Shown: positions 1-40,000 of the stretch, in pieces
Layout of the letters: every line of letters starts with the position of its first letter
Position numbering within the stretch: the first letter of the stretch is position 1
Source: Dehalococcoidia bacterium
Lineage (GTDB): Bacteria; Chloroflexota; Dehalococcoidia; Lucifugimonadales; UBA1123
Assembly: GCA_965217725.1 (NCBI GenBank)
Contig: OZ244564.1
Coordinates: 97,807 to 137,806 of the forward strand
Length of the DNA: 40,000 bases
Direction of reading: 5' to 3'
Notes under the pieces: model-generated
What the model saw: the letters and a program-made list of their open reading frames with translations, nothing else
The model's database searches: none
Told to the model about the DNA's origin: nothing
Made by a program: the position numbers and the translations under genes

Positions 1-36
1 CTGTTACGTTCTCATACGCTAACACATCCGGGCTGT

Positions 37-1407
37 TCAGCCTTCGGCTATCTGCCCGAACCGGCCCTCGAAGAACAGCAGCGGTCTGCCGTCGCCGACA
101 TTGATCTCTTCGACCTCGCCGATGAAGATCGTGTGGTCTCCGGCAACATGCTCGGTGACCACCTTGCAGTCCATCTGCGCCAGGCTGCCATCTACGATTG
201 CCGACCCTCGCTCGGTCATGCTGATCGGGATCTCCAGGTCACCGGTCTTCTGGTCCGTGGGCCGAGCGTAGTATTCCGCGATAACCTGCTGGTCTTCGCT
301 GAGTATGTTGATGGCGAAGCGGCCGGAGTCCTGGATTAGCGGGTAAGAGGTCGTCGTGTGACCCGCGCAGACCAGCACCAGCAGGGGGTCAAGCGACACG
401 GAGTTGATTCCGTTGGCGGTCATGCCGTGCACGTCGCCGTCCGACCGGACCGTGGTGACTATGGACACGCCCGAGGCGAACTTCCCCCACGCGTATCGGA
501 ACGTCTGTGCATCGGGCATGTCTTCACCTCTTGGCTCTACTTCTTCAGCGGTCTGCGAACCGCCGCCTCTCAGTCTTCTGAGCGCACCGGACAGCCGCTC
601 TCGAATTATATTAGCGGTTCCGGGCAATGAAAACCCCTGGGGAGCGGAGGCCGCCTGCGACTCGATGCGCTGGACGGCAGCCACCGTTGTCGTCTCCAGC
701 CCGCCGACCTGCGCCCGCAGCGCGCGTACCTCCTCCAGCAGGGTCTCTATGTTCTCCTCGACATTCTCTTCTGACTTCATGATAGCCGACGCCAGGTTCG
801 CCGTCAGACCTCCGAACAACCCAATCCCGACCAACATCAGCACGACCGCGACCGCTCGTCCCATCGGCGTAACCGGGGACAGGTCGCCGTACCCGACTGT
901 AGTTACGGTTACGAAAGACCACCACAGAGCGTCAGGGAAAGTCGTGATAGAGTCGTGGCCGTGCTCCACTGAGGTCACGACCGTAGCCGCGACGATAACC
1001 ATGCCTATCGCGTAGACGAGCAGGAAATCGACGTTCACCAGCCGCCTCGCTCCGCCAAACGCCCGCGCGCCGAACAGGAACAGCCTCAGAATACGCAGAG
1101 GCCGGAAGAACGGAATAAGGACGATGAGCACCTCCAGCCAGTGCCTCCGTGCATAGACGAACCCGTTCGGCGCGACTGCCAGCTTCACCAGCAGGTCTGC
1201 CGTGAACAACGCCCAGATGAACACGTCCAGCGTGAAGAACAGCGTCTCGTCGTAGTCTGAAAGCTCCCACATCAAGGGGCCCAGCAAAAGCGGAATCATG
1301 GCGAAGGACAGCAGCAGCAGCGGCAGCTCCGTCAGTCGCTCGACGCGCAGCAGCATAGCCTCCCGCGTCTGAATGTCCATACTTCTGAATATCAGGTACT
1401 TGTTCAT
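37..1407 (-). CDS. 6TM voltage-gated-type K+ channel fused to a C-terminal flavin reductase-like (FMN-binding split-barrel) domain
   Basis: ORF 37-1422 opens at TTG; the first ATG is at 1407 (MNKYLIF). It has six hydrophobic segments, an S4-like 'RPLRILRLFLFGARAFGGARR' with Arg at every third position (about 1039-1104), and the pore signature 'TTVGYGD' (883-900). A heptad-like 'EENVEENIETLLEEVRALRAQ' follows. The C-terminal ~155 aa (40-501), 'FRYAWGKFASGVSIVTTV..DGDVHGMTANGINSVSLDPLLVLVC..GRFAINIL', are typical of flavin reductase family proteins. Confidence 0.8.
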   Translation of the reverse strand: MNKYLIFRSMDIQTREAMLLRVERLTELPLLLLSFAMIPLLLGPLMWELSDYDETLFFTLDVFIWALFTADLLVKLAVAPNGFVYARRHWLEVLIVLIPFFRPLRILRLFLFGARAFGGARRLVNVDFLLVYAIGMVIVAATVVTSVEHGHDSITTFPDALWWSFVTVTTVGYGDLSPVTPMGRAVAVVLMLVGIGLFGGLTANLASAIMKSEENVEENIETLLEEVRALRAQVGGLETTTVAAVQRIESQAASAPQGFSLPGTANIIRERLSGALRRLRGGGSQTAEEVEPRGEDMPDAQTFRYAWGKFASGVSIVTTVRSDGDVHGMTANGINSVSLDPLLVLVCAGHTTTSYPLIQDSGRFAINILSEDQQVIAEYYARPTDQKTGDLEIPISMTERGSAIVDGSLAQMDCKVVTEHVAGDHTIFIGEVEEINVGDGRPLLFFEGRFGQIAEG

Positions 1408-1423
1408 TCGCCAATCTCCCAAC

Positions 1424-1450
1424 GCCTGCCCCGTACTCCGATACGGGGTC
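1424..1450. repeat. 27-nt hairpin repeat (CCCCGTA-CTCCGA-TACGGGG), intergenic copy
   Basis: gcctgccccgtactccgatacggggtc is identical to 29688-29714; a variant lies at 7231-7256. The stem is a perfect 7 bp. Confidence 0.85.
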
Positions 1451-1572
1451 GATAGGATTGCACCAGAAGCTTACACCCTGTAACGCGGGAGCGTCTGAAG
1501 GGAATTGCAAAAGTCCCAATACGCCGTCACAGGGGCAGTTGGGGGCGACTCTCACTTCTAACCACTCCAAAA

Positions 1573-1600
1573 TTGCATAAGTGCAGTTTTCTCGTATAAT
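1573..1600 (+). promoter_or_regulatory. putative sigma70-type promoter of the ABC operon (TTGCAT-N16-TATAAT)
   Basis: TTGCAT at 1573-1578 and TATAAT at 1595-1600, about 80 nt upstream of the GTG start at 1681. This is a sequence pattern only. Confidence 0.35.
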
Positions 1601-1680
1601 GGCGGCCAAGCGTAGAGGGAATGGGGATCCAGGAGCGAGAAGCTCGAACCGCAGATTCGCGAGACGACGAGGAGGCCAAA

Positions 1681-3798
1681 GTGAGAAGAGTACGATTGAT
1701 GACACTGTTGATCTCGGCAGTAGTCCTGTCGGTATTGGCGGCAGCATGTTCGAGTGGCGAGACGGTTGCGCCCCAGCCGACTCCGGACTTTGCGACGCTG
1801 ATTCAAAACGCCATGCAGTCGCAGCCGACTGGCGCGACCCCCGATGAAGTCGCTTCCGCGGTCCAGGCTGCTCTGGCCGCCCAACCGGGAGTCACCGAAG
1901 CGCAGGTCGCCGACACCATTGCCAAGGCTCTGGCCGCCCAACCCGGAGTCACCGAGGGGCAAGTGGCGGATGCTATTGCCAAGGCTCTTGCTGCCCAGCC
2001 CGGAGTCACCGAGGGGCAGGTGGCGGGTGCCATAGCCGAGGCTCTGACACGCCAGACACCAGGGCTGACTGAAGCTGAGGTATCGCAAGCCATAGCCAAG
2101 GCGCTGGCCGACAGGCCGGGCGTCACCCAAGAGGACATTCAGGCGGCGGTCCAATCCGCGGTGTCCATGGCCATTCCCACACCGAGTGGCACGATGGACG
2201 CCGGTATGGGCAGATACGGTGGAATCCTCATGTATGGGACGGGGCCGAATGTGGAGCATATATTCCACCTCACGTACAGCGGTGGAGCGTGTGCCGCATG
2301 GTGCATGACGGTTGGCGACCCACTCACCGCCTACGGGCCGGACTCCGAGTGGTTCAGGGAGAAGTCACTCGCCGAGTCGTTCTCAATGAGCGAAGATCAG
2401 AAGACGATCACCTTCAGCCTCAAGCCGGGCGTGCTGTTCCACGACGGGACGGACGTAACCGCAGAGTCAATCAAGTTCAGCCTGGACTTCGTGCTGGATA
2501 AGCAGAACGGCGCTGTCACCAGGCCCGCTATCCAGTCCATCAGCAACGTGGAGGTCATCGACAACCTGACCGTGGCCATCACCACCGACGAGGTCTTTGC
2601 CCCTATCATCACCAACCTCGGTATGACGGCGGGGATGCCGGTCTCTCCAACCGCGTTCAACGAGCGGGGCAAAGATGATCTGGAGGCCCACGGCACCGTT
2701 TCGACCGGCCCGTTCATGATCCAGGAGTGGGTAACCGGCAGCCACATAGACTATGTGAAGTTCGAGGACTACCACCGCGAAGGCTTCCCGTACCTGGACG
2801 GCTGGCGCTGGGTCGTCATTCCTGAGGAGCAGCTCAGGGCAGCCGGGTTGCAGACCGCGACCATTGACGTAACTGGGATCGGCGCATCCGCTCAGGACGC
2901 GATCAAGACCATACGTGAGATTCCTGGCATCCAGGAGTTCAAGACGTTTGCCGGTCCGAGGATGGACCACTTCAACGCCGCGAGGGCGCCCTTCGACGAT
3001 ATAAGGGTCCGGCAGGCGGCGCAGATAGCGATGGACCGCCACGCCTGGGACCAGTCCATGCACAGCGGTGAAGGCATCGTCTATCGAGGCTCCCTGGTGC
3101 CGCCCAATCACGCGGCCAGCTTCTCGGTACCCGAATCCGAGTTCCCGTATCAGTACGACCCGGATAGGGCCCGTGCGCTGCTCGAGGAGTACGCGGCCGA
3201 CGTGGGCATCGAGCTGCCGATCAGCACGATGTCCGCCTTCACGTGCACGGCGGAGCAGAAGGAGTTGGGCTGCCACGACCTTCCGCAGCGTCCGATCACG
3301 ATCACAACGACCTCACACCCGAACAATGTCGCGCGCGCGGAGCTGTCAAAGGCATACTACGAGGCCGTCGGGTTCAAGGTGGAGATGGACATTGGATCGG
3401 GTGATGAGGCCAAACGGACCTTCGTGACCAAGGAAGCCAGCTTCTCGCTGAGAGGATTTGGGCTGAGACCGCACCCGTCGGGAACGTTCAACTCCTATCT
3501 CGGATACGGTGGATACTGGAACAACGGTGGCTATGGCACCAGCGACGCGCAGTTGGAGATCGACCGCCTCGTCAGAAAAGCTGCGCAGACCTTCAATCAG
3601 GCCGACCAGAACTACCTGTACCAGCAGGCGCAGCGGCTCTACATGGAGAATGCTCTTGGCGGGGTGCGCACGTCCGCGGGTCCTGGCTACCAGTACATTC
3701 AGTCCTGGGTTCAGTGGGCGGAGGCCCCCGATTCGAAGTGGGTGAGCTATCCGTCCGATGCGTCGCTCAAGATCCACGACGTATGGCTGGAACGCTAG
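1681..3798 (+). CDS. ABC transporter substrate-binding lipoprotein, family 5 (peptide/nickel, DppA/OppA-like), with an N-terminal tandem-repeat tether
   Basis: ORF 1621-3798. GTG at 1681 sits 5 nt after GAGGAGG (1669-1675) and yields 'VRRVRLMTLLISAVVLSVLAAAC', a signal peptide with lipobox LAAC. 'TITFSLKPGVLFHDGTDVTAESIKFSLD' is typical of SBP_bac_5. Two Dpp/Opp-type permease genes follow. Confidence 0.9.
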   Translation: MRRVRLMTLLISAVVLSVLAAACSSGETVAPQPTPDFATLIQNAMQSQPTGATPDEVASAVQAALAAQPGVTEAQVADTIAKALAAQPGVTEGQVADAIAKALAAQPGVTEGQVAGAIAEALTRQTPGLTEAEVSQAIAKALADRPGVTQEDIQAAVQSAVSMAIPTPSGTMDAGMGRYGGILMYGTGPNVEHIFHLTYSGGACAAWCMTVGDPLTAYGPDSEWFREKSLAESFSMSEDQKTITFSLKPGVLFHDGTDVTAESIKFSLDFVLDKQNGAVTRPAIQSISNVEVIDNLTVAITTDEVFAPIITNLGMTAGMPVSPTAFNERGKDDLEAHGTVSTGPFMIQEWVTGSHIDYVKFEDYHREGFPYLDGWRWVVIPEEQLRAAGLQTATIDVTGIGASAQDAIKTIREIPGIQEFKTFAGPRMDHFNAARAPFDDIRVRQAAQIAMDRHAWDQSMHSGEGIVYRGSLVPPNHAASFSVPESEFPYQYDPDRARALLEEYAADVGIELPISTMSAFTCTAEQKELGCHDLPQRPITITTTSHPNNVARAELSKAYYEAVGFKVEMDIGSGDEAKRTFVTKEASFSLRGFGLRPHPSGTFNSYLGYGGYWNNGGYGTSDAQLEIDRLVRKAAQTFNQADQNYLYQQAQRLYMENALGGVRTSAGPGYQYIQSWVQWAEAPDSKWVSYPSDASLKIHDVWLER
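1834..2170 (+). repeat. in-frame 60-nt (20-aa) tandem repeats inside the binding-protein gene
   Basis: About 5-6 units of 'AQPGVTE(A/G)QVA(D/G)(T/A)IAKALA'. The three central units are nearly identical at nucleotide level (gcc gcc caa ccc gga gtc acc gag ggg ...). Confidence 0.85.
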
Positions 3799-3805
3799 TA
3801 AAGTT

Positions 3806-3945
3806 CCCTCTCCCCCGATGGGCTGACAGGGGTAGGTAAAAGTGTACAGCCAAGCATGAATACCAGCCGACAGCCCCCTCTCCCTTGATGGGCTGACATG
3901 GGTAGGAAAAAGTGTACAGCCAAGCATGAATACCAGCCGACAGCC
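3806..3945. repeat. 2 x 70-bp tandem direct repeat (CCCTCTCCC..GATGGGCTGACAnGGGTAGG..AGTGTACAGCCAAGCATGAATACCAGCCGACAGCC)
   Basis: Units 3806-3875 and 3876-3945 differ at only a few positions. They lie between the binding-protein and permease genes. Confidence 0.9.
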
Positions 3946-4004
3946 CCCTCTCCCTCAGGGAGAGGGTTGGGGTGAGGGTGAACAGGGCGACATGAACCCT
4001 CACC
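3946..4004. repeat. REP-like palindromic unit pair
   Basis: CCCTCTCCC-TCA-GGGAGAGGG (3946-3966) is followed by GGGTGAGGGT (3971-3980), which pairs perfectly with ACCCTCACCC (3995-4004) across a 14-nt loop. The same module family recurs at 5958-6127 and 7136-7265. Confidence 0.85.
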
Positions 4005-4023
4005 CAGCCTCCCCGAGCAAGAC

Positions 4024-4977
4024 ATGCGCAGGTACATAGCCAGCCGCCTCATCCAGATGGTCCCGGTGCTCTTCATCATCAGCGTGATTATATTCCTGCT
4101 GTTGAGAGTTCTCCCCAACGACCCGATCTACTCGATGGCCGGAGAGGACAGCGAAGCGCTGACACCGGAGATCCGCGCTGTGATGATGCGCGACCTGGGT
4201 CTGGACCGTCCCCTCCCATTCCAGTACTTCAAATGGGTCACAGGGATGGTGACTGGCGACTGGGGCAACTCCTTCCAGAACAAGCGCTCGGTCGCGCATG
4301 AGCTGGCCACCAGGCTGCCGCACACGTTGCAGCTGGCCGCGGCCGCGTTCCTCGTCTCACTTGTGCTGGGCATCGTCACCGGTGTCATTGCCGCCCTGAA
4401 ACGCAACTCCATAATGGACATGTTCGCCACCACCGGAGCGATGTTCGGCATCGCGATCCCGGATTTCTGGTTCGCGCTGATGCTCATTCTGCTATTCGGT
4501 GTAACGCTGAACATGCTCCCTGTTTTTGGCTCCGAGTTGGTCTGGGAGAGTCCCGTCGAGGGCATCAAGCACATGATACTGCCGGCCATGGCCCTGGGGC
4601 TGAACGGCGCGGCGACCATCATGAGACAGACACGCTCGTCGCTGCTTGAGGTTATGGGAGAGGACTACATCCGAACCGCCAGGGCCAAGGGACTGTACGA
4701 GCGCAGGGTGATCTGGCTGCACGCGCTTAGGAACTCCATGCTTCCAGTGGTCACCATCCTGGGTCTTCGACTTGGCAACATCCTGGGCGGCTCGGTAATC
4801 ATAGAGACGATGTTCAGCTGGCCGGGAGTGGGACGGCTGGCGGTGTTCGCCCTTCAGCGCGCCGACTATCCGGTGGTGCAGGTCATAGTAATGATGTCCG
4901 CTGTCGCCATCCTGGTTGCCAACCTGGTGACCGACATCACATATGCCTATCTCGATCCCAGGATCAGGTACGACTGA
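4024..4977 (+). CDS. ABC transporter permease (DppB/OppB-type)
   Basis: N-terminus 'MRRYIASRLIQMVPVLFIISVIIFLLLRVLPNDP' and the EAA-loop region 'EDYIRTARAKGL'; multiple TM segments. Confidence 0.92.
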   Translation: MRRYIASRLIQMVPVLFIISVIIFLLLRVLPNDPIYSMAGEDSEALTPEIRAVMMRDLGLDRPLPFQYFKWVTGMVTGDWGNSFQNKRSVAHELATRLPHTLQLAAAAFLVSLVLGIVTGVIAALKRNSIMDMFATTGAMFGIAIPDFWFALMLILLFGVTLNMLPVFGSELVWESPVEGIKHMILPAMALGLNGAATIMRQTRSSLLEVMGEDYIRTARAKGLYERRVIWLHALRNSMLPVVTILGLRLGNILGGSVIIETMFSWPGVGRLAVFALQRADYPVVQVIVMMSAVAILVANLVTDITYAYLDPRIRYD

Positions 4978-5879
4978 TGAGGGAGAGCGGGTCAACCACA
5001 ACCGCCCGGGCCGGCGCCATCGGCCGTGCGCTGGACGCTTTTCCCAGGGACACCGTCCGGCAGCTTCTGCAGCACAGGCTGTCGGTTATAGGGCTGTCGT
5101 ACATCGGACTCGTGATGTTCGTTGGGATTCTCGCCGACGTTATATCGCCGGCGGACCCCTATGCCATAGACCCCATAAACTCGCTCGCCCCCCCAACGTT
5201 GTCGAACCCGCTCGGGCTGGACCACGTGGGGCGCGACCAGTTCACCCGTCTGATATACGGCGCCAGGGTGTCGCTCATAGTGGGACTGCTTTCGGTCGGC
5301 GTGGCGATCCTGATCGGCGTGCCGCTGGGCATTATCGCTGCGTATGCCGGCGGCTGGGTGGACCACTCCATAATGCGGATGGTGGATGCCATGATCGCCA
5401 TACCTGGACTGCTGTTCGCCATCCTCCTGCTGCTTGTGATGGGCGGCAGCGTGTTCACGGTAAGCATCGCCTTAGGAATCAATCTGTTCACGACCCAGGC
5501 GCGGCTGGTGCGGAGTCAGGCGCTTTCGGTCAAGGAGCGCGAATACTTCATGGCGGCCCGTATGATCGGGACTCCCCCATGGCGGCTGCTGCTGTTCCAC
5601 ATGGTGCCAAACTCGATACAGCCCGTCATTGTTCAGGCGACGCTTGGGATGGGGTTCGCGATCCTCGGAGAGGCCGGCCTGAGCTTCATCGGCGTGGGTG
5701 TGGAGCCGCCCATAGCCACCTGGGGCGGTATGCTGAACATGGCGTTCCGAAACCTCAACAGCGCCCCCTGGCTCTCGTTCGCGCCCGGAATCGCGATCTT
5801 CCTGCTCGTGCTCTCGTTCAACTTCGTCGGCGACGGCCTGAGAGACGTGCTCGACCCTAGGCTCCGCGGCAGGTTCTAG
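4977..5879 (+). CDS. ABC transporter permease (DppC/OppC-type)
   Basis: 'PLGLDHVGRDQFTRLIYGARVSL' and 'EREYFMAARMIGTPPWRLLLFHMVPN'. Its ATG overlaps the upstream stop (TGATGA context at 4975-4980). Confidence 0.92.
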   Translation: MRESGSTTTARAGAIGRALDAFPRDTVRQLLQHRLSVIGLSYIGLVMFVGILADVISPADPYAIDPINSLAPPTLSNPLGLDHVGRDQFTRLIYGARVSLIVGLLSVGVAILIGVPLGIIAAYAGGWVDHSIMRMVDAMIAIPGLLFAILLLLVMGGSVFTVSIALGINLFTTQARLVRSQALSVKEREYFMAARMIGTPPWRLLLFHMVPNSIQPVIVQATLGMGFAILGEAGLSFIGVGVEPPIATWGGMLNMAFRNLNSAPWLSFAPGIAIFLLVLSFNFVGDGLRDVLDPRLRGRF

Positions 5880-5942
5880 GCTCACATCCTCAAAGACCCG
5901 CGCCACACCCATTAGTGGATAGACCCAATTCCACTTTCTCAT

Positions 5943-6212
5943 GAGACGATTGCATAACCCCCTCTCCCTTGAGGGCTGACAGGGGTAGGCAAACTAATAA
6001 GTCGTTCGTCCTGAGCTTGTCGAAGGACGCCCCAGCCCCTGGATTCCGGCCTACGCCGGAATGACGATTTGCGAAATGCCTACCCCTGTCAGCTCCCTTG
6101 AGGGAGAGGGTTGGGGAGAGGGTGAAAATGGATTGGTCGCAAGCTACCGCGCACTGTACATACCCCTCTGGATTCCGGCGTACGCCGGAGTGACCGACTT
6201 ATGCAATCTTCT
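5943..6212. mobile_element. MITE-like composite palindromic element (270 bp) with terminal inverted repeats and an 8-bp flanking direct repeat
   Basis: Left end GAGACGATTGCATAA; right end TTATGCAATCTTC, whose reverse complement is GAAGATTGCATAA. This gives a 10-bp perfect TIR, GATTGCATAA. TTTCTCAT flanks both sides (5935-5942 and 6213-6220). Internally there is a 16-bp perfect inverted repeat, GCTGACAGGGGTAGGC (5975-5990) / GCCTACCCCTGTCAGC (6078-6093), plus two TTCCGGC-nnnn-GCCGGAA-type hairpins. No ORF for a transposase. Confidence 0.45.
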
Positions 6213-6310
6213 TTTCTCATCCTTCAATTCGACAACCCCACCCCGCGTAGATAGAATAGGATGTCGTTAATGTGGCCCCAGCAAGCTGGGCGTCGTCGCA
6301 GGGGGACTTC

Positions 6311-7132
6311 GTGGACTTCCGATCTCCATACACCGAGGAGCAGCAGGCATTCCGTGCCGCGGCGCGCGCCTGGCTATCCCAACACTTCCCACGCGATCTC
6401 AAGATACCCCCAGACGGCAGTCCGCTCGATGCCGAGAACCAGGCTAGGGTCAAGACCTTCAGGCGCATGCTCGGCGAGAAGGGATGGCTCGCCCCATCGT
6501 GGCCCAGGCATCTGGGTGGTGGCGGCCTGACTGCCGGCTTCGATGTCGTCCTCATGGAGGAGATGCGTAACCTGCCCCTTCCCAGCATGGGGGACAACAA
6601 TCGCTGGGTACCCGCCATGATGGTGTGGGGCACCGAGGAGCAGAAGGCGAGGTTCATACCTCCGTGTCTAATGGGCGAAACCATTACCTGGCAGTGCTTC
6701 AACGAGCCTGAGTCCGGGTCCGACTTCGCCGCGGTCAACACTTGCGCCGCCCCAGAAGACGGTGGTTGGCGAATCTCTGGAGAGAAAGCGTTCATTACCG
6801 GACGCTTCGACCCTGACTACCTGATTACCCTCGCCAACACCGATCCCGAACGCCCTCGGCGCTCCAACTTGGGCGTCTTCATGGTCGACGCCAACAGCCC
6901 CGGACTGGAGATTCGCACCATGCGACTCCTGATGGGCAGCGAGCGCAGGGTGACGTTCGACGACGTTTTCGTACCGGACGACTGCCGCATCGGGCCGCCT
7001 TACCAAGGCTGGGAGATCGCCATGTCGGTCATTGAGGCCGAACGTGGAGGCGTCGCCTTCAGGGTGAGCGAGGACGGCACGATCGAGAGCATCTACCAGT
7101 ACCTTCGAGACCAGCGAAACGAACAAAGATAA
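6311..7132 (+). CDS. acyl-CoA dehydrogenase family protein, C-terminally truncated (possible pseudogene)
   Basis: ORF 6272-7132. GTG at 6311 gives 'VDFRSPYTEEQQAF', parallel to 'MDFEPRYTPEQQEF' of the 410-aa paralogue at 35484. It carries 'WGTEEQKARFIPP', 'NEPESGSDFAAV' and 'GWEIAMSVIEAERGG', then stops about 130 aa short of the paralogue, directly abutting a repeat cluster. Confidence 0.75.
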   Translation: MDFRSPYTEEQQAFRAAARAWLSQHFPRDLKIPPDGSPLDAENQARVKTFRRMLGEKGWLAPSWPRHLGGGGLTAGFDVVLMEEMRNLPLPSMGDNNRWVPAMMVWGTEEQKARFIPPCLMGETITWQCFNEPESGSDFAAVNTCAAPEDGGWRISGEKAFITGRFDPDYLITLANTDPERPRRSNLGVFMVDANSPGLEIRTMRLLMGSERRVTFDDVFVPDDCRIGPPYQGWEIAMSVIEAERGGVAFRVSEDGTIESIYQYLRDQRNEQR

Positions 7133-7135
7133 GGA

Positions 7136-7280
7136 CCCCCTCACCCTCAGGGCTGACAGGGTAGGCAGAGCTGACTTTCAGGCTTGAGCCACAATCAACC
7201 GGCCCCCTCTACCTCAGGGAGAGGGTTGGAGCCTGCCCCGTACTTGATACGGGGGTGAGGGTGAGATATCCCTACCTGCC
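7136..7280. repeat. REP-like palindromic repeat cluster
   Basis: Contains a variant GGGCTGACAGGGTAGGC module, CCCTCTACC-TCA-GGGAGAGGG, the hairpin CCCCGTA-CTTGA-TACGGGG (7231-7256), and a 9-bp inverted repeat CCCTCACCC (7138-7146) / GGGTGAGGG (7253-7261). Confidence 0.8.
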
Positions 7281-7330
7281 AAACTGACACAGCCACCAGT
7301 AACTACCGAGCAGGGTGAGACGATAGAAAA

Positions 7331-8632
7331 ATGCACCCCCACGAACACGGACACAGGCACCATCATGAGTCCATGCTCAGCGTGGAAGACGCGCTTGATC
7401 GGATTCTGGGCTACTTCGACGTCCTTGAGACCGAGCGAGTGCCGTTGCTGGACGCTCTCGGACAGGTACTTGCCGAGGATGCCACGGCGACACACGACAT
7501 CCCGCCGCTGGACAACTCAGCGATGGACGGCTACGCGATACAGGCCGCGAGCGTGTCCGGCGCTTCCGAGTCGTCCCCTGTCACCCTCAAGGTGATAGGC
7601 CTCGTCACTGCCGGAGACCTTCCGAGCGACACCGTTGTGCCCGGCACTGCGGTACGCATTATGACCGGAGCCCCCGTCCCTGCGGGCGCTGACTCTGTCG
7701 TGCCGTTCGAAGACACGGACGAGATCGATCGTCGAAATGCCGGCAACACACTGGACGAGATCGGCATACGGTTCCCTGTTGGAATCGGCGCCGACATACG
7801 ACCTGCGGGCCAGGACGTTCGCAGCGGCACTCCGGTGCTCTCAAAGGGCACAACGTTGAGACCCGCTGAGATCGGCGTGCTGGCTTCCCTCGGATTCGAC
7901 GCCGTCAAAGTTGTGCGCCGCCCGATGGTCGCTATACTCTCCACTGGCAACGAGCTCCTGCACCCGGGCGACGACTACGCCCCCGGTAAGATATACGATG
8001 CAAACAGCTACTCTGTGGCCGCCAGCGTTCAGCGATATGGAGGCGTTCCCAGGCTGCTCGGAATCGCCCGCGACAATCTCGACTCAATGAACTCCAAGCT
8101 CGCCGAGGGCCTGAAGGCAGACCTCCTCATAACCTCCGCCGGAGTCTCCAAGGGAGACTACGACATGGTGAAAGACGTTCTCGCCCGGCACGGCCAGATA
8201 GACTTCTGGTCGGTGAGAATGCGCCCCGGCAAGCCGCTGGCGTTCGGACTGCTGCACTCCGACGACGGTAGGAATGTCCCCCATCTGGGACTGCCAGGCA
8301 ATCCCGTCAGCGCGATGGTCACCTTCGAGCAGTTCGGGCGCGCGGCCATCCATAAGATGATGGGCAAGAGCGGATTCCTGAAGCCCAGGATTGAGGCGGT
8401 ACTTGACGAGCCGATATACAATACCGACGGTCGCCGCGTGTACGCTCGCGCCATGATTACAAAGGACAATGGCGTATATCGTGCCCGGTTGACCGGCAAT
8501 CAGAGCTCCAATCTGCTGACCTCCATGGCAGGCGCCAACGGACTCGCCGTATGCCCGGAAGACCTTCCCGTCAAAGAGACTGGGGAGACCGTCGAGGTGC
8601 AGATGCTAGACTGGCCCGAGGATGTTTTTTAA
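7331..8632 (+). CDS. moeA: molybdopterin molybdenumtransferase MoeA
   Basis: 'PLDNSAMDGYA', 'TGAPVPAGADSVV', 'SAGVSKGDYD' and 'LPGNPVSAMV'. ATG at 7331 adds a His-rich leader (MHPHEHGHRHHHES). The alternative ATG at 7373 gives the canonical 'MLSVEDAL' N-terminus. Confidence 0.9.
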   Translation: MHPHEHGHRHHHESMLSVEDALDRILGYFDVLETERVPLLDALGQVLAEDATATHDIPPLDNSAMDGYAIQAASVSGASESSPVTLKVIGLVTAGDLPSDTVVPGTAVRIMTGAPVPAGADSVVPFEDTDEIDRRNAGNTLDEIGIRFPVGIGADIRPAGQDVRSGTPVLSKGTTLRPAEIGVLASLGFDAVKVVRRPMVAILSTGNELLHPGDDYAPGKIYDANSYSVAASVQRYGGVPRLLGIARDNLDSMNSKLAEGLKADLLITSAGVSKGDYDMVKDVLARHGQIDFWSVRMRPGKPLAFGLLHSDDGRNVPHLGLPGNPVSAMVTFEQFGRAAIHKMMGKSGFLKPRIEAVLDEPIYNTDGRRVYARAMITKDNGVYRARLTGNQSSNLLTSMAGANGLAVCPEDLPVKETGETVEVQMLDWPEDVF

Positions 8633-9057
8633 TGATTGACTCCATGAGGACTGCGGACGAAGGTCCCCAGATTCGAACATACTTTGTTGACCCTGACGAG
8701 GCCGAGGCGTCACGACGCTCTCTGCCCGTTCTGATTGCCAACCGACTGTGCTATGTGTGCCGGCAGGGCTACGAGGACGACCAGGTCGTCGTATCAGACC
8801 CGCAGGACTTCATTGATGTCATTGTCGGTCACTGCTCGAACGAACAGGACTTCCTTCTGCCCGATACGCCCATGAAAGAGGCCGTTTTTCGTGTGCTGCT
8901 GGGCAACTCCAATGAGCCTATGGACGCCGAGCAGGTCAGCGCCGAGCTTTCGAGCAGGTGGCCCATGACGCGAAACACGTCCCCAGAGGTCATTCAGCGC
9001 CTGCTCGACAACAGCGCCTATTACTGCATAGGCCCAGTCCCGCAACCCGACAGCTAA
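8632..9057 (+). CDS. hypothetical protein (141 aa), translationally coupled to moeA
   Basis: Its ATG at 8632 overlaps the moeA TAA (TAATG). The longer ORF from 8551 would overlap moeA by 82 nt. No motif recognised. Confidence 0.55.
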   Translation: MIDSMRTADEGPQIRTYFVDPDEAEASRRSLPVLIANRLCYVCRQGYEDDQVVVSDPQDFIDVIVGHCSNEQDFLLPDTPMKEAVFRVLLGNSNEPMDAEQVSAELSSRWPMTRNTSPEVIQRLLDNSAYYCIGPVPQPDS

Positions 9058-9144
9058 GACGCTTAACGTCTCAATTTGCAGCTTTGGGCCTTTCTATTGC
9101 TGCAGGCCGGAAAGCCTCGTTATAGATCGAAAGGGTTCGCATCG

Positions 9145-9177
9145 TCCGTCATTCCCGCGAAAGCGGGAATCCATGAG
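9145..9177. repeat. diverged copy of the 'CCGTCATTCCsGCGAArGCsGGAATCCA' hairpin module
   Basis: tccgtcattcccgcgaaagcgggaatccatgag; stem ATTCCCGC/GCGGGAAT. It is related to the 5' end of the 81-bp repeats at 25463 and 33447. Confidence 0.7.
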
Positions 9178-9234
9178 TTGCTGTATTAGCGACCCTGGAA
9201 AACCGAAAGGCCCCGATCGCAGCCCCGTTCTTCA

Positions 9235-9263
9235 TTGTCCGAGCGGTAGCCATTGGCTATAAT
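9235..9263 (+). promoter_or_regulatory. putative promoter of ilvE (TTGTCC-N17-TATAAT)
   Basis: TTGTCC at 9235-9240 and TATAAT at 9258-9263. AGGGAG (9284-9289) lies 9 nt before the ATG at 9299. Confidence 0.35.
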
Positions 9264-9298
9264 GTGCGGCGACCCAACTACCTAGGGAGTATTGCCAG

Positions 9299-10225
9299 AT
9301 GTCTCAGTCGCTTGCCTTCTTCCGTGGACAGATAGTCCCAATCGAAGACGCTCAGGTAAGCGTTATGACTCATGCCCTGCACTACGGTACCGCCGTTTTC
9401 GAGGGCATACGCGGCAACTGGAACGAGGAGCAGGGCAAGCTCTACGTCTTCCGAATGGCCGAGCACTTCGACAGGCTCCTCCAGGGATGCCGAATGATGC
9501 TGATGGACATCCCGTACACCACAGAGGACCTGTGCAACATCACCGTCGATCTGCTCCAGAGCTGTGGGTACAAGCAAGACCTCTACATTAGGCCGCTGGC
9601 TTACAAGAGCCAGGAGCTGGTCGCGAACCTCAAGCTGCAGGAGCTGGCGAGTGACTTCACTCTGATCGCCATTCCTTTTGGCAGCTACATAGATGTCGAG
9701 GGCGCAATCCACTGCACGACCTCCTCCTGGAGGCGCATAGACGACACCATCATTCCTCCCAGGGTCAAGATAAGCGGTCACTACGTCAACTCGATCTTGG
9801 CCAAGACCGAGGCCACGCTGGCCGGATTCGACGAGGCGATCATGCTGACGCAGGGAGGCGACGTGTCCGAGGGATCGGGCGAGAACCTCTTCCTGGTTAA
9901 CGACGGCCAGATCTTCACACCGCCTGTCTCGGACAACAACCTCACCGGAATCACCCGCGACTCGGCAATGACGCTCGCTCACGAAGAGCTCGGCATCGAT
10001 GTTGTAGAGCGCAACATACGGCGGAGTGAGCTCTACCTGGCCGATGAGGTGTTCCTGACCGGTACGGCGGCCCACATCACGCCGGTGGGTTCGCTGGACA
10101 GGAGGCCAATTGGCGACGGTGGCGTCGGCCCGATTACTCAGAAGATCAGCGACACCTATGTTGACCTGATCAGGGGTGGCAATCCCAAGTACCGGGACTG
10201 GTGTACTGAGATTCCGCTGGAGTAG
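9299..10225 (+). CDS. ilvE: branched-chain amino acid aminotransferase (class IV)
   Basis: 'ALHYGTAVFEGIRGN', 'KISGHYVNSILAK', 'EGSGENLFLVNDGQIFTPP' and 'LTGITRDS'. Confidence 0.92.
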   Translation: MSQSLAFFRGQIVPIEDAQVSVMTHALHYGTAVFEGIRGNWNEEQGKLYVFRMAEHFDRLLQGCRMMLMDIPYTTEDLCNITVDLLQSCGYKQDLYIRPLAYKSQELVANLKLQELASDFTLIAIPFGSYIDVEGAIHCTTSSWRRIDDTIIPPRVKISGHYVNSILAKTEATLAGFDEAIMLTQGGDVSEGSGENLFLVNDGQIFTPPVSDNNLTGITRDSAMTLAHEELGIDVVERNIRRSELYLADEVFLTGTAAHITPVGSLDRRPIGDGGVGPITQKISDTYVDLIRGGNPKYRDWCTEIPLE

Positions 10226-10279
10226 CTTCCAGTGTAGTCGGCTTGTAGCGGCCGGCCCCAAGCCCACCCACTACCGACC

Positions 10280-10699
10280 ATGTTCACCTTCGCAACCGAC
10301 TATTCTATCGCTGTCTTTGTCTCGACGCTTGGCGTGCTGCAGCTTGCCTTCTCAGTAGGAGACATCAGGGGACTGCTTGCTTTTAAGTCACCGCTGGTCG
10401 CGCGGATACTTGGGTTGGCAATGGCGATTGGCGGGTTCGTGCTCTTCTTCTCCACCGGCGCGCGAAACATCAACGACTACGAAGGCGGTCTGGATGCTCC
10501 GACACAGGCCCTCTTCTTCTTTTATGGCGCTCTGGCCGCGGTGATAGTGACGCTCGCGCTTACCTCGGTCATTAACCGCCGGATGCGCGGTCCTGAAGCG
10601 GGACCTGATTCCGGCATCGACAGTCTGCGGGACACCAACTACGTTCTCTCCCTGGCGCGCAGCGTCAGGTACTGGTGGAACTTTTGCTGGAAGCGCTGA
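10280..10699 (+). CDS. small integral membrane protein, function unknown
   Basis: 139-aa ORF with 3-4 hydrophobic helices; no recognisable motif. Confidence 0.55.
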   Translation: MFTFATDYSIAVFVSTLGVLQLAFSVGDIRGLLAFKSPLVARILGLAMAIGGFVLFFSTGARNINDYEGGLDAPTQALFFFYGALAAVIVTLALTSVINRRMRGPEAGPDSGIDSLRDTNYVLSLARSVRYWWNFCWKR

Positions 10700-11277
10700 A
10701 CACCGCGGACATGAAGCTGTTTCAGCTGATAAACGGCTTCGTCGGCGTGGCGCCGTTCGTCGACAGGATCGCCCAGTGGATCGTGAGCGATTACCTGATG
10801 CCCATCGCGCTCGCGCTCGCGCTCATATTCATGTGGTTCGCAGAAAGGGATCGGGAGATCCGGGTCCAGCGCCAGCTCGGTGTCTTTGTCGCCCTGACCT
10901 CGATGGCGCTGTCCAGCTGGGCGGTCTTCATACTCAACATGTTCTACTTCAGGCCCAGGCCCTTCGTAAACGCCGATGTCGCGCTGCTGTTTTACAAGCC
11001 GACTGACTCCTCGTTTCCGTCGAACGCGGCTGCCGCGGTCTTCGGACTGGCCTTCGGTATCTGGGGAGTCAACCGCCGGCTAGGATACATCGCCATAGTG
11101 GCGGCCAGCCTATACGGCCTGGCCCGGGTCTACGCCGGCGTCCACTACTCGCTGGACATCCTGGCGGGCGCCGCTATCGCTGCTCCTGTCACCTACGTGG
11201 TGTTCAGGATGCGCGACCTGCTGATGCCTCTGCTGATGTTAGCGATCAGAGTCGCGAGAATCTTCAGGTTGGCGTGA
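10675..11277 (+). CDS. PAP2-family phosphatase-like membrane protein
   Basis: 'EALNTADMKLFQLINGF' is a typical PAP2 N-terminus and supports the GTG at 10675. Motifs 'YFRPRPF', 'SFPSNAA' and 'RVYAGVHYSLDILAG'. ATG at 10711 is the alternative start. Confidence 0.8.
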   Translation: MELLLEALNTADMKLFQLINGFVGVAPFVDRIAQWIVSDYLMPIALALALIFMWFAERDREIRVQRQLGVFVALTSMALSSWAVFILNMFYFRPRPFVNADVALLFYKPTDSSFPSNAAAAVFGLAFGIWGVNRRLGYIAIVAASLYGLARVYAGVHYSLDILAGAAIAAPVTYVVFRMRDLLMPLLMLAIRVARIFRLA

Positions 11278-11637
11278 GTAGTGGAAACCCATAGGGATTT
11301 CTCCCATCACGTAGAGTCCGAGCGGTTCGCCGCCCACCACATGGACGTGTCCGTGCGACTGGGTCTGGAGCCCGTCTCGGCCGAAGTTGGAGACGACCCT
11401 GTACCCGTCTGGACACGACTCGCTTCCGAGCTTGACAGCAAGCTGTCCGATGCGTCCCAGCATCTCTGGACTCGCCCACAACTCATCCTGTGTCATGTGC
11501 TCGGTGGGCACAATTAGAAGCTGGATGGGGAACCAGTCCAGTTGGTTACGGAACACCAGGATGTCAGGCTCTTCGTGGACTTTCCTGGAGGGCAGCCGCC
11601 CCGCGACTATCTCGCAGAAGGTGCAGTACTCGGTCAT
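11239..11637 (-). CDS. HIT (histidine triad) family protein
   Basis: 'HGHVHVVGG' histidine triad and N-terminus 'CTFCEIVAG'. The start abuts the stop of the upstream dnaC-like gene. Confidence 0.9.
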   Translation of the reverse strand: MTEYCTFCEIVAGRLPSRKVHEEPDILVFRNQLDWFPIQLLIVPTEHMTQDELWASPEMLGRIGQLAVKLGSESCPDGYRVVSNFGRDGLQTQSHGHVHVVGGEPLGLYVMGEIPMGFHYSRQPEDSRDSDR

Positions 11638-13056
11638 CTACCGGCGACTGCTCCACCGTGGCCGGTGTTCGGGTGTTCCCTGTCTGTTACCAGCGCGCCG
11701 TTTCACCCTGTAGTCCGGCGCATCGATGCGGATGAGCATCCCGCTCAATTCGTCCCGTATGCGTGACACGATTGGTCCGGTTGTGTCGAGCACGTGCATA
11801 CTGGTGGTAATGACCGTGGGCAATCGCAGGTTGTGGCGGTGGACGATGATCTGGTAGAGCTTCTCGTAAGCCCAGTCACTGCGGTATTCAACGCCAAGAT
11901 CGTCCAGAATCAGCATGGGCGCGTTCCTGACCTCGTCGAAGACCCTGTCGTACGCCACGCCGCTGTTGGGCTGGAAGGTGTATCTCAGGTAGTCCATCAA
12001 CTCGGGCACGAACGCGAAGAATACGGGTAGCCTCTGTGACAGGCGAGTCTCCGCGATCGCGATTGCGAGGTGGGTCTTGCCCGCGCCCGTCTCACCGAAC
12101 AGGGTGAGCCATCCATCTGGAGCCTCAGCCCAGGCTCTTGAGCTGTCAAACGCAGTCGTCAGGCTGTTGCGCTGCTCCGCGGACGCTGAGTTGCCGCGTG
12201 TGTCGAACGTATCGAACGCCATGCGCTGGACCATCTCGGATGGTACGCGTCCCAGACGCCTGGTTGGTTCATGGACAACACCGCGAACTTCTACCACGCG
12301 GCTGAGGGTGGGGCGAGTCATGCGGCTTGCGATGTACGGGTCGATGTCGCTGATTTGCACGGCTGTGGTAACAACTGTCGGGAGCTCGGAGTTCGCCCTG
12401 CGGTTGAATATCTGCTGAAGCTTCTCCTGTGCCCACGGAGTGGGACTCTGCGACCCCAGCCCGTCCAGCACCAGCAGCGGCGCTTCGTTGACCTGTTCGA
12501 ACAGGTCTGAGTAGGAGAGTTCGCTCATGGGTGAGTAGGTGGAACGCAGGTCGTCCAGCAGGTCGGGAACATGGACGAAGAAGACTGGTCGTCCCTGCTC
12601 GATGCAGTGGTTTGAGACCGCAGCAGCAAGATGGGTTTTCCCGGAGCCGTGCGGACCCGTTAGAACCAGCCAGCCCAATGGCAGTTCGGCATAAGCCAAC
12701 GCAGCCTCGTAAGCCATTCTGAACAGCCGCTTGCTCTCAGGATCGATGGCCATGCCTTCGGGATCGGCCGACCCGAAAGTCAACCTCGTGAGTGGGCCGA
12801 GGTTGGAATAGCGCCGCAGCCTGACCGAACGCTCACTGAGATCGATCTCGTTCTGACATTGGCACGGCTCGGCCTTGCCGAAGTCCGGGTGTCCGACCGG
12901 CGCGTCGATTGCCAGCCACAGTCTGCCCTCGCAGATTGGGCAGACGTCTTCCTCTGACTCTTCAAGAGGCGAGATGCCGTTACCAGAATCAGCGGCGTCG
13001 CCGTTGATCGGCTGGTTCTCCCGCATTCGTTTTAGGATGTCTCCGAGATTCTCCAT
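11638..13056 (-). CDS. DnaC/DnaI-like helicase-loader ATPase with two tandem AAA+ modules and an N-terminal Cys-rich zinc-finger-like motif
   Basis: 'CPICEG..(22)..CQC'. Module 1: 'GPHGSGKTHLAAAV' and Walker B 'LLVLDGLG'. Module 2: 'GETGAGKTHLAIAI' and Walker B 'MLILDDLG'. Each module ends in 'LPTVVTT' / 'LPTVITT'. Confidence 0.8.
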   Translation of the reverse strand: MENLGDILKRMRENQPINGDAADSGNGISPLEESEEDVCPICEGRLWLAIDAPVGHPDFGKAEPCQCQNEIDLSERSVRLRRYSNLGPLTRLTFGSADPEGMAIDPESKRLFRMAYEAALAYAELPLGWLVLTGPHGSGKTHLAAAVSNHCIEQGRPVFFVHVPDLLDDLRSTYSPMSELSYSDLFEQVNEAPLLVLDGLGSQSPTPWAQEKLQQIFNRRANSELPTVVTTAVQISDIDPYIASRMTRPTLSRVVEVRGVVHEPTRRLGRVPSEMVQRMAFDTFDTRGNSASAEQRNSLTTAFDSSRAWAEAPDGWLTLFGETGAGKTHLAIAIAETRLSQRLPVFFAFVPELMDYLRYTFQPNSGVAYDRVFDEVRNAPMLILDDLGVEYRSDWAYEKLYQIIVHRHNLRLPTVITTSMHVLDTTGPIVSRIRDELSGMLIRIDAPDYRVKRRAGNRQGTPEHRPRWSSRR

Positions 13057-13127
13057 AGTAGATCAACACACTTCACTTGAGGATGCCAAATAATTCCGAC
13101 CGCTCTTGATTCCCAGCCGTTCGACGA

Positions 13128-13922
13128 CTAGTTCAATGTCTCTTCTTGGCACGCCCAGTCGATATCAGCAACAGAAGCTATCAACACTAACCAAGAACTG
13201 CTGTATCGCGAACTGTGCGTTAATTTAGATGAAATCTGGTAATTGTTCACAACAGTTTGATTTTCGAACGGATCACGTTTGTCGCGAAAGAGATGCAATA
13301 ACTCGTCCAAAGTCTGTTTAACTGAAGCCTCATACTGGAAATTACTAAGGAAGCTACGTCTAATTCTGGTTCTCGTGTCGGCACTAACTACTTCAAATAT
13401 ATTGATGGATGTTGTATCTGAGATCCTGTTCAGAAAGGGGTCGCGGGCGACTTGAAAAACCGAATGACCTCTTGAAACTCGATTTGCTATATTACCCCCT
13501 TTGGAATCTTGCAGATAGCTGCGTATGTCCTCGTAAGGCATCAGAAGACAAGCAGCAAATTTGTTGCACCATATCTCTTCAGGAGTATGTCTTTTTTGGT
13601 GTGATTGGAACGATAAATTGGGCTCAGTTGTCTTACCTAAGCAGATTTTACCCGCTTTCAAGTGTGCTCTTGTCCAGTGGCCTAACTCGTGAGCCAAAGT
13701 GAATTTCTTCCTAGCAGGAGGATCGTGTTTCCGAAGAAGTATTTCAGCTCCATGTATGCCGAGCGGTATAAGATACCCTTCTTGATCGAGATTTTCTTCC
13801 TCGACGCGGAGATCAGGCCAAAGGGAACAAATGGCATGAAGGTCTGTAGGGGGTGCTCTGTGGCCGGCCGCTTCCAGTAACTGCCAGCAGACTTGTTCAG
13901 GATCTGTGGTGGTGGGCATCAT
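13128..13922 (-). CDS. ImmA/IrrE-family zinc metallopeptidase
   Basis: 'FTLAHELGHW' (HELGH at 13677-13691) and 'CNKFAACLLMP'. ATG at 13922 overlaps the upstream TGA (ATGA), so the 14024 start in the ORF track is probably an over-extension. The region is AT-rich. Confidence 0.85.
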   Translation of the reverse strand: MMPTTTDPEQVCWQLLEAAGHRAPPTDLHAICSLWPDLRVEEENLDQEGYLIPLGIHGAEILLRKHDPPARKKFTLAHELGHWTRAHLKAGKICLGKTTEPNLSFQSHQKRHTPEEIWCNKFAACLLMPYEDIRSYLQDSKGGNIANRVSRGHSVFQVARDPFLNRISDTTSINIFEVVSADTRTRIRRSFLSNFQYEASVKQTLDELLHLFRDKRDPFENQTVVNNYQISSKLTHSSRYSSSWLVLIASVADIDWACQEETLN

Positions 13923-14917
13923 TCCTCGGTACTGTCCAAGATGCGGTAGAGAATGCGACGCAGTATGGTTCGTTGATCTCGCTCGCTCATTGTGAAGCGA
14001 GCTGCTACTCCATTGAGCATCCATTCCTTTAATAGAGCAATCATTCGTTCATCTAGGTCTGGCTCCACTAAATCTGCCACTGTGGTTTTCAGAATCGCAG
14101 CAAGGGCCCGTAACTCCAAGAGAGAGGGGTTTGATATGCTGTCGCGGCTGCTCTCAATTTGACGGAGTCTATCAACGGTTAGGAGTTTGAAAGAGTGAGT
14201 GGCTACGTCCTCCTTCGTAAGTCGGGATTCTTCGCGCGTGATTCTCACCTTGTTTCCTACCATGTTTTTGTCAAAGTTTGAGAAGACAAGCTTTCTCTGC
14301 TCAAGAATCGGACGTATCTCTGTGAGGCGTTGCCGCAGTTCGAGGCCAAGTTCGTCGAAGTCCCTGTATGTAATCATAAGTTTGAATGCTGGAATACCAG
14401 TGACCATCCTGCTTACTTTCGTATCTCCATGTGCAATTAAGATAATGGGAATAAGGGCTCCGAGGGCGAAGTCCAACTCTTCACCAGCTCCCGTACTTGC
14501 GAAATCGGCAACATGAATAAGGAGATCGCAACTTAGCACACGTTCCCTGTCGATATTGAATACGTCCTCAGCAGACACGTCAGGATGCTGAATTGGGTCA
14601 GTGGCTTTTCGTGGTTCGTACAAGTTAATGTCTAGATCTTCGCAGATCGACGCCACAATATCTGACACTTTTACTAGGTGGTCTTGCTGCACATCTGTTA
14701 ACCCCGTAAGGGCAGAGGCCAAGTAAGCTTCCAATTTCAGGGGCGCAGCATCACGCTGGTACAGGATCATCTGATTAGATTCAGCTGTGTCAGCAGTTGG
14801 AAGTAAGGCCGCCTGCTCCTTATCAATGTACTTATGATGCCGGGTTTCAAACTCGTCGAGAGTAATCTGCCTAAAATGCTCGCTCAACACTTTCTGAGCA
14901 TTGTGAGGATTAACCAT
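13919..14917 (-). CDS. fusion protein: nucleoside 2-deoxyribosyltransferase-like Rossmannoid domain + C-terminal XRE-type HTH
   Basis: 'LEAYLASALTG', then 'SCDLLIHVADFASTGAGEELDFALGALIPIILIAHG', which matches the NDT-like pattern (acidic residue after a Gly-rich loop, then a helix and strand). The C-terminal 'LTKEDVATHSFKLLTVDRLRQIESSRDSISNPSLLELRALAAILKTTVADLV' is an XRE HTH. AAGGG lies 7 nt before the ATG. Confidence 0.6.
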   Translation of the reverse strand: MVNPHNAQKVLSEHFRQITLDEFETRHHKYIDKEQAALLPTADTAESNQMILYQRDAAPLKLEAYLASALTGLTDVQQDHLVKVSDIVASICEDLDINLYEPRKATDPIQHPDVSAEDVFNIDRERVLSCDLLIHVADFASTGAGEELDFALGALIPIILIAHGDTKVSRMVTGIPAFKLMITYRDFDELGLELRQRLTEIRPILEQRKLVFSNFDKNMVGNKVRITREESRLTKEDVATHSFKLLTVDRLRQIESSRDSISNPSLLELRALAAILKTTVADLVEPDLDERMIALLKEWMLNGVAARFTMSERDQRTILRRILYRILDSTEE

Positions 14918-14929
14918 AATTATGCCCTT

Positions 14930-15475
14930 TCAGGGATAACTTTCCCGCCAGATTTGTCGCACGCAGGCTCCAGTGTCACGAACAGCTATTTGGACATGTG
15001 TCCGATCAAAGAATGCAGAGTCAGGATACACAGGACGACCTTCTCTAAAGGCTGCACGCACACAGGCAATCCTAATCCCGCTCTCATTTAACACTGCTGC
15101 AGTGTAGTTTATCACTTCTCGATCCAGCGAGTGTGAGCCTCCAGACTGCGTAGGTACGATGAGGCCTGCCTCTCGAAGGAGTTTCAGGTACGCATCATAA
15201 GCATCGGATAGGACTTGGTTCCAATGTAAGTCCAGCAAATCTAAGCAGTCCGTAATTTGGATTTCTGCTCCCATCACAGCTGCGTTACTCCCATGTCGGT
15301 CTATTGCCCATTCCCACGCCCTGAGAGGTGCATCTTGAAAGAAATAGACACCATCGCCAAGCCAATCGTAAGTATTCCGACTTAATTGGAATCCCTCAGC
15401 CGCAATAATATCAGCGACTTCAGAACTCGTTCCATGATAGCCTCTAACTAATAGTTGGGGCACTTGAGAGTCCAT
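14930..15475 (-). CDS. ADP-ribosyltransferase-fold-like (DUF3990-like) protein, putative effector
   Basis: The N-terminus 'LVRGYHGTSSEVADIIAAEGF' ... 'WLGDGVYFFQDAPLRAWEWA' resembles the H-Y-[E/D] ART pattern (diphtheria toxin 'YHGT' .. 'GFY') and the DUF3990 pattern 'YHGS..DFGxGFY..A..WA'. It is the first gene of the AT-rich operon. Confidence 0.45.
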   Translation of the reverse strand: MDSQVPQLLVRGYHGTSSEVADIIAAEGFQLSRNTYDWLGDGVYFFQDAPLRAWEWAIDRHGSNAAVMGAEIQITDCLDLLDLHWNQVLSDAYDAYLKLLREAGLIVPTQSGGSHSLDREVINYTAAVLNESGIRIACVRAAFREGRPVYPDSAFFDRTHVQIAVRDTGACVRQIWRESYP

Positions 15476-15637
15476 AATTGTTTCAATTATCGAGTGTTGG
15501 GACTGGTGACTTCTGTATCAATCGATCGCCATTGCCGGTGGTAGGACATGAAGGCCAGTGCCCGAAGACCACGAGTTTGTGCGGATGATCAGTACCACAC
15601 GTGAGGCCTGACCAGAGGCTTCAAGGTTATGCAATTC

Positions 15638-16270
15638 CTAATACCTGCCTGCCATCCGAGGCGCTCCACCCACGTCGCGTGATCCCCTGCCCTCGTGCTC
15701 CCATCGTTCGAGTATTCTCGAGATGTAACGCCAGCTCCGCTTGTTCTGCGCCACTGCCTCGCTGATCGCGTCTTCTATCCACTCCTCGGGATACATGTCC
15801 TCGGCTTCCAGCAGCGCGTCGGCTATCATCGGACTGAGCATCCCTATGTTCTGTTCGTACATTTCGAACACGTTTGGTCGCTCTACGGACGGGTCGGGTG
15901 GTTCCTGGTACGTCTCCGACCAACGTGTGGGCTGCGACGCGAGCTTCTCGAGGGCCGACCTGTCCGCCTCGGAGTTCAGCCCGAATATGGGTTGACGTTT
16001 GCCGTCGTTTACGACGACTGCGAAGGCCAGTGTTCCCCGTCGTACCGCGCTGCCCAGCGCCCTTTCGATCTGCGTTGCGGGCTGAGATTCGCCGTCTTCT
16101 GGCATGGCTCGGACGAGACTATCGTCGGCCTGCAGCTCGCGTAGCGTGACGAACCTCGGATATCCGCGCTTCTGGCTCAGCAGCGCGACCGCTCTGAGAG
16201 TGCACTTCAGCTCCGCCATGTCATCGATCTGGACAAGCAGAGAGCCGAGGAGCGGCGCGGGCACCGGCAC
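15638..16270 (-). CDS. DnaD-domain replication initiation protein
   Basis: The C-terminus 'NVFEMYEQNIGMLSPMIADALLEAEDMYPEEWIEDAISEAVAQNKRSWRYISRILERWEHEG' matches the DnaD/DnaB_2 domain pattern. It lies downstream of dnaB. GTG start at 16270; ATG at 16219 is an alternative. Confidence 0.75.
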   Translation of the reverse strand: MPVPAPLLGSLLVQIDDMAELKCTLRAVALLSQKRGYPRFVTLRELQADDSLVRAMPEDGESQPATQIERALGSAVRRGTLAFAVVVNDGKRQPIFGLNSEADRSALEKLASQPTRWSETYQEPPDPSVERPNVFEMYEQNIGMLSPMIADALLEAEDMYPEEWIEDAISEAVAQNKRSWRYISRILERWEHEGRGSRDVGGAPRMAGRY

Positions 16271-16370
16271 CCTGTGTACCCTTCTCGGAAAGCCGGGATA
16301 TGTCTCCGTCTGCTTGGGTGTGGGAGTCAGTGGGGCATCCTCTGGCGGCGCGGAAGTGGTGGGTTCAGGC

Positions 16371-17759
16371 TCATGTCGGCGCGTACTCCATAGATCGCGC
16401 CTGGCTCACTTCCGTCAGCGTCTCGAAGCGGACTCGATCATTGCGGAAGTATAGGGGCACGGTGCCGACCGGCCCGTTACGGTGCTTGGAGACGATTACC
16501 TCCGCGATGTTTTCGGGGTACTGGTCGGTGGGGAACTTGCGCTCCCATTCTTCACGAGTGGTGTACTGGTCCTCGCGGTGAATGAACGCCACCACGTCGG
16601 CATCCTGCTCGATCGACCCGGACTCGCGAAGGTCCGATAGCAGTGGGCGGTGGTTCGGCCTCTGCTCGACCGCTCTGCTGAGCTGCGAACACGCCATCAC
16701 TGGGATGTCCAGCTCCCGGGCAAGGGCCTTGAGCGAGCGCGACACCTCTCCCAGGGCGACCGCGCGGTTGTCGTTTCTTCCCACGTCAATCAATTGCAGG
16801 TAGTCCACGATCAGCAGGTCGAGACCGCTCTCCTGTTGGAGCCGGCGCGACTTACTGCGCAACTCCATGACGGACTGGAATGGAGTATCGTCCACGAAGA
16901 TCTGCAGGTCGGAAAGTAGGCCGACCGCATCGAGAACGCGTACCTCTTCGACGTCACTGATCAGGTTCATGCGCAGCCGGTGACTGTCGACCTCGGCCTC
17001 GGACGCCAGAAGCCGGGAAGCGATCTGTTCGCCGCTCATCTCCAGGCTGAATAGACCAGCCGAGAATCCCCCTTGTGCAGCGTTTCGCGCCATGTTGAGC
17101 GCGAGTGCACTCTTGCCGAGGCTGGGACGGGCTGCGAGGATAATCAGGTCCGAGCGCTGAAGCCCGCCGCCCAGGAGTTCGTCAAGGCTGGGAAAACCGG
17201 TCACCACGGGCGCGAGCGAGATCCTTGACGGATCGTGCAGCGCGCCGGTCTCCTCCATGTAGTTATCGAGGTAGTCGCGGATGTGGGTGAAGCCCTTCGC
17301 GTTGCGCCCGCTCCGGATGCCGAACACGACCTCCTCGGCTTTGTCCAGCACTTCCCCGACTTCCGGACCGCCTTCGTACCCAAGGTCGGCGATCTCTCCA
17401 CCCGCTCGGATAACGTGCCTTAGGACAGAGGCGCCATGAACTATGTTGGCGTAGTGCTCGATGTGGATGGACGTGGGGACGTTCGACACGAGGCGAGCCA
17501 AGTACTCGGCTCCGCCGATCTGCTCAAGCGCACCCTCCTCGATGGAGATCTCATGCGCCACGGAGACCTGGTCTATCGCGCCGTTTCTCTCATACAGCGC
17601 CAGGCACGCGTCGTAGCACTTGCGGTTGCGCTGGCTGTAGAAGTCTGTGGGTCTGAGGATACTGGTGACGCGCGCGATCGACTCACCGTCGATCAGTATA
17701 GAGCCGATGACCGACTCCTCGGCGCCAATGTCATGGGGTTGAAGACGGTCGCTAACCAC
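16371..17759 (-). CDS. dnaB: replicative DNA helicase DnaB
   Basis: 'PHDIGAEESVIGSIL', Walker A 'ARPSLGKSALALN', 'LLIVDYLQL' and 'SQLSRAVEQR'. GTG at 17759 is preceded by GGAGG with a 5-nt spacer; the ORF track starts at TTG 17783. Confidence 0.92.
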   Translation of the reverse strand: MVSDRLQPHDIGAEESVIGSILIDGESIARVTSILRPTDFYSQRNRKCYDACLALYERNGAIDQVSVAHEISIEEGALEQIGGAEYLARLVSNVPTSIHIEHYANIVHGASVLRHVIRAGGEIADLGYEGGPEVGEVLDKAEEVVFGIRSGRNAKGFTHIRDYLDNYMEETGALHDPSRISLAPVVTGFPSLDELLGGGLQRSDLIILAARPSLGKSALALNMARNAAQGGFSAGLFSLEMSGEQIASRLLASEAEVDSHRLRMNLISDVEEVRVLDAVGLLSDLQIFVDDTPFQSVMELRSKSRRLQQESGLDLLIVDYLQLIDVGRNDNRAVALGEVSRSLKALARELDIPVMACSQLSRAVEQRPNHRPLLSDLRESGSIEQDADVVAFIHREDQYTTREEWERKFPTDQYPENIAEVIVSKHRNGPVGTVPLYFRNDRVRFETLTEVSQARSMEYAPT

Positions 17760-17832
17760 GGCTGCCTCCGCACGGTGGATCAATACTCTGCCCGGGCGGG
17801 GCTGGGGACCTCGCTATGCGAGGCCGGACCGA

Positions 17833-18408
17833 TCAGCCCTCTTCTTCGTCCGGGTCGTCCTGCTCGTCATCTTCTTCGTCTAACGCTTCGGCTTCGGCTG
17901 CTGCTGCCGCAGCAGCCTCTTCGGCGGCCCTCAGCGACTCCGCGAAGTCCTCGGGAGTCGTCCCGGTCGGATGGACCAGGACCGAGACACCGGCCCGCAC
18001 ATCCGGGTGGAGGTCCAGAGTCAGATCGAAAGCGCCAAGGTCTCGGATAGGCTCGCTGAGCGAAACGGTGCGGCGGTCGATCTCCTTCTCGGTCAACTCG
18101 GCCAGTCTCGCCGCGACTATCGCAGCGGTAACCGAGCCGTACAGTCGGCCTGTGCTTCCAGCACGCATCTCGACGCTGATCTGGGCGCCGTCGAGCTCCG
18201 CAGCCAACTCCCTCATGTCCTCAAGCCTCTTGATCCGGGTAACCTCGGCGCCTCGCTGCAGCTTCGCGATTCGCTGAAGCGCGTTGTGCGTGGCCGGAGT
18301 CGCCAGGCTCTTCGGTATGAGGTAGTTCCGGGCAAACCCGTTTTTGACCTCTTTGACATCGCCGCCCTGGGCTACGCCGGGCACATCTTCCAAGAATACG
18401 ACTCGCAT
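17833..18408 (-). CDS. rplI: 50S ribosomal protein L9 with an acidic/Ala-rich C-terminal extension
   Basis: 'MRVVFLEDVPGVAQGGDVKEVKNGFARNYLIPKSLA'. The conserved rplI-dnaB synteny is present. Tail: 'EEAAAAAAAEAEALDEEDDEQDDPDEEEG'. Confidence 0.92.
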   Translation of the reverse strand: MRVVFLEDVPGVAQGGDVKEVKNGFARNYLIPKSLATPATHNALQRIAKLQRGAEVTRIKRLEDMRELAAELDGAQISVEMRAGSTGRLYGSVTAAIVAARLAELTEKEIDRRTVSLSEPIRDLGAFDLTLDLHPDVRAGVSVLVHPTGTTPEDFAESLRAAEEAAAAAAAEAEALDEEDDEQDDPDEEEG

Positions 18409-18576
18409 GGCAAGGTTACCTCAGTGAACTATTCGGGGATTTCGCCAGATGGATAACTATACTATTTTGCCATAGAGTCGTCTTGGTTGAATATGAGAAC
18501 ATGCGTACGATATTCTAACACAGCAATCGAGGGATGGCAAAGTGAGTCGTAGCCGTGTTCCCATCAACCCCCGACA

Positions 18577-18606
18577 TTGTTCCTTGCGGTGATTAGGTCC
18601 TATAAT
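18577..18606 (+). promoter_or_regulatory. putative promoter of the fic gene (TTGTTC-N18-TATAAT), giving a near-leaderless mRNA
   Basis: TATAAT at 18601-18606 ends only 8 nt before the ATG at 18615, and no Shine-Dalgarno sequence lies between them. Confidence 0.3.
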
Positions 18607-18614
18607 GGCCGCAA

Positions 18615-19736
18615 ATGATGCGGCGAATATATATACACGAACAACCCGACTGGCCTCACTTCCAGTGGCGGCAGGAGGAGCTAATTGGCAAACTCGCTGC
18701 GGTTAGACATCGACAGGGCCGTTTCGTGGGGCGTATGGAGGCCCTTGGGTTTGACCTCCGTCAGGAAGCCATTCTCAACACACTGACCGAGGATGCGGTT
18801 AAGACAAGCGAGATTGAAGGGGAGATACTCAATACAGATCTGGTACGTTCTTCTGTCGCTCGTCGTCTCGGAATGGAGATCGCTGGCCTGGGCTCCAGTG
18901 ATCGCGGAGTCGAAGGCATCGTTGAACTGATGTTAGACGCTACGGAGAACTATGACCGGCCCCTCACAAAGGAGCGACTGTTCGGTTGGCACGCATCTCT
19001 GTTTCCCACGGGGCGAAGCGGCCTGCGGCGGATAAGGGTGGGTGACTGGCGTGACGATAACACCGGCCCGATGCAGGTTGTCTCAGGCCCCATTGGCCGG
19101 GAACGGGTTCACTTCGAAGCCCCGGCGGCGGCGAGAGTCGACCATGAGATGAGAACTTTCATGGACTGGTTCAACGCGCCGGCCGATACTGACGACGTCC
19201 TCAAGGCTGGGCTGGCTCACCTCTGGTTCGTTACGGCCCATCCATTCGACGACGGTAACGGACGCATCGCCAGGGCGATCGCTGACATGGCCTTAGCTCG
19301 TTCTGAAGACAGCCCTCAGCGCTTCTACAGTATGTCGTCACAGATACGTCTGGAGCGATCCGAATACTACAGGGTCTTGGAGCGAACCCAGAGGGGAACG
19401 ATCGATGTCTCCGAGTGGTTAGGCTGGTTTGTGTCCTGCTTGGGACGAGCCTTAGAGGGTGCCGAGACGACGCTCTCGGCGGTGCTAAACAAGGCACGCT
19501 TCTGGCAGGGGATCGCGAGTCTCCCAGTTAACGAACGGCAGCGTATCGTCATCAATCACCTTCTGGATGGATTTGAAGGCAAGTTGACCACGTCCAGATG
19601 GGCAAGGCTGACGAAGTGCTCTCAGGATACAGCTCTCCGTGACATCACCAATCTCGTGGAGCGTGGCATACTCAAGCGAAGCCAGGAAGGTGGGAGGAGT
19701 ACTAGCTACACTCTCGTTAAGGTTATTTTGCCTTAG
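18615..19736 (+). CDS. Fic family protein (AMPylase-type) with an N-terminal inhibitory-helix motif
   Basis: Fic motif 'HPFDDGNGRIARA'. N-terminal 'TSEIEGE' fits the (S/T)xxxE(G/N) autoinhibition motif. The C-terminal region looks wHTH-like. Confidence 0.9.
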   Translation: MMRRIYIHEQPDWPHFQWRQEELIGKLAAVRHRQGRFVGRMEALGFDLRQEAILNTLTEDAVKTSEIEGEILNTDLVRSSVARRLGMEIAGLGSSDRGVEGIVELMLDATENYDRPLTKERLFGWHASLFPTGRSGLRRIRVGDWRDDNTGPMQVVSGPIGRERVHFEAPAAARVDHEMRTFMDWFNAPADTDDVLKAGLAHLWFVTAHPFDDGNGRIARAIADMALARSEDSPQRFYSMSSQIRLERSEYYRVLERTQRGTIDVSEWLGWFVSCLGRALEGAETTLSAVLNKARFWQGIASLPVNERQRIVINHLLDGFEGKLTTSRWARLTKCSQDTALRDITNLVERGILKRSQEGGRSTSYTLVKVILP

Positions 19737-19846
19737 CGAGGTTTCAGTAGGTGTGGGCAGGCCGATACCAAAAATGTAGGCTGGAAAAGGTAGTATCATG
19801 GACGGTGTAGGCGCACTGGAGTTGGATTCATGGAGTCAGTAGCCAC

Positions 19847-20974
19847 TTGATTGACGAGTACGAGCTGATAGACGACGAAGCTGGATTCTGCCAGTCGATA
19901 GATGCGATTTCCCGGGAGCGGCGCATTGGTTTTGACCTGGAGTCCAATGGGTTCTTCAGATATCCGGAGCGCGTCTGTCTCGTCCAGATCTCCACATCTC
20001 AAGACGTGTTCGTGATCGATCCGCTGGCCGTCGGCGACGTCAGTCCGTTAGGTGAGGTGCTGGCGAATAGGCGAGTCGAGACGATCCTGCACGCCGGCAG
20101 CCACGATGTCCTCAGTCTGCACCGTGATTGGGGTATGCGAATCGGCACACTCTTCGACACGAACATTGCGGCGGCGTTCGTCGGCATGGGACGGCTCGGA
20201 TTGGGCTCGGTTCTGGAAGAGGAGCTAGGCGTTGAGATTCCCAAGGAAAAACGCATCCAGCGATCGGACTGGAGCCATCGTCCGCTCAGCCTCAAGGCGC
20301 TCGAATACGCCGCCAACGACGTGCGCTACCTATTTGAGCTCAGGGACGCGCTGGGAAGTCGATTGCGGGAGTTGGGCCGGGAGGAATGGGTACGGGAGGA
20401 GTGCCGGAGACTGTCGCAGATCCGGTACGAGCCACCGGACCCGGAACTGTCGGTCTTTAACGTCAAAGGCTCGCGAAACCTCGACGGTCGGGGTCTCGCG
20501 ATTCTCAAAGCGCTGGTTGACTACCGCGAGGACCACGCGGTCAGGCTGGGCAGACCGCACTTCCGAGTGATACCCGACATGGCTCTGGTAACGCTGGCTG
20601 AGAAGCCCGACTCAGATCTGAGCCGCGTTCGCGGACTCGGCAAGTTCGCCCGCGGCAGTCTGGCCAGGGGCATTCGGAAGGCGATTTCAGAGGGCAAGTC
20701 GGCCAAGCCTCCCAAGCGTCCGACCTCGCCCCGGCAGCCCCGTATACCACGAGGTGAGCGCGAGGGGATCAGCAGCCGCCTATCTAAACTCAAGCAATGG
20801 AGGATTGGGCATGGCAAGCACCTGTCACTCGACCCGGCGTTGCTCTGGCCGATGAAGAGCCTGCAGCGGATAGCGCGTTCTCCCGACAAACTGGAGTCGG
20901 AGCTGCGAGACCCTGAAGTGCGACAGTGGCAGCGGGAGGAGTTCGGAAAGTCTCTGCGGCGGGTTCTGGAGTGA
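19847..20974 (+). CDS. rnd: ribonuclease D (DEDDy 3'-5' exonuclease + HRDC)
   Basis: 'IGFDLESNG', 'ILHAGSHDVLSL', 'YAANDVRYL' and an HRDC-like 'LKALVDYREDHAVRLGRPHFRVIPD'. TTG start at 19847. Confidence 0.85.
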   Translation: MIDEYELIDDEAGFCQSIDAISRERRIGFDLESNGFFRYPERVCLVQISTSQDVFVIDPLAVGDVSPLGEVLANRRVETILHAGSHDVLSLHRDWGMRIGTLFDTNIAAAFVGMGRLGLGSVLEEELGVEIPKEKRIQRSDWSHRPLSLKALEYAANDVRYLFELRDALGSRLRELGREEWVREECRRLSQIRYEPPDPELSVFNVKGSRNLDGRGLAILKALVDYREDHAVRLGRPHFRVIPDMALVTLAEKPDSDLSRVRGLGKFARGSLARGIRKAISEGKSAKPPKRPTSPRQPRIPRGEREGISSRLSKLKQWRIGHGKHLSLDPALLWPMKSLQRIARSPDKLESELRDPEVRQWQREEFGKSLRRVLE

Positions 20975-21208
20975 TGGGCTGTAGGTTGGCAGCTAGTTAA
21001 CTGTAGTGTCCATAATGCGAACCGTGTAGTGGAACACCTCATTGACGAAATCAGTCCAGTTTGCGCCGTCGTGTGACAGATCATCGAGCAGGAAGACTTT
21101 TTCGACACCTATCTGGTCGAGTTGCCCATTTGACACTACATATTGAACTACTAGTCAGCCCGGCTAGGGACGTTCAAGCGTCTAAGCGTGGTGACAGGTG
21201 AGCAAGAT

Positions 21209-21694
21209 TCAATCATGACGTATGCCGTCGCATTGATCTTCGATGAATTCCAACACTTCGACACAGCGATCGAGGTAGTCTCTTACCCTATGTACGGTGA
21301 TCCTTACTGTTCCTCCATGAGAAATCTGATTCCGGTTATTCATAATCGAGTCGAGTGCGTCTCTTCTGTAAGGAGCGTCTTCATTAAGGTATTCTTCCAA
21401 CTCATCCCGCCAGGACGGATTGAACGCCCCCGCAACTTCAACGAATCGTTGGGAATTAGGGTTCGACACTCGCGCAAGACGTCCAGATACATAGCGCGCA
21501 ACTTGAGGACTTGAGGACTGAGCGGCGAATCCTGAGTAAAGCGCTTGAAGACTGTTCTCCAAGAATCCAGCAGCGACGACACATAAGTATCGTCCCCAAT
21601 GGGCCTGTAATTCGATGTCCTGTGTAGCTATCTGGGTCTGGTTGATCAACCGCCGCAGTTGAAGTAACTGCCGGGTCAAAACAGGATTACGCAT
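21209..21694 (-). CDS. HEPN-domain protein (MAE_28990/MAE_18760-like)
   Basis: Rx4H motif 'RNQISH' (21317-21334) in an all-helical 161-aa protein. It overlaps the upstream DUF262 gene by 8 nt. AT-rich. Confidence 0.65.
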   Translation of the reverse strand: MRNPVLTRQLLQLRRLINQTQIATQDIELQAHWGRYLCVVAAGFLENSLQALYSGFAAQSSSPQVARYVSGRLARVSNPNSQRFVEVAGAFNPSWRDELEEYLNEDAPYRRDALDSIMNNRNQISHGGTVRITVHRVRDYLDRCVEVLEFIEDQCDGIRHD

Positions 21695-22808
21695 TCTTGA
21701 AAGCGGTTGTAGCGACTCTTATGCGTTTCTGGACCGAACTTTCGTCCGACGTACCCTGTATGACAGATCGTAAGTACTCGTCATTCTCAACCAAAGAATC
21801 ATGTACAGCCACTATCTCTGAAGGCTTGGGTATTCTTCCTTTTGCTATCCGTTTAGCAAGTCCAACTGTCATCGAGTCGAACACTGCGGCATTCACCGCC
21901 CTACCTTCACTAAGCCGGAACGGTCGGGCTTTCGCATCGGCAAACCCACTAATAGTTTGCTTGAATAGCGCCGATGTATCCTTCAGCCACAATTCTCCAG
22001 GGTTCTTATTTTTTTGGGCGAAGACATTCAGGAATTCGACCATAGGCTTGCTATACTCGTGACCTTGGTGCCACATTGCCATGAACCGAAGTATCAACTC
22101 CTGGTCCTTGAGACGAGGGTTTGGCCTGCCCATGATTCCTCTCCACTTTGGCGAGTCATTCATTTCTTGAATTTTGTCTATCAAGTCACCTTGGTAAACG
22201 GCACACCTTATCTCGTGGGGATTCACCTTACTGCCGCCGGTATTAAGTCGTTTGAATATCTGGTACATGCTCGTGTCGTTGTCTGGCGGGGCCTCCTGCC
22301 TAACAACAGTCGCGTGGATCAGTGAGTCGTCCAGATTGCGGCGATCTCTTTCTTTCAGGTCTCCAATGGCCAAACCTTCAAAGCGGCCATCAACTCCTAT
22401 CAGCTTGAATAACGTGCTGCTGTGCTGAGTATTCGGTCTAGGAATCTCTCCTGAATAGAAGAACTGTAGTGTCTTGAGACGCTGTTGACCGTCAATGACA
22501 TATAGGCGGCCAGACTCAGTTTGCCTACCCAAAAAAACACCGGGAACAGGTAATCCAAATAGAAGTGATTCGATGAAGCTGGAGGCCTGTCTTGTACTCC
22601 AGACATAGCGTCGCTGCCAGCCTGGTACAACTATCCCGTCGTCGTTAAGCCGCCGAACAATCCCTGCAACATCAAAATCGATTCCGAAGCTGGTGATGTC
22701 ATACCTGAGAGGTGGTACCGCTTCATCAGTGTCCGACTCATCAAGGATGTCGTCGTCCGTCCCGGTGATAAGATCCCTAGACTCAAGCTCATCGAATTGA
22801 TCTATCAT
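21687..22808 (-). CDS. DUF262 (ParB/Srx-fold, GmrSD N-terminal-like) domain protein
   Basis: 'PGWQRRYVWSTRQASSFIESLLFGLPVPGVFL' ... 'YVIDGQQRLKTLQFF' are the hallmark DUF262 motifs. AT-rich. Confidence 0.85.
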   Translation of the reverse strand: MIDQFDELESRDLITGTDDDILDESDTDEAVPPLRYDITSFGIDFDVAGIVRRLNDDGIVVPGWQRRYVWSTRQASSFIESLLFGLPVPGVFLGRQTESGRLYVIDGQQRLKTLQFFYSGEIPRPNTQHSSTLFKLIGVDGRFEGLAIGDLKERDRRNLDDSLIHATVVRQEAPPDNDTSMYQIFKRLNTGGSKVNPHEIRCAVYQGDLIDKIQEMNDSPKWRGIMGRPNPRLKDQELILRFMAMWHQGHEYSKPMVEFLNVFAQKNKNPGELWLKDTSALFKQTISGFADAKARPFRLSEGRAVNAAVFDSMTVGLAKRIAKGRIPKPSEIVAVHDSLVENDEYLRSVIQGTSDESSVQKRIRVATTAFKNA

Positions 22809-23136
22809 TGTCGAGGCCTCATGGGCGCTTGCAGCCTATCAGGTTATGTTATACCAATTGCGTGTGACGCCGCCATATAGTCGTTGACTAGCCTTTTCGA
22901 GTCGCCGAAGACCTGCGACATGGAACCAGAGAACCCTGCTCTATGTTCACATCGAGTGGTTTATGGTGCGGTTACGGCTAATTGGTATTAGCAGGCTACG
23001 GAAGACACCATATGGGGACTCCGTAACTCGACATCCTAACATTGTCCTGAGAATGCTCAGATCATAATTGTTGGGAACGGTGTGAAAAGTAGCTTTTCCA
23101 CCCTGGCGCTGACAAGGCTGGAATGAACTCCAATTC

Positions 23137-25380
23137 CTACCCTTCCAGCGCGGCGACTATGGACTGAGGGTTCATCGGGAGGCTGTTCAGTCTGGCTCCG
23201 GTGGCGTTGTGGATCGCGTTGGACAGGGCTGCGAGAGGCGGAGCAATGTTGGCCTCCCCGACGCCTCGAACTCCGAACGGGTGGCCGGGGTTGCCGACCT
23301 CGATGATTACCGCGTCGATCATGGGCAGATCGAGGCTAGTCGGCATCCGGTAGTCGAGAAGGCTCGTGTTCATCATGGAGCCGTCGTCGCCCATGTAGTA
23401 CTCCTCGTTGAGCGCCCAGCCGATGCCCTGCGCCGCGCCGCCCTGGATCTGTCCCTCTACGTATGAGGGATGTATGGCGAATCCGGCGTCCTGGAACGCG
23501 GTGTATCGGAGGATGTCCACCTTGCCGGTGCCGGGATCGACCTCCACGTCCACCAGGTTCGCGGCGTAGGAGCCGCCAGAACCGCCGGGGTTCATGTTCG
23601 CCCGTCCGACGACCGGGCCTCCTGTCTCGGGAAGCCTGCCGGCTATCTCCTGGAACGACATTCGGAGCTCGGAGTCCGACTTGTGCTGAAGTGCTCCGTC
23701 GGCGTACTCGACGTTGTCTGGGTCTGTATCCCACAGGAGGGAGGCACGGACAATGAGCTGCTGCCGTACGTCCATCGCCGCCTCGTGAGCGGCCCAGCCG
23801 GACTTGAACGCGACGCCGCTGCCACCGGTGACTGAAGTGTATCCAATGGTGTCGGTGTCGCCGATCGATGGGTTGACGTCTTCCACCGGGATGCCAAGCA
23901 CCTCAGCGAACTGCTGAGCGATGGCCGTCCGGGTGCCGCCGATGTCAACCGATCCCTCTACGAGGCTGACGCTCCCGTTGCCGAGCACGTTCGCGACCAC
24001 GCACGCCATGCCGGTGTTGTTGCGGCAGAATCCCATGCTCCAGCCGCGTCCTCGGAGCTTGCCCTCGACCTGGTCAAGTGGCGCGGAGAAGTGGGGATGC
24101 TCCCTGACGGCCTGCATGACCTCTTCCGCTCCGATTCGACCGTTCATGACGCCGTCTGCGCGGCGGTCGCCCTGTCGTGCAACATTGAGCAGGCGCAGCT
24201 CCACGGAGTCGATATTGAGCGCCTGGGCAATCTCGTCCAGCAGAGACTCGGTGCAGTACATCACAATCGGCGCGCCGGGCGCGCGGTAGGCCTGTGTGCG
24301 CGGCTTGTTGGATACGACGTCGTAGCCTTCAATACGGACGTTCGTGATGAGATACGGAGAAAAGACGGCTGAGGCTGCGCCCCCTATGGGAGCCCCTGGG
24401 AACGCGCCTGCCTCCAGCGCCATCCAGCAGTGCGCTGCGGTAATCTTGCCCTCATTGGTCACACCGATCTTCATCCGGACCAGCGCGCCCGAAGTCGGGC
24501 CGGTTGCCTGGAGCACTTCGGTGCGGTCCATGACCATCTTCACCGGATGCCCGCTCTGCTTGGAGAGCATGGCGGCGACCGGCTCCAGGTATGGAGGTAT
24601 CTTGCCGCCGAAACCGCCGCCGATTTCCAGCGGAACGACCTTGACCTGCGAGACCGGCATTCCCAGGATGCGGGCGATGTTGTCCCTGACGCCGAAGTGG
24701 CCCTGGCTGGAGCACCAGACAGTCAGCCTTCCGTCGGGAGCCCACCACGCGGTCGCGTTCTGGGGCTCTATGTATCCCTGGTGAACGGTCTTGGTGGTGT
24801 ACTCACGCTCGAAGACATGGTCGGCCTCCTCGAAACCGGCGTCAAGGTCGCCAAAGTCGTACACTTCCTGGGCGGCCACGTTGATGCCTCCGGGAAGGTC
24901 CGGGTTGTTCGGCCAGGTGTCGTGCAGTGGCACGGCGTCCTCGGCCATCGCCTCCTGTACGTCTCTGTACGCGGGGAGAGGCTCGTACTCGACCTCGATG
25001 AGAGACAGAATCTCCTCAGCGGCGTGTGCGCTGGAGGCTGCCACAGCGGCGATTGCGTGGCCCTTGTACAGCGCCTTGTCCCTGGCCAGAACGTTGTCTG
25101 TGGGCATCTGTCCCAGGACTGCGACTGGACCGACCGGGTCCGAGGGGGAGAACGCAGACGATGTCACGATCGCGCGCGTGTCCGGATGCGCCTCCGCCTT
25201 GGAGGTGTCGACACTCTTGATTCTGGCGTGTGCATACGGAGCGCGCAGCACCTTGCCGTAGAGCATTCCGGGCAGGTTCATGTCCGCGCCATAGACGGCG
25301 CGTCCGGTGACCTTGTCCACGCCGTCATGTCTGATTGGTCTTGTGCCGACTACCTTGTACTCGCGGGTTGATGTGGTCAT
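23137..25380 (-). CDS. xanthine dehydrogenase/aldehyde oxidase family molybdopterin-binding large subunit
   Basis: 'YKVVGTRPIRHDGVDKVTGRAVYGADMNLPGMLYGKVLRAPYAHARI', 'GGGFGGK' and 'GVGEANIAPPLAALSNAI'. ATG at 25380 is preceded by AAGAGGT. The ORF-track start at 25452 runs into the repeat region. Confidence 0.9.
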   Translation of the reverse strand: MTTSTREYKVVGTRPIRHDGVDKVTGRAVYGADMNLPGMLYGKVLRAPYAHARIKSVDTSKAEAHPDTRAIVTSSAFSPSDPVGPVAVLGQMPTDNVLARDKALYKGHAIAAVAASSAHAAEEILSLIEVEYEPLPAYRDVQEAMAEDAVPLHDTWPNNPDLPGGINVAAQEVYDFGDLDAGFEEADHVFEREYTTKTVHQGYIEPQNATAWWAPDGRLTVWCSSQGHFGVRDNIARILGMPVSQVKVVPLEIGGGFGGKIPPYLEPVAAMLSKQSGHPVKMVMDRTEVLQATGPTSGALVRMKIGVTNEGKITAAHCWMALEAGAFPGAPIGGAASAVFSPYLITNVRIEGYDVVSNKPRTQAYRAPGAPIVMYCTESLLDEIAQALNIDSVELRLLNVARQGDRRADGVMNGRIGAEEVMQAVREHPHFSAPLDQVEGKLRGRGWSMGFCRNNTGMACVVANVLGNGSVSLVEGSVDIGGTRTAIAQQFAEVLGIPVEDVNPSIGDTDTIGYTSVTGGSGVAFKSGWAAHEAAMDVRQQLIVRASLLWDTDPDNVEYADGALQHKSDSELRMSFQEIAGRLPETGGPVVGRANMNPGGSGGSYAANLVDVEVDPGTGKVDILRYTAFQDAGFAIHPSYVEGQIQGGAAQGIGWALNEEYYMGDDGSMMNTSLLDYRMPTSLDLPMIDAVIIEVGNPGHPFGVRGVGEANIAPPLAALSNAIHNATGARLNSLPMNPQSIVAALEG

Positions 25381-25462
25381 TTTTACCTCTTTGGGCTGAG
25401 ATTCTCTATGAGGCTGTATCAGTTTAGTCGGTACGCTGCTCGAAGGTGCCATATCAGCTGCG

Positions 25463-25543
25463 CCGTCATTCCGGCGAAGGCCGGAATCCAGAGGGGCAGG
25501 GCAACGCTCTTATCGAAGCCACCGACCAAATTGATACAGCATC
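25463..25543 (+). repeat. 81-bp repeat, copy 1 (100% identical to 33447-33527)
   Basis: ccgtcattccggcgaaggccggaatccagaggggcagggcaacgctcttatcgaagccaccgaccaaattgatacagcatc. It contains the hairpin ATTCCGGC-GAAG-GCCGGAAT. Confidence 0.95.
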
Positions 25544-25559
25544 ATTCTCTATGCAAGAC

Positions 25560-25586
25560 TTGACAACACCCCTTATCAGCGATAAT
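25560..25586 (+). promoter_or_regulatory. promoter-like TTGACA-N15-GATAAT, 16 nt downstream of 81-bp repeat copy 1
   Basis: TTGACA at 25560-25565 and GATAAT at 25581-25586, facing the NYN gene (ATG 25677). The same arrangement follows copy 2. Confidence 0.4.
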
Positions 25587-25676
25587 CGTACATTACTAAC
25601 CCCCCTGACTGGTTCGCCGGCAGGGTCAAGGCTGTCGCAAGGCAGCCTTTGTTTTTGTTCTGGACTTTCGAGTTTA

Positions 25677-26267
25677 ATGCGTACGAACTTCTACATTGAT
25701 GGATTCAACCTGTATTTTGGTGCCCTGGCAAGGAGTAGTCCGTACAAGTGGCTTGACTTGGGCAGACTGTGCTCGCGGCTTGTTCCCCGACACGAAGTGA
25801 GGCGGATTCGGTATTTCACCGCTCGTGTAGTGGATAGGCCAGACCGTCTAGGTCAGGGGCAACGACAGAATACTTACCTGCGCGCTTTGCGTACTATACC
25901 AGATTTGAGCATTCATCAAGGACGGTTTCAGACTCATCGCCGACGACGACCGCTGGCCGGACCAATCCCTGGTGTGGGGAGAACTGTAGAGGCCATAGAG
26001 ACTTTGGTTGACGGATTTCAAGGTGACTACGAACAAGCCGTGGTCGTATCGAACGACTCAGATCTGGCGCTCGCGATACGGAAGGTCCGTGATGTGGTCG
26101 GGCTACCTGTCGGAGTAGTCAATCCTGCCCCAAAGGGACCAACAAGGATGCTCACTGAGTCAAGCACATTCCAGCGTCACATACGCGCCACGAAGTTGTC
26201 TGAGTGCCAGTTCCCAGACACGCTTACTGACGACGTTGGAACGATCACCAAGCCTACCGAATGGTAG
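25677..26267 (+). CDS. NYN-domain (PIN-like) protein, possibly degenerate
   Basis: 'MRTNFYIDGFNLYFGAL..YKWLDLGRL..IRYFTARV' and 'AVVVSNDSDLALAIRKV'. The ATG at 25677 is in frame within ORF 25446-26267, whose first 77 codons merely translate the repeat. Confidence 0.75.
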   Translation: MRTNFYIDGFNLYFGALARSSPYKWLDLGRLCSRLVPRHEVRRIRYFTARVVDRPDRLGQGQRQNTYLRALRTIPDLSIHQGRFQTHRRRRPLAGPIPGVGRTVEAIETLVDGFQGDYEQAVVVSNDSDLALAIRKVRDVVGLPVGVVNPAPKGPTRMLTESSTFQRHIRATKLSECQFPDTLTDDVGTITKPTEW

Positions 26268-26287
26268 GACAAAATGCGTGAATGGAG

Positions 26288-28339
26288 CTACTCGCTCTCC
26301 TCGAACTCCAGCACATACCCTGCCTCGTGCCTTGTTCCGGGGGTTGTTGGAGACACTATCACCACTGCCTCTACGCCGCCGCCAAGTCCAGTCAGTCCGA
26401 CCTGACCGGAATTCCGTTCGTCCAGGGGGACCTGCGAGACCGTGTATGCTCCGTCCGCATTGGTGCTTACTACCTGGACGATGAAGCTCTGCGTGAGCTG
26501 AGCCCCAGCCCTACTGAACCCCTCTGAGTGCCATTCGGCGCCGGAGCCGTCGGCCTCGATGGAGCCGAGCTCAGGGATGGTAACGCCGTCTATCAGCAGC
26601 CCGTCGAGGTACACCGCGTCGTCGGTGACGTACTCGAACCTGATCATGACAGGGCCTCCGACGAATTGAGTGAGGTCAATCGACTCCTGTTTCCAGACGC
26701 GGCTCGACCCGGTGTAGCCTGGACCATAGGCGTTCCCGCTCGGGTTGTCAGCGGTCGTGTGCGCGCCCTCCAGGATGTGCCAGGTCTCACCATCGTCGTC
26801 GGAGATCTCTACGTAACCGTAGTCCCAGCCCTTTTCGATTTCGTACCACACATTGAACTGTAGGGTCGCCTTATCGAGTCCGGTTAGATCGAATTCGCGA
26901 GTCAGCTTCGTGTCGATGCCATCGCCGCGTCCGCTCCACCAGCAGGTGGGACCATGTGCGCAGTCGGTGTTCACCTGTCGGACTTCGGGATCGCCCTTGA
27001 AGCTGATGGCCCCGGAGCTGGAGTCGGCATCCAGTCGGTAGTATCTCGCCGAATACTGAGGGATCTGATCGCGCTGCTCTTCGGTGGAGATCAGCGTTCG
27101 AACGGGTCCCACACCGACGTCGCGGTCGGCGTAGCCGTAGCGGTCATCGTCGGCGTCCAGGTAGTTGGCGACGACCCAGTCTGCGAACACCTGCGTCCAG
27201 AGGAGGCCATGATCGTTCAGGAACGATTCGACTCCAGCAATCCCGTCGAGGGGCTCCGTCACCAACTCTGTTAGGTTCTCGGCGCCCCCAACCCTCTGCG
27301 CGACGTACGCAAAGAAGAGGGCCGACGCGCCATAGTGCGGGATTGTAGAATGTGGTGAGTCAGGCCAGTAGTTGAGCTGGGTGTGCGGACGACGCATGAA
27401 GGCACGCGGCGACTGCACACCATATCCGGCCAACTCGGTGGCGACCTCTGACAGTCCCTCGTTGACCCAGGACTCCTCTCCGACGTCCTTGTTGAAGTGG
27501 GCTGCATGCTGCAGCTCGTGCGCGACTATGGCCAGATGGGTATCTATCCCGTGCTCGACCGCGCGCGTGTCCAGGTAGATGATCTCACGTCCGTTGCTGT
27601 GCGGATGCACTTCAGTCGGGAACGAGTCCTTGGACCCGAAGTAGCCTGCGGCGCCGTTCAGCGTGGTATGGATGATGACGAGACGTGGGTCGCCGTCCTG
27701 TCCTGGACTGGCGATGTCGCCTAGAGTATCGACTACTGCGGGCCTCACCTGCTCCTCGTAGACATTGGCGGCGCGAGCCAGGTCCTCATGGCTTACGCTA
27801 GTGGCGTCGTCCACGAACCAGTAGGCGTGCTCGCTGACCACTTGCAGCGTCGCGGTGATGGGTCTGGCGGTGCCATCGTCTAGGTTGGTTATCCAGAAGT
27901 CCTGCTTGTCGCCTTCGGACATTGGCGTCGCGGTTGTTGCCGGAGGGTCGTCGAGCTTAACTCCGCGCAGCCTGACGGCGAGCTCGGCGAGGTCCCGGTC
28001 CGGCTTCTGGCCCTGATTCACCACAATCCGAGCGGGGAGGCCCGGCGTCGTCTGCTGCGGTACTGCGGTTGGCCAAACGGTCACCGTGGGCCATATCGGG
28101 AGTGGGCTGACGGGCTCCGGCGTGGGCTCACGGGTGGGTGTAGGACTGGGGGTTGGTTGCGTGGGTGCGATGGTGGCTGTTGGTTGGGTCGTGAGCTTGG
28201 CAGCTGCTCCGGTTACGCCCGGGGGAGCTGCCTCGGGAGCGACCGAATCCGCGCACGCGGCCATAGTCCAGGCGACCATGATGAGCGCGATTGCACCGAT
28301 GGCAGCCCAGCAGGTTACTCGAAGCTGTCCAAGTCTCAT
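26288..28339 (-). CDS. secreted (lipo)protein: MA-clan zinc metallopeptidase (HEXXH...NEGxxE) with Pro/Thr-rich linker and C-terminal beta-sandwich domain
   Basis: Signal/TM 'CWAAIGAIALIMVAWTMAAC' and linker 'PTQPTPSPTPTREPTPEPVSP'. Active site 'VAHELQHAAHF..SWVNEGLSEV'. C-terminal 'WDYGYVEISDDDGETWHIL' resembles InhA/MAM-type domains. Confidence 0.8.
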   Translation of the reverse strand: MRLGQLRVTCWAAIGAIALIMVAWTMAACADSVAPEAAPPGVTGAAAKLTTQPTATIAPTQPTPSPTPTREPTPEPVSPLPIWPTVTVWPTAVPQQTTPGLPARIVVNQGQKPDRDLAELAVRLRGVKLDDPPATTATPMSEGDKQDFWITNLDDGTARPITATLQVVSEHAYWFVDDATSVSHEDLARAANVYEEQVRPAVVDTLGDIASPGQDGDPRLVIIHTTLNGAAGYFGSKDSFPTEVHPHSNGREIIYLDTRAVEHGIDTHLAIVAHELQHAAHFNKDVGEESWVNEGLSEVATELAGYGVQSPRAFMRRPHTQLNYWPDSPHSTIPHYGASALFFAYVAQRVGGAENLTELVTEPLDGIAGVESFLNDHGLLWTQVFADWVVANYLDADDDRYGYADRDVGVGPVRTLISTEEQRDQIPQYSARYYRLDADSSSGAISFKGDPEVRQVNTDCAHGPTCWWSGRGDGIDTKLTREFDLTGLDKATLQFNVWYEIEKGWDYGYVEISDDDGETWHILEGAHTTADNPSGNAYGPGYTGSSRVWKQESIDLTQFVGGPVMIRFEYVTDDAVYLDGLLIDGVTIPELGSIEADGSGAEWHSEGFSRAGAQLTQSFIVQVVSTNADGAYTVSQVPLDERNSGQVGLTGLGGGVEAVVIVSPTTPGTRHEAGYVLEFEESE

Positions 28340-28408
28340 ACTCGCGACGTTCCTCCTTGCACAGGATACAACGCCAGAGTGGACGATCGGGTTGTAGGAC
28401 GTCTGTCG

Positions 28409-29275
28409 TCAGCCTCTCGGAATCTGAGTCCCGGGCGTGGTCATTCGCAGGCTGTACACTGACGTGTTGGCGGTGAAGAACATCGTCCTGTTGTCGGGTC
28501 CGCCCCATCCGCAGTTGGCCGGGTACTCGGGCAGTCGGATAACGCCTATTAGCTCGCCGCTGGGGTCGAACACCCAGCATCCATCCGGGCCTGTACAGTA
28601 GACCCTGCCTTCCACGTCCACCTTCATGCCGTCCGGCACGCCGTTGGTGGCAGTCTCTGACGGCATGTCGGCGAAATGCCTCACACCGCACACGTCCCCG
28701 CTCTCGTCGATGTCGAACGCGAGGATGTACTGGCCGGGCCTCGTGTTGGCGACGTACAGGACGCTCTCGTCCGGCGAGAAGGCGATGCCGTTGGGGTACT
28801 CGATGCCGGGGACGACCATGTCCACTGTGCCATCGGTCATGATCCGGTGGACGCTGTTGAACTGCATATCGACCTGTGAGGGATCGAGGCGCTCCCTGCC
28901 GGGGTTGGTGAAGTACAGGCTGCCGTCCGATCTGCCCACGACGTCGTTCGGGCGGTTCAGCCGCTGTCCGTTCCATGCGTCCGCGAGAACGGTGTAGGAG
29001 CCGTCATCCTCCCGCCGCGTCACCCTCTGGTTGACCATCTCGCAGACCACGAGCCTGCCCTGCGAGTCGAATGTCATGCCGTTCGACTCTCCGCTGTCTT
29101 CACGGAACAGCTCCGGCTCTCCCCCAGGCTCCAGCCTGAATATACGGCTCGTCCGAATGTCCACGAACAACAGGTAGCCGTCCTGGTGCCACAGCGGTCC
29201 CTCAGTAAACTGGAACCCTGTGGCGAGCTGCTCAGGCTCGGATGATTCTACGATTTCGGCGAGTCGGTCCGGCAT
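28409..29275 (-). CDS. SMP-30/gluconolactonase/LRE family protein
   Basis: 'FTEGPLWHQDGYLLFVDI', 'NGMTFDSQGRLVVCE', 'PNDVVGRSDGSLYFTNP' and 'PNGIAFSPDESVLYVA'. Confidence 0.9.
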   Translation of the reverse strand: MPDRLAEIVESSEPEQLATGFQFTEGPLWHQDGYLLFVDIRTSRIFRLEPGGEPELFREDSGESNGMTFDSQGRLVVCEMVNQRVTRREDDGSYTVLADAWNGQRLNRPNDVVGRSDGSLYFTNPGRERLDPSQVDMQFNSVHRIMTDGTVDMVVPGIEYPNGIAFSPDESVLYVANTRPGQYILAFDIDESGDVCGVRHFADMPSETATNGVPDGMKVDVEGRVYCTGPDGCWVFDPSGELIGVIRLPEYPANCGWGGPDNRTMFFTANTSVYSLRMTTPGTQIPRG

Positions 29276-29345
29276 GACGTATTCTCCTTGTTAAAGATCG
29301 TTGTATACACGCCAGATTCTACCGCATCCCAGGTGACAGCCTCCG

Positions 29346-31145
29346 CTACTCCTCCCGGAATATCTCGTCTCCGCGGTTTAGTCGGACGGCGATGTTGAAC
29401 GTCTGGTTGACGGACCTGGGAGTCGGGTAGTGGGCGGCTAGGAACCTCGACATGCCGACCAGTACGTGCCGCGCTGAGTCGGTGCCTCTTCGAAGCTCGT
29501 ACTGTTTGATCGCCGCATCGACTATCTGGAAGTGGTGGAACGTTGAGTCCTCCCTCAGCATCGCGTGTGCGAGAACAGCGAGCACACCGTCAGGATCGCC
29601 CGACCCGGCCACGTAGTCTGTCACGAGCCTGGCCGACTGCTCGACCTGCTGCTGAGAGTTCATGGTGTCCAGAATTTCCTGACCTAGGCCTGCCCCGTAC
29701 TCCGATACGGGGTCTCCGGTGGCTCCCGCCCCATTCGGTTCGGGCAACCGCTGTGCGGGCATGTTCAGGAACCGGTCAAGGTACACGCTGATCGCAGTGT
29801 CGAACACCGCTCGGACCAGCTCAACCGACGGTGCCCGGATGAGCGTCTGGTGGAGCGCATTGGCCGCGGTGAGCGTGTTGTGCACCGTGTCCCAGTCTCC
29901 GAATTCGTTGGACGTGTGGAACCGCGCCATTCTCAGGAACGCGGCGTACGCGACCGCGCTTCCGAGCTGCTCGGCGGTCGCGCCGGCTCGTACGGCCTCT
30001 TTGAGCGCGTACATTGTTGCGGCTGGATCGTCTTCCAGGATAGTCGCGACGAGCGACTCCTCATCGACCTGTTTTACATGTCCAGCTTTAAGCTGGTTGC
30101 CCCTGTTGGCCTCACCCTCGGCCCACAGGTCGGTGAGCGCCGCCCGTGCCTCTTGGACCAGGGATACGAGATCAATAGGGTTGCGCCAGGAGTTGAGCTC
30201 CTCGCTGCGGCGCGCGGACGCCATTCCGTGGACCAGACTTGTCAGCACAAGGCCAGCGTGCTCCCAGCCAATGTGATCGAGAAGCTCGAACGCCTTGTTG
30301 CAGAAGTCCACGACGTGTCCAGCGTCTATGTAAATCCTGTCGGTTGCCGCGGCGAAGATCATGTCGGCGATCTCTCGTTGGGAGATGCCGAGGTCGATCG
30401 CCGTTCTCAGGCAGCGCTCCGCTCCCTCATCGTCGCGGACTTCGATGAATCCCCGGAACCACTGCTTGAACACCTCCGGTCTCGTCTCGCCCGTGGGCAG
30501 CGGATCGACTAGGAATCGCGGCGGTCTTCCGGAACACTCTGCCGCCACGTGCCTGATTCCCTGGTAGAGCGCGAGCGCACGGTCCTCTGGAGAGAGATAG
30601 TCGAGCATGTTCGCAGAGCAGGTCATCATGCTCAGCGCCTGGCCCCAGCCACTGTCGGAGTAGGTAGTCCCGAACTCCGCGCCGATCGTCAGAGGCACTG
30701 TGTAGTCTGCTGACGCGGAGTTGAGGCCGAGCACCGACTTGGCGATTACCAGCCGGATGTTGTGCTCCATCCCGTCCTCGAGCCTGCGCGACCATCGTGG
30801 GACCGGGTCCGACTCGGGTGGACTCGGATCGACCCATACTTCCCCGTCTACGACGGACACGGGGAACGAGCGAACGTCGTCGGCGAACGGGTCGAACGTG
30901 CCGCCGCTGGACAGGTCGAACCTGGCATGGTGCCAGTGGCAGGTGAGAATGCCGTTGCTGACAGTGCCCCTGTCCAGGGGAAATCCCATGTGTGGGCAGC
31001 GGTTGTCCACCGCTGCGAACTCGTCTCCCCACGGGAACACTGCAATCGTGTGACCGCCGCCGGTGACCACTCTGCATCCCCGCTCCCTGACCTCCTCGAC
31101 TGTTCCGACTCTCAGCAGCTTTTCGCTGGTTGCGGATATTGTCAT
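29346..31145 (-). CDS. Rieske [2Fe-2S] domain protein fused to a ~490-aa helical domain of unknown function
   Basis: 'CPHMGFPL' ... 'CHWHHARF' are the Rieske ligands. ATG at 31145 is preceded by GGAGGG; the ORF track starts at TTG 31157. Confidence 0.8.
   Translation of the reverse strand: MTISATSEKLLRVGTVEEVRERGCRVVTGGGHTIAVFPWGDEFAAVDNRCPHMGFPLDRGTVSNGILTCHWHHARFDLSSGGTFDPFADDVRSFPVSVVDGEVWVDPSPPESDPVPRWSRRLEDGMEHNIRLVIAKSVLGLNSASADYTVPLTIGAEFGTTYSDSGWGQALSMMTCSANMLDYLSPEDRALALYQGIRHVAAECSGRPPRFLVDPLPTGETRPEVFKQWFRGFIEVRDDEGAERCLRTAIDLGISQREIADMIFAAATDRIYIDAGHVVDFCNKAFELLDHIGWEHAGLVLTSLVHGMASARRSEELNSWRNPIDLVSLVQEARAALTDLWAEGEANRGNQLKAGHVKQVDEESLVATILEDDPAATMYALKEAVRAGATAEQLGSAVAYAAFLRMARFHTSNEFGDWDTVHNTLTAANALHQTLIRAPSVELVRAVFDTAISVYLDRFLNMPAQRLPEPNGAGATGDPVSEYGAGLGQEILDTMNSQQQVEQSARLVTDYVAGSGDPDGVLAVLAHAMLREDSTFHHFQIVDAAIKQYELRRGTDSARHVLVGMSRFLAAHYPTPRSVNQTFNIAVRLNRGDEIFREE
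29688..29714. repeat. 27-nt hairpin repeat located inside the Rieske-fusion CDS
   Basis: Identical to 1424-1450. It is read in frame on the minus strand as 'DPVSEYGAG'. Confidence 0.85.
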
Positions 31146-31192
31146 GTCACCCTCCAATCCCTGCCTTCATCTGTTGTTTGTGACTCTTACAC

Positions 31193-32458
31193 TCAGATTA
31201 ACAAAGGTTGGATGGACGTGTCGGACTCGTTCGCGTCTGGCCATACCTTTACCACTCCGAACTGCCCATCGAATCCAGGCTCTATGTGGATGCTGCCCGA
31301 CCGCACCCGCTCGATGCCCTCGGCGAGCCGGTCGCCATGAGATGGAAGAGCATCTGCCAGATCAGACATCGGCGCGTCCAACAGCACCTTCATCTCGTTG
31401 CCGAACGTCTCCACGAGGCTCATGTACGCTGTACGAACGCGCTTGGTGTTCACGCCGACGCCCAGCGTCTCCGAGAGTACCTGTTGCAGCGATACCATCG
31501 ACCTGAACGGCGGTCTGCCGTCGGCGGAGCTGACCAGCCCGTCCTCGTCCACAGCGGACTTAGCCTCTCTACGAGCGAGCTCTTCGACACGCTGCGTCAC
31601 GCCGAGCGTCATTGCGCGGCCGCAGACAGGGCAGGCTTTGCCGATGGTGGCGACCTCTTCAGGATCGTATCGGACACCGCACTTGCGATGTCCTGAGAGG
31701 TGGTACTTCCCCTCTTCAGGAAAGAACTCGATCGTGTATGCGATGTCCTGCGACCTCAGCGACTCGACCAGCCCGTCGTAGCTCAGATCGCCTTTGAAGA
31801 CGGTCAACTCGCGGGCCAGCTTGGGCAGCGAGTGGGCGTCCGAGAACGACACGATAGACAGATTGTCCAGGTCGGGGACGCGCCAGCACATAGTGGGATC
31901 GGCGGACAGGCCCGTCTCCACCGCGATGACGTGCTGCGAGAGGTCGCCGAAGCACTCCTCTAGGGAGTCGAAACCGGACTTGGAGCCGAACAGTCCGAAC
32001 CACGGCGTCCACACGTGGGCAGGGATGACAAAGCAGCGAGGGTCGATGTCGAGCAGCATCTCCGTAAGGTCACGGGGTGACATCTTCAGCGTCGGCCTGC
32101 CGTCGCCGTCCAGCTTGGCGCCGGTGTCGGCGAGCGCGACGTTGATGGCGGCAACAGTGTCGAGGCTGGGCGCGAACGCCAGCATGTGGGTCCGCCGTCC
32201 GCGGCCGTCAACGCGAGCGACGCAGCTGACCTCGGTTCCGAGAATGAATTTTACGCCGCCGTGCTCGTATAGCCCGTTGCCCGTGTCGGTCAGCTTGGTG
32301 CTGGACTCTTCAAACCACTCTGGCTGGGTGAAGTCCGCAGACGCCAGTAGATCGATGCCCTTTAACTTTGCCCAGTTAGCCAGGTTCTCGAAGTTCAGGT
32401 CTCGACTTGTCGCGTATGCGTAGGATGAGTGGACATGCAGGTCGGCGGTGTATGTCAT
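31193..32458 (-). CDS. endonuclease Q family protein (PHP-like domain + zinc finger)
   Basis: 'ADLHVHSSYAYATS', 'GIDLLASADFTQPEWF' and 'GKYHLSGHRKCGVRYDPEE..CPVCGRAMTLGVTQRVEELA'. Confidence 0.75.
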   Translation of the reverse strand: MTYTADLHVHSSYAYATSRDLNFENLANWAKLKGIDLLASADFTQPEWFEESSTKLTDTGNGLYEHGGVKFILGTEVSCVARVDGRGRRTHMLAFAPSLDTVAAINVALADTGAKLDGDGRPTLKMSPRDLTEMLLDIDPRCFVIPAHVWTPWFGLFGSKSGFDSLEECFGDLSQHVIAVETGLSADPTMCWRVPDLDNLSIVSFSDAHSLPKLARELTVFKGDLSYDGLVESLRSQDIAYTIEFFPEEGKYHLSGHRKCGVRYDPEEVATIGKACPVCGRAMTLGVTQRVEELARREAKSAVDEDGLVSSADGRPPFRSMVSLQQVLSETLGVGVNTKRVRTAYMSLVETFGNEMKVLLDAPMSDLADALPSHGDRLAEGIERVRSGSIHIEPGFDGQFGVVKVWPDANESDTSIQPLLI

Positions 32459-32590
32459 ACGACGATCTTATCACCTGGGGATGATACCCGCGCTCACAAG
32501 GTACGCCCGCGACCCGCTGCTGACGTGAGACTGCGGTATAATGCGAATCGTGAAGATCGGGAGCCTCGTCTCCGATCTGGGAGGCCAGCC

Positions 32591-33382
32591 ATGACTACCA
32601 GCGCAGCCGGTGTGACCATGCTGCCCTATAAGCGGCAGGGTGACATCGACTACTCCAGTCTCGAATTCGATCCTGATCTCGGTGAGCGACCACCCGACCA
32701 CATGCAGCAAGTTAGAGAAATATGGGAGTTTCTGGATCTGATCCAGGCGTGGTTGGGGGATTTCTATCGCAGACCCGATGTGTTCATCGACAGTGGCAAC
32801 TTCATCTGTTACGACCGGCGCAATCTGAATGTCAGGGTCGCGCCCGACGTCTATGTTGCGTTAGGGGTGGATGCGGACGCGATTCGCTCTCGCAGACTGT
32901 ACCTGCCCTGGGAGGTAGGTAAGCCGCCTGACTGGGTGTTCGAGGTCGTGTCGGAGAGCACCAGTCATGTGGATACGGGCCGCAAACGCCGCATCTACGC
33001 CGGGATCGGCATCTCAGAGTACTGGCGGTTCGATCCATCGGGCGGCGAATATCACGGACAGCCTCTGGCGGGTGAACGGCTGGTCGATGGAATCTACTAG
33101 CCCATTGAATTGACCACGGAACCGGATGGCATACTGAAGGGGTATTCCAACGCACTTGGGATCAGCCTGTGCTGGGGCGATGGCAGGCCGCGTATCTATA
33201 ACCCGGCGACCGGCGAATATCTGCGCAGTGCGGTCGAGGTGCGCGAGCTGCTTGGACAGAGTGAGGAGGCTATCGAAACGGGGCGCGAGCAGCTCGATCG
33301 GATGGAGGCGGAGCTCCAGGAAGAGCGCGTCGAGACCAGGCGTTTGCGTGAGCGGCTCCGCCGACTGGAGTCGGGGGGCTGA
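32591..33382 (+). pseudogene. Uma2-family (DUF820) endonuclease interrupted by one in-frame TAG
   Basis: ATG at 32591 follows GGGAGG. 'PDVYVALGVD', 'PDWVFEVVSESTSHVDTGRKRRIYAGIGISEYWRFDP' and 'GERLVDGIY' precede TAG (33098-33100). The same frame continues 'PIELTTEPDGILKGYSNALGISLCWGDGRPRIYNPATGEYL' plus a coiled-coil tail (track ORF 33110-33382). Confidence 0.7.
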
Positions 33383-33446
33383 TTGGCTCTGCACCTCATC
33401 AAAACTAGTATCGTTTCCAGATGAAATTGACGGATGATCCGCCCAA

Positions 33447-33527
33447 CCGTCATTCCGGCGAAGGCCGGAATCCAGAGGGGCAGGGCAACGCTCTTATCGA
33501 AGCCACCGACCAAATTGATACAGCATC
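33447..33527 (+). repeat. 81-bp repeat, copy 2 (100% identical to 25463-25543)
   Basis: Read base by base; same orientation as copy 1; start-to-start distance 7,984 bp. Confidence 0.95.
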
Positions 33528-33544
33528 CGACCGTTTCAGTGTGG

Positions 33545-33571
33545 TTGACACAGTGGCCTGTTTCAGATAAT
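33545..33571 (+). promoter_or_regulatory. promoter-like TTGACA-N15-GATAAT, 17 nt downstream of 81-bp repeat copy 2
   Basis: TTGACA at 33545-33550 and GATAAT at 33566-33571, facing the SulP gene (TTG 33739). Confidence 0.4.
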
Positions 33572-33738
33572 TAACCATTGATGCTTAGTGCATTCCAACT
33601 TAGTGGCTCTTGTTCCCGATTGTCCGGTACTCGCCGTCCTGTGCGAAATGCCGAACTTCGCTTGGGATAAGCCTCCTCTAAGTTGAAACAGATTCGACAG
33701 CGACGACCGGGGCACGTGCGTCGTGAGAGTCTTACTAT

Positions 33739-35373
33739 TTGAAATCGTTGAGAGCTAAGTTTAGCTATGACCTACAGACGTTCCGTGGGGACGTCTTCGG
33801 AGGCGTCACCTCGGCGGTGGTCGGTCTTCCTGTGGCGCTCGCATTTGGCGTTGCGTCAGGCTTGGGGGCGCTAGCCGGCATCTACGGAGCGATCGCCGTA
33901 GGCTTCCTCGCTGCCGTGTTCGGCGGAACGCGGTCCCAGATATCCGGCCCCACAGGTCCTATGGCCGTCGCGATGGCGGTCATCGTCACAATCCACGCGG
34001 ACAGCCTCGCCAAGGCATTCACGATAGTCATCATGGCGGGGCTGATACAGATCCTTCTGGGCGCTTTCAGAATCGGCCGCTTCGTGTCCTACACCCCTTA
34101 CTCGGTCATATCGGGGTTCATGTCGGGCATCGGAATAATCATCATATTGATACAGACCCTGCCTTTCCTGGGAAAAACCGTCGCCACGGGCGGACCGATT
34201 GGGGCCATCCGCGCATGGCCTGATGCCATTAGCGACCTCAACTACGGGGCACTCATTATCGCTGCCGTGACGCTCATCGTGGGTGTGGTCTGGCCGGAAA
34301 GGCTCAGGAAGTATCTTCCTCCAACCCTGGTCGCATTGGTCGCGGGGACGCTTCTGGGTGTGTTGTGGCTGAAGGATACGCCGCTGATTGGCCACGTGCC
34401 GACCGGTCTGCCGATCGCTCAGCTGCCGGACCTCTCGCTCAACGTGTTGCTGGACGCGGTGCAGCCGGCGTTGACGATCGCACTGCTGGGATCGATAGAC
34501 AGCCTGCTCACTTCGTTGGTCGCCGACTCGATGACCCGCACGCGCCACAACCCGGATAGGGAGCTCATGGGCCAGGGCATTGGTAATATGGCCGCGGGGT
34601 TCATCTCGGCGCTACCCGGCGCCGGGGCGACGCTGGGAACGGTGGTGAATATACGAGCGGGTGGACGAACACAGCTCTCGGGAGTCATACGGGCGGCGAT
34701 TCTGGTGACGCTGGTCTTGGGTCTTGGAAGGTACGTCGAGGCGATTCCACATGCGGCCCTGGCGGGTATCCTGATGAAGGTCGGCTGGGACATCATAGAT
34801 TGGCGTTTTCTGACTAGGATTCGCCATATTCAGCGGGAACACCTTCTGGTAATGCTCATTACACTGAGTCTCACTGTGTTCCTCGATCTGATTACGGCCG
34901 TGGCGATAGGGCTGATCGCCGCTGGAATGGCCAGCGCGCGCCAGTTCGAGCGCCTCGAGTTGGACAGTGTGATCTCCGTGCCGCTGCTCGACCAGATTTT
35001 CTTCGATCTGGAACACTCGGACGATTTGGACCCATTCTCAGCGCAAGTCGGTCTCGTGGCGCTCAGGGGCAGTTTCACCGTCGCGTCGTCCAACAAGCTG
35101 ATAAACACGATCAGCGTGGACATCCGAGACCACGAGGTGGTCATCCTTGACTTCTCCGACTCCGTTTACATCGACGACAGCGCCGCTCTGGTTGTGGAGC
35201 AGATGATCGATTCCGCCATAGCGCAGGATACAGAGTGCATCGTGATCGGGCTTTCAGGTCCGTCCGCCGAGACCATTCGGGCTCTCAACGTTCTGAAGAG
35301 TGTTCCCGAAGACCACGAAGTTGAAACTTTGGACGAGGCAAGGGAGATTGCAAGGCGCATTCTGAATATCTAG
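33739..35373 (+). CDS. SulP-family anion transporter with C-terminal STAS domain
   Basis: 'GGVTSAVVGLPVALAFGVASG', many TM segments, and a C-terminal 'VVILDFSDSVYIDDSAALVVEQMI' STAS-like region. TTG start. Confidence 0.9.
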   Translation: MKSLRAKFSYDLQTFRGDVFGGVTSAVVGLPVALAFGVASGLGALAGIYGAIAVGFLAAVFGGTRSQISGPTGPMAVAMAVIVTIHADSLAKAFTIVIMAGLIQILLGAFRIGRFVSYTPYSVISGFMSGIGIIIILIQTLPFLGKTVATGGPIGAIRAWPDAISDLNYGALIIAAVTLIVGVVWPERLRKYLPPTLVALVAGTLLGVLWLKDTPLIGHVPTGLPIAQLPDLSLNVLLDAVQPALTIALLGSIDSLLTSLVADSMTRTRHNPDRELMGQGIGNMAAGFISALPGAGATLGTVVNIRAGGRTQLSGVIRAAILVTLVLGLGRYVEAIPHAALAGILMKVGWDIIDWRFLTRIRHIQREHLLVMLITLSLTVFLDLITAVAIGLIAAGMASARQFERLELDSVISVPLLDQIFFDLEHSDDLDPFSAQVGLVALRGSFTVASSNKLINTISVDIRDHEVVILDFSDSVYIDDSAALVVEQMIDSAIAQDTECIVIGLSGPSAETIRALNVLKSVPEDHEVETLDEAREIARRILNI

Positions 35374-35483
35374 TGCTCAGCGCTCCGGTCGAATCTCAAG
35401 CGGGCCTCCGTTTGACCCTCCTTCACTTCGGTACTACAATCTCCCCCACCGTGGACACATGACTTCCCAGGAGTGTCAGGACT

Positions 35484-36716
35484 ATGGACTTCGAGCCTCG
35501 ATACACGCCGGAGCAGCAGGAGTTTAGGCAGCAGGTCAAGGACTGGCTGGAACAAAATGTGCCGGACGGTCTCGAGTATCCTGCGGACTCGATGGACCTC
35601 AGCTATGAAGGTTACTTAAAGCTGCGAGACCTGGGCGGAAGGCTGGGAGGGAAGGGCTGGCTGTGGCCCACCGCTCCGACCGAGTACGGCGGAGGCGGGC
35701 TTTCCATAGACCACGCAATCGTGATCGAGGAGGAGCTCGACGGGTACGATCTATCTTTGCCGCCGTACTATGACAGCGGCGGTCGACTCGGCGGCGCCAG
35801 CGTTCTCGTGTGGGGCACCGAAGAGCAGAAAGACCACTTCCTCCCGCCCATCTTCAGGGGAGAGGTGCGCACCTGGCAGCTTCTGACCGAACCCGGCGCG
35901 GGGTCGGACCTGGCAGGCGTGCAGATGAGCGCCGTACGAGACGGCGATGACTTCGTACTCAACGGACAGAAGGTGTACGTCGGCAGCTCGCACGGGGCCG
36001 AGATGCTGTGGACGATCACGCGCAGTGACCCGGATGGCGAGCGTCACCACAATCTGAGCTGGTTCATGGTGCCGACTGACACAGAGGGCATCACGATACA
36101 GCCGATGGACCTGCTCATAACCAGCGGCGAGGGCGGAGCCGGAACCGGCGCCAAGAACACGATCTTCTTCGACGACGTGCGCGTGCCGGCGTTCAACCTG
36201 ATCGGCGGGGAGAACAAAGGCTGGCAGGTTGCGACCACGCACCTGGAGCTCGAACACGGCTCCGGCGGCACTATCCGTCGAAATCGCCTGGTTGACAGAC
36301 TGTTCGAGTACGCCGCCAGCCTGAAGCAGAACGGTCAGTCTCTGACCGGGGATCCTGAAATCAGGGAGCTGCTGGTGGACGTGCTCGTGGAGGCTGAGAT
36401 CTCACGCCTGTTCGGTCTGCGCAACTACTGGATGCGCCACGCAGGTCAGAAGCTGGCTCACGAAGGACCTCAGCACTCGCTGTACAGGAAGCAGTCCGGT
36501 CTGAGGTCAGCCGAGGCCATGTTGAAGGTGCTGGGCCCCTATGCGCTGACCGACGATCCCAAGTGGGACCAGTCCGATGGTCACATGGAAGTGTTCCAGC
36601 GGTCGAGCATCGTTGCGATGCATCCCGGCGGCACGGCTGAGATACAGAAGGTCATCATGGCCCGCCGTCTCGGCATCGGACGCCAGGTGAGGGAGCAGGC
36701 AGGAAGACTGGAGTAG
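35484..36716 (+). CDS. acyl-CoA dehydrogenase family protein (full length)
   Basis: 'WGTEEQKDHFLPP', 'TEPGAGSDLAGV', 'GWQVATTHLELEHGS' and a C-terminal helical domain. Confidence 0.9.
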   Translation: MDFEPRYTPEQQEFRQQVKDWLEQNVPDGLEYPADSMDLSYEGYLKLRDLGGRLGGKGWLWPTAPTEYGGGGLSIDHAIVIEEELDGYDLSLPPYYDSGGRLGGASVLVWGTEEQKDHFLPPIFRGEVRTWQLLTEPGAGSDLAGVQMSAVRDGDDFVLNGQKVYVGSSHGAEMLWTITRSDPDGERHHNLSWFMVPTDTEGITIQPMDLLITSGEGGAGTGAKNTIFFDDVRVPAFNLIGGENKGWQVATTHLELEHGSGGTIRRNRLVDRLFEYAASLKQNGQSLTGDPEIRELLVDVLVEAEISRLFGLRNYWMRHAGQKLAHEGPQHSLYRKQSGLRSAEAMLKVLGPYALTDDPKWDQSDGHMEVFQRSSIVAMHPGGTAEIQKVIMARRLGIGRQVREQAGRLE

Positions 36717-36739
36717 GCAGAGTTCGACACCCAGTTTGA

Positions 36740-37078
36740 ATGGTGAAGAAAATGGACAAGATCGTCCGAGACAAACATGACGAAATCGTCGCGTTGTGTA
36801 AGCAACACAAAGTAAACAGGCTCCATGTTATCGGGTCTGTGAGCGACTGCCTGCATGAGACCGGTATGCGCGACCTCGACTTTCTCGCTAGGTTCGATGA
36901 CCCCGATCCGTATCGAAAAGGTCTAAGATCCCTCTACTTCAATTTCATAGTCGCCTTGGAGGATCTGTTCGAAGGACATGCGGATCATCTGCTTGTGGCA
37001 GTGGAGGGTGAGTTAGGCGACCCGTACCTAAAACGGATGATAGAAGAATCGAAGGAGCTGCTCTATGCCGCCGCCTGA
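36740..37078 (+). CDS. mntA: nucleotidyltransferase-domain antitoxin (MntA-like, type VII TA)
   Basis: 'HVIGSVSD...RDLDFLARFD' is a minimal-NTase GS..D.D pattern. It overlaps the downstream DUF86 gene by 14 nt. Confidence 0.7.
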   Translation: MVKKMDKIVRDKHDEIVALCKQHKVNRLHVIGSVSDCLHETGMRDLDFLARFDDPDPYRKGLRSLYFNFIVALEDLFEGHADHLLVAVEGELGDPYLKRMIEESKELLYAAA

Positions 37079-37418
37079 TGCGGTAAAGCTTCTACAATAC
37101 TTACAGAACGCTGCGGAGCTGATCTTGCAGTTCATCGAGACAAAGGACTTCGCAGGGTACAACCAAAACGTGATGCTGCAGTCGGCGGTGGAGAGGCAAC
37201 TCATAGTCGTTGGAGAAGCGGTCAACGTATTGTCGAGACTCAATCCTGAAGCAGCGTTTCGTATAACAGATTACCCTCGGATCATTGCGTTCAGAAATCG
37301 ATTGGTACACACATTTTTCACTGTGGACAACAGGATAGTGTGGCAAGTTGTGAATAGCGACATTATCACCCTCTACAGGGAAGCCTCCGAGCTGCTACAG
37401 GAATTCGAGGAAAGCTGA
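37065..37418 (+). CDS. hepT: DUF86/HepT HEPN-domain toxin
   Basis: Rx4H motif 'RNRLVH' followed by 'TFFTVDNRIVWQVV', typical of DUF86. Confidence 0.8.
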   Translation: MPPPDAVKLLQYLQNAAELILQFIETKDFAGYNQNVMLQSAVERQLIVVGEAVNVLSRLNPEAAFRITDYPRIIAFRNRLVHTFFTVDNRIVWQVVNSDIITLYREASELLQEFEES

Positions 37419-38537
37419 ATGGACCTATCCCTAACGGAAGAGCAAGAACTCCTCAGAAGCACGGCTCGCGACTTCATGCAGAGGGAGTGCTCCAAGGAGG
37501 CGCTGCTGGAGTTCGACGAGTCCGACTTCGGCTGCTCCGACGACGTATGGCAGAAGGCGTCGGACATCGGCTGGCTCGGCATGATGGTGCCGGAGGAGTA
37601 CGGGGGTTCGGGCAGCTCGCTGACTGACGCGGCAGTCGTCTATGAGCAGCTCGGCGCCGGACCGCTGACAGGCCCATTCTTCTCGTCGGGAGTGCTTGGG
37701 GCGCTGATCGTCGCTGAGGCCGGGACTGACGAACAGAAGCGACGCTGGCTCCCCAATATCGCAAGCGGACGCGAGATCGTATCTCTGGCGCTGACCGAGC
37801 CGGACTACGGCTGGGAGTCGAGCAGCATCCAGATGCGCGCCCAGCCGACGGACTCAGGGTACGCTCTGAGCGGCACGAAGTTGTTCGTCCATGACGCTTC
37901 CGCGGCGACGACGTTTATTTGCGCGGTCCGCGGACGTGGACAGGAGGGCGTCACGCTGATGATGGTGGATGCCCGCGCTCCGGGCCTCTCAACAAGATTG
38001 CTGTCCGGGTTCATGGGGTGGGTAGGCGAGGTGACCTTCGAGGACGTAGAGGTTCAGGCAGCCGCGGTTCTGGGTGAGGTGGGAGGCGGATGGCAGCCTT
38101 TGCAGCGGGCGTTCCAGAAGGCGATCCCGGTGCTTTGCGCCTACAAGGTGGGTGGCGCGCAGTCGGTTTTCGACATGACCCTGGAGTACTCGCGCACGCG
38201 CATCCAGTTCGGCACTCCGATCGGCAGGTTCCAGCGCGTCCAGGACCACATAGTTGAGATGGTAAACCACTTGGACTCTGCCCGCTGGACGACCTACGAG
38301 GCGGTCTGGAAGCTCGACGCGGGCCGACCGGACCCCACCAGCGTCCACCTGGCCAAGGCCGTGGCATCGGAGGGTTACTATCAAGGCTGCAACCACTCTC
38401 ACGAGGTCCACGCCGGTATTGGTGTCGTGCGAGAGTACGGCCTGACGCTGCACACGCAGATGTCACGCACCCTCTACCACTACCTGGGAGACCCCAGGTT
38501 CCACCGCCGCCGCATAGGAGAAACGCTGGGGCTCTAG
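37419..38537 (+). CDS. acyl-CoA dehydrogenase
   Basis: 'MDLSLTEEQELLRSTARDF', 'LALTEPDYGWESS', and 'EYSRTRIQFGTPIGRFQRVQDHIVEM' with the QxxQ motif region. Confidence 0.9.
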   Translation: MDLSLTEEQELLRSTARDFMQRECSKEALLEFDESDFGCSDDVWQKASDIGWLGMMVPEEYGGSGSSLTDAAVVYEQLGAGPLTGPFFSSGVLGALIVAEAGTDEQKRRWLPNIASGREIVSLALTEPDYGWESSSIQMRAQPTDSGYALSGTKLFVHDASAATTFICAVRGRGQEGVTLMMVDARAPGLSTRLLSGFMGWVGEVTFEDVEVQAAAVLGEVGGGWQPLQRAFQKAIPVLCAYKVGGAQSVFDMTLEYSRTRIQFGTPIGRFQRVQDHIVEMVNHLDSARWTTYEAVWKLDAGRPDPTSVHLAKAVASEGYYQGCNHSHEVHAGIGVVREYGLTLHTQMSRTLYHYLGDPRFHRRRIGETLGL

Positions 38538-38576
38538 CGCCAGCCTCTCACTTCAATGATCGGAGACGTCTTCGCC

Positions 38577-39137
38577 CTACTCGTACGTTACCAAATCCAA
38601 CCTTTCAAGGTAATCTACAACTCTATCTACGCTCGGCCTTGAGATGTTCCAGCCAAGATCGTCAGCCTGTCCCCTGATCTGTCCGATAGTAGCCTCGCCG
38701 CGGTCAGAGAGAATAAAGTGGACTTTTGCTGCTATAGAGATGGTGTTGATATCTGAAGCAATACCTGACTCGTTGATCTTGTCGAGGTATGGACGGTATG
38801 GGTCCACGATTTCTGGCCGCTGATTGACAACACGTTGGCCCGATTCGCTAAGGCTGTAGTCAAAGCGGCTCATTTCTCCAAAAGTGGTAGGTATGCCGTA
38901 ACGGACTCGAGTCTCTTCAATGAAATCTGCTTCAATCAGTGTGCCCAATGCTGTTGACACGATTGAACTATACGGGCCGTAGAAATGCGGCCTGAATCCG
39001 AAATTCTCGCATGTGAGCACTGACAAGAAATACATCTTCTTTTGAATCAGCGTTCTGCCGCGGGTGACTCCCGTCTCAGAAGACGGCTGAGTTGGTTTTG
39101 CATCAAGTATTGCTAGGACGGCATCGGACACACTCAT
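38577..39137 (-). CDS. Panacea/DUF4065 (SocA-like antitoxin)-like protein with C-terminal wHTH-like region
   Basis: 'TLIQKKMYFLSVL..GFRPHFYGPYSSIVSTALGTL' resembles the Panacea pattern (KLQKLLYF...YGPV...V). Its ATG overlaps the upstream stop (GCATGA), with GGAGG 6 nt upstream. AT-rich. Confidence 0.4.
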   Translation of the reverse strand: MSVSDAVLAILDAKPTQPSSETGVTRGRTLIQKKMYFLSVLTCENFGFRPHFYGPYSSIVSTALGTLIEADFIEETRVRYGIPTTFGEMSRFDYSLSESGQRVVNQRPEIVDPYRPYLDKINESGIASDINTISIAAKVHFILSDRGEATIGQIRGQADDLGWNISRPSVDRVVDYLERLDLVTYE

Positions 39138-40000
39138 GCTGAACCTCCTAGATATTCATCTATAACATTTCTTATTTCTTGTTCAATGTGAAGTCTTTCC
39201 GATCTGATGTCAGTCGACTTCCAGTCATATGGTGCAATCACATAGAGAGTATTTGAGTATGGCAGTTGGCCCACAACCAACTCGTCGTATGCATCCATAG
39301 TTTGGGTTTCACCATATCGATCGCTGACCATTATAGCTTCTGGATCCAATGTGTTTGGAGCTTGGTAGGCTGGATTTTTGACGTCCTTCACCTCCACAAT
39401 TACTTCCCAAGGCTCACATCCTATCCGATTTGCGATCAGCTCTTGCAGTTTTTGGCGTCTTTGAGAACTTCCGCTGGATTCCCGTACTAGGCTTGCATAT
39501 TGAGATCTTAAAAGGGGGTTAGAGATCTCTTGCTTGTTAATCCGTATTCTTGCCAGTTGTTTATAGAGGCGCCGAGAATCAAGTCTGTCGTAGATACTTT
39601 TTGGTCTGCGTAATTTGCAATTTATTAAGGAAGTAATTAGTCGGTCATCGTGGTATGTGACGTAATTCTGACAAAAGTCAGGGGACCCATCATATTCGTA
39701 TAGATCTTTAATTTCATTTAGACCATCTTCAATGGCTAATTCTAGCCCTCTAACTATCATATAGTCAGTTATCACGCGAATCCTGTGAGCATACACTTGG
39801 TGACTCATGTGATGTTTGGCAAGAATGAGTTGCTCAGTTGCAAATATTCCCGACTCATCAATGCCTAGATAAGTCTGGCCGCCCCAGGAGATGAATGCAA
39901 ACGAATCATAAATCTTTTCGAGGTCGAAAGCTCCGTACTGGACACCCGTAAAGTGGCCATCGCGGGTAAGATAGTCAATTTTGTCAGCATCCAAGTCACT
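39134..40000 (-). CDS. HD-domain phosphohydrolase, SAMHD1/dGTPase-like (COG1078-like), 5'-truncated by the window edge
   Basis: 'DADKIDYLTRDGHFTGVQYG' is the D-x-x-DYL-x-RD motif of SAMHD1-type HD enzymes. The reading frame stays open to position 40000, so the N-terminal HD core lies outside the window. Confidence 0.6.
   Translation of the reverse strand, partial: SDLDADKIDYLTRDGHFTGVQYGAFDLEKIYDSFAFISWGGQTYLGIDESGIFATEQLILAKHHMSHQVYAHRIRVITDYMIVRGLELAIEDGLNEIKDLYEYDGSPDFCQNYVTYHDDRLITSLINCKLRRPKSIYDRLDSRRLYKQLARIRINKQEISNPLLRSQYASLVRESSGSSQRRQKLQELIANRIGCEPWEVIVEVKDVKNPAYQAPNTLDPEAIMVSDRYGETQTMDAYDELVVGQLPYSNTLYVIAPYDWKSTDIRSERLHIEQEIRNVIDEYLGGSA

Follow-up and report, generated by a model that had tools for sequence, protein, structure and literature searches.

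Three co-directional open reading frames on the minus strand, g1, g2 and g3, form a compact cassette in the window (the 40,000-nucleotide stretch of Dehalococcoidia DNA that was analysed; Table 1). The original prediction had read this layout, together with a set of peptide motifs, from the letters, and all of it was recovered: the three frames are present, g1 and g2 are separated by a 12-nt gap (AAGGGCATAATT) with AAGGG 7 nt 5′ of the ATG, the stop codon of g2 and the start codon of g3 share a 4-nt ATGA overlap (GAATGATG), and every quoted motif was found in the translations. The mechanical reading frame of g3 runs to 14024, but because its homologues measure 234–265 aa we placed its start at the ATG within the overlap.

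Table 1. Positions of the cassette, its genes and the predicted domains of g2 in the window.
Feature	Positions	Strand	Length	Description
Inserted segment with the entire cassette	13058-15638	minus		replaces the 264-bp spacer of close relatives
Leader 5′ of g1	15476-15637	minus	162 nt	presumed promoter/operator region; contains palindrome 15476-15488
g1	14930-15475	minus	181 aa	ADP-ribosyltransferase (ART)-fold protein, H-Y-[EDQ] type (diphtheria-toxin/PARP/CmdT-like); presumed effector
g2	13919-14917	minus	332 aa	N-terminal extension, NDT-fold domain and XRE HTH with two-helix tail
g2 residues 1-56	14750-14917	minus		N-terminal extension; two predicted helices and disordered linker; in ART-linked g2
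g2 residues 57-215	14273-14749	minus		predicted NDT / nucleotide N-glycosidase fold; catalytic set intact
g2 residues 216-332	13922-14272	minus		predicted XRE-type HTH and two-helix tail; CapH/DdrO-like
g3	13128-13922	minus	264 aa	M78 (ImmA/IrrE/CapP-type) zinc metallopeptidase; presumed trigger

The cassette lies in a replication gene cluster (rplI-dnaB-DnaB_2-DnaC-like). Two close relatives (L169 and L170) match the window by blastn in the flanks, at 96–97% and 90–97% identity, respectively; homology breaks off precisely at 15639, where the DnaB_2 stop codon has its last base, and restarts at 13057, 1 nt short of the DnaC-like ATG. Because the site is empty in both relatives, which carry only the spacer there, we interpret the trio as an insertion of ∼2.6 kb, and the comparison shows its position within the replication cluster to be strain-specific. 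The G+C content of the trio is 0.471, compared with 0.592 for the remaining window, and averages over 500 nt range from 0.44 to 0.49 across 13001–15500 and from ∼0.58 to 0.64 in the flanks. The description of the operon as AT-rich, based on a line of 37% G+C, was correct in that the trio falls below its flanks; given the 500-nt averages, however, that line is a local extreme and the term applies only in a relative sense. Other low-G+C islets scanned in the window match defence or TA families. Around the insert, a search for flanking direct or inverted repeats and tRNA-type attachment sites gave nothing meaningful, and neither a sigma-70-like promoter nor a terminator was conspicuous; an Rfam scan of the window returned no RNA.

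The palindrome in the leader (AATTG-AAA-CAATT, with arms that extend to 6 bp, TAATTG/CAATTA) abuts the g1 ATG and had been put forward as a possible operator. The repeat is real, but palindromes with 6-bp arms were present in 7 of 31 regions upstream of distinct g1 homologues, about the random expectation, and no common inverted repeat was found across the 31 regions, neither sequence nor position being conserved. We therefore rejected the palindrome as evidence for an operator.

The AF2 model of g1 has the split β-sheet fold of ARTs (pLDDT 93). In Foldseek searches of the PDB, PARP1/2/4 ranked on top (probability 1.00) and exotoxin A lower down (TM-scores 0.40–0.48), with further matches to the anti-CRISPR entry 6kyf and to NatT; TM-scores were modest (0.40–0.50). 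Matches in BFVD were to phage polyvalent proteins, some annotated as ART-PolyVal (best E 9e-7). The best match in the PADLOC defence library, PD-T4-9_A (5e-5), which we take to be CmdT, covers the H and Y motifs. No NCBIfam match was found for g1, and the Pfam PARP profile (PF00644) scored 17.8 bits, under the 26.7 cut-off, over residues 13–84 only. We found 493 g1 homologues; among homologues, H14 and Y44 show no or almost no variation, and conservation of Q162 (in the HVQIAV strand) and of E145 stays at or above 90% even at 34–53% identity, either of these two being a candidate for the third catalytic residue. Fold prediction and conserved residues together show g1 as a predicted CmdT/exotoxin-A/PARP-like ART fold with an intact H-Y-[EDQ] set, in agreement with the ART-like call made from the letters. 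Viral contigs contained 174 distant g1 relatives, and many of the 80 loci examined had no g2 or g3 partner, so that carrying an ART of this family need not be lethal and other roles are possible. At one locus (L075), an M78 peptidase lies ∼600 nt downstream of a g1 relative with no intervening HTH gene; we judged it unrelated.

The identification of g3 as an ImmA/IrrE-type peptidase was upheld by matches to Pfam Peptidase_M78 (PF06114; 1.5e-13, 51.1 bits, over the cut-off of 22) and PADLOC capP (1.1e-22; g3 residues 7–229, profile positions 4–197 of 242); PADLOC also gave weak matches to RmrA. The HExxH motif (H78-E79-x-x-H82) is conserved in 45 homologues, as are E116 and C119; C119, beside E116, is the sole conserved Cys among them, and the C-terminal half is poorly conserved. 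At two loci from one metagenome sample (L173 and L174), g3 seems truncated with g1 and g2 intact, and so the presumed trigger may be dispensable.

The product of g2, for which more than 365 homologues (∼333 aa) were found, had been described as an NDT-like domain fused to an XRE HTH, and both parts of this description were supported by the predictions. With so many homologues of g2, and the 493 of g1, these genes lie well outside what chance would produce. Foldseek matched the first domain to MilB, BcmB, NDT and DNPH1 (E 1e-6; TM-score on the target 0.72–0.81), and the best fold matches (MilB, BcmB and DNPH1) are nucleotide 5′-monophosphate N-glycosidases; the match to Pfam PF05014 (E 1e-3, 19.7 bits) is under the 28.8 cut-off. 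No ART-linked g2 deviates at Y65, D123, D131 or E147, and the last three align to the Asp/Asp/Glu of NDT entry 7m5h. Established NDT chemistry employs a Glu nucleophile (Glu98, according to a reference cited in PMC3710099), and by analogy E147 is the presumed nucleophile of g2. The predicted fold and this residue set suggest a catalytically intact N-glycosidase domain of the NDT family. HTH_31 matched g2 with an E of 0.017 (15.9 bits, under the cut-off of 27), residues 251–322 match PADLOC capH weakly (3e-3), and the C-terminal region gave weak PDB profile matches to SinR and DdrOC (E 0.007–0.3). AF2 predicts a helical HTH-like region (221–284) and two C-terminal helices (288–301 and 312–331) joined by a low-confidence loop (302–310) that contains the invariant R307; in the N-terminal extension, it predicts helices at 4–14 and 20–30, with pLDDT below 50 at residues 35–56. 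In DdrO, the cut falls in a C-terminal-domain loop with a critical Arg (PMC10904395), and in the presence of ssDNA CapP cuts CapH within its C-terminal dimerisation domain (PMC13228613). The g2 layout is DdrO/CapH-like, with R307 in the predicted loop, and by analogy we regard this loop as a candidate cleavage site.

Gene order was counted in metagenome loci that left room on both sides for the trio. The complete trio, in the same order, was present in 36 of 41 such loci; scored singly, g1 was found in 49 of 54 loci with room and g3 in 49 of 52, and look-ups that started from g1 also yielded full trios. The three genes co-diverge (Mantel r 0.86–0.95, p = 0.001), and the G+C content of the trio was below that of its flanks at all 23 of 23 loci. 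Neighbouring genes are unrelated between loci and mostly housekeeping, with defence islands only occasionally among them, and no recurrent integrase, transposase or phage gene was found in 130 neighbour ORFs from 18 loci. Searches of 2.9 M viral contigs, 50,697 phage records and 72,556 plasmid records returned no g2 relatives. No close g1 without g2 was seen; the converse, a solo g2 that keeps the N-terminal extension in the absence of g1, was found at a single locus (L003) in a protein-query scan of genome contigs. The source records name Chloroflexota including Dehalococcoidia, Gaiellaceae, Candidatus Angelobacter, Thermodesulfobacteriota and Poribacteria. We conclude that the trio moves and diverges as one unit and was inserted here, and its recurrence in unrelated contexts agrees with the original prediction of a conserved module.

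The g2 and g3 pair is itself a chassis with a swappable first gene, which may be an ART, an 8xMP membrane protein (L085–L088), an S24 domain or nothing (L040, L041 and L079–L081). The N-terminal extension (45–55 residues) is missing from all 8xMP-linked, S24-linked and cargo-less g2 variants. It aligns in most ART-linked g2; the other four are too divergent, but have full-length ORFs. Among the chassis variants, the extension therefore appears to be the ART-tied feature of g2, and the solo g2 keeps it too. In an hhalign comparison of the extension with the small ORF before viral g1 relatives, the expected segments aligned, but with a probability of 8.9% and an E of 0.0037 the alignment is not significant and amounts to a lead at most. 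The catalytic residues of the NDT domain are distributed differently. They are lost in the S24/no-cargo clade (289 aa, lacking g1), which keeps the HTH and g3; they are retained in 8xMP-linked g2 (L085–L088; P0417 and P0425, ∼55% identical to other clades) and in one g2 without upstream cargo (L083). A rule that these residues track the presence of g1 fits the 289-aa clade and fails for the 8xMP-linked and L083 proteins. Because the latter keep Y-D-D-E, the pattern indicates that NDT catalysis is probably under selection independent of the ART.

Several features of the cassette recall known systems. As in CapH/CapP, IrrE/DdrO and ImmA/ImmR, an M78 HExxH peptidase adjoins a predicted XRE repressor with a C-terminal helical module, and those switches are likewise associated with toxic or immune cargo. 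Unlike CapH, DdrO and ImmR, g2 has ∼215 extra N-terminal residues, comprising the extension and the NDT-fold enzyme domain, and whereas the CapH/CapP pair is normally upstream of and divergent from its cargo (bioRxiv 2022.04.27.489752), the three genes here all run in one direction, starting with the cargo. The known peptidases also have a GAF-like C-terminal domain and, in CapP, a cysteine switch; in g3, C119 sits beside the third metal ligand, and the variable loop has no conserved cysteine switch. CmdT, a defence effector, is an HY-[E,D,Q] ART similar to exotoxin A (PMC11618068), and CmdTAC (PD-T4-9), like the cassette, opens a three-gene operon with such a small ART, accompanied by a neutralising partner (presumed here). 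The similarity is limited to the N-terminal half of g1, however, and CmdTAC comprises the antitoxin CmdA and the SecB-like CmdC, whereas g2 and g3 gave no PD-T4-9 B or C matches. Pairs of an ART and a hydrolase are an established design (DarT/DarG and DarT1/NADAR; PMC12945103), in which, as may be the case here, an ART toxin adjoins a multi-domain antidote with a putative N-glycosidic ADP-ribose hydrolase. The eraser in those pairs is a macrodomain or NADAR, neither of which was detected in g2 with Pfam or PADLOC, whereas the putative eraser of the cassette has an NDT fold and is accompanied by a protease and an HTH. In Xre-COG2856 systems such as PD-lambda-2, one operon combines a toxin-like gene with an HTH and an ImmA-like peptidase (PMC9519451), but the latter two are fused; here the peptidase has a gene of its own and the HTH is joined to an enzyme domain instead. 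Finally, g2 shares the fold and the Tyr/Asp/Asp/Glu constellation of the NDT/DNPH1/MilB/BcmB superfamily (PF05014), from which it differs in the fusion of this domain to a predicted DNA-binding repressor inside a conflict cassette. The parts thus resemble known families, but the three-gene combination looks undescribed, as had been suggested: PADLOC gave no named-system match, and literature searches for ART, NDT and ImmA combinations and for 8xMP found nothing relevant.

Our leading interpretation, which we hold with a confidence somewhat short of even, is that the cassette is a self-contained, horizontally mobile three-gene conflict unit (defence or toxin-antidote) on a protease-gated repressor chassis. 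In unstressed cells, g2 would dimerise through its C-terminal helices and repress the operon from the g1 leader; it would also hold residual g1 in check, most likely by direct binding through the N-terminal extension in the manner of a type II antitoxin. Infection or DNA damage would activate g3, possibly through ssDNA by analogy with CapP and IrrE, and g3 would cleave g2 in the loop near R307 between the two C-terminal helices. Cleavage would lift repression and destabilise the antidote, so that the ART is both made and freed; the freed ART would ADP-ribosylate a nucleic-acid or protein target, and the cell or phage would be arrested. The NDT domain would have a cargo-independent role, and our preference is a second effector whose level goes up on induction, an N-glycosidase of the nucleotide or NAD type; erasing ADP-ribosyl-base adducts or sensing a nucleotide would be less likely roles. 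The logic of a protease that cleaves a repressor is, by analogy, well grounded in the capP match, the predicted CapH/DdrO-like HTH with its C-terminal helical pair and the invariant loop Arg. Against the mechanism, a cut near the C-terminus of g2 does not alone explain the release of g1, and the Pfam cut-offs are reached neither by the match of g1 to PARP nor by those of g2 to NDT and HTH profiles. The modest TM-scores of g1, the partnerless viral g1 relatives, the cargo-first co-directional order, the lack of a conserved operator, the truncated g3 copies and the scarcity of defence islands nearby also count against it.

One alternative is that g1 and g2 are writer and eraser in a toxin-antitoxin system, in which g1 would ADP-ribosylate a nucleobase, the NDT domain would hydrolyse the ribose-N linkage as DarG or NADAR does, and g3 would remove the eraser-repressor. 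Such a substrate would suit the best fold matches of g2, because an ADP-ribosyl base resembles a nucleoside 5′-phosphate, and the design has precedent in the ART and hydrolase pairs above. The invariance of Y-D-D-E in all ART-linked g2, its loss in a clade without g1 and the tolerance of a solo g2 are also in its favour. We nevertheless consider it unlikely, since tables of known erasers show no NDT-family ADP-ribosyl hydrolase and the 8xMP-linked and L083 proteins retain the catalytic residues without an ART. For the latter reason we downgraded a simple eraser model, and the proposal that the NDT domain neutralises the ART, part of the original prediction, is weakened.

It is also possible, though again improbable in our judgment, that g2 and g3 are purely a CapH/CapP-type switch for the adjacent gene, with the NDT domain serving as an oligomerisation module or as a sensor of a ligand (a nucleotide or phage-modified nucleotide) and having no antidote role. 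XRE regulators commonly carry small-molecule-binding domains. The exchangeable first gene and the standing of capP and capH as best PADLOC matches favour this view, and because the clade with a dead NDT domain retains the HTH and g3, the pair can work without NDT catalysis. However, the presumed nucleophile Glu and the two Asp are strictly conserved across ∼40–50% divergence, which points to catalysis and not just binding; the absence of the N-terminal extension from non-ART variants suggests a direct relationship between g1 and g2, and the effector-first, co-directional, translationally coupled order is TA-like rather than CapH/CapP-like. Least probable is a non-defence origin, either as a damage- or stress-inducible regulatory ADP-ribosylation module or as the leftover ImmR/ImmA region of a decayed element with an ART 'moron': IrrE/DdrO and ImmA/ImmR do govern damage responses and element induction, the cassette sits among replication genes and g1 relatives are frequent in viral contigs, but that position is strain-specific, the three genes insert alone at unrelated sites, and neither recurrent mobility or phage genes among the 130 neighbour ORFs nor g2 relatives in the viral, phage and plasmid collections searched were found.

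Within the preferred reading of a protease-gated conflict unit, a more specific version, possible but doubtful, is anti-phage defence or abortive infection. An ssDNA-activated ImmA/CapP-type protease would destroy a bifunctional antidote-repressor and thereby free a CmdT-like ART, the NDT domain would represent a new immune activity (as an eraser, the first ADP-ribosyl-nucleobase glycohydrolase of the NDT family, or as a protease-gated nucleotide or NAD N-glycosidase effector), and g2 and g3 would be a general trigger with swappable cargo (ART or pore-like 8xMP).

The NDT/DNPH1 fold has so far been described in nucleotide salvage and antibiotic biosynthesis and in predicted toxins. If the proposed function is correct, this fold would have an immune role. 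Chassis with an ART, an 8xMP or no cargo lend themselves directly to comparative experiments. The family appears restricted to uncultured bacteria from the environment, with none in the phage and plasmid collections searched, and for this reason screens based on E. coli or Bacillus may have missed it. If its logic holds, the cassette would join, in a compact three-gene unit spread over several phyla, two themes that are currently separate, DNA-damage-sensing cleavable repressors of the CapH/DdrO type and ADP-ribosylating anti-phage toxins.

The three minus-strand open reading frames of the original prediction were found where it had placed them, together with all the peptide motifs quoted for them, and they form a cassette read in the order g1 (an ART-fold protein), g2 (an N-terminal extension, an NDT-fold domain and an XRE-type HTH) and g3 (an M78 peptidase). 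On inspection, the 12-nt spacing between g1 and g2 with AAGGG within it and the ATGA overlap at the g2/g3 junction were both visible, and the predicted palindrome does abut the g1 start codon. The mechanical ORF of g3 extends to 14024, and its 45 homologues are 234-265 aa long. G+C content was 0.44-0.49 over 13001-15500 compared with ~0.60 on either side, and 0.471 for the trio compared with 0.592 for the remaining window; thus, the segment is indeed lower in G+C, but the 37% first quoted, for one 60-nt line, is a local extreme only.

Features of the cassette, of the g2 product and of the accessory genes in the window
Feature	Position	Strand	Remarks
g1	14930-15475	minus	181 aa
g2	13919-14917	minus	332 aa
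g2, N-terminal extension	residues 1-56		two helices and disordered linker (predicted model)
g2, NDT-type fold	residues 57-215		alpha/beta domain (predicted model)
g2, XRE-type HTH and tail	residues 216-332		HTH, then two helices with low-confidence loop 302-310 between (predicted model)
g3	13128-13922	minus	264 aa, counted from ATG overlapping g2 stop
Palindrome	15476-15488		AATTG-AAA-CAATT
dnaC-like gene	11638-13056	minus	472 aa, two tandem IstB/DnaC-type AAA+ modules
Fic/DOC protein with DUF4172	18615-19736	plus	SoFic-like, 2.6e-41
GmrSD_N-family protein, then RiboL-PSP HEPN protein	21209-22808	minus	two-gene islet, G+C 0.49
NYN-domain HEC-09-like protein	25446-26267	plus
MNT-like (PDC-S09) and HepT toxin-antitoxin pair	36740-37418	plus
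HD_assoc_2 protein	38577-39994	minus	beside ORF with weak DarG match

Co-occurrence of the three genes in other genomes, which the original prediction had put up for checking, was found when metagenome contigs were scanned with a g2 profile (70 loci, with counts taken where the contig leaves room). The g1 gene lay immediately upstream of g2 in 49 of 54 loci, g3 lay immediately downstream in 49 of 52, and the full trio was present in 36 of 41, with order and strand constant throughout; look-ups seeded with two g1 homologues also returned full trios. Furthermore, pairwise identities of the g1, g2 and g3 proteins correlate strongly (Mantel r 0.86-0.95, p = 0.001). The trio also appears to travel between unrelated contexts, as most of its neighbors (130 ORFs from 18 loci) are unrelated housekeeping genes, the others including a few methyltransferases, mad genes and one AriA-like ATPase, and its G+C content was below that of its surroundings in every one of the 23 loci that had 3 kb or more of flanking sequence (mean trio-minus-flank difference of -7.9 points; host G+C 45-69%). 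No recurrent family was common to these 130 ORFs, and no integrase or transposase family was among their recurrent hits. By source name, homologues came from Chloroflexota, Gaiellaceae, Candidatus Angelobacter, Thermodesulfobacteriota and Poribacteria, with one more in a Dehalococcoidia MAG; searches of 2.9 M viral contigs, 50,697 phage records and 72,556 plasmid records returned no g2 relative.

Mobility is most directly supported by the comparison with two contigs from close relatives (L169 and L170), which have rplI, dnaB, a DnaB_2 gene, a DnaC/IstB-like gene and a HIT gene in common with the window at nucleotide identities of 96-97% and 90-97%. Only 264 bp separate the DnaB_2 stop from the DnaC-like start in these contigs, where the window has 2,581 bp (13058-15638), and homology ends precisely at these two gene boundaries. 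We therefore conclude that the cassette is a strain-specific insertion. No target duplication or terminal repeat was found around the insert. The empty-site spacer (7316-7580 in L169/L170), which resembles a small palindromic intergenic element, contains an inverted repeat of ~18 nt (CCAATTTTGTAGGTGT ... ACACCTACAAAATTG) and a short GC hairpin, and the 10-mer ATTGATACAG is common to this spacer and the g1 leader of the window. In this neighborhood, IstB_IS21 appears twice in the Pfam list for orthologues of the dnaC-like gene, and the DnaB protein of L169 (3907-6582; 891 aa) is interrupted by an intein bearing a LAGLIDADG endonuclease, whereas that of the window (16371-17783; 470 aa) is intein-free.

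For the g1 ART, the g2 NDT domain and the g2 HTH, the Pfam scores stay below the curated thresholds, and the assignments are based on fold prediction together with residue conservation. For g1, matches were obtained to Pfam PARP (E 2.5e-3, below cut-off), to phrog_14664 of unknown function (4e-15) and to PADLOC PD-T4-9_A (5e-5), which, from the names, we take to be the CmdT model. The predicted ART-like fold was borne out by a confident AlphaFold model built from 58 homologues (pLDDT 93), which matched the catalytic domains of PARP1/2/4, exotoxin A, the anti-CRISPR entry 6kyf and NatT (probability ~1.0 for the top matches, with modest TM of 0.40-0.48) and, among viral models, large polyvalent proteins of phages (best E 9e-7), two of which carry the annotation ART-PolyVal. 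In the homologue alignment, H14 and Y44 are invariant or almost so, and conservation of Q162 (strand HVQIAV) and E145 does not fall below 90% even where representatives share just 34-53% identity; these residues make up the H-Y-[EDQ] signature.

The g2 model is of moderate confidence (pLDDT 70), but its architecture is nonetheless clear and agrees with the NDT-like domain and XRE HTH first proposed. Structurally, the NDT-type domain is closest to MilB and BcmB, both CMP/hmCMP N-glycosidases, to nucleoside 2'-deoxyribosyltransferases and to DNPH1 (E 1e-6 to 1e-4, target TM 0.72-0.81). Y65, D123, D131 and E147 are invariant, and the last three align to the Asp/Asp/Glu of NDT entry 7m5h; by established NDT chemistry, E147 presumably occupies the position of the nucleophile. 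The C-terminal part gave weak matches to capH (3e-3, PADLOC), DdrO and SinR. The third gene encodes a clear M78 peptidase (PF06114, 1.5e-13), as anticipated for an ImmA/IrrE peptidase, with capP as its top defense-library match (1.1e-22, PADLOC) and with HExxH, E116 and C119 conserved among the 45 homologues. Among three contigs with identical g1 and g2 of equal length, g3 was called as 141-155 aa in two from one sample (L173, 4443-4868; L174, 5076-5543) compared with 248 aa in the third (L172, 5076-5822), which may reflect peptidase truncation in some population variants or assembly frameshifts.

Comparison with known systems agrees with the initial impression that the trio is not a named one, since PADLOC (2023) gave no system-level match and full-text literature searches found no published paper combining these components. 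PD-T4-9 is CmdTAC, in which the toxin, CmdT, belongs to the exotoxin-A-like ARTs of the HY-[E,D,Q] type and modifies mRNA by ADP-ribosylation (PMC9519451, PMC11618068); although g1 resembles CmdT, the cassette has neither CmdA nor CmdC and thus is not CmdTAC. It likewise parallels DarTG but lacks a macrodomain or NADAR, and, unlike Xre-COG2856 fusion systems, it encodes its HTH and peptidase in separate genes. By analogy, from its genes, the cassette resembles a CapH/CapP-controlled effector, but its genes stand in another order and its repressor is fused to an enzyme.

CapP, IrrE and ImmA are metallopeptidases that are switched on by DNA damage or ssDNA and cut the dimerization domain at the C-terminus of their partner XRE repressors (PMC13228613, bioRxiv 2022.04.27.489752, PMC10904395), at F82-R83 in CapH (same sources) and in a loop with a critical Arg in DdrO (PMC10904395). 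In the predicted model, the g2 HTH is followed by a two-helix tail as in CapH and DdrO, with the invariant R307 in the connecting loop. From this layout we infer that g2 would repress the operon and restrain g1 via the N-terminal extension, and that g3, once activated, would cut g2 near R307, which would derepress the operon and free the ART to modify a nucleic-acid or protein target.

From the variants, with all g2 copies aligned to the g2 profile, we conclude that g2 and g3 form a chassis with an exchangeable first gene. Y-D-D-E was retained in all ART-linked copies, and the N-terminal extension aligned in most; in four (L027, L057, L058 and L062) this region of the full-length ORFs was too divergent to align, and in L084 the called start was too short, with the extension present upstream in frame. 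Loci that depart from the trio mostly carry decayed copies (L006, L054, L068 and L073). One Dehalococcoidia MAG (L003, 4995-6002) carries between ispG and proS an intact solo g2, 71% identical and with catalytic residues retained, without g1 or g3, which resembles an orphaned antidote or regulator. In one clade (L085-L088) the g2-like proteins are 285-288 aa long, with g3 downstream and a 160-aa 8xMP "octameric membrane protein" (PF24838) upstream, and L083 lacks upstream cargo and neighbors BrxL fragments, HicB and DUF4365; all of these g2 copies have Y-D-D-E without the extension. Two RimK-like ATP-grasp genes lie downstream of the chassis in L085-L087, and a weak sub-threshold EACC1 match lies upstream in L088. 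Finally, the 289-aa g2-like proteins P0391-P0398, also followed by g3 (L040, L041, L079-L081), have either a 104-113-aa S24-peptidase domain or no cargo upstream; they lack the extension and have [Y/F]-N-D-[A/V] at the catalytic positions, and therefore have lost the catalytic Asp and Glu.

This alignment points to an extension that, among chassis variants, tracks ART-linked g2 (only the solo L003 copy also has it), and to NDT catalysis that is selected independently of the ART and decays only where no plausible toxic cargo is left. Because catalysis is apparently retained with a membrane-protein cargo, we favor a cargo-independent enzymatic role, in which the NDT domain would act as a second effector, present in larger amounts upon induction, that hydrolyzes a nucleotide or NAD-type substrate. 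The eraser or neutralizer role originally suggested for this domain ranks second, as the same residues are kept with 8xMP, and a nucleotide sensor ranks third.

Beyond the cassette, the g1 profile matched 3,917 of 1.84 billion cluster representatives at E <= 1e-3, mainly stand-alone proteins of 170-220 aa, and relatives occurred on 174 viral contigs. The stand-alone relatives show that carrying a member of this ART family is not necessarily toxic. None of 80 fetched viral loci had a g2 relative; L129 gave the only g3-like match, a weak one to an M78 peptidase that we regard as unrelated. At ~27 of these 80 loci (within L094-L167, e.g. L094 2729-3579), an ORF of 60-100 aa abuts or overlaps the ART start from upstream. 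These small ORFs have a common C-terminal motif (A..fL...GIl...G.L...Y) and no Pfam family, and the layout looks like that of an antitoxin and toxin, possibly an uncharacterized antitoxin-ART two-gene module. Homology of these ORFs to the g2 extension is no more than a lead (profile-profile comparison aligned the expected segments, but the probability of 8.9% was not significant).

Several other low-G+C islets in the window match defense or toxin-antitoxin families. The GmrSD_N-family protein matched PADLOC NsnA (1.6e-54) and PD-T4-2_A (1.8e-47), and its islet is probably a PD-T4-2/Nsn-like defense pair; the remaining accessory genes are mostly low in G+C. This is consistent with conflict cargo as the content of low-G+C insertions in this genome.
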